DNA of 64,000 nt from Blastocladiella emersonii ATCC 22665 (Eukaryota > Fungi > Blastocladiomycota). The translations under genes and the position numbers were made by a program. The notes beneath the pieces were generated by a model. It was not told where the DNA came from, searched no databases, and worked only from the letters and a program-made list of their open reading frames with translations. This document shows, piece by piece, positions 1-64,000 of the stretch. Within the stretch, counting starts at the first letter, position 1. The number at the start of each line of letters is the position of its first letter. The stretch spans positions 372,001 to 436,000 of the forward strand of contig JANHCV010000014.1 of NCBI GenBank assembly GCA_025594325.1, in the 5' to 3' direction.

Positions 1-1610
1 CGCGCTCGTGGCCGACACCGCTGCGGCGACGAAAAATCTCGTCTTCACCGTGACCGACCACGCGCTCAACAACCTGCAGTTCGTGGTCGCTCGCCTTCTC
101 GTCGCATCCGAGTCCGCCAGCATCATTCTACCCGTACTGCGGTACATCAACTACGAGCTCAAGAAAGCTGGTATCTCGGTGGCCGCCCAAGCGTACGTTC
201 TCCTCGTCCCACATCAGCGGCGCTTGCTGACAGGGAGTTTGCTTGTATAGGAGCGACGGCTCGAACGCCAACTGCCTCATGGGTCGCGGACCTGGCGCGG
301 CGTGCTACCCGCAGATGGTTCGTGACGCGCAAGCGCAGTGGAAGAACATGGAGGAAGATGCGCTGCGCGAGTGGTTCAACTGCAACGTCGATTCGGCCAT
401 GTCGCTGCTCAACAACTCGAGCGACGTCAAGGCCAAGTGGAATGAGCACTACTTCACGACCTGGAAGAAGGACGTGCACATCAAGGCCATCATCGAGGTC
501 CGCGACAAGCTGAGACGGAGCCCTTCCGCGACGGTCACACAGGCGGCGTTCACGAGCGTGCAGACGGTGCTGTGGATCGACGCGCGCCTGAAGCTCAACC
601 CCAAGCACGACGTACGGCGAGTACCATGGGTTCCTGTGATTCGAGTCGGGCTCGACGGTCAGCTGCACGAGATCGTGACGGTGCACGACCGCGACCACGC
701 GTTCAAGCGCGCCGCGATCCACTTCAGCGAGAGCTCCATTGAGGGCAAGACGGACCACACGCTGATCGACAAGATCATCAAGCTGTTCCCCGAGGTGCTC
801 GGCCCAAAGTGGAAGAAACGCGATCGACAAAACGTTCCCGAGGCGCTACGGCTGTTCTCAATGGAGTGCATCGACAAGGTGCGCGAGGCGGCCGGACCCA
901 ACAACGAAAAAGGTACTGGACTCTGCATCATCCTCAACACCTGCCGGAAGCTCCAGGACGCGATGAACAGCTCCGACCTCGACATTGAGCAGCGGCACCA
1001 GCTCGTCAACGAGGCCGGCAGCATCTTCTACCTCGCGTTCCTCGAGAAGTGGTGTTTGGCCGACGGCGGGTCGCCGACCAAGTACGTGTCCGGCATCCCC
1101 GCCTGCACCATCACGGCCCTGTTCAGCATCATCGGCGCGTTCAAGGCCTTTGACGAGCGCTACGCTCGCGCCAACCCAGAGCCGAACGCCAAGCCGTGGC
1201 GCCAGCGCTTCCTCACCACCGACATGGTCGAGGCGTACTTCTCGGGCTGCCGCAACGCGTGGGGTCAGGACGGGCGCGCCAAGTCCAACACGCTGCCGCG
1301 CATCGTGATCCTGCTCGCCATGAGCAAGGCCGACCACTCGGCCGAGCAGCTCGCGAAGCCGTTTGACGAGCTCGGCGGGTTCGTCGGGTCCTTGTCGCGG
1401 CACTCGATGATCGGCGGGTACAAGCGCAACACGGGCGTGTGGGGGACGATGCGCGGCGAGGGATGGGCACGCGGCACTCCGATCGCTCCCGCCGCCCCCG
1501 CCGACCGCCCGCGCAAGCGCCCAGCAGACGAAGTCGAGGGCGGCATCGAGTCGAGACCGAGCAACCGCGGCTTCCACCGCAACGGCACTCATGTGGGTCC
1601 CCAGTCGTAG
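1..1610 (+). mobile_element. P-element/THAP9-superfamily-like DDE transposase, 5'-incomplete (runs off window start); predicted intron 193-250
   Basis: Splicing GTACGT(193)...CTGAC...TAG(250) joins ORF 8-250 to ORF 243-1610 in frame, giving ...ATKNLVFTVTDH...QFVVARL...ELKKAGISVAAQASDGSNAN. Further P-like motifs in order: HDRDHAFKR (DxxHxxK), DRQNVPEALRLFS, and RFLTTDMVEAYFSGCR (catalytic-E region). No internal stops. Family call from remembered motifs. Confidence 0.65.
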
Positions 1611-2050
1611 GCACGGTCGGCGAGATCGTGCCGGGCGCAGCTTCGCGCCGCGCGCCGAGTCCAACGGGTCACGGGCCCGCGAGGGAAGTCAGAGATCGGG
1701 CAGTTGCAGCAAGAGAGAACATTTTTGTAATGCATAGTTATCATGTTTATTGCGATCCACGGGCTTGCCGAGGTCGAAGAGGGAGAGAAGAGCGGCCGAG
1801 GCGAGGTGGCGGGTGGCGCAAGCGGAGGACTGAGAGGCGGATTGGAGTGGCAGTCTATGGCACGCGTCGGCTTCCCTGTGTCGATCATCGCTTCCACAGC
1901 GCGCGCGGTTGTCGCCCCCCTGAGCGCGGCGTCCCGATGGTTTCCGACGCGACGGTCACGCGCTGGGGTCGCGCGCTTTCACGCCGCGGCCGGTCCGGAG
2001 AAAATTTTCCAGTCGTCGGATTTTTTCGCTCGCTGCGCAACCTCTCCAAC

Positions 2051-2188
2051 GAATGCATCCGACTCGGCGCACTTCGAGTTTGCCAACCTGCCGGCCGAGC
2101 CGCTCGCCGCCGTCTTGCACTTTGCCAATCCGCGCTCTCTTGTTCCCGCGACGACGCGCGCCTTTTTGGAGGTCATGGCCCTCAAGTC
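2051..2188 (+). pseudogene. Family-A (F-box-like N-terminus) copy 1, 5' fragment; start codon lost, interrupted by LTR element
   Basis: Near-identical to the reverse complement of the copy at 19164-19433 (NASDSAHFEFANLPAEPLAAVLHFANPRSLVPATTRAF). Ends at the AAGTC target-site duplication. Confidence 0.85.
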
Positions 2189-2404
2189 TGTTGCGTATCG
2201 TTCATGTGGCCACGACTGCGGTGATCAATCATCTGATCTCGCGTGAGCCGCCCGCAATCCCTCGCTCCCGCGCCGCTGCACCCCGCTGCGGCGCGCCCTG
2301 CTTTGTTATCCATTCTCCCCTCTCCCCGTCTTGGGTTCGGGGCCGAAGGCAGGAATAGACATCCCTGACTACTTGTCTCCTGCCTCCTTCCGTTGGCATC
2401 AACA
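2189..2404 (+). repeat. 5' LTR
   Basis: TGTTG...CAACA; 4 substitutions versus the 3' LTR by manual alignment. Confidence 0.97.
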
Positions 2405-2426
2405 TTTTTTTCAAGTAGTTTTCCGC

Positions 2427-3831
2427 ATGGCCTCGAACCCCACCTTCACCATCTTGCCGGCGCTCTGCAGCGACATCTCCGCGCTCCCCAGCACCTGCAG
2501 CACCGCGGCCAAGGACCCCCAGGCCATGCCCACCGCACGCGCGCGCGCCGCCGAGCTGCGCCAGCTACTCGGTGAGCAATTCGCTGCCTGCTTGGCCGCC
2601 ATCGACGCCGCCGCGCAACCCGCGCTGTCCCAGGGCAATGGCACGTCGGCCACCCACCCGCCCAAGCTGCAGGCCCAGGCCGCCAAGGCGCTGGACGCGC
2701 TCATCGCCGCGCACTTGCGCTACAACAACATCATCAACCTCGCCGTTGACATGCTGCCCGCTGAGGCGCCCCCGGCCGCGCCAGCCGCCACCTCGCCAGC
2801 TGCTCCCGCCGCATCAACCACCAGCGTCGACGAGCAGCTGCGCACCAACATCGAGAGCACCCACATCAACTACCGCCACCCAACCCGCGGCAACTGCTGA
2901 GACCCAGCCACCTTCCTCTGCAACCTCCGCGACCTCTACCCGCTGCACAACCTGTACAAGCTGCTCAACGCCGCCACCACCACCGTCGGCCACAACGCCC
3001 AGGTCGTGTACAAGTCGATGGTCCGCGAGGGCGCCGGTCTCGAGGAGCACCAGCTGATTGCCCACTTCTTTGACCACATGAGCACGCTGCCATTGTCCGC
3101 TACCTCGACCTCTCGTTCCCCGCCACTCTGGGCCTCACCCTCGAGCGCCACCGCGTTGTGTTTGTCCGGCGTCTCCACGAGGGGGGTTGCCTGGATCCCA
3201 CTGGCCACCTGCCTCCCGCGCTCCTCTCCTCGTTCCTCAACTTGGTCAAGGGCATCAAGGACGACGTCTACAACGCCCTCTGCCACACGCTCGGCACCGC
3301 CACCTCCAAGCGCACCCCGCTCACGCTTGTCGACCTCATTGGCCCCCACGGCTACGTCCAGATCGCCTCGCGCAGCAAGGCGCCTGCTGGCAACGCTGGC
3401 GACGCTTCGTCCGCCGTGCCGGCTGCGTGCACCAAGTCAGGTGACAAGGACAAGGACAAGTACAAGAACAACAACAACTACAACAACAACAACAACAACT
3501 ACAACAACTACAACAACAAGAACAACAACTACAACAACCACCGCGGCGGCGGCGCCCACAACAAGAACGGCCACTATGACAAGGGCAAGGCCGCTGTGAT
3601 GACTGCGCGTCCCGCAACGCCCCGCGCGCGCTTCTCGCCGTGCCCGACGACTGCCACGATTGTGATTGTGGCGGCAGCGACGAGCGTCAGCGCTCGCGTT
3701 CCCGGTCCCGCTCGCGTCCCCGGTCCCGCTCGCGCTCCCGCTCCGCTGTGCGCAAGCGCGCCCCGCGCAACTACCACGCGGCCGTGGCGCCCGTCTGGCC
3801 CGCGGGTCTCAAGACCAAGTTTGGCGGATGA
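2427..3831 (+). pseudogene. gag: gag-like region (in-frame TGA at 2898-2900, later frameshifts, poly-Asn tract)
   Basis: ATG 22 nt after the 5' LTR. The frame continues past TGA into ORF 3006, then shifts to the 3158 frame (Asn-rich) and a Cys/His plus SR-rich tail in the 3640 frame. Call is by position; no strong motif. Confidence 0.6.
3467..3538 (+). repeat. (AAC/TAC)n microsatellite encoding poly-Asn in gag
   Basis: Directly visible: aacaacaacaactacaacaac... Confidence 0.95.
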
Positions 3832-4250
3832 CCTCGAGCGCTCCCGCTCCAAGTTCGTCTCCTCGCCTGCCCGCGCGGTCGACGGCATTCCCCGCTCCCA
3901 GCCTCTGCTCGCCCACCACCTCCGTGTCCTCGCCCTCCTGCCGGCGTCCGCCACCAGCCTGTTCGCGCACCTGCTCGACAAGTTCTACCACATCATTGTC
4001 GGCTCCCGCCTCGGCCCCACCTTGGCCCGTGCCGCCACCGTCACCCACGACGATCCCCTTCGCGGCCGCCTCGGTCCCGTCGCGCATTTCGCCGCCCCCG
4101 CCCGCTCTGGTGCGCGCCGTGAGCATGACGGCGCCGGTGCGGTCGACCCCAACTGGCTGGGCACGCCCGCATTTTCGTGACCTGGGCACGCGCGTCCATC
4201 CGCAACCTGTACGTGGCGCTTGTCGCTCACAATAATAATATCTCTGACCT

Positions 4251-4568
4251 CATCATTCCGGCTCTATCCAGCCCGATGTCGTCTTCGCGCGCTCGTTTGG
4301 CTGCAGCGAACCGCACGCCCGTTCGCAGCGAGCCTTCTCGGTGCTACCCAGCGTTCCTGACTGTGCGTGCAGACCTGTTCCTCGACAACATCATTCCGGC
4401 TCTATCCAGCCCGATGTCGTCTTCGCGCGCTCGTTCAGCTGCGGCGAACCGCACGCCCGTTTGCAGCGAGCCTTCTCGGTGCTACCCAGCGTTCCTGACT
4501 GTGCGTGCAGACCTGTTCCTTGACAACATCATTCCGGCTCTATCCAGCCCAATGTCGTCTTCGCGCGG
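4251..4568 (+). repeat. 138-bp tandem repeat, about 2.3 units, inside the LTR element
   Basis: CATCATTCCGGCTCTATCCAGCCC recurs at 4251, 4389 and 4527. Confidence 0.95.
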
Positions 4569-5440
4569 CCCGTTTGGCATCAAGACCCTCTTGGCGCAGT
4601 TCCAGGCCGTCATGTCCAACATCTTCCACAACATGCCGTTTGTGCGCGTCTTCATCGACAATCTCGTCATCTTCTCGGCCTTGATCGAGGAGCACACGCA
4701 GCACCTCGTCCTCGTCGTCTACCGTCTCACGCGGTGGAACCTCCGCCTCAACCCCGCCAAGTGCTTCTTCTACTACGCACGCGTGCACCTGCTCGGCCAC
4801 GTCGTCTCGATCCGCGACTGGCCGCGTCCAACGTCCGGCAACCAGGTCCAGAAGTTCCTCGGCCTCGTCAACTACCTGCGCGCCTACATCCCGCTCGCCG
4901 CGGTCCTCATGCACCCGCTTGACGCGCTGCGCAACCTCAAGCGCATCGACCTCGACATCTGCAACGTGTGGACCGATGAGTGCGAGCAGGCGTTCCTCGC
5001 TGTAAAGGCCGCTGTCGCCGCCGCCCCGTGTCTCACGCCGCCCGATTTCGCCAAGCCGTTCTTTGTCGCTACTGACGCCTCGAACGTCGGTCTCGGCGCC
5101 GTCCTGTTCCAGGGTAGCCGCAAGTCCCCACGCTACATCTCGTTTGCCTCTCGCTCTCTGCAGCCCGCCAAGCAGAACTACTTGGCCACCAAGCGCAAGC
5201 TCCTTGGCATCGTCTTCGCGCTCACTCGCTTCTTCTACTACCTCCACGGCCGCCGTTTCGCGTTGTTCACAGTCCACGCGGCGCTCACCCACATGTTCAC
5301 GCAGAAGCGCCTGTCGCCCATCCCCGGAAACTGGCTCAACATGCTGCTCTCCCTCTCGTTCTCGGTCACGCGCCTCCCTGGCGTCCTGAACGTGCTGCCC
5401 GACATCCTGTCGCGCCTGTATAATACCGACGCCCGTGCCC
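4565..5440 (+). pseudogene. pol: Reverse transcriptase C-terminal half plus RNase H, inactivated
   Basis: PFGIK...FQAVM...VFIDNLVIFS (YxDD motif reads FIDN), LRLNPAKC, FLGLVNY; RNase H motifs TDASNVGLGAVL, ASRSL, QNY.ATKRKLL. N-terminal RT motifs not found. Confidence 0.9.
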
Positions 5441-5541
5441 GTCTTGTCGCCATCAACCGCGCTGGCCGGCGTCCTATATTGCGTTCCCCCCGTGGGCGCC
5501 TGCTGGTGGGGGGGGGGTCCCTCCGGATCCTCTCCCGCGCT

Positions 5542-5913
5542 GTCTCTCCCCGAGTGTGCCCTTGGCGACAGCAAGCTCGAGCAGCTCGTGACGCATGATC
5601 TCTCCCTTGCGGAGAATCGTGCTCGACACTTCTTCCTCGCGCCAGCCTCGCTCCCGCCCGCGGAGCGGGCCCGCGCTTTTGCTGCCGCACCCACCCATGG
5701 GGGCAGCTCTTCTTCAACACCCGCGCCGTCTCTCCCCGAGTGTGCCCTTGGCGACGGCGAGCTCGAGCAGCTCATGACGCACAATCTCTCCCTCGCGGAA
5801 AATCGTGCTCAACACTTCTTCCTCGCGCCGGCCTCGCTCCCGCCCGCGGAGCGGGCCCACGCTTTCGCTGCCGCACCCACCCATGGGGGCAGCTCTTCTT
5901 CAACACCCGCGCC
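5542..5913 (+). repeat. 186-bp tandem duplication (2 units) between RNase H and integrase
   Basis: GTCTCTCCCCGAGTGTGCCCTTGGCGAC at 5542 and 5728; translates as a repeated SLPECALGD...APTHGGSSSSTPAP. Confidence 0.93.
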
Positions 5914-5989
5914 TGCCGTGCACGCCCGCGTCGTCGCCGCCGCACCCGCCCCCGTGGGTAGCGCGCCGCGGCCCGAGTTCTCGCCCATT

Positions 5990-7585
5990 GGCACCATCCC
6001 GCCCACGCAGCGCCTTGACACGGCGCCCGTTCCGCATGACCAGCGCGACCAGATCATCCGCGACGTGCACGACGTGGGCCACTCGGGTCCCGCGGCCACA
6101 CAGCAGCAGCTCGTCGTCCTCGGCCACGAATGGTCCGGCATGCTCGCCGACTGCCAGCGCGTCATTGCCGGTTGCATCCCGTGCGCGCGGTTCTCGGCCA
6201 CGCGGCAGGGTTTCCACCCAATGCGCTCAATTGAGGCGCTGCTGCTGCTCAACCACCTGTCCATGGACTGCATGCAGCTGCCCATCTCGCCCGACGGATA
6301 CACGCACGTGCTCGTGATCATCGACATCTGCACCCGGTTCGCGTGGCTCCACCCAATCCGCTCCGCGTCTGCCAGCGAGGTCGCCACCTGCTTCCTGGCC
6401 ACGTGCTTCCAGTTTGGCTTCCCGCGCATCATCCAGTCTGACAACGGCCCCAAGTTCGCCAACCAGATCATCGCCTCGCTCGCCGACATGGCCGGCATCG
6501 ACCGCCGCCTCGTGTCGCCGTACCACCTGCAGGCCAACGGCGCCTTGGAGCGTCTCGTTCGCTCGGTCAAGGAGATGCTGCTCCCCTCGCTCAACGGGCA
6601 GCTCGACCGCTGGCCCGCCATGGTCCCGGCCATCCGTTACGCCTACAACATGCGCGCGCACGCGCGCCACGGCTCGACGCCCTTCTCGCTCATGTTCGCG
6701 CGTCCCGCCAACGCGCTCCGCGACTACTGCGCGCAGCCGCCCCTCCGCGACATGACCGAACAGGAGCAGCTCGCTCGCCTCAGGCTCATGACCAAGTCCA
6801 TCTACCCCGCCATTGCGCAGCGCACCGCCGACCGCAACGCCGTTGTGCAGGCGCGCGCCGATCAGCACCGCAAGATCATTGCCACCGACTTCCCCGCGGG
6901 CGCCATCGTCATGCGCATGACCACCGACCGCGCCTCCCGCCTCGACCCACGCTACGAGGGCCCGTACACGGTGGTCCGCCGCAACCGTGGCGGCGCGTAC
7001 GTGGTCCGCCGCAACCGTGGCGGCGCGTACGTGCTCCGCGACGCCACTGGCGCACTCGTCGAGAAAATCCCCGCGCACCACCTGCGCCTCATCGAGCCCG
7101 AGTCGGCGCCTTTGGGCGAATCGGACACCGTGCGCGACATCCTCCGTCATCGCGACGGCGCGAACAGCGAGCGCGAGTACCTGGTCCGCTGGTCCGATCG
7201 CTCCGCCAAGAACTCGTGGATCCCCGCCAGCGGCTTCGACACCGCCGGCGCCATCAACGACTACCACAAGAAGATCTCGGCCGACACCTGGCTCGAGCGC
7301 CAGCGTTCGCTGCAGCGTCTCGCCTCCAAGGTCGCCGCGTCTTCCCCTGCGCCCGCTCCACGCCAAGATCCTGCTCCTCGCCAAGTCTCGGCCGACAAGT
7401 CGCAGTTCTCGGTCACGCAGTCCTCAGCCGCCTCATCGCCCGCCCGCGCCAACCCGAAGCGCGCGCGCTCACCCTCGCCCGACCCGCCGTCGTCCATCAC
7501 GCGCAGCCGGTCCGGTCGCCAGCTCAAGAACGCGGTGTACCAAGGGTTCGTCAAGTCGCTCAGGTCACGGTCTGGGGGGAGGTGA
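5990..7585 (+). pseudogene. pol: Integrase (HHCC, DDE) with C-terminal chromodomain; 30-bp internal duplication (VVRRNRGGAY x2)
   Basis: VHDVGH...CIPC, LSMD, IIQSDNGPKF, YHLQANGALER, GPY, and chromodomain ILRHR...REYLVRW...NSWIP. Confidence 0.92.
7574..7585 (+). other. Polypurine tract
   Basis: GGGGGGAGGTGA immediately before the 3' LTR. Confidence 0.85.
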
Positions 7586-7801
7586 TGTTGCGTGTCGTTC
7601 ATGTGGCCACGACCGCGGTGATCAATCATCTGATCTCGCGTGAGCCGCCCGCAATCCCTCGCTCCCGCGCCGCCGCACCCCGCTGCGGCGCGCCCTGCTT
7701 TGTTATCCATTCTCCCCTCTCCCCGTCTTGGGTTCGGGGCCGAAGGCAGGAATAGACATCCCTGACTACTTGTCTCCTGCCTCCTTCCGTCGGCATCAAC
7801 A
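7586..7801 (+). repeat. 3' LTR
   Basis: Matches the 5' LTR; followed by AAGTC. Confidence 0.97.
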
Positions 7802-8527
7802 AAGTCCTCGAAGCGCGACTGGCTCGACTCGCTCCTCGCCCACCGCGTGCCCGTCGCGTGGAAGGAGCGCTACGTGGCCGACCGCGGGTTCCCCGGCGAC
7901 ATTGGCGCGCTTCTCGAGTACGCTAAGGGTGAAATGGTCGGACCGGACAGAATGCGCCGTCCTGGCTTCAAATACTTTGACTCCAATGACAAGCGCGCCA
8001 TGACCTCGCTCTTACCCGTTCTTGCTGACTATCTCATTGACCTTGCGCAGCCCAGCTATGGCGCTGGTCGCAATCTCGCTCGCATCGCCAAGGCTCTCGC
8101 GCAGCGCATTGACGGCGGCTTGAAGAAGAAACCCACGCGCAGTGTCCGCGCCCACGCCGAGCCGCTTCTTGGTCTCATGCAGCTGATTGGCAACTCGCTT
8201 GGGTCGCCCGCCCTGCAACTCGCCAAGGTTCGGCTCCCGCGCATCTTCCACGTCACGCTCGAGATTGGGCAGTGGGCCGCGCTCGTCGACATGGTCGTTC
8301 GTTACAACCGTGTGCGCGACCACTGGCTCAGGTGGAAGATCCGCTTTGGCGCGTTCCTTGGCATGCACGGCGAGCTCGAGTGGAAGCAGCCGCCCCTTGA
8401 CGAGCTCGGCGACCCGCACCTCGACTTTGACAAGGAGTGGGCGTCCACGTGCCTGGTCCACCGCGGATTCGTGCGCATGCTCCTTCGCGACATGGAGATT
8501 AACGACGACAACTTGGGCGACCCGTAG
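7802..8527 (+). pseudogene. Family-A copy 1, 3' portion
   Basis: Resumes in register after the target-site duplication (KS.KRDWLDSLLAHRVPVAWKERY...FLGMHGELEWK...); homologous to 19998-20951. Confidence 0.88.
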
Positions 8528-8594
8528 CGCTCGCGTTTCGCTCGTTTGCGTTGCACGTCGCAGCGCAAGAGTATTCGTTCGATTGTTGATTCGA

Positions 8595-8618
8595 ATATAT
8601 ATATATATATATATATAT
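8595..8618. repeat. (AT)12 microsatellite
   Basis: Directly visible. Confidence 0.95.
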
Positions 8619-8837
8619 CGAGCTTTTCTGGCTCACACAGCCTCTCAGCGAACGTGAGGTGCGTCGTCGCGAGGTAGTGCAGTAGGCACACGGTTCGGGT
8701 TTGGGTCCGAGTCGCACCCTCATCCCGCGCGCGTTGTATTATGACGCGCGGCGGTGTTCAAAGAAACACTGTGATGTGCCCGTGAATTTTAGCGTGCAAG
8801 TGCATTCATTGGGTCGGGCCGCCGCTTGGCGAGAGCT

Positions 8838-8875
8838 GCGAGACGCGTCGCGAAAACAGGTGATCGGACACGTGT
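8838..8875 (+). promoter_or_regulatory. Conserved 38-bp upstream element of family A (copy 2)
   Basis: GCGAGACGCGTCGCGAAAACAGGTGATCGGACACGTGT; near-identical upstream of copies 3 and 4. Regulatory role is inferred. Confidence 0.55.
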
Positions 8876-8993
8876 CGGACTCGCACCGCTCTCGACTCAC
8901 CGTTCGTCGCGCGCCCTCGCGCTCGCGCGCGCGCTGACCTTGCTCTCTCCTCATCGTTCACTGACAACCCCACCTGAGACCACGAGCGCAAAC

Positions 8994-9868
8994 ATGGAGC
9001 AAAACTCTCATGCATCGACCCCGGCACACCACAAGTTTGCCGATATGCCAGACGAGCTGTTCGCCGCTATCGTGCACTATGCCAACCCACGCTCGCTTGT
9101 CCCCGCGACGACGCGCGTCTTTGCGGATGCGCTGGCCCGCAAGTCCATAAAGCGCGACTGGCTCGACTCGCTCCTCGCCCACCGCGTGCCCGTCGCGTGG
9201 AAGGAGCGCTACGTGGCCGAACGCGGGCTCCCTGGCGACGTCGGCGCTCTTCTCGAGTACGCTAAGGGTGAAATGGTTGGGCCGGACCAAATGCAGCGCG
9301 CCGGTTTCGATTATTGCGACCCCGACGACGAGCGCGCCATGGCGTCGCTCACCCCGATCCTCGCCGACCACCTTCTGGACCTCGCGCAGCCCGCTTAAGG
9401 CGATGGCCAAGATCTCGCGCGGCTCGCCGCGAAGCTCGCCGACCGCATCGACGATTGTGTGAAAAGACACGCATGCGTACTATTTCTGTCCGTGCTGAGC
9501 CGATCCTTGCCGTGATGCAGTTTATTGGCAACTCGCTTGGATCTCGGACCTTGGACTGTGCCAAGGAGCGGCTCCCCGGCATTTTCCACATTATTCTCAC
9601 GCTCGGGCAGTGGACTGCGCTGGTGAACCTGGCCATCAAGTACAACCGCGCGCGAGACCAGTGGTTGACGTGGAAAGTTCGATCTGGCGTATTCCTTGGC
9701 ATGCACGGCGAGCTCCAGTGGAAGCAGCCGCCCCTTGACGAGCTCCGCGACCCTTACCTCAACCTGGACAGAGACTGGAGCTTCTCAGCCCTGGTATATC
9801 CCAAATACGTCCGCCTGCTCCTGAGCAACAAGCCTGGCACGGACTCGGACTGGGGCGAGGACTCGTGA
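8994..9868 (+). pseudogene. Family-A copy 2 (nonsense TAA at 9396-9398, frameshift near 9460)
   Basis: MEQNSHASTPAHHKFADMPDELFAAIVHY... in the 8826 frame; C-terminal homology lies in the 9314 frame. TAA sits where paralogues have TAT. Confidence 0.85.
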
Positions 9869-10329
9869 TGCTTGAGTGTTACTCCGTGCGTTTTGCGCAT
9901 CACAGCGCAGCAGTTTGTATTTCGGTCAATCATCTGTTGATGAAAATGTAAGGATTGAGATTTTACCCCGTCTATCCCTCTCTGCAACGTCGAGGCAAGA
10001 TTGTGTGCTCACCCAACTGCGGTGCCTGCAGGCAGCGCGAGCCTGCAAACTCGAACTTTCCCCGCGTCGCATTTCAGCTTGATAATGAAGTCTGCAGGCG
10101 ATTCAGAGCAGCATTTACGACTTTGAAGCTGCTCACTTTCAAAATGCGGGCAGGAAGCCCCGGCGGAGGCGCGCGAAGCCCTGAAACGGGATCATGTGAG
10201 TGGCGCAACACGTCCCTTCGCTGTGTGCCGCATCGAGAAAATCCTCACGACAGCCAAAAAAGACGAGGAGAACAACGAATTTAAACTCAAATGTATGCAA
10301 CCAACGACAGACACTCTCCTCGCACAAAT

Positions 10330-11001
10330 TCAGGGCGTCGACGCGAGCTTGACAAAGTTGTGTGCCTGGCCGTAGCGGCGGTAGTTGTCGCCGGGCGCGG
10401 CCCCCTTGACCATCTTGCACAGCTCACAGACGCTGGTGCATGGAGTCTCGATGCTGACGTGGCCGCACTTGGTGTATGACATGGTGGTGCGCTTGGTCTT
10501 GGACGGGTCCTGGTCGCAGCACGACCACGTCGCGATGCACCCGTCCTTGGTATCGCAGCACGAGAGCTTACAGCCGGGCGAAGCCGTGCTCTTCATGCAC
10601 AGGGTGCAGATGGCCGTGCATGGTGCGGGATCTGAATCGATCAACTTTCCACAGCATGCGTACGCCTCGGCGCATGGCTCACCGGGTTCCTGGTTGCAGC
10701 ACGCAATGACGCAGCCCCGACTGTCGCGTGTAGCTGCGATGGACATGTCATGCTTACATTTGGTGCAGACAACTTGGCATGGCTGTGTCCGTTCGCAGCA
10801 CTCGTAGATACATCCCACGTCGTCTTGGCCTCCGCGGCACTTGGTACAGAGGACTGGCTTCAGCCTCGACGGTTTACGCGAATGAGGCAGTACAGCCGCC
10901 AGTTGCGCGAATTCCATCGGAATAGTCTCGAGACAGTCTGCTATACTTGGAGCTTCACCGAACCTGGGGTTGGGATAAAACCCTGGGTGGCACTTGGCCA
11001 T
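10330..11001 (-). CDS. Cys-rich repeat protein, putative multi-zinc cluster (frame open upstream to 11340)
   Basis: 27 Cys in about 150 aa, arranged as repeated CxxC...GCxxxCC...PC units, with HPG and WSCC motifs. The first ATG is at 11001; the upstream frame has a further CxxC...CHY...H.G. Confidence 0.6.
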   Translation of the reverse strand: MAKCHPGFYPNPRFGEAPSIADCLETIPMEFAQLAAVLPHSRKPSRLKPVLCTKCRGGQDDVGCIYECCERTQPCQVVCTKCKHDMSIAATRDSRGCVIACCNQEPGEPCAEAYACCGKLIDSDPAPCTAICTLCMKSTASPGCKLSCCDTKDGCIATWSCCDQDPSKTKRTTMSYTKCGHVSIETPCTSVCELCKMVKGAAPGDNYRRYGQAHNFVKLASTP

Positions 11002-11388
11002 GGTCGCGTGCTGGCGACGCGTCCCAGCGTGAACACGCTGCGTGTCCTTGTGCCCTCGAATTTTACCCCCGCCGTGGACCACGATGCGCTTCCCATGGAC
11101 ACGGACCGCATCGCGTGAATGACGCTTCGCGTCGGCCGTGCCCTTGTGCGCGTTAGCGAGTGCGCCGAGGTGCGAGGACTCAAGCTCGTAGTGGCAGTTG
11201 CCCTTGGTCAAGCGCGGATCGCCGACCGCGTCGCAATTACTGCACGCGAACGAACGCTGGACAACCGCCACCGGATCCCGCGGCTGCGACACGATCTTGA
11301 CGAGGAGCTCGCGGTAGTCGGCTGTGTTGTACAGATCCAATTTGCATTTGCACGCGTGATGATGTCTAAAGTTGTATTCCTTGCCCGT

Positions 11389-12075
11389 CTATCCGCGCGC
11401 CATCTTCATGGCCTGCTTCTTCATCTTGACCCACTCGCGCACCACGTCGACGAGCGCCGTGATCGCCGAGATCAGCGCGTAGTCGACGTTGGCGACCACC
11501 TCGACTCGGTACGTGTCCGCGCCGACCTGCTTGGCGAGGAACCCCGTCTCGGTCTTGGCGCGCGCCACGAGCTTGCCCGACTCGTCGTTTCCAACGTAGT
11601 AGTAGATCCACTTGGTGATGTCGTACATCTTGACGAACATGGGCTCGAGGCCCTCGCGCTCGAACGTGACCGACAGACAGTCGTAGGCGAGTCCGTCGAC
11701 GCCGTTGGCCGTCGCGACGGTCGCGCCGTCAGCGTCGAGCAGCGTGAACCGGCGCGACATCGACAGCAGCTTGTCCGAGTTGACGGCGACGAACACGGGC
11801 TTGCGGGTGAGCAGGTCGAACCCCGATCGCTGCGACGACATGCTCACGGCCTTGCCCTGGACCTCGAGCAGCTTCGTCCCGTTGGCCGCGTTGCTCACGA
11901 CCGCGTCGTCGCCCGACAGCGACACGGACTGCTCGTACAGCAGCGTCATGGGTGTAGGCACGCAGAACCCGTCACCGAACACGTTGAGCGGCGCGGCCGG
12001 CGTGTACTCGGTCGTGAACGGGATGTCCTCGGGCTCGGTGAAAGTCTTGGCGGCGGTCTTGAATGCGTTCAGCAT
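11389..12075 (-). CDS. LURP-one-related / Tubby C-terminal-like (Tub_2) protein, paralogue 1
   Basis: SLSGDDAVV...LLEVQGKAVS...YRVEVVANVDYALISAITALVD; strong GC3 coding bias. Confidence 0.82.
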   Translation of the reverse strand: MLNAFKTAAKTFTEPEDIPFTTEYTPAAPLNVFGDGFCVPTPMTLLYEQSVSLSGDDAVVSNAANGTKLLEVQGKAVSMSSQRSGFDLLTRKPVFVAVNSDKLLSMSRRFTLLDADGATVATANGVDGLAYDCLSVTFEREGLEPMFVKMYDITKWIYYYVGNDESGKLVARAKTETGFLAKQVGADTYRVEVVANVDYALISAITALVDVVREWVKMKKQAMKMARG

Positions 12076-12132
12076 GGTTGCATTAGGTTACGTGGAGCAA
12101 GTTGGCGAGGGTGGAGGGGAGAGAAAGAAAGG

Positions 12133-14063
12133 CACACCAAAAGCGCACCCAGCAGGATGGCCGGCGGAATCCGCCTTCCGGAGGGGTCACCGGACCGCCG
12201 CCGGGATCCGCTGAAACTCAGGCGGATCCGGGCTGAGCGCGCCTCAGCGGAATCCGCCGCCCGTCCGCTGGAAGGCGGAAACTGCCCTGCATCCGGCTTC
12301 TCACGTCAACGGACTCCGCCATAAATCCTCTGACTTAAACAGCGTGATAAAAGCGGGTTCGCTCCCTTCAGTCAGCGCGCTCCCTCAATATTAGGCGGAT
12401 GAGATAGACATGAAGAGCCGCTGCGGGCGAGTTTATTAATGATATACGAGTCCGCCAGTTGCTACTGGCACAGGAGACCGACGGGATCGCGACGAGCGGC
12501 AGGCCGCGTCCAGTCGACAGGTGGAGCAGTAAGTGAACGGGCCGTTAGAACGAGGCCTTGGCGACGAGTTGGGCGGGAGCATGCGCGGAGCGACCTGGAG
12601 CTTGTTGCGGCGGATACGACACCTTGGTCGGGCGGGATGACGGCCTTGGTCGAGATCGAGCGAGGAGGAAACCGAGTGAGTCGCGCGGAGAGGTGGCCCA
12701 GGGACTTGTGCTGAGCGGCAAGACCGACGGAGCACACACGTACGCGGACATGATCACCGTTAGGTCGGAGCGCGGGTTCGTCGAACTTGGCGCTAGCTGT
12801 GCGAGAGAAAGCGAAGGAGTGAGGGCGTACGGCTAAAGACGATGAGATGGGGCGAGGAGGCGTGAAGAGTTGGCAAGAGTCGAACAGTGAGCGGGGCGGC
12901 GAGCTGATTGAGGTCGGCGAACCGTGCTGTCGCAATGCTATCGAGTCAGTCGGCGCGGAGCGAGGACGGTCGCGATCGAGTTGGAGCGGCACACATACCT
13001 GGCGGGATGTGGCCGTGTGGGTCTTGTGTACTGCGCGAGGGGATGTGGGCGAGCGTCACTACACGGCGGCGGTTCGAGTGAGCACGAGCAACGTGCACCG
13101 TGGGAGGATCCGAGCGCGCCATGGTCACACTGGCCGCCGTCAACGTGCGTCGACGCATGGCGCGGGCGAACAAGGTGACGGACGGCGAGATGGTCCTCGC
13201 GCGGCCGGCCAGCGAGCGCTGCGGTATCGAAGGACGTGGCGGGTTACGTGGTGCTGTCGTCGAGCAGAGGGTCGGGGGCGTGCTGGCGGCACCGCGGGTT
13301 GTGAGGGTGAGGGACAGCAGCAGAGCGCGGCGCGGAGGGAGCGAGAAGGCGGGCGGCGGTGCGCCGGCCTTTAGGGGCCGGGTCGCCCCAAACTTCGATC
13401 GCCATCGCTCACATGGCTGCACGCGGACTGCACGTCGCTTGCATCGCGCGAGGCAGAGGCCCTTGCGCGCCGAGCCGTCGCGAGCACAAGTCCCGGCGTC
13501 AACGTGCGGAGGAGGACGAGCGCGTGCGTCACGACAGGCGGCGACGGGCACGAGGGCCGAGGTGGGCGTGCGCGGGCGTGGGCGGACTGGGCGGCTGCGT
13601 GAAGCGCGTCGCGGCGTTGGACGAGCTCAAGGAGAGGTGGTTGGCTGCTGCCGTGACGCGCACAAGGGGATGTGATACGCGCGAGGGGACCGCTCCAAGC
13701 GCGGGGAACGAGGGGGGAGTGGGCAAGCACGGCCCTGCGTCGGGTGGGAGCGGGCAGCGACCCCGCGACGGCGGCAGGCTCACAAGGACTTTAAATCCAC
13801 GTTGCGATAAGTTCAGACAAGAGCTGTGTATTCATGGGGAGTCGCGAGGTGGCGGCAGGGGGTGCGCATGAGCGAAGGGAGGTGAGTTGGGCCAGCCGTG
13901 GCGGAGGGGAGGCGGATTCCTGCGAGCGGGGGATGGCGGACGGCAGGAGGATCCGGCTGGGGTGGGCGGACAGCGGGATCCGGCTTGCCTCGCTGAGGGG
14001 TGGCGGGGTTCAGCGGAATCCGGCCGTGGTCCGGCGGCGGTGGCTGGGTGCGTTTTTGGTGTG
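12133..14063. mobile_element. Non-autonomous CMC/CACTA-like DNA transposon
   Basis: 21-bp TIRs with 1 mismatch, CACACCAAAA(G/A)CGCACCCAGC (12133-12153; 14043-14063). 3-bp target-site duplication AGG (12130-12132; 14064-14066). Subterminal GCGG(A)ATCCG arrays at both ends. No recognisable transposase. Confidence 0.85.
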
Positions 14064-14274
14064 AGGGATCGGGCTTCGTTCAGCGAGTCTTCGATCCCAC
14101 CCGATCCGAGATGTGTACGGAATGTAGCGCTGGCACCGGTGGCGGCGCCAATGACCGCAGTCCGTGGCTGCCGCCACCAACTCCGCGCGGGGCTGAACCG
14201 CAAAGCACTGCCGAGGGCGCAGCGGGCTTCAACAAACGAGTGCAGACAAGGCAAGATCGTTTATTCACTCAAGC

Positions 14275-14952
14275 TTAGAACTTGATGGGCTTGATCGGCT
14301 TCACAGGCCGCACGCTCTCTCGCGCCTGATCGACGAGCGCCGTGAGCACGACGATCAAGGCAATGTCCCCGTTGGCGGCGATCTCGACCGAGTACGTGTC
14401 GGCCGCCTCGTTGCCCGGCTTGCTCCCCTCGCGCTTGCCGCGCGCGATCATCGGCGACTTGTCGTCGGCGCCCGCGTGGAAGTAGATGGTCTTGGTTGCC
14501 TCGTAGTAGTGGACGTGGACTGCGTCGACGCCCACGTCTGCCTTGTAGAAAGTCGCGTTGACCGTGGCCGCGGACCCGTCTACCTTGGCCTTGACGGCAA
14601 GCTCGCCCGCCGCGTTGCTGATCTTGAACGTTGAGGAGAGCCCGAGGAAGTTGGCGTTGGCGATGGTGAAGGCGGGCTTGCCCGTGACGAGGTCTGTGGC
14701 CGTGTAGCTTGACGAGAAGGCGCCGCCTGCGAGCTGGAACAGCTTGGCGCCCGACTTCTCCTCGAGCACGATCGCGTCGACGCCCGACAGCGAGTCGGTC
14801 TGGTCGAACACGAGCTTGAGCTGCTTGTCGATGCAGTAGCCGCGGTCGAACACGGCGAGCGGCGACGCGGTCGTGAACTGGTCCGTGATGCCGGCCGGCG
14901 CGCCGGTAGCCGTCGGGTTCTCGAGAAGGTCGCGCAGGCTCGTGGCAATCAT
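14275..14952 (-). CDS. LURP-one-related protein, paralogue 2
   Basis: MIATSLRD...SLSGVDAIV...LFQLAGGAFS...YSVEIAANGDIALIVVLTALVD; ATG at 14952. Confidence 0.8.
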   Translation of the reverse strand: MIATSLRDLLENPTATGAPAGITDQFTTASPLAVFDRGYCIDKQLKLVFDQTDSLSGVDAIVLEEKSGAKLFQLAGGAFSSSYTATDLVTGKPAFTIANANFLGLSSTFKISNAAGELAVKAKVDGSAATVNATFYKADVGVDAVHVHYYEATKTIYFHAGADDKSPMIARGKREGSKPGNEAADTYSVEIAANGDIALIVVLTALVDQARESVRPVKPIKPIKF

Positions 14953-15119
14953 GGCGTGTTGATGCGTTGCTTTCGTGGGATGATTTTTTCGTTGTGTGGA
15001 GAGAGGAGTGCGTAAATTGTCTGCTGCAGCCGAATCAGCGGTTTTAAGCGAGTCCACCGCATTCCGTACTCACGGTCAACATGACGAGGGAAGGATCGCA
15101 CTACGCTTCACGCATATAT

Positions 15120-15899
15120 TCACTTATTCTGTGCTTCAGGCCGCGACAGGCTGGTACTGTCATCAAACGTCTCGGCGATCGCGACGAGAGCCGTCACAGC
15201 GGCAAGATCCACGTTCTGCGCCACCTTGACCTCGAACGATACGCGCTGGCTTCCGACCTCGGCCCACGTCGCTACCTTGAAGAGCGATTCGAGCAGCCAC
15301 CGGCGCCGGGCGTACGCGACGAGCGGAGCCGACTTGTCGTCGCCGTTGGCATCTTCAGCGTAGAAGTACATTTCCGACGTGAACGGCGAGAAGCGGACGC
15401 GGAGCGCGGGAACCGTCGTCATCGGCGACTTCGAGTCCTTGGCGGAAACTGGGAGCGTCACGGTGAGCTGCTTGCCCAAGAACCCCGTCGAGCCGGCGAC
15501 ATGCATCACTTGATCCCCATTCGCATCCGTGACGCTGAAGCGGTGCGGGAAGAGCGCAAACACGTCGTTGCGCACGGTGCATACGGCAGCGCCCGTCTGC
15601 GAGTCGGTCACGATGCGAGGCGAGGTGACGGAGAAAAACTTGCCCGCCACGCTGAACAGGTCCGTGGGTGGGTCGCTCGCGCGGGATACGGTCGCCGAGG
15701 CAAGCTTGTAGTCGTGCGGCGCACGGTACACGAGCTTAGTGGTCTTGGTCGAGCAGTACTTGCGGTCGACGACAGCCAGCGGGCGATCGGGCGAGAACTC
15801 GGACGTGAGCGCGACGTCGTGGTCCGCGACCAGCGTGTCGTAGGCAAGAGCAGTCAACGGCACTGCGGTAATAAGAGCATAAGGCCAGTAACGTTGCAT
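15120..15899 (-). CDS. LURP-one-related protein, paralogue 3 (possible N-terminal signal peptide)
   Basis: MQRYWPYALITAVPLTALA...LFSVAGKFFS...FEVKVAQNVDLAAVTALV; the start choice is inferred. Confidence 0.72.
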   Translation of the reverse strand: MQRYWPYALITAVPLTALAYDTLVADHDVALTSEFSPDRPLAVVDRKYCSTKTTKLVYRAPHDYKLASATVSRASDPPTDLFSVAGKFFSVTSPRIVTDSQTGAAVCTVRNDVFALFPHRFSVTDANGDQVMHVAGSTGFLGKQLTVTLPVSAKDSKSPMTTVPALRVRFSPFTSEMYFYAEDANGDDKSAPLVAYARRRWLLESLFKVATWAEVGSQRVSFEVKVAQNVDLAAVTALVAIAETFDDSTSLSRPEAQNK

Positions 15900-16130
15900 G
15901 GTGTCTGATTCGTTCAAGCGTTCATGGTAGCGGTTTATATGACAGGGAAGGAGAGCTGCGGCGCGGCGGCGCGGCGGCGCGCTTTTTCCGCCTCTCCCTG
16001 AGCAGACTTGCCCTGACACCATGTTCAACGCCAAGCAATCGAACATCCGGGTTGAGCAAAAGTTTCTGGTGAGCGAAAATCGGATTTGACGAGACAAGGA
16101 AAATGTATACGAGGCCGATCAATGGACACA

Positions 16131-17414
16131 TCAAGCGTCGCCACGCGACTCCGACTCTTGCGCGCCTGCAGCCAGGGCGACAACATTCAGTAACTTGGCC
16201 ACCTGGTCCTCGTCAAGGCGATCCGAGTTGAGCCACCAGTCGACAATCTCGTGATGACCAAGCCGCGCAGCCTTGAGGACGTAGCGGAATGTAAAGTTGC
16301 TCATGTCGGGGAGCGGTCTAAGGTGTTGGAGCTTCGTGCGTTGCTTCGTGTCCGTGTTGAGCCACCGGAGGCAGCCAATGGCCCGCGCCTTGGTGGCAAC
16401 GTTGAGGAACGAAATGGACGCGCTGGCAAGCTTGTCAAACGGACCTGGACGCATGAACTTCATCTCGCCGCGCCGGCTGTACACGTAACAAAACCTTTCG
16501 CAGGAGGATATGGTAAAGTCGGCCATCCACTCGAGCATGTGCGGACGATCTTTCTTGATACATTCAACAACGACCTGGTCCCAGTCGTCGATTTTCGAGG
16601 CCCAATCACGATCTGGGGGAAAAGATTCGTCCTCCTCCATGACTGGTAGATGCTCGAGAACGTTCAAAAGGCCGTCTTTGAGCGCACGCCTGGGTAAACT
16701 GGAGTTCAGTTCAGTGCAGACGAAAGTTCGGGCATCGGAGTCTTTGTCGAGATAATAGTCTTCGTCGTCGTCGTCGTCTTCGTCGTCATTGTCATCGTCA
16801 TCGTCATCGTCATCGTCGTCGCTCGCCTCGCTGTGATCGCGAGGGACGCGGTAGCGATTGACTATCCAGGAAAGCAAGCTGCCACGGTCATATTTGACTG
16901 CCGCCTCGAGCGCCGCGTCGTAGTCAAGATCGATCTGAGTGCTATACGACCACCACCACTCCATTGACTGGCGCTCTCCTGCGGCGGCTGCAAGCTCGAA
17001 CGCCTTGGACGCGAGCTTGGTGTTGCGAGAGTTTTCCACGGTTTCGCGCGAAGCCTCGAGCAGGTCCACCCGGCCGGCGACCGATGCGAGCTTGAGAAAG
17101 AGGCTGCGCTCGTGTGGGCCATGCGGGCCGGCTGACGGTTTGAGGAAGAGCGCGAGAAGCGCATCGCGGAGCTCCTTGCTCGCGGGACGCAGTGCGGCAC
17201 GTCGAAGCGGCTCGGATTGGAAGTCGCGTATGATAAACTTGCGCAAGTGTGCACTTGGGACAGGAAACACGCGGAGCAGGTTCCCCGCGTGGTCGCGCGA
17301 TCGGTCGCTCCGGCACGAGCAGGTGCCCAGCGCGATCATCATGATCGTTTCGATTATCTCGATGGGCAAGCGCGGTAGAGCCCGTTGCGGTAAGTTTCCA
17401 TTCGTTTGTTGCAT
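16131..17414 (-). CDS. Lineage-specific F-box-like plus degenerate ankyrin-like repeat protein with poly-Asp tract
   Basis: N-terminal LPRLPIEIIETIM; repeats ASVAGRVDLLE, AAAAGERQSMEWW, AARLGHHEIVDWW; acidic tract at about 16760-16820. Confidence 0.6.
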   Translation of the reverse strand: MQQTNGNLPQRALPRLPIEIIETIMMIALGTCSCRSDRSRDHAGNLLRVFPVPSAHLRKFIIRDFQSEPLRRAALRPASKELRDALLALFLKPSAGPHGPHERSLFLKLASVAGRVDLLEASRETVENSRNTKLASKAFELAAAAGERQSMEWWWSYSTQIDLDYDAALEAAVKYDRGSLLSWIVNRYRVPRDHSEASDDDDDDDDDDNDDEDDDDDEDYYLDKDSDARTFVCTELNSSLPRRALKDGLLNVLEHLPVMEEDESFPPDRDWASKIDDWDQVVVECIKKDRPHMLEWMADFTISSCERFCYVYSRRGEMKFMRPGPFDKLASASISFLNVATKARAIGCLRWLNTDTKQRTKLQHLRPLPDMSNFTFRYVLKAARLGHHEIVDWWLNSDRLDEDQVAKLLNVVALAAGAQESESRGDA

Positions 17415-17588
17415 GTTAGCAAGTTATCAAGTCGTCGGTGAGAGCGAGATGCGCTTTGATCGCGATGGGAAAAGGTCGCCCACGCGTTGCGCCACACGAC
17501 CTGCCACCTCAATCACCGTGTGATGGTCAGAGTAAATCGCTCAAGACACCGCGTGTACAAAAGAATCATGGAATGCATGAGATCATTA

Positions 17589-18020
17589 TCAATACGCGCC
17601 CCGGCCGCTGAACCGCTTCTGAGTCGTGTAATACTCGTCACCGAGCAGGACCAGCGCCGTGGCCGCTGCAAAATCCATGTTAGCGGCCACGCGCACGTCG
17701 TACACGGCCGACAACCCGCAGCGCTTCACGGTAGACGTGACGAGCGGACCCGAATCGTCGCTACCCGCGTACACCTTGATCTGCGTGGTCGGAGTGAGCC
17801 AATGGACCACGACGCGGAGGAACAGTGACACTTTTGCCGCTCGCAACTGCCACGATGGGCGAGTCCGTGTTGAAGCTCCAGTGGTTTCGGCCTTGAGTGT
17901 CTGTGCGCCAGTCGCGTCCACAAGCTCGTACTCATAGCCGACGACCGTGGGCACGTCGTTGGCAAGGAGGACAGCCGAGTTGCAGTCCGTCAGCGTAGCA
18001 GGAGTCCCGACCAAGCTCAT
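17589..18020 (-). pseudogene. LURP-one-related paralogue 4, N-terminally degenerate
   Basis: C-terminal YDVRVAANMDFAAATALV matches the paralogues; the N-terminal half is not in a single frame. Confidence 0.6.
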
Positions 18021-18251
18021 GGACAGTGCTCGCGCATCCTTGCGCCGACCACGGCCACGTCGATTGGATTCTCACTCAGCCCCGATAGCAATCGCTTCTG
18101 AGTGCACTGGTCCGTCAGGACGCGCAACAACTTGTTCGTGAGTCACGCTTTGCTCACGATGGGGCGGTGCCGTTGACAAGGTTCATCAGCTATTCTATTC
18201 ACAACGACGACGGCCCAGACGCGCGACAGCGACAGCGACAGTACACATGCC

Positions 18252-18890
18252 TTACGTGAGCTTCTCCCTCGCGGCGTCGACGAGCATGACGAGCGCGACG
18301 ATGAGGGCGCCGTCGACGCCGGGCGCGATATCGATGCGGTACGTGTCCTTGTCGAGGAAGTGGGACATGAGCGACTTTTCGCGGCGGATGTTGGCAATGA
18401 CGGGCCCGCTGCTGCTGCTGCCCACGTAGATGCGGACGGCGGTCGAGATCGACAGGGGCGAGAACTTGACGTAGAGGTGGTGCGGTGCGCCGGGCACGTT
18501 GACAGTCACGTCGAGCTTGCTGGACGTGATCCCGCGGCGGCCCTTGACGGTGACGACCGACTTGCCCTTGGCGTCCTCAATCTCGTAGTTGACGTGCAGC
18601 GTGATGAGCTTGTGCACGTCCGACGCCTTGCACAGCGTGGCCTTGGTGCGCGGGTCGACGATGCGCCGTGCGTTGTGCAGCGACATGGCCTTGCCGTGCA
18701 CCTCGAACACGACCTGGCCCGACGGGTCGGTCACCACGCAGTCCTCGCCCGACATGGACAGCTGCTCCTGCAGGACCAGCGTGACCGGGTAGGGCGCGCA
18801 GTGGCCTGGGCTGAACACGGTGAGCGGCGACGACGTGTAGTCGGACGTGAGCGCCGGCGCGGTGGCGGAGTCGAAGAGGGCGGATAGCAT
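18252..18890 (-). CDS. LURP-one-related protein, paralogue 5
   Basis: MLSALFD...LSMSGEDCVVTDPSGQVVFEVHGKAMS...TYRIDIAPGVDGALIVALVMLVD. Confidence 0.85.
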   Translation of the reverse strand: MLSALFDSATAPALTSDYTSSPLTVFSPGHCAPYPVTLVLQEQLSMSGEDCVVTDPSGQVVFEVHGKAMSLHNARRIVDPRTKATLCKASDVHKLITLHVNYEIEDAKGKSVVTVKGRRGITSSKLDVTVNVPGAPHHLYVKFSPLSISTAVRIYVGSSSSGPVIANIRREKSLMSHFLDKDTYRIDIAPGVDGALIVALVMLVDAAREKLT

Positions 18891-19163
18891 TGCAGTTTCG
18901 TGGGCGGTGTGCTTGCGGGGAGAGCGAGAGCGAGAGCGGGAGCAGCGGGCGGTGCGCAGTTTTGAGTGCGTGAGGGCTCGCTGGCAGGGAGCACGCCAAG
19001 ACGGGGACCGGTGGCGGCGCCCTTCCAGCGAAGGCGCCTCGCGTGGCTCGCCGTTTCGCCCCCTGCTTCCCGATCGGTCGGCCAGCGAGCTTCCAGAAGT
19101 GGGAGCCGGCTTCGCCATCCGCCCCAGTTTCGAAGCGCTCGAACGCGTGTAAAATGATGACGG

Positions 19164-19433
19164 AGCGTACTCGAGAAGCGCGCCAATGTCGCCGGGGAAC
19201 CCGCGGTCGGCCACGTAGCGCTCCTTCCACGCGACGGGCACGCGGTGCGCGAGGAGCGAGTTGAGCCAGTCGCGCTTCAAGGACTTGAGGGCCATGACCT
19301 CCGAAAAGGCGCGCGTCGTCGCGGGAACGAGAGAGCGCGGATTGGCAAAGTGCAAGACGGCGGCGAGCGGCTCGGCCGGCAGGTTGGCAAACTCGAAGTG
19401 CGCCGAGTCGGATGCATTCATTTTCTGCTCCAT
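19164..19433 (-). pseudogene. Family-A copy 3, truncated after about 90 codons, in frame with downstream LURP paralogue 5
   Basis: MEQKMNASDSAHFEF...GDIGALLEY, after which homology stops; the ORF track shows no stop until 18252. Confidence 0.8.
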
Positions 19434-19599
19434 GGTTGCAATTGTGCCTGTGGGCGTTACGAGAGGGAGAGGGAGAGGGAGAGCGGGAGCGCGATCCAGC
19501 TCGAGCGCGCGATGGAGCCAACGGCCGCGCGAACGGTGAGTCGCGAGCGGTGACGGTGCTGGCGGTGAGTCAGTCGATCGCTTTCCCCAGACGCGCATC

Positions 19600-19637
19600 A
19601 CACGTGCCCGGTCACCTGTTTTCGCGACGCGTCTCGC
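19600..19637 (-). promoter_or_regulatory. Conserved family-A upstream element (copy 3)
   Basis: Reverse complement reads GCGAGACGCGTCGCGAAAACAGGTGACCGGGCACGTGT. Confidence 0.55.
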
Positions 19638-19997
19638 GGCCCTCGTAACGAGTCGGCTCCGAGTCGATGTACACACGCCGTCAGTTCCATCAGCCCGCTC
19701 ACATCTGCAGCTCTTACGTGATCTTCGGAAGAGCGAAGCAGTCAAGCACGCATTGGTCTCTGCTAAGCGTTCCGAAGCCCTCACCGCGACGAAGCCTAAC
19801 TTCAAAAAGACGATGGCTTCGTCGCGTGTCACAGAATAAGGCGTCCGAGATGAGAGCGCGACTTGAACTCGCGCATCGCGTGGACAACGCACCATGTCCC
19901 GCTTTCGAGTGCGTGGTCCGCGTGCTGCTTCTATGAGATGCTAGAATTCTCGATTCGCGCGTTCAAACTACTCGTGGATGAGAATCGAAATCGAAAG

Positions 19998-20951
19998 TTA
20001 CCTATTTATATTGAACAAGAAACAAACTGCTGCGCTGTTACGCGAGACACGAAAAAAAGCGACCAGCAAGCCCGACGGGCTGCCCCAGTTGTCCTCGTTG
20101 ATCTCCATGTCGCTTAGGAGCATGCGAACGTATCCGCGGTGGACCAGACACGTGTAGTCCCAATCCTCGTCAAGATCGAAGCCTGGCTCCGGTTCGTAGA
20201 GGTCGTCGAGGGACGGTCGCTTCCAACGGAGCTCGCCGTGCATGCCGAGAAAGACGCCAAAGCGGACCTCCCACTGCAGCCACGGGTCGCACAGGCGGTC
20301 GTACCGGATGACCATGCGCACCAGCGCCGCCCACTGTTCGATCGCGAGCTTGACGTGGAAGATGCGTGGGAGCCGATCCCTGGCGAGCTGCAGGGCAGGC
20401 GACCCAAGCAAGTTGCCGATCAGTTGCATGAGACCAAGGAGCGGCTCGGCGCGGGCACGGATGCTGCGCGTGTGGTTTGTGCGCAGATCGTAGTCGATGC
20501 GGTTTGAGAGGGTGGCAGTGACTTGTGTGAGATCGTCGCCACTGCCATAAGCGGGTTGCGCGAGGTCCAAAAGGTAGTTGGCAAGAACAGGGAGGAGCGA
20601 GGCCATGATGCGCTCGTCATCGGGGTCACAGTACTGGAAGCCGGCGCGGCGGAGATCGTCCGGTCCGACCACTTTGCCGTTTGCGTACTCGAGAAGAGCG
20701 CCGACGTCGCCAGGGAACCCGCGCGCAGAGACGTAGCAGGTCTTCCACGCGGAGGGCACGCGACTCGCGAGGATCGAGTCAAGCCAGTCGTGCTTCATGA
20801 ACTTGGGAGCCAGTGCCACCGAGAAGGTGCGCGACGACGCAGGGACAAGCGAGCGCGGCTCGGCAAAGTGCAAGACGGCAGCGATCAGCTCGGCGGGCAG
20901 GTCCGCGAACTTGAAGTGCGCCGGGTCCGATGCATTAGCCTTCTGTTTCAT
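19998..20951 (-). CDS. Family-A copy 4, the only intact copy (C-terminal extension from a lost stop)
   Basis: 317-aa ORF with F-box-like FADLPAELIAAVLHF; CCG TCG occurs where copy 1 has CCG TAG. Confidence 0.8.
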   Translation of the reverse strand: MKQKANASDPAHFKFADLPAELIAAVLHFAEPRSLVPASSRTFSVALAPKFMKHDWLDSILASRVPSAWKTCYVSARGFPGDVGALLEYANGKVVGPDDLRRAGFQYCDPDDERIMASLLPVLANYLLDLAQPAYGSGDDLTQVTATLSNRIDYDLRTNHTRSIRARAEPLLGLMQLIGNLLGSPALQLARDRLPRIFHVKLAIEQWAALVRMVIRYDRLCDPWLQWEVRFGVFLGMHGELRWKRPSLDDLYEPEPGFDLDEDWDYTCLVHRGYVRMLLSDMEINEDNWGSPSGLLVAFFRVSRNSAAVCFLFNINR

Positions 20952-21050
20952 GGTTTGCTTTGATGGCGTTGCAAGGCAGGTTGAGAGGGAGAGCGGGAGC
21001 GCGATCAGCGCCAGGGCGAGGGAGCGGCGGCGGCGGCGCTGAACAGTGAG

Positions 21051-21088
21051 ACACGTGTCCGATCACCTGTTTTCGAGGCGCGTCTCGC
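21051..21088 (-). promoter_or_regulatory. Conserved family-A upstream element (copy 4)
   Basis: Reverse complement reads GCGAGACGCGCCTCGAAAACAGGTGATCGGACACGTGT. Confidence 0.5.
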
Positions 21089-22740
21089 AACCCTTTTGTT
21101 GCAGCTTGTCTCGCACCAACAGCGCCAGCGATACCGTCAAGTAGACTCCTCCAACTAGCGCTGATGATGATGGTCAAGACACGACCGCGATTCGCTTACC
21201 TAGCGCGCCAGCCAGCTCATGACGCGAAAACTCTATTACGTGTTCCCAAGACCGTCACAGCCGAGCAGGACATCGACTTTACAACCACATCCATGTCCGA
21301 CTTTGAGAGCGCGGCCCGTGACCTCGCGCACGTACCAAGTGGCCCTCGCTCGCCGCGCGCCCTTGAGCCGTCCGCGTCAGCGCGAAAGTCCGGCTCGCAG
21401 TGCAGCAGCCGCGAGAAACGCGAGTCTCGCGGCGTCCCGGTTGGCGGGATGAGGGGATTCGGGGAACGCGATACCACCCCTTGCTGCACTGCAGGCGGAA
21501 GCAAGTGGAGACGGGCGAGCGAGAACCGGTAGGTGCGCGAGATCGCGGGCCAGGATCACGAACCGGGCGATGGCAGAGAGCTTGAGTGAGCCCAGTGCAT
21601 GGGTGAGAAATGTGCTGTTCGAACACCAGCGAACAGGGGACGATAGGTGCTGTGATAGCAAATCTACTACAACGTGATCGCGTCAATCTCGTACTGGGTC
21701 GCGAGCGGATTTGCGTACAGCGAAGGGGGCCGCAAAGTAGCTGCCCGCTGAACCACGCGATTGTCGCGTAGGGGGTGTGGTGTTGCCGCGCGGGGATAAG
21801 CAAGCCGAACGTGACACGACTGTCTGCTCGTCGAGAGTTGGCGGCAACACTCAGCGCGAGCTGATCAGGTCGCGGACTAAACACGGTTGGGTCAGCACTG
21901 CGTATCCGCTGGCACACAGCGTCAGGCGTCGCACGGTCATGATTTCGAACAAGTCAGCAACTACTCGCACAGCCGATGCAGTAGTCTCGCGCGATCACGA
22001 CTCGACGGCACGGCAATAGACCCCCACAATCCCAGGAGCAACCCCAAAGATGGTTGCCCCACAAAGCTGACTGCTTTTTGGACAGACACCGCACCCGTGG
22101 GCGCGAGCGTGCACGTCCGTTCTACCGCGGTAGGAGAAGGTATGTGTTAACGACACTGAGTAGTGCTCAGCCACCAGGTCAGCGGGTCAATCTGCTTCGG
22201 CGCAGCCATGCCCAGGCTCGCGACCGACTGACGCTGCGGGAAAAATCTGCAAGGATGACTTACAACTGAGCAAGGAGATTCGCAAGCGTTCATTCCATTT
22301 GATGCAGCAACTAAGGATACATTTAGTCCATTGATGACGGTGGGGTGAAGAGCAAGATCCGTGCCCGAGCGAACAGCGCTTTCGCGAACGCGGGAAGCGA
22401 AGCGGTCAGGTGACGCTAACGTGATATCGCGACGCGTCTCTCATGTCTCGCGTCCCTGCTGTCGCGAGCAAAGTGTGCGTGCGACTCAAATTGCTCCGCG
22501 TGCCAATCAATCCGCGTGTTTGTCCATCGAACTGGCCAGAGAAATTGAGCCATGACGAACGACACAGATTTCAACGCATTAAACGGAAGTCCATGGTCGA
22601 CCAAAACACCAGCGAAAAGATTGCATTTGAACGCGTCTATATTCTTTGAGAAGAGCGGGCTGATCGAGCATCAGCCCAGAGCCAAAACTGCGACGGGGAG
22701 GGAGGAGGGAACGAACAAATGCGCGAGGGGGGGAATCAGG

Positions 22741-25346
22741 TTACTCGATGTGGCACCAGTCACCGTAACCGCAGTGGGTCTGGTCCTCGCTGACACAGTT
22801 GAGGAACCAGGCGGGGAACGTGATGCCCTGGTCCTCGATGACGAGCGTGATGAACAGCGACGTGAGGGCCGAGCCGACGTCAAAGGCCGTGGCGAGCACG
22901 TAGTTGTACTTCTTCCACCACGACGAGCGGTAGCGGTACACGTAGAACTGGAAGAAGGCCGAGACCACGAAACCGGTGAGATGGTACGCCTGGTTGCCCG
23001 ACGGACCCTGCGGCTGGAGCAGGATGGGCGCGTAGATGAGCTGCCACGGGATCGGGCCGCCGACGAACAGGTAGCACAGGCGGAGCACGATGGGCAGCGA
23101 GATGCCGAGCGCGACACCCATGTAGATGACGGGCGCGTACGACGACTCGAAGAAGAAGCGCTTGGGACCGACGGCGCCCCAGATGAGCGAAGCCCTGGAG
23201 GACGAGCGAGGAATTGAGGCGTCAGTTTGGGATCACGTGTGTGGCGCGGCGCGTCGCGTCGCGTCGCATCTCGACCTCCCGAATCGGGCCCATGAGAGTG
23301 GGCAAGCACGGATGGGTCCGAAACCGAGCAAAACGCGAAAGGGGAAGAGAAAAAAAAAAGCGCGTACGAGTAGTAGGTGTTGAGCGTCTGCGACGTCCAC
23401 TGGTTACCGACGGCGGCCTTGGACCCGAACAGCGTGACCCACTCGCGGTGCGTGGGGTTGGCCATCCACCAGCGGTACGTGATGTAGCAGAAGAAGACGG
23501 ACTGGACCTGCGACCACAGCTGCGAGAGGAAGACGTGGCGCGGCGGGACCTTCATGTAGTGACCCAGCTTCAGATCGCCGAGGAGCGTGAGGCACTGGAG
23601 CGAAACGGTGACGCCGAGGCACTTGAAGGCCATCATGACGATGGGCTGGCCGGGCAGGATGAGCCCGATCAGGAACTGCGAGACCACGTTCATGTAGAGG
23701 GCGATGCCCGACGTGGCGAGCACGATGGCGATCGGAATGGTGCCGAGGCCCGACAGCGCGACGGCGAAGAAGGTGGCCCACCACGGCGTGTTGAGGCCCG
23801 AGAACTGGCCGACGATGGTCGTGAGGATGCCCGTGACGATGAAGAAGCCGTAGTACCACGTGTTGGGGACCTCGGGGTACTTGTCGATGAGCTGGCAGTG
23901 GATGTCGTTCTTGTCGGCCTTGCCGCCGGCGCGCCACTGGCGCGCAATGTCCTTGCCGTGCCACACGATGGTGTTGGTGACCGACGACGTGAGCGACGCG
24001 AAGTGGCCCATGTACGCGAACGCGAACAGCGACGTCATGTGGATCGGCTTGACCTTCTCGTACAGCGAGTCGACGACGCGCTTGGTCGAGTTGTCGATGA
24101 TCATGGCGCCCTTGAACGACTTGCCGTCCTTCTTGAACAGGCCCGTCGTGTTGAGGGGCAGCGTGGTCTTGGGCTGGTCGAACCAGTTGCCGGTCCAGGC
24201 GAGCGGCGTCACGATCCACAGGAAGATGATGGACGAGACGAGCTGGTTGACGGCGACCCAGAAGGGGACCGACATGGGGCCCGACCCAATAATCGTCCAG
24301 TCGAGCGAGAGCGACGCGATACCGGGGCCCCAGGTGGGCGAGCCGAGCTTCTGCATGATCGAGTCGGCGGGCGAGACCCAGCACAGGAGCGGGATGTAGC
24401 GGAGCATGGGCGCGACAAACGACGGGAAGAAGGTGTAGACGGCCATGGCGAGGGTGCCGACGCCGAACATCTTGAGCTGCGACCACTCGAGGCCCTTGCC
24501 GCCGGCCTCGGCCTTGACCTCGTCCTCGACGGCCGAGTGCAGGTCGCCCTGGTGGAACGCCATGAACATGGCGACCGACGGCAGGATCGACGGCCAGATC
24601 ATGGCCTTGGGCCGCACAATGAACGAGCGGCACAGACCCGCGATACCGAAACCGAGCGTGGCCGAGCAGAACAGGAACGCGATGCCCCAGAAGTGGCCAA
24701 TGTCGAGGTCGTAGAAGATCTCCTGCACGCCGAGGTTGTCGATGCCGTAGATGGACGAGGCGCCGGTCGTGGCGAAGATGTTGATCAGCACGTGCTCCTT
24801 GACCGAGAACGGGCCCGGGTTGGTGTCGACCTCGATGCCGAAGAAGTTGAACTTGACCGACGGGATCGTCTTGGCCATGAACACGCCCATCGGGTAGGCG
24901 AGGAGGATGGCCACGTAGCTGGACACGGAGAAGGCGACCGAGCGGAACAGGAAGAGCGTGTTAATGGCTACGTAATAGGGTGTGGGAGGGAGCGTGTGAG
25001 TGATCCTAGTCGTGGGGTGTGCGGGTGAGGGAGTCGCGGTCGTGGTCGGGCGGCGGCGCACACGCGTCGTGATCGCCACCATGATGCGATCGCGATCCCG
25101 CTGCCGTGAGCGCCGCCGCTGCACAGCGACCGAGTCGAGAAACCAAGCAAACGTACCGCCGAGGATGAAGCAGAAGAAGGTGCCGATGACCCAGACGCGC
25201 ATCGTGAACGACGGGAGCGAGGTGTCGTCGGTGGTGGGCACGACCTTGGAGATCATCTCCTCAAAGTCGGCGTCCATGACGAGACTCGACTCGCCGCCCT
25301 CGACCTCGGCAGCCTTCTCGGCGAGGTGCTTGTCGTCGCTGGTCAT
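22741..25346 (-). CDS. OPT: OPT-family oligopeptide transporter (exons about 25346-25157, 24967-23368, 23194-22741)
   Basis: TDDTSLPSFTMRVW, NPGPFSVKEH, IWPSILP, DLKLGHYMKVPPR, ASLIWGAVGPKRFF, WWKKYNYVLATAFD. Confidence 0.95.
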
Positions 25347-26038
25347 GGTGTCGATGCGTGTAGGTCTAGGAGGTGCAGGTAGGCGGGCGAGAGGGCCGAT
25401 CGGGGGTGAAGCGGTCGGGGGAGCTCGTGCTGCGCTGCACTCTACAAGGAACCGAGTCCAAGGGACGCGGGGGTGTCCGTCCGTTTTATACTTTCCGCGT
25501 CGTTGCTTGAGCACTTGCGAATCCAGGCGAGCCTTGCCATTGCGAGCCTTCTCGTGCGCTTCTCGGCGCCGGGCGTCGCCACGCGGCCGCTGAAACGACA
25601 AGCGGAGCGCGATCCTCGATCCGCGGTCGATGTCAGCTGCCCCATATTGTCGGGGGGTACCTCGCACAAGGTCTCGCCGGGCGGGTGACCCACGCGGCGG
25701 CTTCGGGAACCACGCGACCGGAAGCCATGGAAGCCGGCGAAGCTTCCAGGCGGTGTGTGGCGGCGGCGGCGGCGGCGGCGGTGGCGCGAGATGACCGCCC
25801 CGCGGCTGAAACGCGGCTGCCGGTTCCCCGCCACCGGACGCGGCGGATTCCGACCCCTCGGCCAACCAACCAACCACTGAATTTTACGTGCGCGTGACTT
25901 GCATTTGCCCGGCCCGTCTAGACACCCTCGAGAATATGGCAGCCCGCGGTGCGCCACGGTTCTGGAAGCGCGACCGGCGCTGCCGTGGCGCATCGCGCGA
26001 TCCCTGCCGCGCTCGAAAACACAAACAAACTACGCCAG

Positions 26039-26119
26039 TTGGCGCCAGCGGCAACGCCAGTCTGCGCCAGCTGGCGCCAGCTGGCGTCGGCTGGCGTCGG
26101 CTGGCGTCGGCTGGCGTCG
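26039..26119. repeat. 10-bp tandem array CTGGCG(C/T)C(A/G)G with palindromic core
   Basis: ctggcgccag ctggcgtcgg x3 ctggcgtcgt, preceded by complementary acgccag units. Confidence 0.85.
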
Positions 26120-26290
26120 TGGCCGTGACCCACCGCCGCTCACGGGGCCAGCGAGCGACGGAGGCCGCGATCGGTGGTCGCCAGCGACTACGCGGCAACG
26201 CGTTGCGACCGTGATGATGGCCGCACTCGATATGGTCGTATCCACCTCGCCGCCGTCACCGTGGTGACCACGATTCGCCACTGGCGCGAC

Positions 26291-26700
26291 CGTGGCCGTG
26301 GTCCGACGCTGGCGACCAACTCGATCGCGGCCACCACGGCCACCGTGTCCGAATCAGGGCTTCCGCGGACGGGATCGCCGAGCGTGCTTTGCCGTCGCGG
26401 CCGGCTATCGACCGCTACGCGCGGTGCTGTTGGCGCGGCACGAGACCGACACGACCATCGCGACGTTCAGCGCCGCGTCGTTCGGGCGGCCTCGCCTCTC
26501 ACTCACTGGGCCGTATCAGCGCTCGTGCGACGAGGTCACCGTGCTCAATCTGCTCATAGCCATTCTTGCCGCCGTGACGGCGACGACTGCGATTCGTCAT
26601 TTGCGCGGCCACGGTCGTGGAGCGGCGCTGGCGACTGACTCGATCGCGGCCACCACGGCCACCGTAGCGCTGGTGTCCGAATCAGTACTCCGACTTGAAA
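26291..26700. repeat. Diverged direct repeat, about 320-bp spacing
   Basis: GCTGGCGAC..ACTCGATCGCGGCCACCACGGCCACCGT...GTCCGAATCAG near 26308 and 26627. Confidence 0.75.
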
Positions 26701-27155
26701 GATCACTTGAGTGCCTGCCGCCGCCGTGGTCGGTCATCGACAGCCTCGCACGGCGGCGACAGCGGCCGACTCGCATCCGCGGTGGCGACCAGCTTCTCGC
26801 TGTGCTGTTGGTGAAGCAGCGAGGGTCGCTTCGTGAACGAAGCCGTGTCGCATCGTGAACGAAGCCGTCGCGCTGCTCACGGTGGAACGCCCAGCTTTTC
26901 TCCCAGTGGGCCGCGCCGACGCTCAGACAACGTTCATTGATCGCTATCGCGGTTTCTCAAACGGCGGCGGTTTTCGCGAGCAGAACGCGAATCCCTGACC
27001 ATGGCCGACGCGACCCGAGAGCTCACGGCTCTTCGTGCACTCGCTGCACGGCCGCAGGCTGCACGGGCCCGAAAGTATCTCATCTCAAGGCTCGGATGAC
27101 ACGTTGGAGAGGAAATATTTTTGCATTTTCAATGATACTACAGGACAACGAACGA

Positions 27156-28790
27156 CTACGCGGACGACGACAGCGTCATCCCACTCGCGCGCTCCTTGAG
27201 GTACCCGGCGAACACGTCGTGGACCGACGCCGACGTCCCCACCTTCTCCTTCTTGGCGCCCTTGGCGGCCGTGCGCAGCTCGTGGTACGCGCGGACGTCC
27301 TTGTCGAACGCGTCGAACAGGTGCATCGTGTCAGACGGCCCGCCGGCGGCCTCGGGGTGGAACTGGACGGCGCGCCACTTACCGCCGCCGCCCATGATCC
27401 CCTCGTTGGACCCGTCGTTGGCGTTGCGGTAGTACGTCATCCACCCGTCGGGCATCGTCGCGGGGTTGTCGTCGAGCGCGTAGCCGTGGTTCTGGGACGT
27501 GATGACGCACGTCGGCACGGGCTTGGTGAGGTCGAGGCACGGCTGGTTGTGGCCGCGGTTGCCGTACTTGAGCTTGTAGGTGCTCATGCCGGCAGCGAGC
27601 CCCATGATCTGGTTGCCCATGCAGATGCCCATGACGGGCACCTTGGCGTGCGCGGGGACCGCGGCCTCGGCGGCAAACACCTTGCGCAGCGCGGCCACCG
27701 ACGCCGTCTGCTGCATCGGGTCGCCGGGACCGTTCGACAGGAAGATGCCGTCAAACTGCTGGTACACCTCGTGCAGCGGGAAGTCGTGCGGCAGCAGCGT
27801 CACCTCGACGTCGCCCGGCGCGAGCAGCGCGCGCAGGATGTTGTACTTGGCGCCGAAGTCGACGACGGCGACCTTGTGATTGCGGCCGCGGCCGTAGACG
27901 ACAGGCGACTTGGTCGAGACGGACGCGACGAGGTTGGTGGTGGCGTTCGGGTTATCGAAGGCGACCTGCTCCTGGCCGCCGACGGCCACGGTCCCGAGCG
28001 TCGACCCGTGGTTGCGCAGGACCTGGACGAGCTCGCGGGTATCGATGCCCGAGAGGATCGGGACGCCCTGGGCGCGGCACCACGCGCCGAGCGACATGAC
28101 GGCCTCGCGGTGCGAGAACTGCCACGTGTAATCGGCCACGACGACCGCGCGCGCCCAGATCCGGTCGCTCTCGAACCGCTGCGGCAGGCCCGAGTCGAGG
28201 TCGTACGTCGGCGCGGGCACGCCGTAGTTGCCCGCGAGCGGCTGTGTCAGCACCAGGATCTGGCCCGCGTACGACGGGTCCGTCAGCGACTCCGGGTACC
28301 CGACCAGCGCCGTCGTGAACACCACCTCGCCGCCGATCGAGCGCGGCGCGCCGTAGCACTGCCCCGTGAACACGTGCCCCGACTGCAGCTTGAGCTCGGC
28401 GGGGACCGCCGTCTCGGGCGTCGGCGTCACGCGGAACGACGGCGACGCGGCGGTCGAGGACCGCGCGCCGAGAGACAGCGGCGTCAGCGGCGTCGGGACC
28501 AGCGAGGCCGCCGGCTTGGCGGGCGCGTTGGCGGCCACCTGCAGCGCGAGCGCCGCGGGCGACTTGGAGGCCTTGGTGGGGGTGACGGGCGTCGACGGCA
28601 CGACCGTGGCCAGCGTGCGCGCGAGCGAGGCGGCGGCGGCCGCGGCGTGCGCGGGCGACGGCTTGGTGGCGGCAAAACGAGCCAGGTCTACGTGGGAGGC
28701 GAGAAGGCGAGTGTGAGATGGCGGTGCGGTCCGGCGGTGGGAGACGGGGAGTGCAGCGCGACGCATACGGGTGGTGGCGGAGAACATCAT
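27156..28790 (-). CDS. CPA1: Carbamoyl-phosphate synthase arginine-specific small subunit, with presequence-like N-terminus; probable 81-nt intron 28688-28768
   Basis: GEVVFTT, YPESLTDPSY, ILSGIDTR, LSNGPGDP, GICMGNQ (catalytic Cys), NRGHNQP, SQNHGYA, QFHPE. Confidence 0.97.
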   Translation of the reverse strand: MMFSATTRMRRAALPVSHRRTAPPSHTRLLASHVDLARFAATKPSPAHAAAAAASLARTLATVVPSTPVTPTKASKSPAALALQVAANAPAKPAASLVPTPLTPLSLGARSSTAASPSFRVTPTPETAVPAELKLQSGHVFTGQCYGAPRSIGGEVVFTTALVGYPESLTDPSYAGQILVLTQPLAGNYGVPAPTYDLDSGLPQRFESDRIWARAVVVADYTWQFSHREAVMSLGAWCRAQGVPILSGIDTRELVQVLRNHGSTLGTVAVGGQEQVAFDNPNATTNLVASVSTKSPVVYGRGRNHKVAVVDFGAKYNILRALLAPGDVEVTLLPHDFPLHEVYQQFDGIFLSNGPGDPMQQTASVAALRKVFAAEAAVPAHAKVPVMGICMGNQIMGLAAGMSTYKLKYGNRGHNQPCLDLTKPVPTCVITSQNHGYALDDNPATMPDGWMTYYRNANDGSNEGIMGGGGKWRAVQFHPEAAGGPSDTMHLFDAFDKDVRAYHELRTAAKGAKKEKVGTSASVHDVFAGYLKERASGMTLSSSA

Positions 28791-28833
28791 AGTTGAGTGT
28801 GGTTAAAGGTGTCGGGGATCAGGGATGGATCAA

Positions 28834-28920
28834 TCAATGCGAGGCCGACTTCCACAGCTGGTCGCAGAGGTAGTCGAGGGAGACGAGTTCTTGGTCGTGG
28901 GCGTAGCAGGCAGCAGCCAT
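28834..28920 (-). CDS. AAP: Upstream ORF encoding an arginine attenuator peptide (28 aa, MAAACYAHDQELVSLDYLCDQLWKSASH)
   Basis: ATG at 28920, TGA at 28834-28836, 43 nt before the CPA1 ATG. The core DYLCDQLW matches the known AAP core (Neurospora arg-2 DYLSDHLW; yeast CPA1 DYISDHIWKTSSH). Confidence 0.93.
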   Translation of the reverse strand: MAAACYAHDQELVSLDYLCDQLWKSASH

Positions 28921-29067
28921 CCACGAAGGCGGAGGGGTCGGGTGTGGGTGGGAGTTGGTGAGGGTGAAGGGGTGTAGACGGGCGAGCGTCGACACGACTT
29001 GAGTGTGGTGGGGTAGTGGTTGAGGATGGAGGACGAGAAGAGGGGAGGAGCGGGGACGCGGTTCCTT

Positions 29068-29073
29068 CTTATA
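29068..29073 (-). promoter_or_regulatory. TATA-like box upstream of the AAP/CPA1 leader
   Basis: TATAAG on the minus strand, about 150 nt upstream of the uORF ATG, in otherwise GC-rich DNA. Confidence 0.45.
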
Positions 29074-30554
29074 GGCGCGAGCGGGGCCGTGGGCAACGCA
29101 GCAGCAGCGACAAGGCGAGATACTGCGAGATAGCGTGGGAGATCTTGTCGCTCTGCCCGAGATAACCCGCCTCCCGGCCGTCGACTCGAGCCACACGTGC
29201 CCCGTGGCTTGCTTGTTGCCGCATCGGGCAGGGCCACATGAAAAGGCAACGCATCGCGGGGCTGGGAGATAGCATCGCGCGCTCCCCATTGGCTGGAGAC
29301 CACGACGCGCGCCGCGCGCCTTGTCATCAGCGCGGGATCAGCGCCTCGATTTGGAACGTTGTGCGGAGACGACTTCATTTCGCGTCGCGTCATTCACTCG
29401 CGGCTGCGGCCAGCGGTGAACGGGAACGGAAGCGGACGTGATCGCGACGTCGTGGCCGCCGTGGCCATGGTCATCGTGCGGGTGCGGAGCCGCCTTCCGT
29501 GTCTCGCGCCCGTGATCGCCGTCGCTGACAGCGATCGGTGAGGGAAGTGGTTCAGCTTGAGTGTCGCGCTCACGGCATGGGACCCATCCCGCCGTGCAGG
29601 AAAGCCGTGGCCATGGATGATCGTCCGCACAGCGCCCGCGTGAAAGTGCAGCTGTCTCTCATCGTGGCGATCAGCAGGGCAACGCGTCTCCCACGCGTGT
29701 CTCGCGCGTCGCCGGGACGCGAGACGCGTTGGGCAGGGACACTGAGGCTCGAGCTGGCCCTCGGTCAGGCCCTCAATCCGCGCAAGCAAGCGCGACATAG
29801 CCCTGATCCTCGCCGATCCCGCTCTTCGGCCCACTCAACGACGTCGACCAAGGTCGCGTAGGATTGCGGACCTGACCATCGCGCTGAGCAGCGGTCCATC
29901 GCGGGCGCGTCTCGCTGCACACTTGTCGGCTGACAAGGTCCATCGCAGCAGGGCATGCCAGGCACACCGTCCAGCGCGACCTGGCACACTCCCGCCTGAA
30001 CCGCGGCGAGACAGATGCCCACTCATCGCCTCGCACAAACCACGCTGCCCTCGGTCTCGACGATCCCGCCACGCAGCCGCCCATCGCACGCGAGTCCACT
30101 CGCGATCGCCGCGACGACCTCTCATGCCGCGATCCTGGGATACACGACGTGTCAGTGACACCGCTCAGCGACTTGGCACACGTCGGTCTCCACTGCCCGA
30201 ATGCAGTCGTGTCGGCTCAGGGCTCCGCTCTCGCCCGCGACTACCGCTCCCCTCGGCCCGCGCGATGGCCTCGCACGCCCACTCACGCTTTTGACCGCGA
30301 TGAACCCCCTCGCCCCGCTGCAACAACTTTCACCTCCATCCCGTGCCCGCGAACGCGTCGCGCCTCTGAGAGATGATCGGGATCAGCAGCGCGATCAGCC
30401 AGCTGCTCGAGGGCCCTTCGAAATGCCTGGTGTGACTGCACGTGACGCATGATTCGCTGTCTCCGGCGCCTCGCTGCTTGCTTTCGCCCTCACCTCTTCG
30501 CGACGGTCCCTCCCTCCGTTGCCTTGCCCTGTAACGCATAGCAGCACCGCCACC

Positions 30555-32357
30555 ATGAGCGACAAGACGTACACCGACGAGGTCACCGGCGAGCAGGTCT
30601 CCAAGTCGTATGTATCGCCCCCGCCGTGCGCACTCGCCGAAGACCGAGCGAGCGAGCGCTGACGCCCGTCACCCGTCCCGTGTGTGTGTAGCGAGCTCAA
30701 GCGCCGCCAGAAGCAGCGCCAGAAGGAGCAGGCCAAGGCAGCGCGCCCTGCCGCCCCCACCGCGGCGGCTGCCACGCCCAAGGCGGCGGCGGCCAAGTCG
30801 GCCGAGGAGGAGGAGGAGGAGCTGACGCCCAACCAGTACTACGAGATCCGCACCAAGACCATCACCAAGCTGCAGGCCGACGGCCGCATCAACCCGTACC
30901 CGCACAAGTTCCACGTGTCGATGGGTCTGCCCGCCTTCATCGAGAAGTACGCGTCGCGGATCGAGCCCGGCCAGCGGCTCGAGGGCGAGGTGGTGTCGAT
31001 CGCCGGCCGCATCTCGACCAAGCGCGCGGCGGGCGCCAAGCTGCGGTTCTACGACATCCACGGCGAGGGCGTCAAGGTCCAGGTCATGTCCGCTCTCCAG
31101 GACCATACCGACGAGGAGGTCGGGTACGAGGAGGTGCACGAGGTGCTGCGCCGCGGCGACATCATCGGTGTCGTCGGTGTGCCGGGCAAGTCCAAGATGG
31201 GCGAGCTGTCGCTGTTCCCGTCGCGCACGGTGCTGCTGACGCCGTGCCTGCGCATGCTGCCGAACCCGCGCACGGGGCTCAAGGACCAGGAGACGCGGTA
31301 TCGCCAGCGGTACCTTGACCTGATCATGAACGGGTTTGTCCGCGACCGGTTCGTGACGCGCACCCGGATCATCGGGTACCTGCGCAACTTCCTCGACCAG
31401 CAGGGGTTCCTCGAGGTCGAGACGCCCATGATGAACATGATCGCGGGCGGCGCCACGGCCAAGCCCTTCATCACCCACCACAACGACCTCAAGCTCGACC
31501 AGTACATGCGCATCGCGCCCGAGCTGTTCCTCAAGATGCTCGTGGTCGGTGGGCTCGACCGCGTCTACGAGATCGGCCGCCAGTTCCGCAACGAGTCGAT
31601 TGACCTGACCCACAACCCCGAGTTCACGACCTGCGAGTTCTACATGGCGTACGCCGACGTGACGGACCTCGAGCAGCTCACCGAGCAGCTCGTCTCGGGC
31701 ATGGTCAAGTACGTGACGGGCGGGTACAAGCTCAAGTACAACCCGGAGCCCGACTCGGACAAGACCTACGACATCGACTTCACGCCCCCCTTCCGCCGCA
31801 TCCGCATGATCCCGGGCCTCGAGGAGCGCCTCAACGTGACGTTCCCGCCCGCCGACGAGCTGGCCGGCGAGAAGGGCCGCAACTTCCTCGACAACCTGTG
31901 CAAGAAGCACAACGTCGAGTGCGGCGCGCCGCGCACGTCCGCTCGCCTCCTCGACAAGCTGGTCGGCGAGTTCCTCGAGTCCGAGTGCATCTCGCCCACG
32001 TTCATCACCGAGCACCCGCAGTTCATGTCGCCGCTGGCCAAGAAGCACCGGTCCGTGACGGGTCTGTGCGAGCGGTTCGAGCTGTTTGTCGCGACCAAGG
32101 AGATCTGCAACGCGTACACGGAGCTCAACGACCCCATGGACCAGCGCCAGCGGTTCGAGCAGCAGGCCGCCGACAAGGCCGCGGGCGACGACGAGGCCCA
32201 GATGATCGACGAGAACTTCTGCCAGTCGCTCGAGTACGGGCTCCCGCCCACGGGCGGGTGGGGCATGGGCATCGACCGCCTCGTCATGATGCTCACCAAC
32301 GCGAACAACATCAAGGAGGTGCTCCTGTTCCCCGCCATGAAGCCCATCGACCAGTAA
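30555..32357 (+). CDS. KRS1: Cytosolic lysyl-tRNA synthetase, class II (intron 30608-30691)
   Basis: Spliced start [25 protein letters not shown]; [56 protein letters not shown]. Confidence 0.98.
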
Positions 32358-32443
32358 GGTGTTTTTTCCGCGTCCTCTCTTTTGTGTTTCTTGTTCAATC
32401 AATCTCAATGCATTACTCTCTCCCCCCATCACTCTTCTCGCCT

Positions 32444-34240
32444 TCACTCAACATACGTCATCGTGACCGCGGCATTCTGCAGGCCACACTCGCCGACGTC
32501 GCGGTCGATCCACTCGGCGAGGTTCTGGCGCACGAACACGAGCTCAAACGCGTGGTCGTTGGCGTCGGGGACCACGGCTTTCACGGCGCGGTACAGGTCG
32601 AGGACGCGGTCGCCCAGGCGGAACCGCCGCACGTGCCGCGACCCGTCGGGAAAGCGGAACTGGATCCGCGTCGTGTTGGGCGCGCCCGCGGGGGGTTCCG
32701 GGTCGACGGTGGCGGAGGAGGGCGCGACGGCCGCGATGGTCGTGGTCGCGGGGAGGTCCGCGTCGGAGTCGGAGTCGGAGTCCGAGATGACGACGGGCGC
32801 AGCGGACGCGGAGGCGGAGGTAGAGTCGCCCGTCTCCATACTCGCCAGCAGCGCGGCCTGCAGCTGCTCGTCCTCGGACATGTCCTGGACGGAGCGCGAC
32901 TTGGCAAGGTCGGCTTTCGACCCCGAGTTCGACGACGGCATGGGCACGGGCGTGTTCGCGCCGGGATCGAGCGAGTACAAATCCAAGAACTCGAACAGCG
33001 CCTCGGCGAAGGCCGCGGGCGACTGGAGGTGCGCGGTGGTCAACACCTTGACGCGCTCGCCGGTGCGCGGGTCGATGACGCACACGTGCGGGAACGCGGT
33101 GACCGGGTAGAAGGTGCGGAACTGGCGGCCGTCGGGCCCGTCGGTCGGGAACTGCAGGAACAGGAAGTGGTCGCGAAGGACGGCGACCACGTCGCGGTGC
33201 TTCCACAGGTCGCGGTTCAGGCACTGGCACGCGAAGATGGACGCGTCGTGCAGGTCGACGAGCAGCCACTTCTTGGCCACGCGGCCGTGCTCCTTGGCGT
33301 TCTCAAAGGTCCCGCGGAACATGAGCTCCGTCGGCGCGCGGAACATGTCGGCCAGGCGCGACGAGCGGTCGGTCGCGGCGGCTACACGGTGGTGTGAGAC
33401 ATTGGGCGGCGGCGGTGGTCGGGTGGGAAGCGTACTCGAGATGCGCGACGCGTCGCTGCGGCCGCTCGACTGCGCGAACGGGTTGGCCGTAGTCGCCGCC
33501 GGTGGACGGCTGCCGCGGATCTCGAGCCCTACACACACAACCTCGCGTCAGTCCATGACTCGGTCTCACTCCCACAAAAACGTACCGCTGGCAGCAGCAA
33601 ACCCCTGCCCAAACATGGGCGGAGACCGCGCGCGCGCACCGCCGGCGGCAGCGCGACCTGACGACGACGAGGAAAAGGAGGCAGCGGGCAGGCGGGGCGG
33701 CGACGGCTGGCGTCTCCGGCGCCGGCGCGCGGCGCTTGAGTCCTCCTTCTCCTCGCCGTCGCTGTCGAGGGTCACGGTCGTCGTGGTCGCCGAGGAGGCG
33801 GGCTGGGCGCGCGAGACCTCGACGATATCCTCGTCATCATCGTTGTTCGAGTCATACTCAAAGTCCATGTCGACCTCCATATCCTCGTCGTCGTCGTCGA
33901 ACGAGAACGCGTTGGACCGCGCCGCGGCCGCGGGGGCCGGACGCGCCGCCGACGGGCGCACATCCTCGTCGTCGGACGGGATCGCGGACCAGTCGACGGT
34001 ATCGCGGCCCGACGGCTTGTAGGTGCGCGGGGCGGGCGGGGCGGCGGGCGGGGCCGGGTTGAATCGCGGCGGCGCGGGCTGCGCGATGGCAACGTCGGGC
34101 AAGTCGACGCCGCCCGTGTCGAGGTACAGCGCGATGGCGTTCTCGAGGTGGTTGTCGGACACGGCCAGGTACTTTTGCGCCAGCGCCGGGTCCGCGCCCA
34201 CGGTCTCGCAGAACTGCAGGATCTTCTCCGTGTCGGCCAT
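32444..34240 (-). CDS. UBX5: UBA-UAS-UIM-UBX Cdc48 adaptor (Ubx5/UBXN7-like; intron 33529-33585)
   Basis: UBA-like ILQFCETVGAD...LENAIALYL; UAS KWLLVDL...CQCLNRDLW; UIM EDEQLQAALLASM; UBX TRIQFRFPDG. Confidence 0.9.
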
Positions 34241-34527
34241 GATGCGTTGCGTGGGGTGTGTTGCGTCGTCGTCGTGTAAGGGACGCGCGCGATTGAGGGA
34301 GTCGAAGTCGGAGGCGCGGACGGTGACGCAGGAGGCAGGAAGGCGGCGGGTCATGCGCACGTGAGCTGCATCTCATCCATCGCAGCTGTGAGCGAGGCTG
34401 AGATCTGTCTCCCCTTGCGCCCATCTCTTGATCTTGCTGCGAGATCTCGCGGGATGGCGCAGCGCGACTCGCGCCGGGTCGAGTCGGCGCGATGGGATGG
34501 GATCTGGGGAGAAGACGAGCTGAGGGG

Positions 34528-34534
34528 TATAAAA
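34528..34534 (+). promoter_or_regulatory. TATA box of LYS1
   Basis: TATAAAA about 80 nt upstream of the ATG. Confidence 0.6.
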
Positions 34535-34611
34535 CCCTCGCGCCCGCGGGCATCCCGTCCTCGCTCTCCCCAACCAACTCTACACGCAGCGCAACCACCA
34601 CCACCACCACC

Positions 34612-35754
34612 ATGTCATCGACCACCACGACCACCACGCGCCCCGTCCACCTCTGGCTGCGCGCCGAGACCAAGCCGCTCGAGCACCGGTGCGCACTGAC
34701 GCCCTCCGTCGCGCGGACGCTCCTCGCCGAAGGTTTCCGCATCACGGTCGAGTCGTCGCGCGAGCGCATCTTCGACGACGCCGAGTTTGCGTCGGCCGGG
34801 TGCACCCTGGTCGGCGAGGGCAGCTGGGAGCAAGACGCGCCGGCCGACGCCATCGTGCTGGGCCTCAAGGAGCTGCCCGCGTCCGATACGTTCCCGCTGC
34901 ACCACACGCACATCCACTTTGCGCACTGCTACAAGAACCAGGCCGGGTGGCAGTCCGTCCTGTCGCGGTTCGCGCGCGGCAAGGGCACGCTGCTCGACCT
35001 CGAGTTCCTCCACGACGAGCACGGCCGCCGCGTCGCCGCGTTCGGGTTCATGGCCGGGTTTGCCGGCGCGGCGCTCGGGCTCGACGTCTGGGCCGAGCCG
35101 TCGGCCGAGGGGCGGACCGAGTTTGGCGCCGTCGAGCCGTTCGCCAACGAGGCGCTGCTCATCGCACACATCCAGTCGCGCCTGGCCTCGGCAACCGCCG
35201 CGGGCCGCGCGCTCCCACGCGTGCTCGTCCTCGGCGCGCTCGGGCGGTGCGGACGCGGCGCCGTGGCGCTGCTGCGCAAGGCGGGCCTGCCGGACTCGCA
35301 CATTGCGCAGTGGGATATGGCCGAGACGAAGCGCGGCGGCCCGTTCCCAGAGATCGCGACCGACTACGACGTGTTTGTCAACTGCATCTACCTCGCGACG
35401 CCGATCCCGCCGTTCCTCACGCCCAACGAGATCGCGCTGCCCGGGCGTAAGCTCGCGGTGCTCGTCGACGTGTCGTGCGACCCGACCAACCCGCACAACC
35501 CGATCCCCGTGTACACGGAGTGCACGACGTTCACGCGGCCGACGGTCGTGGTGCCGACGCGCGAGGGCGCGGTGCCGCTCCATGTGGTCTCGATCGACCA
35601 CCTGCCCTCGCTCCTTCCGCGCGAGTCGTCCGAGGGGTTTGTGAATGACCTCCTGCCGTCGCTCCGCAGCCTGCGCGACGTGCCGACCGCGCGCGTCTGG
35701 GCCGAGGCCGAGCAGCTGTTCCGCGACAAGGTCGCGCTGCTGGACCAGGTGTAA
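34612..35754 (+). CDS. LYS1: Saccharopine dehydrogenase (NAD+, L-lysine-forming)
   Basis: LWLRAETKPLEHRCALTP, HIHFAHCYKNQAGW, DLEFL, GALGRCGRG, DVSCDPTNPHNP, SIDHLPSLLPRESS. Confidence 0.97.
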   Translation: MSSTTTTTTRPVHLWLRAETKPLEHRCALTPSVARTLLAEGFRITVESSRERIFDDAEFASAGCTLVGEGSWEQDAPADAIVLGLKELPASDTFPLHHTHIHFAHCYKNQAGWQSVLSRFARGKGTLLDLEFLHDEHGRRVAAFGFMAGFAGAALGLDVWAEPSAEGRTEFGAVEPFANEALLIAHIQSRLASATAAGRALPRVLVLGALGRCGRGAVALLRKAGLPDSHIAQWDMAETKRGGPFPEIATDYDVFVNCIYLATPIPPFLTPNEIALPGRKLAVLVDVSCDPTNPHNPIPVYTECTTFTRPTVVVPTREGAVPLHVVSIDHLPSLLPRESSEGFVNDLLPSLRSLRDVPTARVWAEAEQLFRDKVALLDQV

Positions 35755-35978
35755 ATATATATATTTTCTCATGCATGAACTGTTCGGTTGCCATCGAGTC
35801 TGAGACGTTCGAGAGCCGAACACGTTGCGTGACTCGCGCGCGGAAGGGCGCTGGTGATCGGCCAACGGGGGCCACGCACCGCCACCACCCTCGACAACTC
35901 GCTCGACAACTCGCTCGCCGTTTGCTCCCTCTCTCGCTTTCAACGATCGACCGACTCGACTAGATCGCCCACCCCACC

Positions 35979-37154
35979 ATGCACACTAAGAAGCGCACCC
36001 CGCTCGCCGGCAGCGGCGACCTTGCGCTCTTCGCGCTGCTCGCCGCCCTCACGCTCCTGAGCGCCACCACCACCAACGCCGCGCCCATCGACGCCTCGGC
36101 GCCGCGCGCGCGGCTGCGCACGCTGGTCATGTTCGGCGACTCGCTGACGGACTCGGGCAACGTGTACACTTTGACGAACCGGGCGTGGCCCCCCGCGCCG
36201 CCGCTGTACGACAACGGGCGGTTCACCAACGGGCTGACGTGGCCCGAGTACCTGGCCGAGTTTGTCGAGTCGGTCAACGCCGACAACCGCACCGTGGCCG
36301 TCCACAACTACGCGTTCGGCGGGTCCACGTCCAACGACTCGCTCGTCCAGGGGTACACGGGCGCCCGGAGCGATATCCCATCGCCCGGCGTCGACAAGCA
36401 GCTCGGCATGTTCCGCGAGTACATGGCCGCGCAGGTGCTCAAGAACGGGGGCGACGCGGCCAAGGCCGGCGAGGCCATGGGGCCCACGCTGTTCACGGTG
36501 TGGACGGGTGCCAACGACTTCTTTTTCGACATGCAGAAGGCCGCGCCCGCGCTCGTCGCGGCGAACGTCGTCGAGGCCGTCAAGCAGATCGAGCACCTCG
36601 CCCGCAACGTCTACAAGCTGCCCCGGTACGAGATCGCGGTCCTGTCGATGCCCCCGCTCGGCACCCTGCCCGCCCTCGCGCGACTGCCGGCGGCGCAGGC
36701 GGTGTTCGCTCAATACTCGCTCATGTTCAACATGGAGCTGTTCAACCGGCTGGAAGCTATCAACCGCGACTACGGCAGCCGCGGCAACGTGTCCGAGGGA
36801 ACCGTGCCGTACCCGCTGATCCGCCTCATCAACATCCACGCCCTCATCTCGGCCGTGTTCGCGTCGCCCGAGACTTTCTACCTGCCCAAGCCCGTTTTCG
36901 GGTCCATTTCGACCCCGTGCCTCGAGCAGGACCTCATCACCGGGGCGTACTCCCTGTGCCGTGAACCGTCTGCGCACGTGTACCACGACATTTATCATTT
37001 CTCCACACGTATCCACCGCATCATCGCACGCGCAGTCGCTGGGGAGTTCCTTATTTTCGTCCCCGCGCTCTCCCCCGCCAACCCCGACGGCACCGAGCCC
37101 GCCACCATGATGTCGGCCAACCGCACGTCGGCGGCTGTCAAGCCCGCGCACTAG
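35979..37154 (+). CDS. Secreted GDSL/SGNH lipase-esterase
   Basis: Signal-peptide-like N-terminus; blocks FGDSLTDSGN, GRFTNG, NYAFGG, GAND, DIYH. Confidence 0.93.
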   Translation: MHTKKRTPLAGSGDLALFALLAALTLLSATTTNAAPIDASAPRARLRTLVMFGDSLTDSGNVYTLTNRAWPPAPPLYDNGRFTNGLTWPEYLAEFVESVNADNRTVAVHNYAFGGSTSNDSLVQGYTGARSDIPSPGVDKQLGMFREYMAAQVLKNGGDAAKAGEAMGPTLFTVWTGANDFFFDMQKAAPALVAANVVEAVKQIEHLARNVYKLPRYEIAVLSMPPLGTLPALARLPAAQAVFAQYSLMFNMELFNRLEAINRDYGSRGNVSEGTVPYPLIRLINIHALISAVFASPETFYLPKPVFGSISTPCLEQDLITGAYSLCREPSAHVYHDIYHFSTRIHRIIARAVAGEFLIFVPALSPANPDGTEPATMMSANRTSAAVKPAH

Positions 37155-37467
37155 ACGACCAAGGTCTCGGCAAACCGCGCGTCGGCCGTCGCGAAGATCG
37201 CGCGCGCGAGGCCCGCGGCGCGTCGCCCACCACCGAGGTCATGGCCATCTAGTTCGCTGTGGCTATCATCTATTGCGCATTTCATACACCACCACATTTC
37301 CTATGCAAGAGAAGCGAGCGAGCGAGCGAAGCGGAGAGGAGAGGAGAAGTCGGAGTGACGCGGTCACGCGATGCAGAGGAGACGCGTCGTTCACCGCCAC
37401 GCGCCGCCCCTCACCCCGTCCCGCGTCTCACGACCGCCGATCTCCTCTCGCCGTCCGTCTCCACGCC

Positions 37468-40400
37468 ATGCACCCAACCATGAATCTCTCTCCACCAAGG
37501 CGGACATCACCACGAGCAACGTCTGCCGCCGCCGCGCTGCTGGCCCTCGCCATCGTGGCCGCGGCGCTCGTTACCCGCGTCGCCGCCGTCTACTCCGGCA
37601 CGCGCTACGCATGGTCGGTACCCACCGCGTGCAGTACGATGAGGATAGAGGACTGAGTTTTGGGGGAACGTTAGGTCGCTCGCGGTCCGCGGCCAGCCCG
37701 CGTCGTCGTCCGTCGGGCTGTACCCGGTGCTCGAGCCGGGGAACAACTACACGCTGGTCGTGAGCATCACCAAGGTAAACTCCCTTCCCGCCCCCTCTCT
37801 CCTCTCACGCACACTCACGCCCTCGACCTCATCTAGTCCGCCTCCCCGTGCCTGACATGCGCGCGCGACCTGCACGCCGTCGGCGGGTACCCGGTCGTCT
37901 CCTTTGCCGACACCCTGCTCGCCGCGCAGCTAGACGTGACAGACGCCGTCGCCGTGCGCTCCACGTACTCGCCGACCGCGGGCACGTGGCAGATCCCCGT
38001 CACCGCCGCCTCGGGGGTCGTCGGCACCGCGCACCTGTACGTGCAGGCGTCCGTGTTCGTCCCGCCGTCGCTCGCGCGCGAGCCCGAGTTCGCCACGGTC
38101 CCGCAGTCGTTCGTGCTCGGCGTCACGCGGCTGTTTTCTGTGGGCAGTGATGGGATGCCGAAGACGGGGTTGGGGACGATCGCGCCAGTCCCCGCGGGTC
38201 TCGCGGCGCCGTTCGCGCTGTCAAAGTCGCCGACGGTCGCGGTCCTCAACTCGCGGCTCGTCGTGTCCGCCAACGAGTGGCGGACGTCCGCCATGGTCAC
38301 GCCGGCGTGGTCCGCGGGGTTCCGCGCGGCGAACCCCGTCGTGTGTTCCGGTGCAACGGATACCACCGTCCTCGACGCGAAAGCCGTCGCGGGTACGCTG
38401 CTCCTCGCGACGACGCGCGGGCTCGTCGCGTACACGGGCGGGTCGAACCTGACCGCGATCCTGCCGCAGTGCATCACGACGGTCGTCGCCGCACAGAGCC
38501 GCGACCCGGTGCTCGCCAAGTGCACCAACGCCGCGGCGCTGTCGAGCTCGCGCATCTGGCGCGTCGATGTCGCGACGTTGGCCGTGGCGGAGCTCGTCTC
38601 GGCCGACAACCAGACCCTCGCGCAGTTCCTGGGCGTGGCCGCGACGTCGCTGACGCTCGTCGGCGCCGACTTCTCGTCCGAGGACTGCCGCAACCTCGCG
38701 GTCCTGTACACGCGCGGCGGCGTGTACCACGTCGCGACGATGACGGACGGCGCGTGGATTGTCCGGTTCAAGTTCCCGGCCGCGGTCCCGTTCTACTCGC
38801 CGGCCAGCGCCACGCCGCAGCTGTTCAACGGCTCGACGGCGATCCAGTACCCGACCGCGTACACGGTCACGACAACGGGGAGTCGGGATTTGAGTCTGAG
38901 CAGGATCACGTACTCGGAGCTGCCGACGGGCGAGCTGTTCGTGTACGGCTCGGCGCTGTTTTACAGGTACGAAAGGGCGGGCGAGGTGGACGGCGGCAAG
39001 GACTGACGACGGCCGCGATGTAGTCCCGACGACGGCGGGTCGCAGTACCTCATGGAAGTCTTCCCGTCGCCCGTCTCGATCGTGGCCCTCGACTCGTCCG
39101 ACTCGGCCTACTCGTACCTGTACATGACGTCCGACAACATTGTACGCCTCTCACACTTCCCTTCTCTTCCCCTCACTAACCTCCCCTCGCGTAGATCTAC
39201 GGCGGCCTGACGCCGTTCCCGCAGACCATGGCGCTGACCCAAGCCGCGTCCTCAACCGTCGCCGTCGGGTTCGACTCGCTCGACGCGCCGTACGCGCTGC
39301 GGTACGACGCCGCCTCTGGCGCCCTCGTGCGCACGGACCTGCGGTGGGGCGCGCTGTGGGACCCGGCGGTGATGCAGGCCGCGGCCGAGACCGCGACCAC
39401 GGGCGTGCCCGCGACGTGCCCTTACGAGTCGTTGCGGGTCCAGGGCTCGCTGTCCCCCACCTTCACCCGGTCGGCCGTCGTCGTCCCGCAGTCGTCGGGC
39501 GCCGACCAGGCCGCCCTGTCGCGCGTCTCGATCGCGCTCCCCGCGGCCATCTACCTCGACTACCACCAGTCGTACACGTTCACCGTCGACCTATCCCCGG
39601 CCAAGGGCACGAGCCTCGCGGCGCTCGAGCTCGCGGTGAAAGAGTCCAACTCGGCGCTCCTGCACGTCGACATTGTGCGGACCGAGGTCGCCGGCGAGCA
39701 CCGCGTCACGTACACGGTCACGGTCACGGACCGCGGCACGTACCCGCTGCAGCAGGTGCCGGGCGACGCGCCTGGGTCGGCCACGCTCGCGGTGCATGTT
39801 TTGGGGGGCGAGCCGTGCCCGATCTCGGCCATCGGACCGCTCGTCGTGTACATCGGGTGTCCGCCGGGCCTCGCGCTCGAGGTCGACGCGCCCGCCGCCG
39901 GGTCGCAGCAGTGCGTGAACGCCGACCCCGGCGTCCCGTGCTTCCACATGGACGCCGACTACAAGCCGACGTACACGCTCGTCGACACGGTCGCCGGCAC
40001 CCGCACGCCGTTCGCGCAGCCCGTCACCCTGCAGCTCGTGGCCGCGGGTCCCGCGCCGCGCGCCCTCACCGCCATCCCGCACGACGCAATCGCCACCACG
40101 AACCTCCTGACGTGGGCCCCCAACACGGACGGCGACCCGGTCCAGCTCCCCGACTCGCGGTACGTGTACCCGGGGAACGCCGTCAACGTGTCGTGGGTGT
40201 GTCTCGGCGGCTCGCCCTGCTCGGGCGTCGTCCCAACGTTCCCGAACCCCGCCGAGTACTACTTTGTCGTCGAGACGAGCACCGCGGGCGTCGCGGCCGG
40301 GATCTCGTACTGTTTGCTGTCCACGCGGCACCCGGTGCGGCTGTACGGCCTCGCCGTGGATCTCGCCACGTCGCTCATCGCCACGGGGATCACGCTCGCG

Positions 40401-40802
40401 GTCACCGTCGCCCTCGTCCTCGCGGCCGCCGCGTGGCAGAGGCACAAGCACGTCCGCGACATGTTCCGCGTCGCGCCCGCGGCTGCCGCCGTTGTCAAGC
40501 CGCCCATGGCCACGGCGGGGCAGCAGCCCGTGCGGTCGGCGATGCGGCCCGGCACGGCCACGGTGATGATGGGCTCCGCTCTCGCCGGGGCGGGGGCGGC
40601 GGGGTCGAGGCCCGGGTCGGGCCGGTCGCGGCACAGCGTCGACTCGCAGATGGCGCCGCTCATGGGTGGCGTGGGCGCGGATGTGGGCGAGGAGGGGGTG
40701 TCGACGGCGACGGCGGGGGCGGGCGCAACGGGGGTCGGCGGGGTGCATCCGATCATGCGCACGCGGCCGGCGATCCCGGAGGAGGACACGCCGAGTATTT
40801 GA
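37468..40802 (+). CDS. CATSPERE: CatSper auxiliary subunit epsilon/delta-like type-I membrane protein (about 5 exons; introns near 37614-37674, 37775-37836, 38968-39023, 39141-39194)
   Basis: Signal peptide, large Cys-containing ectodomain, C-terminal YIGCPPG...PCFH.D.DYKP...WVCLGGSPC...PAEYYF...SYC...RLYG, then one TM helix and a short tail. Resembles remembered CATSPERE/D C-terminal motifs. Confidence 0.72.
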
Positions 40803-41072
40803 GCAAGAAGGTGGCGGGATACATTGGTTCACATGAGCTGTGTGGGGAGAGGGGAGGGAGGGTCCGTGAGGCCGTGAGGAACAGGTCTCGCTCAAGGTGC
40901 AGCGCGGCGGGAAGCGAGCTCGGCGGCCTTCACCATGGCCGGCCGAGGCGAATCCTGAGGGGCTCCACGAGCGAGGCACTCAAGGAGCGAGGCAGATCAA
41001 GACGAGCGAGGCACAATGACGACAACATCCGTGTATTATGGACAGACGGCGGCGATTCCCGGAGACGAGAAT

Positions 41073-41764
41073 TTAGTGGCCGGCACGGCGCGACTCGGCA
41101 ATGATGGTCGAGAGCTCCTCAACCTTGGCCTTGGCGCGGGTGAGGGTGCCGAGGCGCTTCTTGGCGAGCTTGCGGGCGCGCTTGTCCTTGGAGTTCTTGA
41201 GCAGCTCCATCACGCGCTTCTCGTAGGGCGCGAAGCCGGCAACCTCGCGGACGAGGGAGCGGATGAACTTGACGCGGGTGGTCATGGCCTGTGGAAGAGA
41301 GGGTGGGATGGTGAGCGGGAGGTCGGCGGATGGATGGGGGCGTGCGTGCGTGCGTGCGGGTCGCTCGCTGGTCGGGTGTAGGTGGCGGTGGCGGTGCTCT
41401 GCTCTGCTCGCCCTCGTTCATCGTCTCGCGCAGACGTCGCCGTGCGCTGCGTGATCATGCCGAGTGCAGCAGCGAATCGGCCGAGCGCAGATCCATGGTG
41501 CGAGCGAGTGCATGGCGAGAGGGTGGCGAAGCTCGAGCCAGCCGAGGCGGCGAGCGGATGTTGTTGATGATGTCGAAGAGCGAGTGCGAGACGAGCGAGA
41601 GCAGCAGGTGCACCACCACCCACACACGAGACCCAGCGCGAGCGAGCGACCGCGCACTACACGAGGTCGAGGCCGCTACGTACACCCTTGCGGCTGACGG
41701 GCTTGGCCTTCAGGGCGCGCTTGGTGGTGGGGTAGCCCTTGTTGAGACCGACGGAGATGCTCAT
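41073..41764 (-). CDS. RPL36: 60S ribosomal protein L36/eL36 (intron 41289-41683)
   Basis: [15 protein letters not shown]...SRKG / [48 protein letters not shown]. Confidence 0.97.
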
Positions 41765-42068
41765 GGTGACGACTGTGGCGGGGTGATGCACTCTCGGCCG
41801 ACGTGGGTGAAAGAGGGAGCTGCAGTCGGGCGTGGGGTGCGGCCGGGCAGTTGTTTCCCGCTGCGCACGCCGCGCGCACACGCCCCGTTGCCACGGCCTC
41901 CCCCCTGAACCCGCCTGGCAACTGCCCACGTGATCTCACTCTCGCTGGTTTTGGCCCCGCGGTTTCGCTCCTCACCTGACCTCCACCTGATCCCGGTTTT
42001 CACTTCCCCTTGTCTCTTGGGCGTCCTCGTTGCTCCGCCTCGCCTCCTCATCACCACCGCGCACTGCA

Positions 42069-43341
42069 ATGAACTCTGAAGCAACCACTAGCAACGCCGC
42101 CCCCGCCTACCGCCCGTCCGAGCACGGCATGGTCACCGCCGACTTTGTCGCCGACTTTCTCGACGCCCTGTCCGACGGCGAGGCTTCGGACGACGACCCC
42201 GACGAACCCACCGCCACCCCCACCAAACCCGCTGGACCCAAATACGTCGCCCTGCTCGCGACCGAGGGCCACTTCGCGTCGTCGTGGTTCCCGGGCACCG
42301 CCGACCCCGCGCTCCTCGCCTTGCGCGTCGCCGAGCAGCTCGACGGCCACCCGCTTGGTCCCACGCGCGTGAAATCGACCATCGACTACCTGTACTACGC
42401 CGGGCGGCTCGCCGAGTGCGAGGCCGTGTGCTGCGCGTGGATCCGGCACGCCGGCGGGTTCGCGGATGGTTCCCCCAAAACGAAGAAGAAGGGCAAGGGC
42501 CAGCGCGTCACGGCGTACCGCGACGTCGCCGAGACGGGGCTCCGGTGCGCGTACCGCCTGCGCGACGAGGGGATGGCCGCGCGGCATTACCCGCTGCTGG
42601 TGCGTGCATCTGCATTGCTACTTTTTGTTGCCCGCCATCTCACCTTCCACCCCGCGCTAGACGCCCTTTGACGGCAACCTCAGCTACGTCCTCGGCACCT
42701 ACCACCTGCACTTCCCCTCCCTCAACACCCCCACCGCCCCGCACCCCGCGACCCTCGCCGCGCACCTCTGGGCGACCCACGCGTTCCGCCCCTCGGACCC
42801 CGCGACCTGGGACGCCCTCGCGCTACTCCTCGCCAACTCGCGCTGTTTTGGGGTTTCCCCGGTCCTCGCGACCCTCGCCCACCTCGTCGCCGCCCGTGCC
42901 GTCTCCATGCTCGACAACGCCAAGCTCGCCGCCTCGCCCACCGCGCGCGCTACCTGGGACCGCCGCCGCGCGCCGCTCGCCGCCCGGCTCGCGGGGTTGC
43001 CACCCGCGGTCAAGGTGCCCACCGTGTTCCGCGTCGGCGGCCGCCGCGTGCACGCGGTCCCGTCCCCCAAACTCGTGGCGGGCGACACCGAGATCGACGC
43101 CATGGTCGCCGAGGTGTCGGCGTGGGAGTGGACCGCGGCGGACGCCGGGTTGGGCGAGGAGGAGTGGGACACCAAGTTGCTGGCGGCCGTCTACGACGAG
43201 TGCGCCCGCGGGATCGCGCGCGCCGTGAACCCCGCGTTCTGGGCGTGTGGCCGCGCGGGGATCCTCGACGTTGCGGTTGGGGTGCAGGCGAGTGTCGTGG
43301 AAGAGGAGGAGGAGGAGGAGACCGGGGTCAAGAACTTGTAA
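42069..43341 (+). CDS. Hypothetical protein, possibly helical-repeat (probable intron from 42601)
   Basis: Coding-biased ORFs 42030-42671 and 42907-43341 with a GTGCGT donor between them; divergent from RPL36. No family recognised. Confidence 0.6.
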
Positions 43342-43501
43342 AGTGATAGATTTTTTTGAAGAGCGAGCGAGTCACACGTGAGCCGGTTTCGCACATCCTC
43401 GACCGGCTGAGTCGTCGACGCGACCTTGGTCGCTTCTCCTCTCAGAGTCCGCTACGCATCAGAGGGCCTGCGACCCCACGACGCATACACTGCACGCAAC
43501 C

Positions 43502-45063
<1,562 letters not shown>

Positions 45064-45379
45064 GCTGTGCGGGTGTAGGCTGAGAATACACACGCAGGCG
45101 ACGGCTGGTATTTTTTGATGTATAACCGATCGTGGCCCGCGCGCGATACGCGGTGGGAGACACGCGGGGCGCGCGCACGCGCACGCGATATCGCGTCGCA
45201 TCGCGCCGCGCGTCGTACATCTCAGCGCGCTCGCGGACGGGGGCACGCGAGCCGTCTCCCGCCTGCGCTCCCCTGTCGGCGCGCACCGCGCTGCGATGGA
45301 CCCGGCCCGCAATTAGACGCTCCCGCTCTCGGATCGGGAGCACACTACACACTTCCCCGAGCACAACGTAGCGATCCGA

Positions 45380-48300
45380 ATGACGTCGTCGTCCAGGAGA
45401 CGGCGCTCGTCGAGCGCGGACCGCCGGCGCGGTGCAGCCGGCGCGAGCGCGAGAAGCCTGACGCGCACGCTGCTCCCCGTCAACGCCATCGAGGAGAGCG
45501 TGTTCCGCGCGGCGTACATCACGACCAGCGATAATGAGTTGCCGCCGCTGTTCTCGTGGATTCTCACGGTACGCGTGAGGTGGGGTGGTTGGGTGGTGGG
45601 GGATGAGCTGACGCGTGTGTTCGCGAGCCGTTTAGATTCTCGAAGACGTCCAGTGGCTCTCGTTCGCGTGGAACACGGAGCTCATGCACGGCGTGCCGTG
45701 GGTCCTCGCTGCCGTCATCGAGCCGACGCGGTTCCTCACGACGTATGCGAGTTTTTCGGCGGCCAACGTCGTCGGTACGTTTCCGTGATCGTGGCCATGG
45801 CCAAGCTCACCTCCCGCGTGTCATGTAGCCCTGTTCCTCGTCTTCACGGTGACCAGCCTGTTCGCGCTCGTCAGCTACTCGATGCACCAGCAAAAGAAGC
45901 TGCCGATCGCGCTGCTGCGGTTCCTGCGGGTCCTCGCCACGCTGCTCATGACCGTGTGCAGCATCCCGATCCTGACCCTGCTCGTCGGCGGGCTGCACTG
46001 CGTCGGGCCCAACGGCGGCACGCTCGCCGGGTTCAACGTGCCGTGCACGTCGGCCACGCACCTCCCGCTCCTCATCTTCGACGTCCTCGGGCTCGTCGTG
46101 TTTATCCCGCTCACGCTCACGGGCGCGCTCGTGGTACGTTCTGAGCGGGGTTTACGGCCGTGGCCATCGTGAAGTGAGCTGACACCCTCCGCATGTGTAG
46201 TTTCTCGACAACTCGCCAACCTCGTCGAGCCCACTGGCCCGCGCACACGGCCGGATCGACTTCCTGGCGATCGCGACGCGCATCGCGCTCGTCTTCCTGG
46301 ACGTGTTCCGCACTGACATCGCGGGCGACGCCGCGGGCCGCCTCGCCTTCCTGGCCCTCGCGTCCGCCGGCCTCGCGTACCTCGCCACTATCTTCGCCAG
46401 CCGCCAGCCCTACTTTTCCGCCGCTATGACCACGCTCCGTGTCGCTATGCTCGCTAGCGCGTCCGCCACGATGCTCGCTACGCTCGTTGTCCTGGCCGTC
46501 GGCGCCGGAGATGAGTGGTGGCTCGCGACCGTGCCGGTTGCGGCTGTCGCGCTGGCCGTGGGGGCCCTCGTGGCCAGGTGGTACGCGACACACTACCTCG
46601 CAAGAACGATCCGGTTCTGGCACCGCGTGTGCCGCGCCGAGGCCGGGATGAACGGCGCGGCCGAGGGCGAGGAGGCCGGGAGTTTGGGCCTCGCGGCGCT
46701 GATCCGCGAGAAGGCCGCCGAGGCCGCGGCCGCCAACGACGATGACGGCGGGGCCGGGTCAGACGAGGACGGCGGCGGCAAGCGGCTCGACGGTAGCAGC
46801 GACCCGCCGTGCCCCGTCATCCTGCACACGCGGCCGTCCGTCTCGAGCGAGGCGGGTACCACCGCTGCCGAGCACCACCACGTCCACAAACCGAACCTCC
46901 CCGCCATCGTCGCCTCGCACACGTCCCTGCGCGCACCGCCCCCGCGGTCGCCGCCGCAGCAGCGCCGGCTGTCGTCCGCGAAACTCGCGGCGGTCACGCC
47001 GCCCAACCCGCCCAAGCTCTTCTCGGACCTCCTCGCGGGGACTTCGACGGACGCGCTCAATATCATCGACGAGCGCAAGCCGCGGCACCGCACACGCGTG
47101 TTCGACTCGCCGCTACAAGTCGAAGCGTGTCTCCGCTTCCTGCGCAAGAACCCGACCCCGCGGCAAGTCGCCCTCGGGCTCCAGCTCCTCGACCGCGGCC
47201 TCCTCGAGTTCCCGCACGACCCGCTCCTGCAGCTCCTCGCGGCCACGTACCTCGCGGCGTACTACGCGGCCGACGGCGGGACCGCGGCTGCGGCGGACCT
47301 GCTCCGCGAGTTGCGCTCCAGCACCGCCACCGCCAACGGCAAGCCCGGCAACCCCCACGGTGGCCGCCGCCGTCGCGTGCCCATGGACGTCCGGTTCCTC
47401 GTATACGCGTACGACCGCGCCTCTCGCGCCGAGGGCGCACACGTGCTCGACCGCGCGGCGCGGGACGCGCTCGCCCGCGACGCGGCCGAGAGCCATATCG
47501 CGGCGCTCGCGGCGCTGCGCGATTTCTGGGACGCGGTGCGCAACGCGGCGCCCGTGGCCGCGCTCGCGCTCGTGATTGAGCGGCTCGCGGTCGCGCAGGC
47601 CAGGGCGGGCGAGACGTACGTGCTCCTCCTCGAGAAGCACAGGGATAAGAACGTGCTCCGCGCGTACGCGCAGTTCCTCGGGTCCGTCGCGGCGGACCAG
47701 GTGCGCGCGGCGCAGATCCTCGAGGTCGCGGATGAGATTGAGCAGCAGGAGACGCGCGCGAGGACGGCGATGGGGAGCCAGGGTGGCGGGGCCGGGGCGG
47801 GTGGAAGGACGGAGCCGTGGACGCGGTCGACGGGCTCGCTCAACCACGGGCCGCTCGCGGGCCGGATCGCGACGACGGGCGGGTCGCTCCCCAAGGTGTC
47901 GCCCTCCTCCGCGAACGGTCCATCGAGCTCCGCCGACCGCCTCGCGCCGCTCCCGCCGCGCGCCGCCGCGGCCCTGGTGCGCACCGACGGCCCGTCGCCG
48001 CCGCCGCCGCCGAGCGAGCTGTCCGCGCGCCCGCGCGCCGCGTCGTTTGCGCAGGTCGACACGTACTTCCCGCCGCACGACGGGTCGGGCGAGCCGCATC
48101 CCGCCGAGCTGTCGTACGAGGCCGGGTCGCACACGCTGCGCGAGTACGCGGCCTCGGCGGGGTCGGGGACCTCGTCGTCGCGCGCGTCGCGGCAGCGGAC
48201 ACACGCGCGGCGGATGCTCCTGGAGCGCGTGTCCCGCCCGCTGCACCAGGCGTGGCGCGTGGCCGTGGCAAGTTTTCTGTTCCTCGCGTCGGTCGCCGCC

Positions 48301-50071
48301 GGGTTCGCAACGTGCTGGGCGTTCTTCAAGTCGACGGGGTTCGTCCTCGACACGTACTCGGCGGTGCGCAGCGCGCGCACGGCCTCGCTGCTGATTGTCG
48401 AGATGGTGAGGACCATGGTGTACGCGAACGTGGTGGCGAGCCCGACCAAGTTCGCGACCGCGCTCAACTCGCTCAAGACGTCGGGCCTGCCCGTCGTCAC
48501 CAACGGTCTGCCCGTCCTCGCGCAGCTCGAGGCGTCAACGGCTGCCTCCGGGCTCGCGTCCGCCAAGTTCCGCGTGTACCTCGCGCGCCTCGCGCCGCCG
48601 CTGATCGCGGACATGGTGGCGGCCGACCAGACGTCGCTCGAGATCGTCAAGAGCGTGCTGACGGCCGGCAACCTCGCGCTCGCGTACCCGTACGCCGCGC
48701 TGACGCCCGACGTGTTCGCGACGATCCCAACCTTCCGGTTCATCACCGACAACCTGGTCCCCGTGTTCGGCGCGATCCGCACGCTGTCGCAGGGCAGCAT
48801 CACGCAGTACTTTGTCCTCGTCGAGAACGCGACCAACCAGATCGCCGCGTGCCTGACGGCGAGTCTGGTGTTGCTGGTCGTCGTCGTCGCCGTGTTCCAC
48901 CACTCGGTCGTCCTCCGCTTCTTCGCCAACGAGTCCCGCGTGCTCCGCCTCGTCCGCGCCCTCCCGCGTAGTGCGGCGAGCGCCATGCTCACGCAGGTCG
49001 AGGAGGAGATGGAGACGTTCCGCGAGGTCGCCCTGGGTGACGACGACGATGACGATCCGGGGATCCCTGCGGCCAGCGTCGACTACCGCGTCGGCGGGTC
49101 GGGCTCGGGCGCCGGCGGTAGTGGCGGTGGGGGTAGCGGCGGCGGCGCGCCGGGCAACGGCCAGCGCAGCCGCAAGTACCAGCTCGTGACGCTCGGCGCA
49201 GCGACGGTCGCCGCGGCCGTGGTCGCCGGCATGTTCGCGGTCCCGCTCCAGTCCATGTCGCTCCAGATGGACATGCAGCGGCTCATGTGGTCGTCGGAGC
49301 GCCGGTTCAATACCATCACGTCCCGGGTGCTCTCGCTCGAGTACTTTTCGACCCAGTCGCCGATCCAGAACTGTACGTCATGGTGGCGATGAGACTTTCC
49401 GCGAAAGCTGACCATGGCCTGTGTGTGTAGTGACGCTCGTCGGGTACATGCGCTCGGCCGTGTACGACCTGGCTGCGAACCACAAGAACCTGCTCGACGA
49501 CACGAACGGGCTCCAAGTCTCCCTTCCCGCGCACACCGTGTGGCCGCGCGACTGCGTCGGGACCCCGACCCTGTGCCCAGGCGTGACGGACCAGCCCGAG
49601 ATCGGGTGGACGCGCGCCGTGGCGTCGCAGCCCATGGACACGGAGATCTCGCAGTTCATTGACGTCCTGACGCGCGTTGGCGACGCCATGGCCAACTCGG
49701 CCACGGTCCCGCGCGACACCAACGGCACCGCGGCGCGCAGCTGGCAGCTCGCCCTCGCCATGTCGACGGACGTGCAGAACCGGCTCACGGCGATCCACAC
49801 GGCGATCAAGGACATGATGGCGGCGCGCGTCGCCGACAGTATGGCCGTCACGGCGGCCATGTTCGGCGCCGCGTGTATCGTGTCGTGCGCGGGACTCGTC
49901 GGCGTGTACCTGGGCATCGTCGTGCGGCTCCGCCGCGAGGCTGTCGCGCTGACGGCCGTCCTGTACCTGATCCCGCCCGCGGTCGTCGCCAAGGACGCGC
50001 CGGGGCTCGCGAAGTTGTTGGAGAGCGGCGGCGCGCAGCTCGAGCTGTCGGGCAACTCGGACGATGTCTAG
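45380..50071 (+). CDS. TmcB/TmcC (tiny macrocysts)-like multi-pass membrane protein with TPR-like region (multi-exon)
   Basis: N-terminal TM bundle; GLQLLDRGLLEFPHDP, MDVRF, YVLLLEKH...VLRAYAQFL; repeated TM plus extracellular module; ends LYLIPPAVV...LLESGG. Confidence 0.68.
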
Positions 50072-50128
50072 CTTTAGGTATCCATATTTTTATAGGGTCA
50101 AAACTGTATTACACACTCACCCAAATCG

Positions 50129-52652
50129 CTACTCGTTGAGCCCGAGCGCCTGCCACATGCGCCAGATCGACACGTCCCCGGGCTCGCGCTCCTCGGCCTG
50201 CTGCTGCAGGAGCTCGTGGATGCTATCGCGCGGGACCCCGTCCCCCTCCACCGCCTGCGCCGCGATGGCGCGCGGGAGCGGCGGGACCGGCGGCGGCGGC
50301 ATCGCCTCATGCACCTTTGGTGCGTTCGGGAACAGCATGCTCGCGCGCCGGTTGACCCCGACCACGCTCATCCGCGACCCGAGCGCGCTCCCCGTGGCCT
50401 GCGGCCCGGGCACCGGCAGCGGCATCGCGAGGAACATCATCGAGTCGCGCCGGTTGAGCGAGCTGAGCCCGAGCGTGCCGAGCGTGAACGACGGGCCCGA
50501 CGATGCCGACGGGATCTGCGGCGCGCCCGCACTCCGCGGACCCGATGCCGCGGGCGCGGACCGCTGCCCCGGCGGTGGCGGGTACCCGTGCGGCCCCGCG
50601 TTCGCGACCGCCGTGTTGATCGGCTGCAGCACCGGCGGACGCAGCGACTCGGCGCGCGGTGGGTAGTACCCGAGTGGGGCCGCAGCGGCGGTCTTGCTGC
50701 TGCTGTCGATCGACGGGCCCGTTCCGTTGGGCGCGGTGCGCGTGGAGGCGGCGGCGGTGGGCTGCTGGGTGTCCACGCCGATCAGCGACGACGTGCGCTT
50801 CGGGTGTGCGGCGGCGAACGGCGCGTTGGGCGCGGACCGGCGCCGCGGGACGACGGGCGGCATGGCGGGGTCGTTTGTCGAAGTGTCGACGACGCCCGAA
50901 TCCGCGGGCACCCCACCGACCGGCCTTCCCGCTGGCGGCGGTGGTGGCCGCGCACCCGCGTTGACAAGGTGCGGCGGAACGACCTGGACCGCGCGCTGCT
51001 GGTTCTTGGGCGGCGGCGGGAGCCGGATCGGTTTCGGCGCGCGGACGCGGCGGCGCGTCGGGATCGGCGCCGTCGGCAGCTGCTCGGTGAAGATCGGGAA
51101 GAAGAGTTTGAAGGGGACGCCTGACGGCGGGCGCAGGTTCGCCGAAGAGCCGGGCACGACGGCGGCCCAGTGGCGCAGCTCCGGTTTCGCGGTGGGGGCG
51201 GGGACGCGCGCCGAGGGCACCGGTCGGCTCGCGGCGGGGAGCACCATGCTGTCCGTGTTCCCCGGCGCGCCGCCGGGACCGCTGCCGGACGCGTGGTGGT
51301 GGTGGTGGAGAGGTAGGCAGCCGTGCATGACAGCGGCGCGCGCAGCCGACGGGAGACACGACGGGTCCGAGTCGGCGCGCGGAGGGACACTGACAAGGTG
51401 CGGGCGGCCCGCGGCCGGGTCGGGCGTGCCCCCGCGCACCGGCCGCGGTGACGTGACGGTCGGCGGCGCGGCGTTGGCGGCGGCAGGCGGGCGAGGGAGC
51501 GGGCGGTTCGGCACGAGCTGCGGTCGGCCATGGGCGGCGGAATCGTCGGACGCCACGCGCTGGCGAGGTTGTGGTTGGTGTGGTGGCGGCGCGGACGCGT
51601 TGCCCGGGTACAGCGTGCACGCGCTGTCGATGCCCTCGTCGACGGACGAGGTGTCGCCCGGCGCGGCGGCGGAGGGGCGAGCAAACGGTTTTGGAACGGT
51701 TGTGGTGGTGGAGAGCGCGTCGCCGGCAGTGGCCGCGGCCGCGGCCGCGGTAGGCGGGTGGTGCGCCGAGCGGGCGGCCGGGCGTGGTGGGACTGGCGGC
51801 ACGATGGTGGGTCCAGACGGAGCAGCAGCAGCGGCGCCTGTTGGTGGCGCGGGGGTGCGGCCAATCGCGCGGCGCTGCTGGGCGGCAAAGTGGAGGACAA
51901 AGGTCCACATCTCGAACTCGGCCTCGGACTTGGTCTTGACCACGTAGTTGCGGCCGTGGACCGTCGAGATGGTGAAGATGAGCGGGTTGCGGGCGGTGCG
52001 GCGCGCGGCGCCCACGGCAGCGGGGTCGCCCAGCGGCGCCGACAGCTTCAGGATGTAGGCGGCGGGGACGGTCCAGATGGGCAGCTGGTAGTACTTGGCC
52101 TTGCACGGCACCGTCTGCGGCGGCGGGGTGTCGTCGTCCACGTCCTCGAGGTGGTACGACCCCGACGACGACATGAGCTCGTTCCCCGCCTGCACGCTCG
52201 CCCAGTACTGCATCCAGTTCTCGGGGGTCGCGAGCAGCGGCGACGAGATCATGGGCGTCACCAGCAGGTCGCCGCGCGCTAGCGAGAAGCCGCGCTTGCC
52301 CGGCAGCGTGGCGGCGCCCTCGAACGACGGCGGCTCCTGGTCGAACGGCACATGCGCGGCGACGTGGTTCGGCGGGTCGATGTCGAGGCGGCCGTCGGCG
52401 GGCGTCTTCTTGTCCTCGAGGCAGACGAGCAGGGTCCCTGAGTGCGAGAGCAATGATCAGCACTGAAGCAGGTAAGCAGGTGTGGCGGCGGCAGCCCACC
52501 AAAACCATACCGTCGAAGCGCAGCTCCTTCTTGACCCACTTCTTGGTGCGTGCGCCCGTCAGGAACGAGTTGGACCCGACGAGGATGAAGACCTCGGAGA
52601 TGAGCACCGGGTTGACGATGCGGCGCAGCTCGCCCGTCTCGTTGGCGACCAT
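50129..52652 (-). CDS. PH-domain protein with long Pro/Ala-rich C-terminus (one intron near 52440-52510)
   Basis: KKWVKKELRFD / GTLLVCLED; FTISTVHGRNYVVKTKSEAEFEMWTFVL. Confidence 0.75.
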
Positions 52653-53418
52653 CTTGCTGGTCGGAACGGTTTATTCGGCGTGGGCGGCGATCACTCCCGG
52701 AGGCGGTGGAGACGGTTGCGCCGAGTCAGATGCATGCAGTCGCGCGGACTGGTTGATGATGATGAAGCGAGGGACTCGCCGTCGACGAGCATGGCGGAAT
52801 CCAGCGCGGTGGGTGGCGGAGCACCCGCCATCTATTTCCGGGAAGATCGGCCCTAGCGCACGTGCTGCGCCGCACGCCGCGTCGCGCTCGCCCGAACAAG
52901 CAAGCCGCGCGAGTGGTTCAAACCGCACATGACAGACGTTTCACCTTCCGCACGCGGAGCGGCGCGTCGGATCAGACTTGCCATCACCATCACATCACAC
53001 GGTACGACGCGTCGCAACTTCAGACTTGCAGGCCTGCGACACGCAGAGTCTGCTCACGGCAGATTGTGCTCTTGGTGCCCTCACCGAACGCAGGCGTCAC
53101 GACGAACGAGGTGAGCATAACCTTGACATTTATGAATCTTGCTTCATGCACATGGTTCACAAAATTACTCTGTGACCTGCGAGACATCACATGATATCTC
53201 GACGGGTCCAATTGTTCCTCGGCCCTAGGCCGTGCGCGGAGCCACGAAAATTTGCCAGCCCAATAAGAGCACGAACTGAGCGTCGGCACGTCCGGTCAAC
53301 CGCTACGCTTGTGCGTTGGCGTCCTCCGCCCCGCGCGAGGCAACGCGTGGTTGGGAAAATCAAAAACTATATTCCTGGATTGTGAGGCTTAAAGACCATC
53401 TTCAACATCAGGAACGAT

Positions 53419-54576
53419 ATGGCCTTCGGTTTTCTGGTTCATAACCTGAAAGAAAACCGCTTCCAGCATGTCGGGGTTTGTGGGCAGTCCGTTTTCAAGG
53501 CATTTGTAGACTGCCGAGTCCTTGGCTTTGAGGCCAAGGAGCCACTGGTTGACATGCCCTCGTGGATGGCTCTGTTCGGTGAACGTGATCCGCTCACCGC
53601 TTTGGCCAACTTTGGGAAGCTCCTTGAGCTCGCGGTCGCACTTTCTGTCGACCCTTGCGCCCTGCTGGACGATTCCGAGTGTCTTATCGCTTTGTCACGG
53701 CTGGATATTCTAAATGACGTGCTTTACCTTGTCGGCGCACACACGAGCCCGCTCCGCATCTTCCAAACTTGCGCCTGGCGATCAATGTTTAGCGCTCACT
53801 GGGATGTTGCAGTGACGTTTGCCCCGCTCCTCATCGCCCTTCTCTGTGACGCCAGGACGTCAACTGAGACGCTCGAGTTTCTTGCGCAGGACAGCCGAAT
53901 GATCCAGTTCGACTTGCTGCTCCTCCCTGAAGTCCGCGGCGCTCCCAGACTCTTGCGTTGGAACGTTGACGCGTTCATGTCCAGCTTGCCTCGTCACAAT
54001 CAACTACGCAACACCTCGCCCGTGCCTTCAACAGGGTGGCGGCGGCCGCCTGCCGAGCTCCCAGACTCGACCTGGAAGCCATGGCAGTACGCGATTCACA
54101 CCGTGCTGACCAAGGTTGCTGGCTTCCGAATTGTGGACGTCGCGATTGCCTATCAAGTGCGCGACGTGCTGTTCTCAAGCGAGGCGCTACTGATGGCCGA
54201 CTTTTTGCGCCGCGGCGAGCTTGCCAGCCGCACCCGCGGGCCCAGGTTCAATGTTGCATGAATCATCGAGCGGCTGCACCGCGCAGCTCCCGCGGTCCTC
54301 GTCAATGACCTCGTGCGGCTGCGCGTGACGAGTCCGCGGCACATCTGGCGCATGATCCCGCCTGGCGCGCTTGTGGGCGTGCGCTCGCCGACGTGGGTCT
54401 TCGCGGCCGTATGCGTGGTCTTTGACAACGCGCGCTTGACCGAGTCTACACGGCGCGAATCCTTGCACCAAATTGTGGCAGCCGCAGGCGGTCTTGCGCG
54501 GACCGCCAAGTTCCGCAACATGGTGAGCGCTGAGTGCGAGTGGCGCAAGCTTCCTGTTCCTGACCTCGCTCAGTAA
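53419..54576 (+). pseudogene. Lineage-specific hypothetical gene with in-frame TGA at 54259-54261
   Basis: 280-aa ORF continues in the same frame into ORF 54313-54576; lower-GC codon usage; no family recognised. Confidence 0.45.
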
Positions 54577-54726
54577 AATTTCGTTGATAAAACAAAGAGT
54601 TTCCATAGTCCGACTGATGGTCGTCGCGAGGATGGCAACGACGCGTCGGGCTTGAGCTGGCTTCAAGCTGAGGCGGCGGCTTGGTCCGTTCTTGCTCTCG
54701 AGTCAATGTCACTCTGATGGAATAAC

Positions 54727-56052
54727 ATGGATCCGGACGATTTAACTTCTTGCAAAGCCTTATGTACCTCGATGCCAAGCGCTTCGCCAGGTTTCGCAAG
54801 CCTTCCCGTGGATATCGTCTCAGTAGTCCTGCAGCTTGCTGTTCCGCGCTCTCGACTCACGCTCGCGACCCGTGAGTTCGCTGAAGTTGCTGCTTTAACT
54901 TCTACTCAATGGATTTGGCGCTGCACCGTCCTGCTGCAGCCTAATTTGTGCGGCTGGGACCGAGGCAAGGTGTTCAGCGGCAGCTTGACGCTCGACGACC
55001 CGATGCCACTCACGCCTTACTTGCGCTACCTTGCTTGCACCGAGGCTACTGCTGCCGCTGCCCGCGACTACGACTGCACCCTCTGGCTTCCTCGTTCTGA
55101 CGTGTTTGATCAGAAAACGTTGACTCGCCTTCTCGCTCGACTTGCATTACAACTACCCGCCGATTTTGACGTTTACGAGGATGGTGACGACTGGAAACGT
55201 ACGCCATACGGTCAAGAAGGCGAGGATTACGTACCCAAAGTCTCACCCATCAAGAACTTTTACCTCGCCTACCAACTCGCTTTCTACCTTGTCGCTGTTG
55301 GCAAGGAAGCTGAGCTGACACTCGTCCTCGGCTCAATGACCCGCGATTTTTTCAACGAGCATACGCTCACACTTGACGAATGGGTCAGCTTGGACGTGGA
55401 GTGGCGCAAGGACGTCCAGTGGGCATACGCAGATCATAGCGGCCCCGACAATCCGTATAATGCTTTCCCGCCCGATGCCAGAGTTTCCTTTGTCGAATAC
55501 CTCGCGCTTGCGTGCATGAAATGGTGGCGCCCCGAAATACTTCCTGTTGTGGCGAAGCCAGAGTACACTTTTGATCGCGCCAAGTTCGGCGACATGTTTA
55601 TTCGGCACAATCAGTTCAAGCTCGCACCAGCGGCCTGCCACGCCTCGCTCGCGACCAATCTCATTGTGTCGACAATCCAGCTCTACTTCTGCGAGCTCGG
55701 CGGGATCCACTATCTCAGCGGTGTCTGTCGATCAGTCGCATACCTCTTCCGCAAACGGTGCAGCGCCTCAACACTCTTGGAACTCATTCGCGTGTTTGAC
55801 TTCCACCGCATCCATCGCGAAGTTGAGGGCTCCTTCACTCGAAACGGAATAAGTGAGGTTATGGCGCTCCGTCGAGTTATCAATTTCCTCAAAACGGAAC
55901 ACGTCAAGGATCACGAGGAGACGCTGCTTTCGCTCGCTCAGCACGGGCTCCTTGGAACCGGGCACTGTGCTAAGCTTCAACCCGTCTTTCCTGACTGGCC
56001 CTGGGATGCGATCCTACTACTCAGATGGCTGAGCGCTGGTTCATCGTTCTGA
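54727..56052 (+). CDS. Lineage-specific protein with F-box-like N-terminus
   Basis: 441-aa ORF in lower-GC DNA; FASLPVDIVSVVLQLA. Confidence 0.65.
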   Translation: MDPDDLTSCKALCTSMPSASPGFASLPVDIVSVVLQLAVPRSRLTLATREFAEVAALTSTQWIWRCTVLLQPNLCGWDRGKVFSGSLTLDDPMPLTPYLRYLACTEATAAAARDYDCTLWLPRSDVFDQKTLTRLLARLALQLPADFDVYEDGDDWKRTPYGQEGEDYVPKVSPIKNFYLAYQLAFYLVAVGKEAELTLVLGSMTRDFFNEHTLTLDEWVSLDVEWRKDVQWAYADHSGPDNPYNAFPPDARVSFVEYLALACMKWWRPEILPVVAKPEYTFDRAKFGDMFIRHNQFKLAPAACHASLATNLIVSTIQLYFCELGGIHYLSGVCRSVAYLFRKRCSASTLLELIRVFDFHRIHREVEGSFTRNGISEVMALRRVINFLKTEHVKDHEETLLSLAQHGLLGTGHCAKLQPVFPDWPWDAILLLRWLSAGSSF

Positions 56053-56133
56053 ACGCGACCCTCGGCTCGGTGGAGTCAGTTTCGTAATCGATTCAAGTCA
56101 TATTGTCGTTCTCATAACTCTCCTCTGCCCCTT

Positions 56134-57018
56134 TTATATAATAAGCTGAAGACCATTACTGAACTTCGGCAGAAACGGGCTAATGTCAGGATACTGGCCC
56201 GTCAAAGGATCCGTCACGCGTGAAAGTCCAAGCCGCTTGAGGCCCGACGGCAAGTGCGCAAAGACTGCGCCGAGTCCCACCTGGCTCAGCTCCGCGCCAT
56301 CGAGATTGAGGTGCACGAGCCGCGGCGGGATGCGCTCCATGAGCGCGGCGACACTCGCGTCGGTGACACCGGCGTAGCAGAGCTACAGCTTAAGCAACGA
56401 GGCCGGGAGATGCTCGGACAGCGTCATCACACCCTCGTCCTGGATCATGTTATGGCCGAGCAAAAGAAACTCGAGGCGCGGTGGAAGCTGTTGAGCGAGG
56501 ACGGTTGCCCCCTTGACTGTGATCATGTTTTCACGCAGATTGAGGTTGATCAGGAACGCCGGGAGATGCGGGGCCAGCTCGATTAATCCCTGTTCCCCGA
56601 GATAGCATTGTTTGAGATCCAGATTGCGCAGTCCAGGCGGCATGTGCTGCACCAGCGCGCGCGTAGGTTCGAGTGAGAGCGAGATGGGCCCAAGCGAGAG
56701 AGCCTTGAGCGCGGGCGGTAGGAAGCGTCCTGGGTATCAAGGATGTTGCTACTGAGATCAAAGTCCTCGAGGTCACACGGGAAAGGCGAAGACTCCTCGC
56801 CCGCGGCCGCGGCGCCCACACCGATCCAGTTACCCATGAGCTCGAGCTTCTTGACGGGACCCGGGGAGGCGGAGCGCGCACAGCGCGTCAAACGTGAGGT
56901 CGCAGCAAGTAAGAGTGACATACGTTACGCGAGACTCGGGTGCAGCCATGGCATTCGCAAGCGTTGATGCGCCCGCTTCGGTGACTCGCATCCTGCGACA
57001 CAGCACCAAATCACACAA
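56134..57018 (-). pseudogene. RNI-like leucine-rich-repeat gene, disrupted
   Basis: LRNLDLKQCYLGEQG, LNLRENMITVKGA, LLLGHNMIQDEG, LNLDGAELSQ; in-frame TAG at 56383-56385 and upstream frameshifts. Confidence 0.78.
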
Positions 57019-57146
57019 GCCGTCACGAACGGAATCTAAGACCGATGCGGGGTACGCGTCGCCGGGCGGGTCGGCCCCGCGTGTCAGGGACTATACGCGT
57101 GGTAACGTTGTACATTAGTAGACTCCACGCTCTATCTTGCACAAAA

Positions 57147-57563
57147 TCAACGTACGCAAGAGAACACAAACTGCTGCCCCAATCCGTTGAAAAAGACCTG
57201 AACCCGCTTGTCGACCTCGCACTTGGGCAGCGGCAAGTCGGACCGGCGCCACCAGTCGAGCGTCGCGTACGAGCTTGCCGCGTCCGTGATCGCGCGGCCC
57301 GTGTACTCGAGCGCGCGGCCGGACCGACGCCACGCGTCCAGCACGTGGAGGCGGCCAGTTGCGCTGGCCTCGTCCATGGAGATTGAGAGCAGGTGCTGCT
57401 GAATGGCGCGGTGAACGCACGGCGCGCGGCCGCGAACGAGGACGCGGGTGTACTGCCGCATCGCGTCGACCTCGTTGGGGTCGTGCAGCCTCACCGCGAA
57501 GTAGAGAGCACGGTCGATGAGCGAGTCGGGTATTTCAGCAAGTCTCGATTCCATGTGTTCCAT
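57147..57563 (-). CDS. Short or truncated ankyrin-like repeat protein (ASxxG...WW family)
   Basis: MDEASATGRLHVLDAWRRSG...LEY...AITDAASSYATLDWWRRSDL. Confidence 0.6.
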   Translation of the reverse strand: MEHMESRLAEIPDSLIDRALYFAVRLHDPNEVDAMRQYTRVLVRGRAPCVHRAIQQHLLSISMDEASATGRLHVLDAWRRSGRALEYTGRAITDAASSYATLDWWRRSDLPLPKCEVDKRVQVFFNGLGQQFVFSCVR

Positions 57564-57868
57564 GGTTGTTGAGGGGGGAGGGCGGAGGGGTCGGGAGCGA
57601 GCGATGAGAGTCGGGCTGCATGGCCACCTGTCACTCCAATCGCGACGCGTCGCGACGCGTTTTCCTTGCAGTCGATTCGCTAAGCAAACGTTTCGGCGTC
57701 CTGGCCGCTCGTTTCTGTTTCGCAATGGCAATGAGATCATGTCCTTCTGCCTCAAGCCTTAAGCTAAGAGCAGACGATGCGGGACAACGCAGAACGGATT
57801 GGTGATCGGATCAGACACTCGAGGTTTGTCACCTCACAAACACATCAACCACATCAACCACCCACCTC

Positions 57869-59713
57869 TCAACTCTGCCGCGTGATCCGGTTCGACCCGC
57901 TCACGACCTCGAGCACCGCGCCCGAGTCCTCCCTGCCGCCGTTCTGGCGCTTGACGCTCTCAACGAACCGGTACTCGGTGCGGACCTTGTCCTGGGCGAC
58001 CGTGACGAGCATGTACCCGTGGCGCCACAGGTTGACAAACTTGGCGCCCGGGTTGGGCTCGACGAAGGGGTCGCGCGCGAGGCGGCCGAGCGACTCGGAG
58101 TCGCGCACGGGCGACGCCGACGTGACCGACGGACCGACGAACTCGGGCATCACCGCGCCCTTCCCCGTCGCCGGGTCGTACTGCTTGGCGTCCAGGAACA
58201 GGTCCGAGGCCACCGATGCGTGGAGGTCGCCTGTGACACAGCAAGTGTTCGAGATGTTGTTGTTGGCGACAAACTCGAGGACGCGCTGGCGCGCCGCGGG
58301 GTACCCGACCCACGCGTCGTTGAGGATCGGGACCTCGGACCCGAACACCGTGTTCGGAATCGGCGCCATGATGACCTGGTTGCCGAGCACGCGCCATTTC
58401 GCCGTGGACGAGTTGAGCGTGTTGAACAGCCAGCCCCCTTGCTTCTCGCTGATCAAACGGCGCGTCTGCGGGTCGCCCGCGGCCTGCTGGTCGCGGCCCT
58501 CGATGCGCGTGTCAAGCATGATCAGGTCAAACAGCGCGCCGACCCGGAACACACGGTAGATCGAGTACAGCGACGGGTCCGCCGCCGACACGTCGGGCGT
58601 CACAGGGCGAGTCGGCGTGTACTCCCACCACGCGCGCGCCGCGTTCGCCTTGCGCACCGACCACGGGCCCTGCGTCTCCGGGTCGTGGTTCGCCGCACCG
58701 TTCATCCACGCGTTGTCGGCGAACTCGTGGTCGTCGTAGATCTGTTTGCGGGCGCGAGTTTTGCGGTCTCGCGGTTAGAGCCGCTCGATTTCGAACCGCA
58801 GCAGACAAAAAGCGTACCATGATCATCGGCTTGACGCGCGTCATCTCCTGGTAGTCGGGGTCGGTGCGCGTCTGCGCGTGGCGCGTGCGGTAGTCGGACA
58901 GCGACACGATCTCGACGTTCGGCTGCGGGTCGCGGTCGTCGGGCAGGCTACCATCCACACTTGGATAATCTCGCTTGGAGTACTCGTAGATAACGTCGCC
59001 GAGATGCACGACCGCGTCGACCTCCTCATTCCGCGCAATGTTACCGAGCGACGAAAAGTACCCGTGCCAGAACGCCATGCACGAGATGGTCGCGATCGTG
59101 AACTTGGCCGGCACGTCGCCCGCTGCGGGCAGCGTGCGCGTCTGGCCGACGCCCGTCGCGTTGGACCCGTCGGGCGACGCGAACCGGTAGTAGTAGGCCG
59201 TGGCCGGGGACAAGTTCGGCACGTCCAGCTTCACCGTGTAGTCGACGTCGCCCGACGTCGCCGTCGCACCCGCCGCGAGCGGCGACGATAGGTCCGCGGC
59301 GGCCGACACGGTGTAGTTGACGAGCACCGGCGCCGTCACGTTGGTGGATGGCGTCACCTTGGTCCACAGCACGACGCGGTCTGCGCGCGGGTCTGGACGC
59401 GATGATGACGGTGGGTGGCAAGGTCAGCGCGCACTCGCGGTGGCCACGCGCGCGGGAGGGAGAGAAAGGACGTACCGCCAGACGCGACGCCGTGGAGGAA
59501 CGCGAGCGGGACCGCGGCGGGCGGCGCGGGCTGCTGGCGGCGGCGCAGCAGGGCCGCGTACGGGATGCGCGCCGCGTCGCGGCCGCGGAACGGCGAGTGG
59601 TAGACGAGGTTGGCCAGCGACACGGGCGGCGGCGCGGGCGGCGGCGTGGTGGCCGTGGCCACGACCGCGGCGGCGAGCGCGAGGGCCAGGACGAAGGCGC
59701 GTAGGAGATACAT
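57869..59713 (-). CDS. phoD: PhoD-family alkaline phosphatase/phosphodiesterase, secreted (introns 59381-59475, 58742-58817)
   Basis: Signal peptide; FLHGVASG/D, VLWTKV, SCMAF, HLGDVIYEY, YDDHEFADNAW, LDTR, GDLH. Confidence 0.93.
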
Positions 59714-60015
59714 GGTGGTGGTGGTCACAAACCGATGCGGAGCGGAAGACGAAGTCGGAGGCGGCGGCGTCTTTCACGGGTTGCGGTTCGAGGAAGGCGA
59801 CCATCGACGAAGTCCATAGAAGGTGGTCATCATCAATTGAGATGCGGGTGAGACAAGCTTCGGTTGACCGCTCACGATGACGAACGAGTGATAGAGAACC
59901 GCGCAGGCGAGCGCGTTGATTGATTAAATACTACTACGACAACTTAGTCTTCCCACTTCTTCATCTAGTCTCCGCGGAACGGACGCGTTCCTCGCGGTGT
60001 CGTCTTGCCGCCGAC

Positions 60016-61151
60016 CTACTGCTTGGGCGCGGGCGCGACCGTCGCGTCGTTATCGCTCGTCTTGAACGTCTTGACGGCGTCGGCCTCACTCGGGTGGTCG
60101 ATGGGTGCGCGCCACTGGAGCTGGTCGACGTGCGGGGCGGACCGCAGGCTCTCGCGCTTGTCGCGGACGCAGTCGGCGAAGAAGTGGTTCGAGTCGCGGT
60201 GGACGGCCTCGTCGGCGCGGACGGCGAGGACGACCTCGCGCAGGCGCGCGTCCTTGGGCAGGTTCCAGTACTCGATGGCGATCTCCGGGGCTGGGATGTT
60301 GTCGATGCGGCCGGCGTCGATCTCGCGCAGGAACGACGTGTAGCTGATGACGGCTTCCTCCTCGAGGTACCCGACGACACGGTGCGCCGTGCGCGGCGAG
60401 ACCAGGTACAGGAGGAAGAAGGCGTTGAAGAAGACGCCCTGGACGGTGGTCACCAGCATGCGCTCGAGAATGTTGGGCTGCGACAGCTTCATGAACGTCA
60501 TGAGGTGCATGCGCTCGTTCTCGGCCTCGTGCAGCAGGTGCGAGATCCAGCCGCCGTCGTGCTCGAGCTTGCGCAGCGAGCGCAGGTGCCGGATCATGCC
60601 GCCGACCATGCCGGGAACGCCGGCGACCGTCTCTGTGGGAGGGTGGCGCGGGTGAGTTGGTGCTCGTGGCGCGGAAGCGAGAGGGAGAAGCGTACCGAGA
60701 AGCACAGCGCGATGAATGTACTTTTTGCGGAAGAACAGGTCTACGAGTCACGCGAGTCACGGTCAGCGATGACCCTCAGCAACAGCCATCCTACGACAAA
60801 CGTACCAGCGGGAATGCGCATCGACTTGACGACGCGCAGGGCGACCGCGTCGCGCCAGTCCTCGGGGGTGCGGTGCACGTCGAGGCCGACGTCCATGGCC
60901 TCGAGCTGGGCGGGCGTCACGGGGCGCAGGAACTCGTCGCGCATGGGCTGCGGGTGGATCTCGGGGAGACGGTGCGGCGGCGGCGGCGACGCGCGCAGCG
61001 GGGACGTGTGGAAGAAGGCGGTCGCGGCCGGGGTGCGGCGGAAGGCCATTGCAGCGACCAGCATCGGCCGCGCGGTGGCCGCCGAGTGCGCGCGCAGGCC
61101 GACGCGGGCGGCGCGCACGGGGCACGACTTGAGGGTGGATGTGAGCATCAT
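60016..61151 (-). CDS. AOX: Mitochondrial alternative oxidase (introns 60741-60805, 60633-60695)
   Basis: Presequence-like N-terminus; [43 protein letters not shown]. Confidence 0.97.
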
Positions 61152-61222
61152 GGTGGGGTGGGTTGGTTGGATCGTGGGTGTGGATGAGGAGAGGGAGACG
61201 AGTGCGCGAGAGGAGCGCGCGC

Positions 61223-61228
61223 TTTATA
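61223..61228 (-). promoter_or_regulatory. TATA box of AOX
   Basis: TATAAA on the minus strand about 70 nt upstream of the ATG. Confidence 0.55.
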
Positions 61229-62029
61229 CCCAGCGGCACCGCCCTCGGTTACTCATTCACCCCGTGGACGGGCGGAGGCAGCCGGGGGACGCTTCCTCGC
61301 GGGCCGTGCGCGGGGCATCAACAATCGCGCGGGCGGGAAAAGCAGGGAGGGTGGGCAGGGAGTCGGCGGGCGCCCGGGCCCCGCCGACGCGTTGTTGATG
61401 CCTCGCACGGGACGCGTTCGCCAAGCCACGCTGCGAGACACCGGCCGGGATGCAGGACCCGTGCGGGCTGAAACGCGACGCGGCCCGCATTTGGATCGCC
61501 GCCTGTCAACAATGAGAACCCGCTGCCTCGGGAGCACCTCGAAACTGAAGTGCGGAACTCTCTGCTTGTCAACAAGCGGCCGTGGACAGCGATGCCGTCG
61601 GCTCGCCGACATGCTGGGCCTCCCGGCCGTGCCCGACTGTCGGTCAACAACGCTATCGCCACGGCCTCTACGGTTGGGCGGGCTCGGAAGGCGGGTCAAC
61701 CATCGTCGCTGCTGGTGCTGCTTAGCTCGCGCGCAACGGTGTGAAGCCGACGGGACGCCGCGAGCACGGCGATGCGAGGCCGGGGCAGGCCGGGTTGAGA
61801 AGCGCACCGTCGCGGTCGAGCCCGCTATCAGCGTGGGCGCCGAGAGGAGAGATCAACCAACAGCGGCCGCCCGTGCGGTCAACACCTCGGCGTGCTGCGC
61901 CACCGCGTGAGGGCCGCATCGGGCGGCCTGCCACGCCTGTCGCCCTGCCAAAAGTCGCGCCGCTCACCCGCGTCATCGCCGCCGCTCTCGCCTCGCGCTC
62001 CCGCTCTCTCCTCCCTCGTACCAGCAACC

Positions 62030-64000
62030 ATGGAACACCCGAAAGACCACCCGCAACCGGCCACTGGCCCCGGCTACCGCGTGCTCGCCGACCACGACGC
62101 GATCCGGCGGCCCGAGCTCGACCGGTGCCAGTACCGGCGCATCGCCCTCGCCGCCAACGGGCTCGAGGTGCTGCTCGTGTCGGACCCGGCCGGCGAGATG
62201 GCGGCCGCCGCGCTCGACGTGAACGTCGGCCACTACCAGGACCCGGCCGACCTGCCGGGGCTCGCGCACTTTCTCGAGCACCTGCTGTTCCTTGGGACCG
62301 AAAAGTACCCCAAGGAGAACAGCTACGCCGAGTACCTGGCGGCGCATGGCGGGTCGTCCAACGCGTACACGGGCAACTCCAACACCAACTACTACTTCGA
62401 GTGCCAGGCGGCGCACCTCGAGGGCGCGCTCGACCGGTTCGCGCAGTTCTTCATCGCCCCGCTCTTCACGCCCTCGTGCACCGACCGCGAGCTCAACGCC
62501 GTCGACTCGGAGCACTCCAAGAACCGCCTCAGCGACATGTGGCGCGTGCACCAGCTGCACGCCACCGTGTGCGGCGCCGGGTCGCACCCGTACGCCAAGT
62601 TTGGCACGGGCAATCGCGAGACCCTCGGCACGCTGCCCGCGGCGCGCGGCGTCGACGCCCGCGACGAGCTCATCCAGTTCCACGCCCGGTACTACTCGGC
62701 CAACATCATGCGCCTCGTCATCACGGGCCGCGAGCCGCTCGACGTCCTCGCCCAGTGGGCCGTCGAATACTTCTCGCCCATCGCCAACCGCAGCGTGCCC
62801 GTGCCCGGCGACGCGATCCGCGACCACCCGTGGGCCGTCTCCCCCACCCCAACCCCGCGCTCGATCATCCGCATGAAGACCGTCAAGGACAGCAAGGCGC
62901 TCGTCCTCCGCTGGGCCTTCCCGCCCACTGAGATGCACTGGCGCGCCAACCCCGCGTCGTACCTGTCGCACCTCATCGGCCACGAGGGCCACGGGTCGAT
63001 TCTGTCGGAGCTCAAGCAGCGCGGCTGGGTGACCTCGCTGTCGGCCGGCCCGCAGTTCTCGGGGCTACACTTTGATTTCTTCAAGGTGTCGATGCAGCTG
63101 ACCGATGCGGGGCTCGCGCACGTCGACGACATCCTCCTCGCCGTGTTCCAGTACCTCGCGCGCCTGCGGAGCTACCTGCCCGACCTCCCGAAATGGATCT
63201 TCGACGAGATCAAGGCCATGGCCGACCTGACGTTCCGGTTCCAGGAAATGGCGCGGGCCTCGTCGCGCGCGTCGTGGCTCGCCCGGTGCATGCACGAGCC
63301 GTACACGCCCGAGTGGACGCTCGGCGGGTCCGCCGTGTTCCTCGAGTGGCGCCCCGACCTCATCGCCGCGTGTCTCGCCGCCCTGACGACGGACGTCGAG
63401 GTGACCCTGACCGCGCCCGCGTTCCCGGACAACCCGGACCTCGACCAGCGCGACCCGTGGTACGGCACCGAGTACCGCGTCGACGCGCTCCCCGCGCCGC
63501 TGCTCACGCAGCTCGCGGAGTGCGCGCCGCACCCGGCGCTGACGCTGCCCGAGCCCAACCCGTTCATCCCGACACGCGAGCTGACCGTTGAGCGGCACGA
63601 CCGCATGCAGGCGGTCCCACGCGTCGCGCGGGCGTCGCAGCACGCGCGGCACTGGGTCCAGCTCGACGACGAGTTCTGGGTGCCGCGCGCGTCGCTGCTA
63701 GTGCGGTTCAAGAACCCCGTGACGCGGACCTCGCCGCGCGCGGGCGTGATGACGGAGCTGCTCGCCGACTACATCCTCGACGAGCTGCTCGAGTTCGGGT
63801 ACGCGGCGTCGCTCGCGGGGCTGCAGTACTCGGTCACGACGTCCGGCGCGAACGGGCTCGCCCTGTTCATCTCCGGGTTCTGGGACAAGATGCCCGTCCT
63901 GCTCGACCGGATCCTCGTCGCGTGGGTCGACCACGCGCGGCTCGACGACCCGACGTTTGACCGCCTTCACCGCGACCGCATCCGCAAGTACAACAACATG
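62030..64000 (+). CDS. STE23: Insulysin/Ste23-like M16A metallopeptidase, 3'-incomplete (runs off window; absent from the ORF track)
   Basis: Read by hand from ATG 62030: NGLEVLLVSDP, AAALDVNVG, PGLAHFLEHLLFLGTEKYPKEN (HxxEH), RELNAVDSEH, LIGHEGHGS. Confidence 0.93.
   Translation, partial: MEHPKDHPQPATGPGYRVLADHDAIRRPELDRCQYRRIALAANGLEVLLVSDPAGEMAAAALDVNVGHYQDPADLPGLAHFLEHLLFLGTEKYPKENSYAEYLAAHGGSSNAYTGNSNTNYYFECQAAHLEGALDRFAQFFIAPLFTPSCTDRELNAVDSEHSKNRLSDMWRVHQLHATVCGAGSHPYAKFGTGNRETLGTLPAARGVDARDELIQFHARYYSANIMRLVITGREPLDVLAQWAVEYFSPIANRSVPVPGDAIRDHPWAVSPTPTPRSIIRMKTVKDSKALVLRWAFPPTEMHWRANPASYLSHLIGHEGHGSILSELKQRGWVTSLSAGPQFSGLHFDFFKVSMQLTDAGLAHVDDILLAVFQYLARLRSYLPDLPKWIFDEIKAMADLTFRFQEMARASSRASWLARCMHEPYTPEWTLGGSAVFLEWRPDLIAACLAALTTDVEVTLTAPAFPDNPDLDQRDPWYGTEYRVDALPAPLLTQLAECAPHPALTLPEPNPFIPTRELTVERHDRMQAVPRVARASQHARHWVQLDDEFWVPRASLLVRFKNPVTRTSPRAGVMTELLADYILDELLEFGYAASLAGLQYSVTTSGANGLALFISGFWDKMPVLLDRILVAWVDHARLDDPTFDRLHRDRIRKYNNM

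Follow-up and report, generated by a model that had tools for sequence, protein, structure and literature searches.

A probable arginine attenuator peptide uORF upstream of CPA1 in the zoosporic fungus Blastocladiella emersonii and its counterparts in other early-diverging fungi

The window analyzed here is a 64,000-nt stretch of the genome of Blastocladiella emersonii ATCC 22665, an organism that agrees with the original prediction of a zoosporic fungus as host. The main ORF of the locus (28790..27156) encodes 544 aa and matches the Pfam families CPSase_sm_chain (2.4e-40) and GATase (3.2e-41). Its product shares 99% identity with protein P0001 of B. emersonii ATCC 22665, and its UniRef orthologues are named arginine-specific small chain. 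The ORF is assigned to CPA1/arg-2, which encodes the small subunit, a glutamine amidotransferase, of the arginine-specific carbamoyl-phosphate synthetase. The NCBI gene model also places the start ATG at 28790, with an in-frame intron of 81 nt (28768..28688) spliced out. Upstream of this gene, a uORF starts at the ATG at 28920-28918 (minus strand) and runs for 28 sense codons to a TGA at 28836-28834. Direct reading of the minus strand confirmed what had been predicted, a 28-codon uORF ending 43 nt before the CPA1 ATG and hidden in a longer ORF: it is buried in a 151-aa ATG ORF (28834..29289), the frame of which has an in-frame ATG at 29289 and is stop-free upstream to 29337, giving an open stretch of 167 residues. 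The features of the locus are as follows.

28837..28920, minus strand: CDS of the AAP-type uORF, 28 codons, MAAACYAHDQELVSLDYLCDQLWKSASH (sequence, leave-one-out HMM, start context)
28849..28905, minus strand: conserved 19-residue core Y6..K24, YAHDQELVSLDYLCDQLWK (alignment A1, codon comparison, hhalign)
28834..28836, minus strand: uORF stop codon TGA, the putative stall site (sequence; mechanism from PMC7969011)
28791..28833, minus strand: 43-nt spacer from the uORF stop to the CPA1 start, without ATG (sequence)
27156..28790, minus strand: CPA1/arg-2 orthologue (Pfam, protein identity, NCBI model)
28921..29067, minus strand: presumed 5' leader ahead of the uORF, rich in pyrimidines and without ATG (sequence)
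29068..29073, minus strand: TATAAG, a TATA-like motif by consensus resemblance only (sequence)

Residues 16-24 of the uORF peptide read DYLCDQLWK. In this core the codon of D16 (28875-28873) corresponds to D12 of the Neurospora crassa arginine attenuator peptide (AAP), and that of W23 (28854-28852) to W19. The distance from the TATAAG motif to the uORF ATG downstream of it is 148-153 nt, and a transcript that begins within 28921..29067 would have the uORF AUG as its first. A search for sequencing runs listed no RNA run, and the three runs in which the locus occurs are DNA of the source sample, whose genomic contigs gave no informative joints there.

Six-frame translation of the window gave a single occurrence of the motif DY[LIVM]x[DE]Q[LIVM][WY]K, and 200 block shuffles gave none. 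When the 1478 six-frame segments were scored with a leave-one-out HMM built from 11 relatives, the uORF reached 45.8 bits (E=2.2e-13) and the next-best segment 7.3 bits (E=0.23). The same uORF ranked first of the 1478 segments with an HMM built from 18 ascomycete AAPs alone (E=0.014), and hhalign matched the profile of the non-Dikarya peptides to that of the ascomycete AAPs with a probability of 97% (E=1.2e-10). The AAP resemblance of the uORF is more than chance.

CPA1 was preceded by an AAP-like uORF in each of the 11 other non-Dikarya fungi examined, namely, four Blastocladiomycota, four chytrids (Chytridiomycota in the broad sense), two Zoopagomycota, and one member of the Mucoromycota, and the expected conservation of the core in relatives was thereby observed. 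With B. emersonii included, alignment A1 covers 12 non-Dikarya species, in which Y6, H8, E11, D16, Y17, Q21, and K24 are invariant. Each of these seven residues is encoded by both of its synonymous codons across the 12 species, which argues for selection on the peptide and not on the RNA. At the DNA level, the uORF was the only significant similarity in 760 nt of leader (Allomyces, 2e-14; Catenaria, 8e-8; Sorochytrium, 7e-6), and its flanks could not be aligned. The in-frame stop lies 4-7 codons past the Trp or Tyr in 12/12 species. The spacer between uORF and CPA1 ranges from 12 to 207 nt, is free of ATG in all 12, and does not keep a constant phase to the main ORF. The position of Trp23 is occupied by Tyr in three Chytridiomycetes. 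Introns with GT..AG joins are predicted within the uORFs of Rhizopus, Basidiobolus, Rhizoclosmatium, Phlyctochytrium, Synchytrium, Gonapodya, Paraphysoderma, and Sorochytrium, and such introns, not a lack of the uORF, made single-exon motif scans, strict as well as relaxed, miss 8 of the 11. In the contig look-up for P0012, an unspliced environmental contig carried the second AAP exon only and another contig had 9 nt of leader. The original prediction had called the H-to-Q and S-to-C substitutions of the B. emersonii copy unusual. Neither description held, the Gln being invariant in 12/12 non-Dikarya sequences and the Cys being found at the same position in Allomyces and Rhizopus. In this sampling the B. 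emersonii copy, including its Q and C, is typical of its lineages.

The recovered Neurospora-type AAPs were MNGRPSVFTSQDYISDHLWRALSA (L019/L029) and L013. Like the arg-2 AAP of N. crassa, the B. emersonii uORF lies directly upstream of the gene for the small subunit of the arginine-specific CPSase. The two peptides share the core D-Y-[LI]-x-D-x-[LI]-W-[KR] with identical spacing, so that D12, Y13, D16, and W19 of Neurospora are D16, Y17, D20, and W23 here; the comparison with MNGRPSVFTSQDYISDHLWRALSA upheld the claim that equivalents of D12, Y13, and W19 are present and identically spaced. Both have five residues from the Trp to the stop and a weak uAUG context, and both main proteins appear, in our reading, to carry an N-terminal presequence. 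The differences are the length (24 codons in Neurospora, 28 in B. emersonii), Gln in place of His17, Cys in place of Ser15, and an N-terminal Y-x-H-x-x-E where Neurospora-type peptides have P-S-x-F-T-S-Q. The spacer of B. emersonii is 43 nt without a leader intron.

The leader peptide of Saccharomyces cerevisiae CPA1 (25 codons; L023/L035, MFSLSNSQYTCQDYISDHIWKTSSH) was recovered as well. It shares the gene pairing, the core, the distance from the Trp to the end, and a nearly identical tail, and the resemblance noted earlier between WKSASH and the yeast WKTSSH was found in the recovered peptide. The yeast peptide has DH where B. emersonii has DQ, Ser where it has Cys, and another N-terminal half, and the leader of B. 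emersonii is GC-rich. In yeast, leaky scanning, stalling of the ribosome at the stop codon of the uORF, and nonsense-mediated decay (NMD) have all been demonstrated (PMC7969011). The bacterial TnaC and the MAGDIS uORF of mammalian AdoMetDC follow the same logic: from within the tunnel a short leader peptide senses a small molecule, and the stall comes at its own stop codon or close to it (PMC7038982, PMC8429421). Their sequences, effectors, and genes are unrelated, and the likeness is one of analogy, not homology.

The Pfam model PF08252 (Leader_CPA1; gathering cutoff 18.5 bits) matched 6 of the 12 non-Dikarya peptides. Those of Basidiobolus (22.7 bits) and Paraphysoderma (21.7 bits) scored above the cutoff and four more just below it. 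The window peptide, in its 28-aa and 50-aa versions, had no Pfam match even at E<=10, very short queries being easily lost in the HMMER filters, and no PF08252 match was reported for the peptides of Allomyces, Catenaria, Sorochytrium, and Synchytrium. Since the window peptide and these four went unreported, we conclude that the present model is tuned to sequences of the Dikarya type. When the uORF peptide was searched against PDB sequences, nothing was found, and a protein homologue search with the 40-aa first row (A2) gave 16 word-sharing candidates and no scoring match. In the protein database searched for homologues, short uORF peptides are essentially missing or cannot be scored.

We consider with good confidence that the uORF is the B. 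emersonii orthologue of the fungal AAP uORF that controls CPA1/arg-2 translation; a response to arginine would be expected by analogy with Neurospora and yeast. The uORF ATG has a weak context, with U at -3 and G at +4, and the CPA1 ATG a strong one, with A at -3. A pyrimidine at -3 of the uAUG was found in 11 of the 12 species and an A at -3 of the main AUG in all 12. The combination of a weak uAUG and a strong main AUG fits leaky scanning plus arginine-induced stalling. In the model systems, translation involves leaky scanning, a stall at the uORF stop, and NMD (PMC7969011, PMC11550727, PMC7049704). By the same scheme, scanning 43S complexes in B. emersonii would mostly leak past the uORF AUG because of its weak context (U at -3) and start at the CPA1 AUG with its A at -3. 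At low arginine, the few ribosomes that translate the 28-codon uORF would terminate normally. At high arginine, the nascent peptide would act within the exit tunnel through its DYLCDQLWK core and inhibit the peptidyl-transferase center, and the ribosome would stall with the TGA (28836-28834) in its A site. Positioned 43 nt before the CPA1 AUG, such a ribosome would obstruct the scanning complexes behind it and probably open the mRNA to NMD, with a drop in CPA1 synthesis as the net outcome.

The importance ascribed to D12 is borne out by published work, in which the response to arginine is lost with D12N/D13N and D12 is in contact with uL4 (PMC7038982). The residue equivalent to W19 had also been called critical. 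It is present here as W23, but a Tyr stands in its place in the three chytrid orthologues, and for this reason rules derived from Neurospora might not carry over exactly. No test of arginine sensing by Gln/Cys variants was found in the literature search.

If the uORF is a conserved descendant of the AAP, it could still, in the Blastocladiomycota, be constitutive or sense another signal, the DQ/C variant and the Y-x-H-x-x-E having changed the sensing. Gln does replace the His of every ascomycete AAP recovered, a comparison biased by a search pattern that required His. The Y-H-E triad is likewise invariant in 12/12 non-Dikarya species and absent from the ascomycete AAPs recovered, and the window peptide is not reported by Pfam. 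We nevertheless regard changed sensing as unlikely. The downstream gene is the arginine-pathway CPSase subunit in every species, the D-Y...D...W-K core is kept with its D12 equivalent, as is the leaky-scanning architecture, and the linkage of a uORF to one gene across four phyla is most simply explained by arginine feedback.

It is very improbable that the 28 codons belong to a coding sequence spliced to CPA1, whether as an N-terminal exon or within the longer ORF that begins with the ATG at 29289. The gene model of Paraphysoderma (P0005) starts with MYSAYTHACEKVQLDYVS and runs on into CPA1, and the B. emersonii frame is open up to 29337. Such splicing is difficult to reconcile with a stop kept so close behind the Trp or Tyr in all 12 species and with a spacer that varies in length (12-207 nt) and in phase to the main ORF. 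Moreover, the NCBI model of B. emersonii begins at 28790, the likeness to relatives does not set in before residue 145 of the 167 in the open stretch, and the TATA-like motif lies inside the longer ORF. A window of 60-72% GC, in which long stop-free stretches are common, could also yield an open frame by chance in intergenic DNA, or the uORF could be an untranscribed relic. Both are effectively refuted by the leave-one-out HMM score, by the use of synonymous codons for conserved residues, and by the position of the uORF as the sole alignable island in the leader, and we give them almost no credence: the frame is kept in 11 relatives with only synonymous variation at the invariant residues, and the shuffled windows (0/200) did not contain the motif.

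Taken as an AAP orthologue, the B. emersonii uORF bears on the age of the switch. The proposal that the system is older than the split of the flagellated fungi is supported by the uORFs of five Blastocladiomycota, four Chytridiomycota, two Zoopagomycota, and one member of the Mucoromycota. The presence of a clear orthologue before CPA1 in Blastocladiella and in every early-diverging fungus examined places the origin of the AAP switch no later than the last common ancestor shared by the fungal phyla sampled. Part of the breadth seen here may already be published, since the breadth of AAP conservation in fungi has reportedly been studied by Hood et al. 2007 and Spevak et al. 2010. In the literature searched, the AAP was linked neither to chytrid nor to Blastocladi- or Mucor-, and the AAP sequences, used as text strings, had no occurrence.

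A further proposal concerns the ancestral form of the peptide. The Tyr/His/Glu triad is invariant in the sampled Blastocladiomycota, Chytridiomycota, Zoopagomycota, and Mucoromycota and was absent from the ascomycete AAPs recovered. We suggest tentatively, and with somewhat less than even confidence, that, compared with the ascomycete peptides, the ancestral fungal AAP was a longer sensor, with the 19-residue core Y-x-H-x-x-E-x-x-x-x-D-Y-[ILV]-x-D-Q-[ILV]-[WY]-K. At 17-22 residues from the C-terminus, the triad would sit past the tunnel constriction. To our knowledge, all mechanistic work on the AAP is based on ascomycete peptides. If the triad is needed for stalling, Gln21 is ancestral, and Tyr can replace Trp, then the rules established in Neurospora would be those of a trimmed derivative.

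The AAP is the textbook eukaryotic example of metabolite sensing by a nascent peptide within the ribosome. The B. emersonii uORF is a real and expected member of this known regulatory family, and it overturns nothing that is known. It also draws attention to two practical matters: gene predictors mishandle the AAP, as in the Paraphysoderma model, where exon 1 of the AAP is fused to CPA1, and roughly half of the early-diverging peptides escape the Pfam model in its present form. Finally, with Gln for His, Cys for Ser, Tyr for Trp, and the extra Y-H-E, these peptides offer natural variants for dissecting how arginine is sensed and, if the proposal of a longer ancestral sensor is true, for mapping that sensing.

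The CPA1 gene of the window, for the arginine-specific CPSase small subunit, is preceded by a 28-codon frame resembling the arginine attenuator peptide (AAP), here called the window uORF. The features below were read directly from the sequence, except for the translated peptide and the intron.

29073-29068, minus strand: TATAAG, further upstream of the uORF than the ATG-free stretch
28921-29067, minus strand: presumed 5' leader, pyrimidine-rich, without ATG
28920-28918, minus strand: uORF start ATG
uORF peptide, 28 sense codons, minus strand (translation): MAAACYAHDQELVSLDYLCDQLWKSASH
28836-28834, minus strand: uORF stop TGA
28833-28791, minus strand: spacer from uORF stop to CPA1 ATG, 43 nt, without ATG
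ATG at 28790, end 27156, minus strand: CPA1 ORF, 544 codons
28768..28688, minus strand: CPA1 intron of NCBI model P0001, 81 nt, GT..AG (GTATGC...CGTAG), in the presumed targeting sequence

In Pfam, the 28790..27156 ORF matches the domains of the CPSase small chain (2.4e-40) and of class-I glutamine amidotransferases (3.2e-41). Its top database match is the B. emersonii ATCC 22665 protein P0001 with 99% identity; the window therefore belongs to a zoosporic fungus, as the original prediction had supposed, and to the Blastocladiomycota. The NCBI model of P0001 has the same CPA1 ATG (28790). Its intron is in frame and stop-free, and CPA1 gains 27 residues if it is retained. In NCBI, this gene (27156-28790, minus strand) and many orthologues are called "Multifunctional pyrimidine synthesis protein CAD" despite being a stand-alone small subunit, while in UniRef the orthologues are listed as arginine-specific small chain; the label CAD seems to be an error of automatic naming. 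The uORF was indeed masked in the ORF list, lying inside a 151-codon ATG ORF (28834..29289) and a stop-free stretch up to 29337, which is unsurprising because the local DNA is 60-72% GC. The ATG-free leader and the TATAAG would agree with a uORF AUG that stands first in the mRNA. A search of sequencing runs gave no RNA run for the locus, and the three runs that contain it are DNA contigs from the source sample. CPA1 is divergent from a lysyl-tRNA synthetase ORF (30684..32357, plus strand) about 1.9 kb away, and the region between them (28790-30684) contains the AAP leader together with numerous spurious ORFs of high GC content.

The CPA1 loci of 11 other non-Dikarya fungi were inspected on the coding strand upstream of each gene. 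This search of the leaders of relatives, proposed with the original prediction, found an AAP-like uORF in 11/11. It was contiguous in three; in the other eight it seemed absent at first scan, and reading of the DNA showed it split by short GT..AG introns, either one or two per uORF, the exon joins being inferred from splice consensus and not from RNA.

uORF peptides upstream of CPA1 in the 11 relatives
Allomyces javanicus, contiguous: MSFSYVHDQETVSADYLCDQVWKTAAQTC
Catenaria anguillulae, contiguous: MATLLLPITYNHPFELVCLDYVADQLWKSTSC
Coemansia reversa, contiguous: MYTHSFERNSSDYIADQVWKALDI
Rhizopus delemar, inferred join: MYIHAYEKCSADYICDQIWKSSENY
Basidiobolus, inferred join: MYIHTQEKNSADYISDQIWKALAQSC
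Rhizoclosmatium, inferred join: MPYRHSQETTAQDYISDQVYKSIAA
Phlyctochytrium, inferred join: MYSHSSENVCNDYISEQVYKCSGSQ
Synchytrium, inferred join: MYAHKYEKVSNDYIADQVYKSFIAA
Gonapodya, inferred join: MVLGYQHTQEEVSLDYIDDQIWKASSNF
Paraphysoderma, inferred join: MYSAYTHACEKVQLDYVSDQLWKASSI
Sorochytrium, inferred join: MPVAVVYAHSQELVALDYVWAQVWKIVV

The inferred introns interrupt a uORF coding region of 75-99 nt in 8/12 uORFs (L003-L007, L009-L011). One main position, inside the codon after DY[ILV], is used in Paraphysoderma, Gonapodya, Sorochytrium and the environmental locus L040; a second, directly after DQ in phase 0, 1 or 2, in Rhizopus, Basidiobolus and the chytrids Rhizoclosmatium, Phlyctochytrium and Synchytrium. 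Synchytrium and Gonapodya have an extra N-terminal intron, and the uORFs of Blastocladiella, Allomyces, Catenaria and Coemansia are uninterrupted. At L040 (JGI metagenome 3300020081), positions 282-312 read ...TAATAG|TGACCAACTCTGGAAAACCAGCTCTTGCTAA, or (S)DQLWKTSSC*, about 120 nt before the CPA1 ATG. This is a second AAP exon of the Paraphysoderma/Gonapodya type; a search of the available 280 nt did not reveal the first exon.

That the window frame is a chance ORF is excluded by several results. With a profile built from the 11 relatives only, it reached 45.8 bits (E=2.2e-13) when all 1478 stop-to-stop segments from the six frames of the window were scored, against 7.3 bits for the runner-up, and the core motif occurred once in the window and in 0/200 shuffles. 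Seven residues (Y6, H8, E11, D16, Y17, Q21 and K24) are invariant in the 12 aligned sequences and both synonymous codons are in use across species at each of these columns, which argues for selection on the peptide and not on the RNA. Within 760 nt upstream of CPA1, the uORF is the sole significant DNA similarity between B. emersonii and Allomyces (E=2e-14), Catenaria (8e-8) or Sorochytrium (7e-6), the last match stopping exactly at the inferred exon boundary.

The Pfam family Leader_CPA1 (PF08252, 23 positions) reported no match in the window peptide. It matched 6/12 non-Dikarya peptides, Basidiobolus (22.7 bits) and Paraphysoderma (21.7 bits) exceeding the 18.5-bit gathering score. Dikarya AAPs were collected by scanning metagenome contigs with the back-translation of QDY[LI]SDH[LI]W, and 22/28 loci had a 20-25-codon uORF ending ~80-260 nt before the aligned CPSase small-subunit domain. 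One of these peptides, MFSLSNSQYTCQDYISDHIWKTSSH, matches the S. cerevisiae CPA1 leader, and another, MNGRPSVFTSQDYISDHLWRALSA, is close to the N. crassa AAP. With an HMM from 18 ascomycete peptides only, the window uORF came first of the 1478 (11.1 bits, E=0.014, against E=1.6 for the next segment), and profile-profile comparison of the early-diverging and ascomycete sets gave 97% probability (E=1.2e-10, 17 columns). At the level of sequence, these comparisons show the window uORF to be an AAP homolog. Window D16, Y17, D20 and W23 thus correspond to D12, Y13, D16 and W19 of the Neurospora-type AAP, bearing out the earlier claim that counterparts of D12, Y13 and W19 are present at identical spacing. 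The proposed C-terminal likeness to yeast also holds, the tails KSASH and KTSSH ending at equal distance from the Trp. Five of the metagenome loci that matched the DNA pattern (L016, L021, L025, L030, L037) had no downstream CPSase ORF in the fetched DNA; L021 and L030 appear to match by chance, within another frame, and the L037 sequence, ...QDYISDHLWKANVN*, resembles a true AAP but has neither an upstream Met nor a CPS match, perhaps from an intron or a truncated contig.

Three features first singled out as peculiar to this copy proved ordinary outside Dikarya. The Gln in place of His is invariant in 12/12 peptides, Cys at the Ser position also occurs in Allomyces and Rhizopus, and a longer N-terminus is normal, the uORFs having 24-32 codons. 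What stands out is the N-terminal Y-x-H-x-x-E motif, invariant in the 12 non-Dikarya sequences and absent from the recovered ascomycete peptides. Tyr (DQVYK) replaces the counterpart of N. crassa W19, a Trp first described as critical, in the Chytridiomycetes Rhizoclosmatium, Phlyctochytrium and Synchytrium (L006:3693-3922, L007:3714-3849 and L010:3672-3954); Gonapodya and all other sampled lineages have Trp there. Of the three residues given as critical in the original prediction, the literature read bears this out for D12.

The Paraphysoderma model P0005, which opens with AAP exon 1, suggests another reading of the 28 codons, as an N-terminal coding exon of CPA1. However, an in-frame stop is conserved 4-7 codons past the Trp/Tyr in all 12 species, the spacer differs in length and phase among them, and the B. 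emersonii gene model begins at 28790. The public P0005 model (P. sedebokerense, L004:4001-4270) begins at the uORF ATG (MYSAYTHACEKVQLDYVS...) and combines the uORF 5' splice site with another acceptor, so that the uORF stop is skipped and the frame continues into CPA1, whose main Met is that of ...QRINMLALNVF. Either the annotation is an artefact here, or there is an alternative splice by which the attenuator would be bypassed. In Sorochytrium milnesiophthora, the 940-aa model P0003 (L003:4001-8270) joins glutathione synthetase to CPA1, and is probably two merged genes, since it encloses both an AAP uORF (ATG 6197, stop 6431) and an ATG plausible for CPA1 (6536).

At position -3, the uORF AUG is preceded by a pyrimidine in 11/12 species (U in B. 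emersonii) and the CPA1 AUG by A in 12/12; the spacers (12-207 nt) are without ATG in all 12. Such a poor uAUG context, together with the A at -3 and the ATG-free spacers, is the layout expected for the yeast and Neurospora mechanism, in which leaky scanning is combined with an arginine stall at the uORF stop, a block of trailing complexes and NMD (PMC7969011, PMC11550727, PMC7049704). The response is abolished by D12N/D13N, D12 touches uL4 at the tunnel constriction, and the Asp equivalent to window D16 is essential in both systems (PMC7038982). By analogy, the majority of scanning complexes would bypass the uAUG with its poor context; when arginine is high, the nascent AAP inside the tunnel would inhibit the peptidyl-transferase centre, the ribosome would stall while the uORF stop codon occupies the A site, the scanning complexes behind it would be obstructed and the mRNA would become an NMD substrate. 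A conserved uORF with a changed ligand or constitutive action appears improbable, and arginine-dependent stalling is most likely the function of the window uORF.

The AAP is a long-known family, and the window uORF thus adds one member, not a new kind. In the open-access literature searched, no paper connected the AAP with chytrids, Blastocladiomycota or Mucorales; Hood et al. in 2007 and Spevak, Ivanov and Sachs in 2010, the likeliest to have surveyed the AAP across fungi, lay outside that search, and some of these comparative findings may have been published before. The analysis confirms the deep ancestry of the classic AAP switch, provides natural AAP variants for mechanism work and brings to light annotation errors around AAP and CPA1.

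Follow-up and report, generated by a model that had tools for sequence, protein, structure and literature searches.

A probable orthologue of the CatSper gamma auxiliary subunit in the zoosporic fungus Blastocladiella emersonii

We analysed a window of 64,000 nucleotides from the genome of Blastocladiella emersonii ATCC 22665 (assembly GCA_025594325.1, contig JANHCV010000014.1, positions 372,001 to 436,000, forward strand), and all coordinates refer to this window. The gene studied here consists of five exons at positions 37468-40802 on the plus strand, and all exon frames are open in a frame-by-frame reading. The GenBank product of the gene is "hypothetical protein H9P43_009298" (1029 aa, here P0002). 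Its features are as follows.

37468..37613, plus strand: exon 1, with the start codon and a signal-like hydrophobic segment; ends in phase 2, with the donor GTCGGT
37516-37587, plus strand: signal-like segment, aa 13-36 of the deposited protein, from hydropathy
37675..37774, plus strand: exon 2, 33 full codons, predicted start of the N-terminal domain; equals P0002 aa 46-78 exactly
37837..38966, plus strand: exon 3, where the N-terminal domain is predicted to end at about 38202 and the beta-propeller, most of which lies here, to begin at about 38230
39024..39141, plus strand: exon 4, predicted beta-propeller blade segment
39195..40802, plus strand: exon 5, predicted propeller end, Ig-like domain, stem (CATSPERG_C), transmembrane (TM) helix and cytoplasmic tail, and the stop codon
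39537..39806, plus strand: CATSPERG Ig-like domain, aa 609-698, from Pfam PF22851
39849-39869, 39936-39986, 40194-40235, 40248-40292 and 40305-40349, plus strand: five motifs named in a first-pass annotation, located by sequence scan
39855-39869, plus strand: GCPPG motif, aa 715-719, between the Ig-like and stem matches and just upstream of the stem
39909..40421, plus strand: CATSPERG C-terminal (stem) domain, aa 733-903, from Pfam PF22846 and the alignment to 7eeb_F
40362..40436, plus strand: single TM helix, aa 884-908, from hydropathy, an AF2 helix at 884-917 and alignment to the TM helix of mouse CATSPERG2
40437..40799, plus strand: cytoplasmic tail, 121 aa, predicted to be disordered (pLDDT <50 from aa 921)

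The four introns are 53-62 nt long and have GT..AG ends at canonical splice sites, and the last one carries CTAAC upstream of the acceptor. The exons sum to 3102 nt with the stop codon included, which is a multiple of three, and the G+C content of the region is about 69%. When comparing the exon translations to P0002, we find that exons 2-5 are identical (exon 3 corresponds exactly to aa 79-454) and that exon 1 matches from its second methionine at 37480. Since exons 2-5 and exon 1 from 37480 are contained in P0002, our gene model is that of GenBank apart from the choice of start codon, which is 37468 or, as deposited, 37480. The splice model is based on frame, homology and the identical deposited model, and searches with the spliced product used the deposited P0002 instead of self-joined exons. 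The homologue of B. britannica is continuous over the exon 3/4 and exon 4/5 junctions.

A decaying or silent gene copy appears extremely unlikely. The five exons are open and correctly bounded by splice sites, the protein shares 48-50% identity with the B. britannica homologue, with cysteines and motifs conserved, and the gene is single-copy: a paralogue search of the genome itself detected no second copy, and CATSPERG_C was found at this locus only. These genome-wide scans, as well as those described below, covered the 21-contig assembly.

The protein of about 1030 aa has a type-I topology. A Kyte-Doolittle scan found exactly two hydrophobic segments, the signal-like segment near the N-terminus and the TM helix, with a long ectodomain between them and the tail behind the TM helix. 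We thus agree with the first-pass annotation on the layout of the gene, as frames, deposited protein and hydropathy all support this topology and the five motifs are present at their places. The chain resembles a type-I membrane glycoprotein with a cysteine-rich stem and a disordered tail. The stem domain contains the conserved motifs PCF...D.V.G, W.C...SPC, YYF, YC and R.YGL. At the end of the tail, an alignment revealed the motif I(M/L)R(T/A)RP(A/V)IPE(E/D) (window 40752-40784), which is conserved in Blastocladiomycota and absent from animals. An exhaustive profile search detected 165 relatives at E<=0.001. The five C-terminal motifs correspond to conserved columns in this 165-member family and align residue by residue with mouse CATSPERG2; judged from these alignments, their conservation is far beyond chance.

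The first-pass annotation had interpreted the gene as a CatSper auxiliary subunit of the epsilon type. Our analysis supports a CatSper auxiliary subunit in a zoosporic fungus, whereas Pfam, PDB and Foldseek all point to gamma and not to epsilon. In Pfam, the C-terminal domain of gamma (CATSPERG_C, PF22846) was matched with an E-value of 1.6e-11; with 44.9 bits for exon 5 and 43.3 bits for the full protein, it clears the cut-off of 27.6. The CATSPERG Ig-like domain (PF22851) was matched with 5.2e-7, at 30.1 bits on exon 5 and 28.5 bits on the full protein, which is marginally above the cut-off of 27; a beta-sandwich at aa 605-700 of the AF2 model backs this match. The CATSPERD/E profile that had been expected to match the locus (CATSPERD-E_C, PF22850) did not do so with either exon 5 (E<=1) or the full protein (E<=10), and we found the two CATSPERG domains instead. 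When scanning the PDB by sequence (phmmer, E<=10), the only matches were mouse CATSPERG2 (7eeb_F, 8e-13) and its 9UBW version. A two-species profile detected CATSPERG2 at 1.9e-20, spanning the Ig-like domain, the stem and the TM helix, and the beta, delta and epsilon chains in the PDB gave no sequence match at E<=10 even with this profile. In the alignment to 7eeb_F, IGCPPG, PCF, WxCLxxSPC, PE(Y/F)(Y/F)F and (S/T)YC are motifs of gamma. WLCLENSPC, PEFFFK and STYC, which the first-pass annotation had given as motifs of CATSPERE, are in this alignment present in mouse CATSPERG2 and had been attached to the wrong subunit.

For the N-terminal half, exon 3 alone retrieved nothing from Pfam or PDB by sequence, nor did the first 600 residues, and the Pfam models CATSPERG_beta-prop and CATSPERG_NTD (PF15064, PF22840) have no direct match to P0002. 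Furthermore, the propeller and NTD models of gamma, delta and epsilon have zero matches in the whole genome; these models are too animal-centred to be informative here. As the direct Pfam models are silent, it is by comparing profiles with profiles and by comparing folds that we establish homology for this half. A jackhmmer search seeded with aa 37-605 retrieved N-terminal regions from proteins in which all four animal CATSPERG domains are present. In an independent comparison, we aligned a profile of nine fungal N-termini to a profile of six animal CATSPERG N-terminal domains and propellers using hhalign, which resulted in a probability of 97.6% and an E-value of 4.8e-12 over 482 columns and mapped aa 69-587 onto the animal NTD and propeller. 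The domain limits within exon 3 were taken from this alignment and from the AF2 strands.

The AF2 model, based on a 105-row alignment, has a pLDDT of 81.6 and a pTM of 0.76. It comprises an N-terminal beta-sandwich, an Ig-like sandwich, a stem, the long helix 884-917 and a disordered tail. About 29 strands at aa 212-542, a number taken along the DSSP string and not from a count in 3D, are consistent with seven four-stranded blades. When comparing the model to the PDB with Foldseek, the best match is gamma (7eeb_F) with an E-value of 8.7e-43 and TM scores of 0.61/0.60 over the full length; in the structure alignment, about 15% of the residues are identical between the fungal protein and mouse gamma. 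Epsilon (7eeb_H, 5e-29), delta (1e-21) and beta (6e-20) rank next, and nothing comparable follows. The four best matches are thus the four auxiliary chains of the CatSpermasome, which indicates that the fold is shared by the whole auxiliary family, with gamma closest. The first-pass annotation had proposed this comparison as a check of its epsilon reading; it recovers the CatSper auxiliary fold, and gamma leads epsilon by 14 orders of magnitude in E-value.

The shared architecture of the four auxiliary subunits is also what could still suggest an epsilon or delta/epsilon-type subunit, with the AF2 model matching 7eeb_H as given above. In addition, an ESM Atlas feature search with aa 36-600 returned only CatSper-auxiliary clusters and ranked an epsilon cluster first; however, its score of 0.83, like all others, is below the level of 0.9 required for more than a lead, and the search does not tell the subunits apart. 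We consider this reading very unlikely. The locus has no match to CATSPERD-E_C, CATSPERE_Ig-like or Beta-prop_CATSPERE, and the epsilon and delta chains in the PDB are unmatched by sequence. Part of this absence needs to be read with care, since the models of the CATSPERE Ig-like domain (PF22849) and of the epsilon/delta beta-propeller (PF22844, PF15020), which have zero matches genome-wide, also miss the epsilon-type gene on contig 16, and their absence therefore has little discriminating power. The CATSPERD-E_C scan of the whole genome yielded matches on contigs 16 and 11 only and not at the locus studied here. On contig 16, a 972-aa open frame (about 692765-694927 of that contig) matches CATSPERD-E_C at 1.2e-13, and in the PDB it is closest to CATSPERE (2.1e-9) and CATSPERD (5.8e-5). 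By its sequence matches, this is the genome's actual epsilon-type gene.

The domains of the relatives also speak for gamma only. Among the 46 long relatives, CATSPERG_C was found in 45, CATSPERG_Ig-like in 33, CATSPERG_beta-prop in 16 and CATSPERG_NTD in 14, and a CATSPERD/E domain was found in none. The nearest relatives belong to Catenaria, Allomyces, Sorochytrium, Coelomomyces, several chytrids, Pigoraptor and Chromosphaera, and named relatives further out, from Latimeria and Paratrimastix, are labelled "subunit gamma". In UniRef, Allomyces AMAG_15935 is a "CATSPERG C-terminal domain-containing protein". A word-index protein search returned the B. britannica protein and P0002 itself, and no others. 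We inferred a quick ML tree from 25 named rows of gamma-family relatives, with all unnamed rows omitted. The clades of Blastocladiomycota, chytrids, Fungi and animals have SH-aLRT values of at least 96, and the protein from the window groups with those of B. britannica and Catenaria. The branching order (Blastocladiella and Catenaria, then Allomyces, Coelomomyces, Sorochytrium, chytrids, holozoans and animals) is that of the species tree, and the gene tree thus fits vertical descent.

In every discriminating test, on sequence as well as on the predicted model, gamma comes out as the nearest subunit, ahead of beta, delta and epsilon. We found the gamma C-terminal and Ig-like domains, homology to the gamma NTD and propeller, gamma as the closest subunit, type-I topology and the co-occurrence with CatSper partners. 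We thus conclude that the gene is very probably the B. emersonii orthologue of CATSPERG, the CatSper gamma auxiliary subunit. According to the account of Cai et al. 2014 given in Chung et al. 2017 (PMC5362262), CatSper1-4, beta, gamma and epsilon have in common an early eukaryotic origin and lineage-specific losses. The gamma family is ancient in eukaryotes and has already been reported from Allomyces, and the B. emersonii gene is an ordinary, so far unnamed orthologue. Given the Allomyces precedent, a CatSper gamma subunit in Blastocladiomycota is no novelty as such; here, a deposited "hypothetical protein" gains a name and the subunit assignment is corrected from epsilon to gamma.

We further searched the genome for other CatSper genes. 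For beta, CATSPERB_C was matched on contig 11 (4e-38). Among 31 Ion_trans matches, we detected a CatSper2-like pore gene on contig 5 (best match CatSper2, 3e-42; two paralogues), a CatSper1-like pore gene on contig 4 (best match CatSper1, 2.7e-23; one paralogue) and a CatSper3-like pore gene on contig 15, which aligns end to end with CatSper3 (6.9e-43) and whose filter contains Ser/Gly and lacks the acidic residue. A gene on contig 1 with a TQDGW filter can only tentatively be called CatSper4-like from its sequence, as CatSper4 is the best CatSper chain for each exon and Nav chains score equally. The first-pass annotation had tied its reading to the presence of CatSper partners, and beta, an epsilon/delta-type subunit and CatSper1-, CatSper2- and CatSper3-like pores are indeed found, so that the genome does not lack pore subunits. 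These matches help to show that B. emersonii carries what appears to be a near-complete CatSper complex. As the CatSper3-like gene has no acidic filter residue and the CatSper4 type is tentative, the complex might depart from a canonical Ca2+-selective CatSper channel.

A name given by ancestry might not reflect function, and the protein could be a member of the gamma family that acts outside the CatSper channel, for instance in adhesion or as a surface receptor of its own. The long tail with its Blastocladiomycota-specific terminal motif absent from animals would fit this possibility, and there are duplicates among the pore subunits and an unusual filter in one of them, which suggests that the complex may have diverged. 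We nevertheless regard this as unlikely. The best-conserved parts of the protein are the stem and the TM helix, which touch the pore subunit in mouse, and the gene co-occurs with beta, an epsilon-type gene and pore subunits. Furthermore, CatSper1-4, beta and gamma show one pattern of presence and lineage-specific loss in the account of Cai et al. 2014 that is given in Chung et al. 2017 (PMC5362262).

For a CatSper gamma subunit, the mouse complex suggests how the protein might act. As described in PMC11514763 with reference to Lin et al. 2021, beta, gamma, delta and epsilon of the mouse CatSpermasome pair with S0/S2 of CatSper4, CatSper1, CatSper3 and CatSper2, respectively. In the same account, every auxiliary subunit combines a TM helix and a stem with an Ig-like domain and a seven-bladed propeller, and all except delta also have an NTD. 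By analogy, we infer that the gamma ectodomain would join those of beta and delta/epsilon in an extracellular canopy over the pore tetramer, of which gamma would form one quarter, and that its TM helix would pack against the voltage sensor (S0/S2) of a CatSper1-type subunit. Without gamma, a Ca2+ channel in the flagellar membrane of the zoospore may fail to assemble or to remain stable. Such a channel would convert sensory signals into changes of the flagellar beat, and gamma might in this way contribute to zoospore steering.

One sensory signal that could be processed in this way is light. The phototaxis model for B. emersonii (Avelar et al. 2014, PMC4046227) leaves the Ca2+ channel unidentified. 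In the cascade of this model, the rhodopsin-guanylyl cyclase BeGC1 is activated by light, and cGMP opens the K+-selective channel BeCNG1, followed by hyperpolarisation. A Ca2+ channel then opens and the flagellar beat is altered. It is possible, and we propose it tentatively, as the less probable outcome, that the B. emersonii CatSper set (gamma, beta, epsilon-type and CatSper1/2/3-like pores) provides the Ca2+ entry step of this cascade. In sea-urchin sperm, the corresponding Ca2+ channel is reportedly CatSper. If the proposal is true, a fungus steers by light via the chain of cGMP, K+ and CatSper that sperm use in chemotaxis. B. emersonii is a tractable fungal model of phototaxis, and CatSper is an obvious candidate for the Ca2+ channel that would follow the rhodopsin-guanylyl cyclase in the cascade; as the complex appears near-complete, the part of CatSper in phototaxis is open to concrete experiment.

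Lastly, we compared the B. emersonii protein to known systems. CATSPERE and CATSPERD (7EEB chains H and G) have a paralogous layout of propeller, Ig-like domain, stem and TM helix and are matched in structure (5e-29 and 1e-21, respectively), whereas the B. emersonii protein has no sequence-level match to them and no CATSPERD-E_C domain. With mouse CATSPERG2 and human CATSPERG (7EEB chain F; 9UBW chain F), it shares the domain order of signal, NTD, beta-propeller, Ig-like domain, stem and one TM helix. Its co-linearity with mouse CATSPERG2 extends over some 1000 residues (Foldseek 8.7e-43, TM 0.6), and the stem motifs GCPPG, PCF, D.VTG, W.C...SPC, (Y/F)(Y/F)F and YC align together with the helix that follows. 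However, the fungal protein is only about 15% identical to mouse gamma and has no direct match to the Pfam models of propeller and NTD. Furthermore, the tail of 121 aa is much longer than that of mouse or human gamma and bears the fungal terminal motif. The swimming cell also differs, as it is the asexual zoospore in B. emersonii and the sperm for mouse and human gamma. The zoospore behaviour of B. emersonii studied so far is not known to involve a sexual cycle. The gametes of Allomyces are drawn by sirenin. Sexual stages of Allomyces express CATSPERB/G/D homologues (bioRxiv 10.1101/230292), and CatSper gamma was reported from Allomyces by Cai et al. 2014, as cited in PMC5362262. Full-length relatives are AMAG_15935 / AMAG_06763 of Allomyces macrogynus and BCR44DRAFT_1438922 of Catenaria anguillulae, with E-values of 2e-208 and 2e-270, respectively. 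Although these homologues are only 40-48% identical to the B. emersonii protein, they share both its domains and its tail motif.

The CatSper gamma gene of B. emersonii (H9P43_009298) is flanked in the window by two genes:

35979-37154, plus strand, upstream of gamma: single-exon GDSL-type lipase/esterase of 391 aa (Pfam Lipase_GDSL, 8e-14)
41073-41285, minus strand, downstream of gamma: last exon of the ribosomal protein L36e gene (Pfam, 4.9e-31)

The lipase/esterase has a signal-like segment at its N-terminus and is unrelated to CatSper.

In the cytoplasmic tail of gamma, which is otherwise disordered and little conserved, the alignment of gamma relatives revealed one conserved motif at the very end:

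40752-40784 (aa 1014-1024 of the deposited protein): I(M/L)R(T/A)RP(A/V)IPE(E/D)

This motif is common to Blastocladiella, Catenaria and Allomyces and weaker in Coelomomyces; it is absent from the animal gamma proteins in the alignment. It may serve as a trafficking or docking signal.

Two deposited models of gamma relatives both appear imperfect. As the B. britannica model BC828DRAFT_403824 begins only at the equivalent of B. emersonii gamma aa 283, its N-terminus was probably left out. In the alignment, the A. macrogynus model AMAG_15935 lacks the TM region, which its paralogue AMAG_06763 retains.

When comparing copy numbers in the B. emersonii assembly, we find one copy each of the gamma, beta and epsilon-type genes, whereas two pore subunit genes are multi-copy, as recognized by very similar translations:

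C5:1023267, C5:828780 and C1:209928: three copies, CatSper2-like
C4:970466 and C19:1945331: two copies, CatSper1-like

These duplicates could allow alternative pore compositions.

The CatSper3-like gene matches the CatSper3 chain of the mouse CatSpermasome structure (7eeb_C) over its full length (6.9e-43):

C15:297988-298671 (1150-2442 of locus L009), minus strand: single-exon CatSper3-like channel

Its pore loop reads TSSGW and has no acidic filter residue, so the fungal complex may select ions differently. CatSper pore loops carry T-x-D-x-W at the same place, and in mouse every CatSper subunit supplies an acidic filter residue (PMC11514763).
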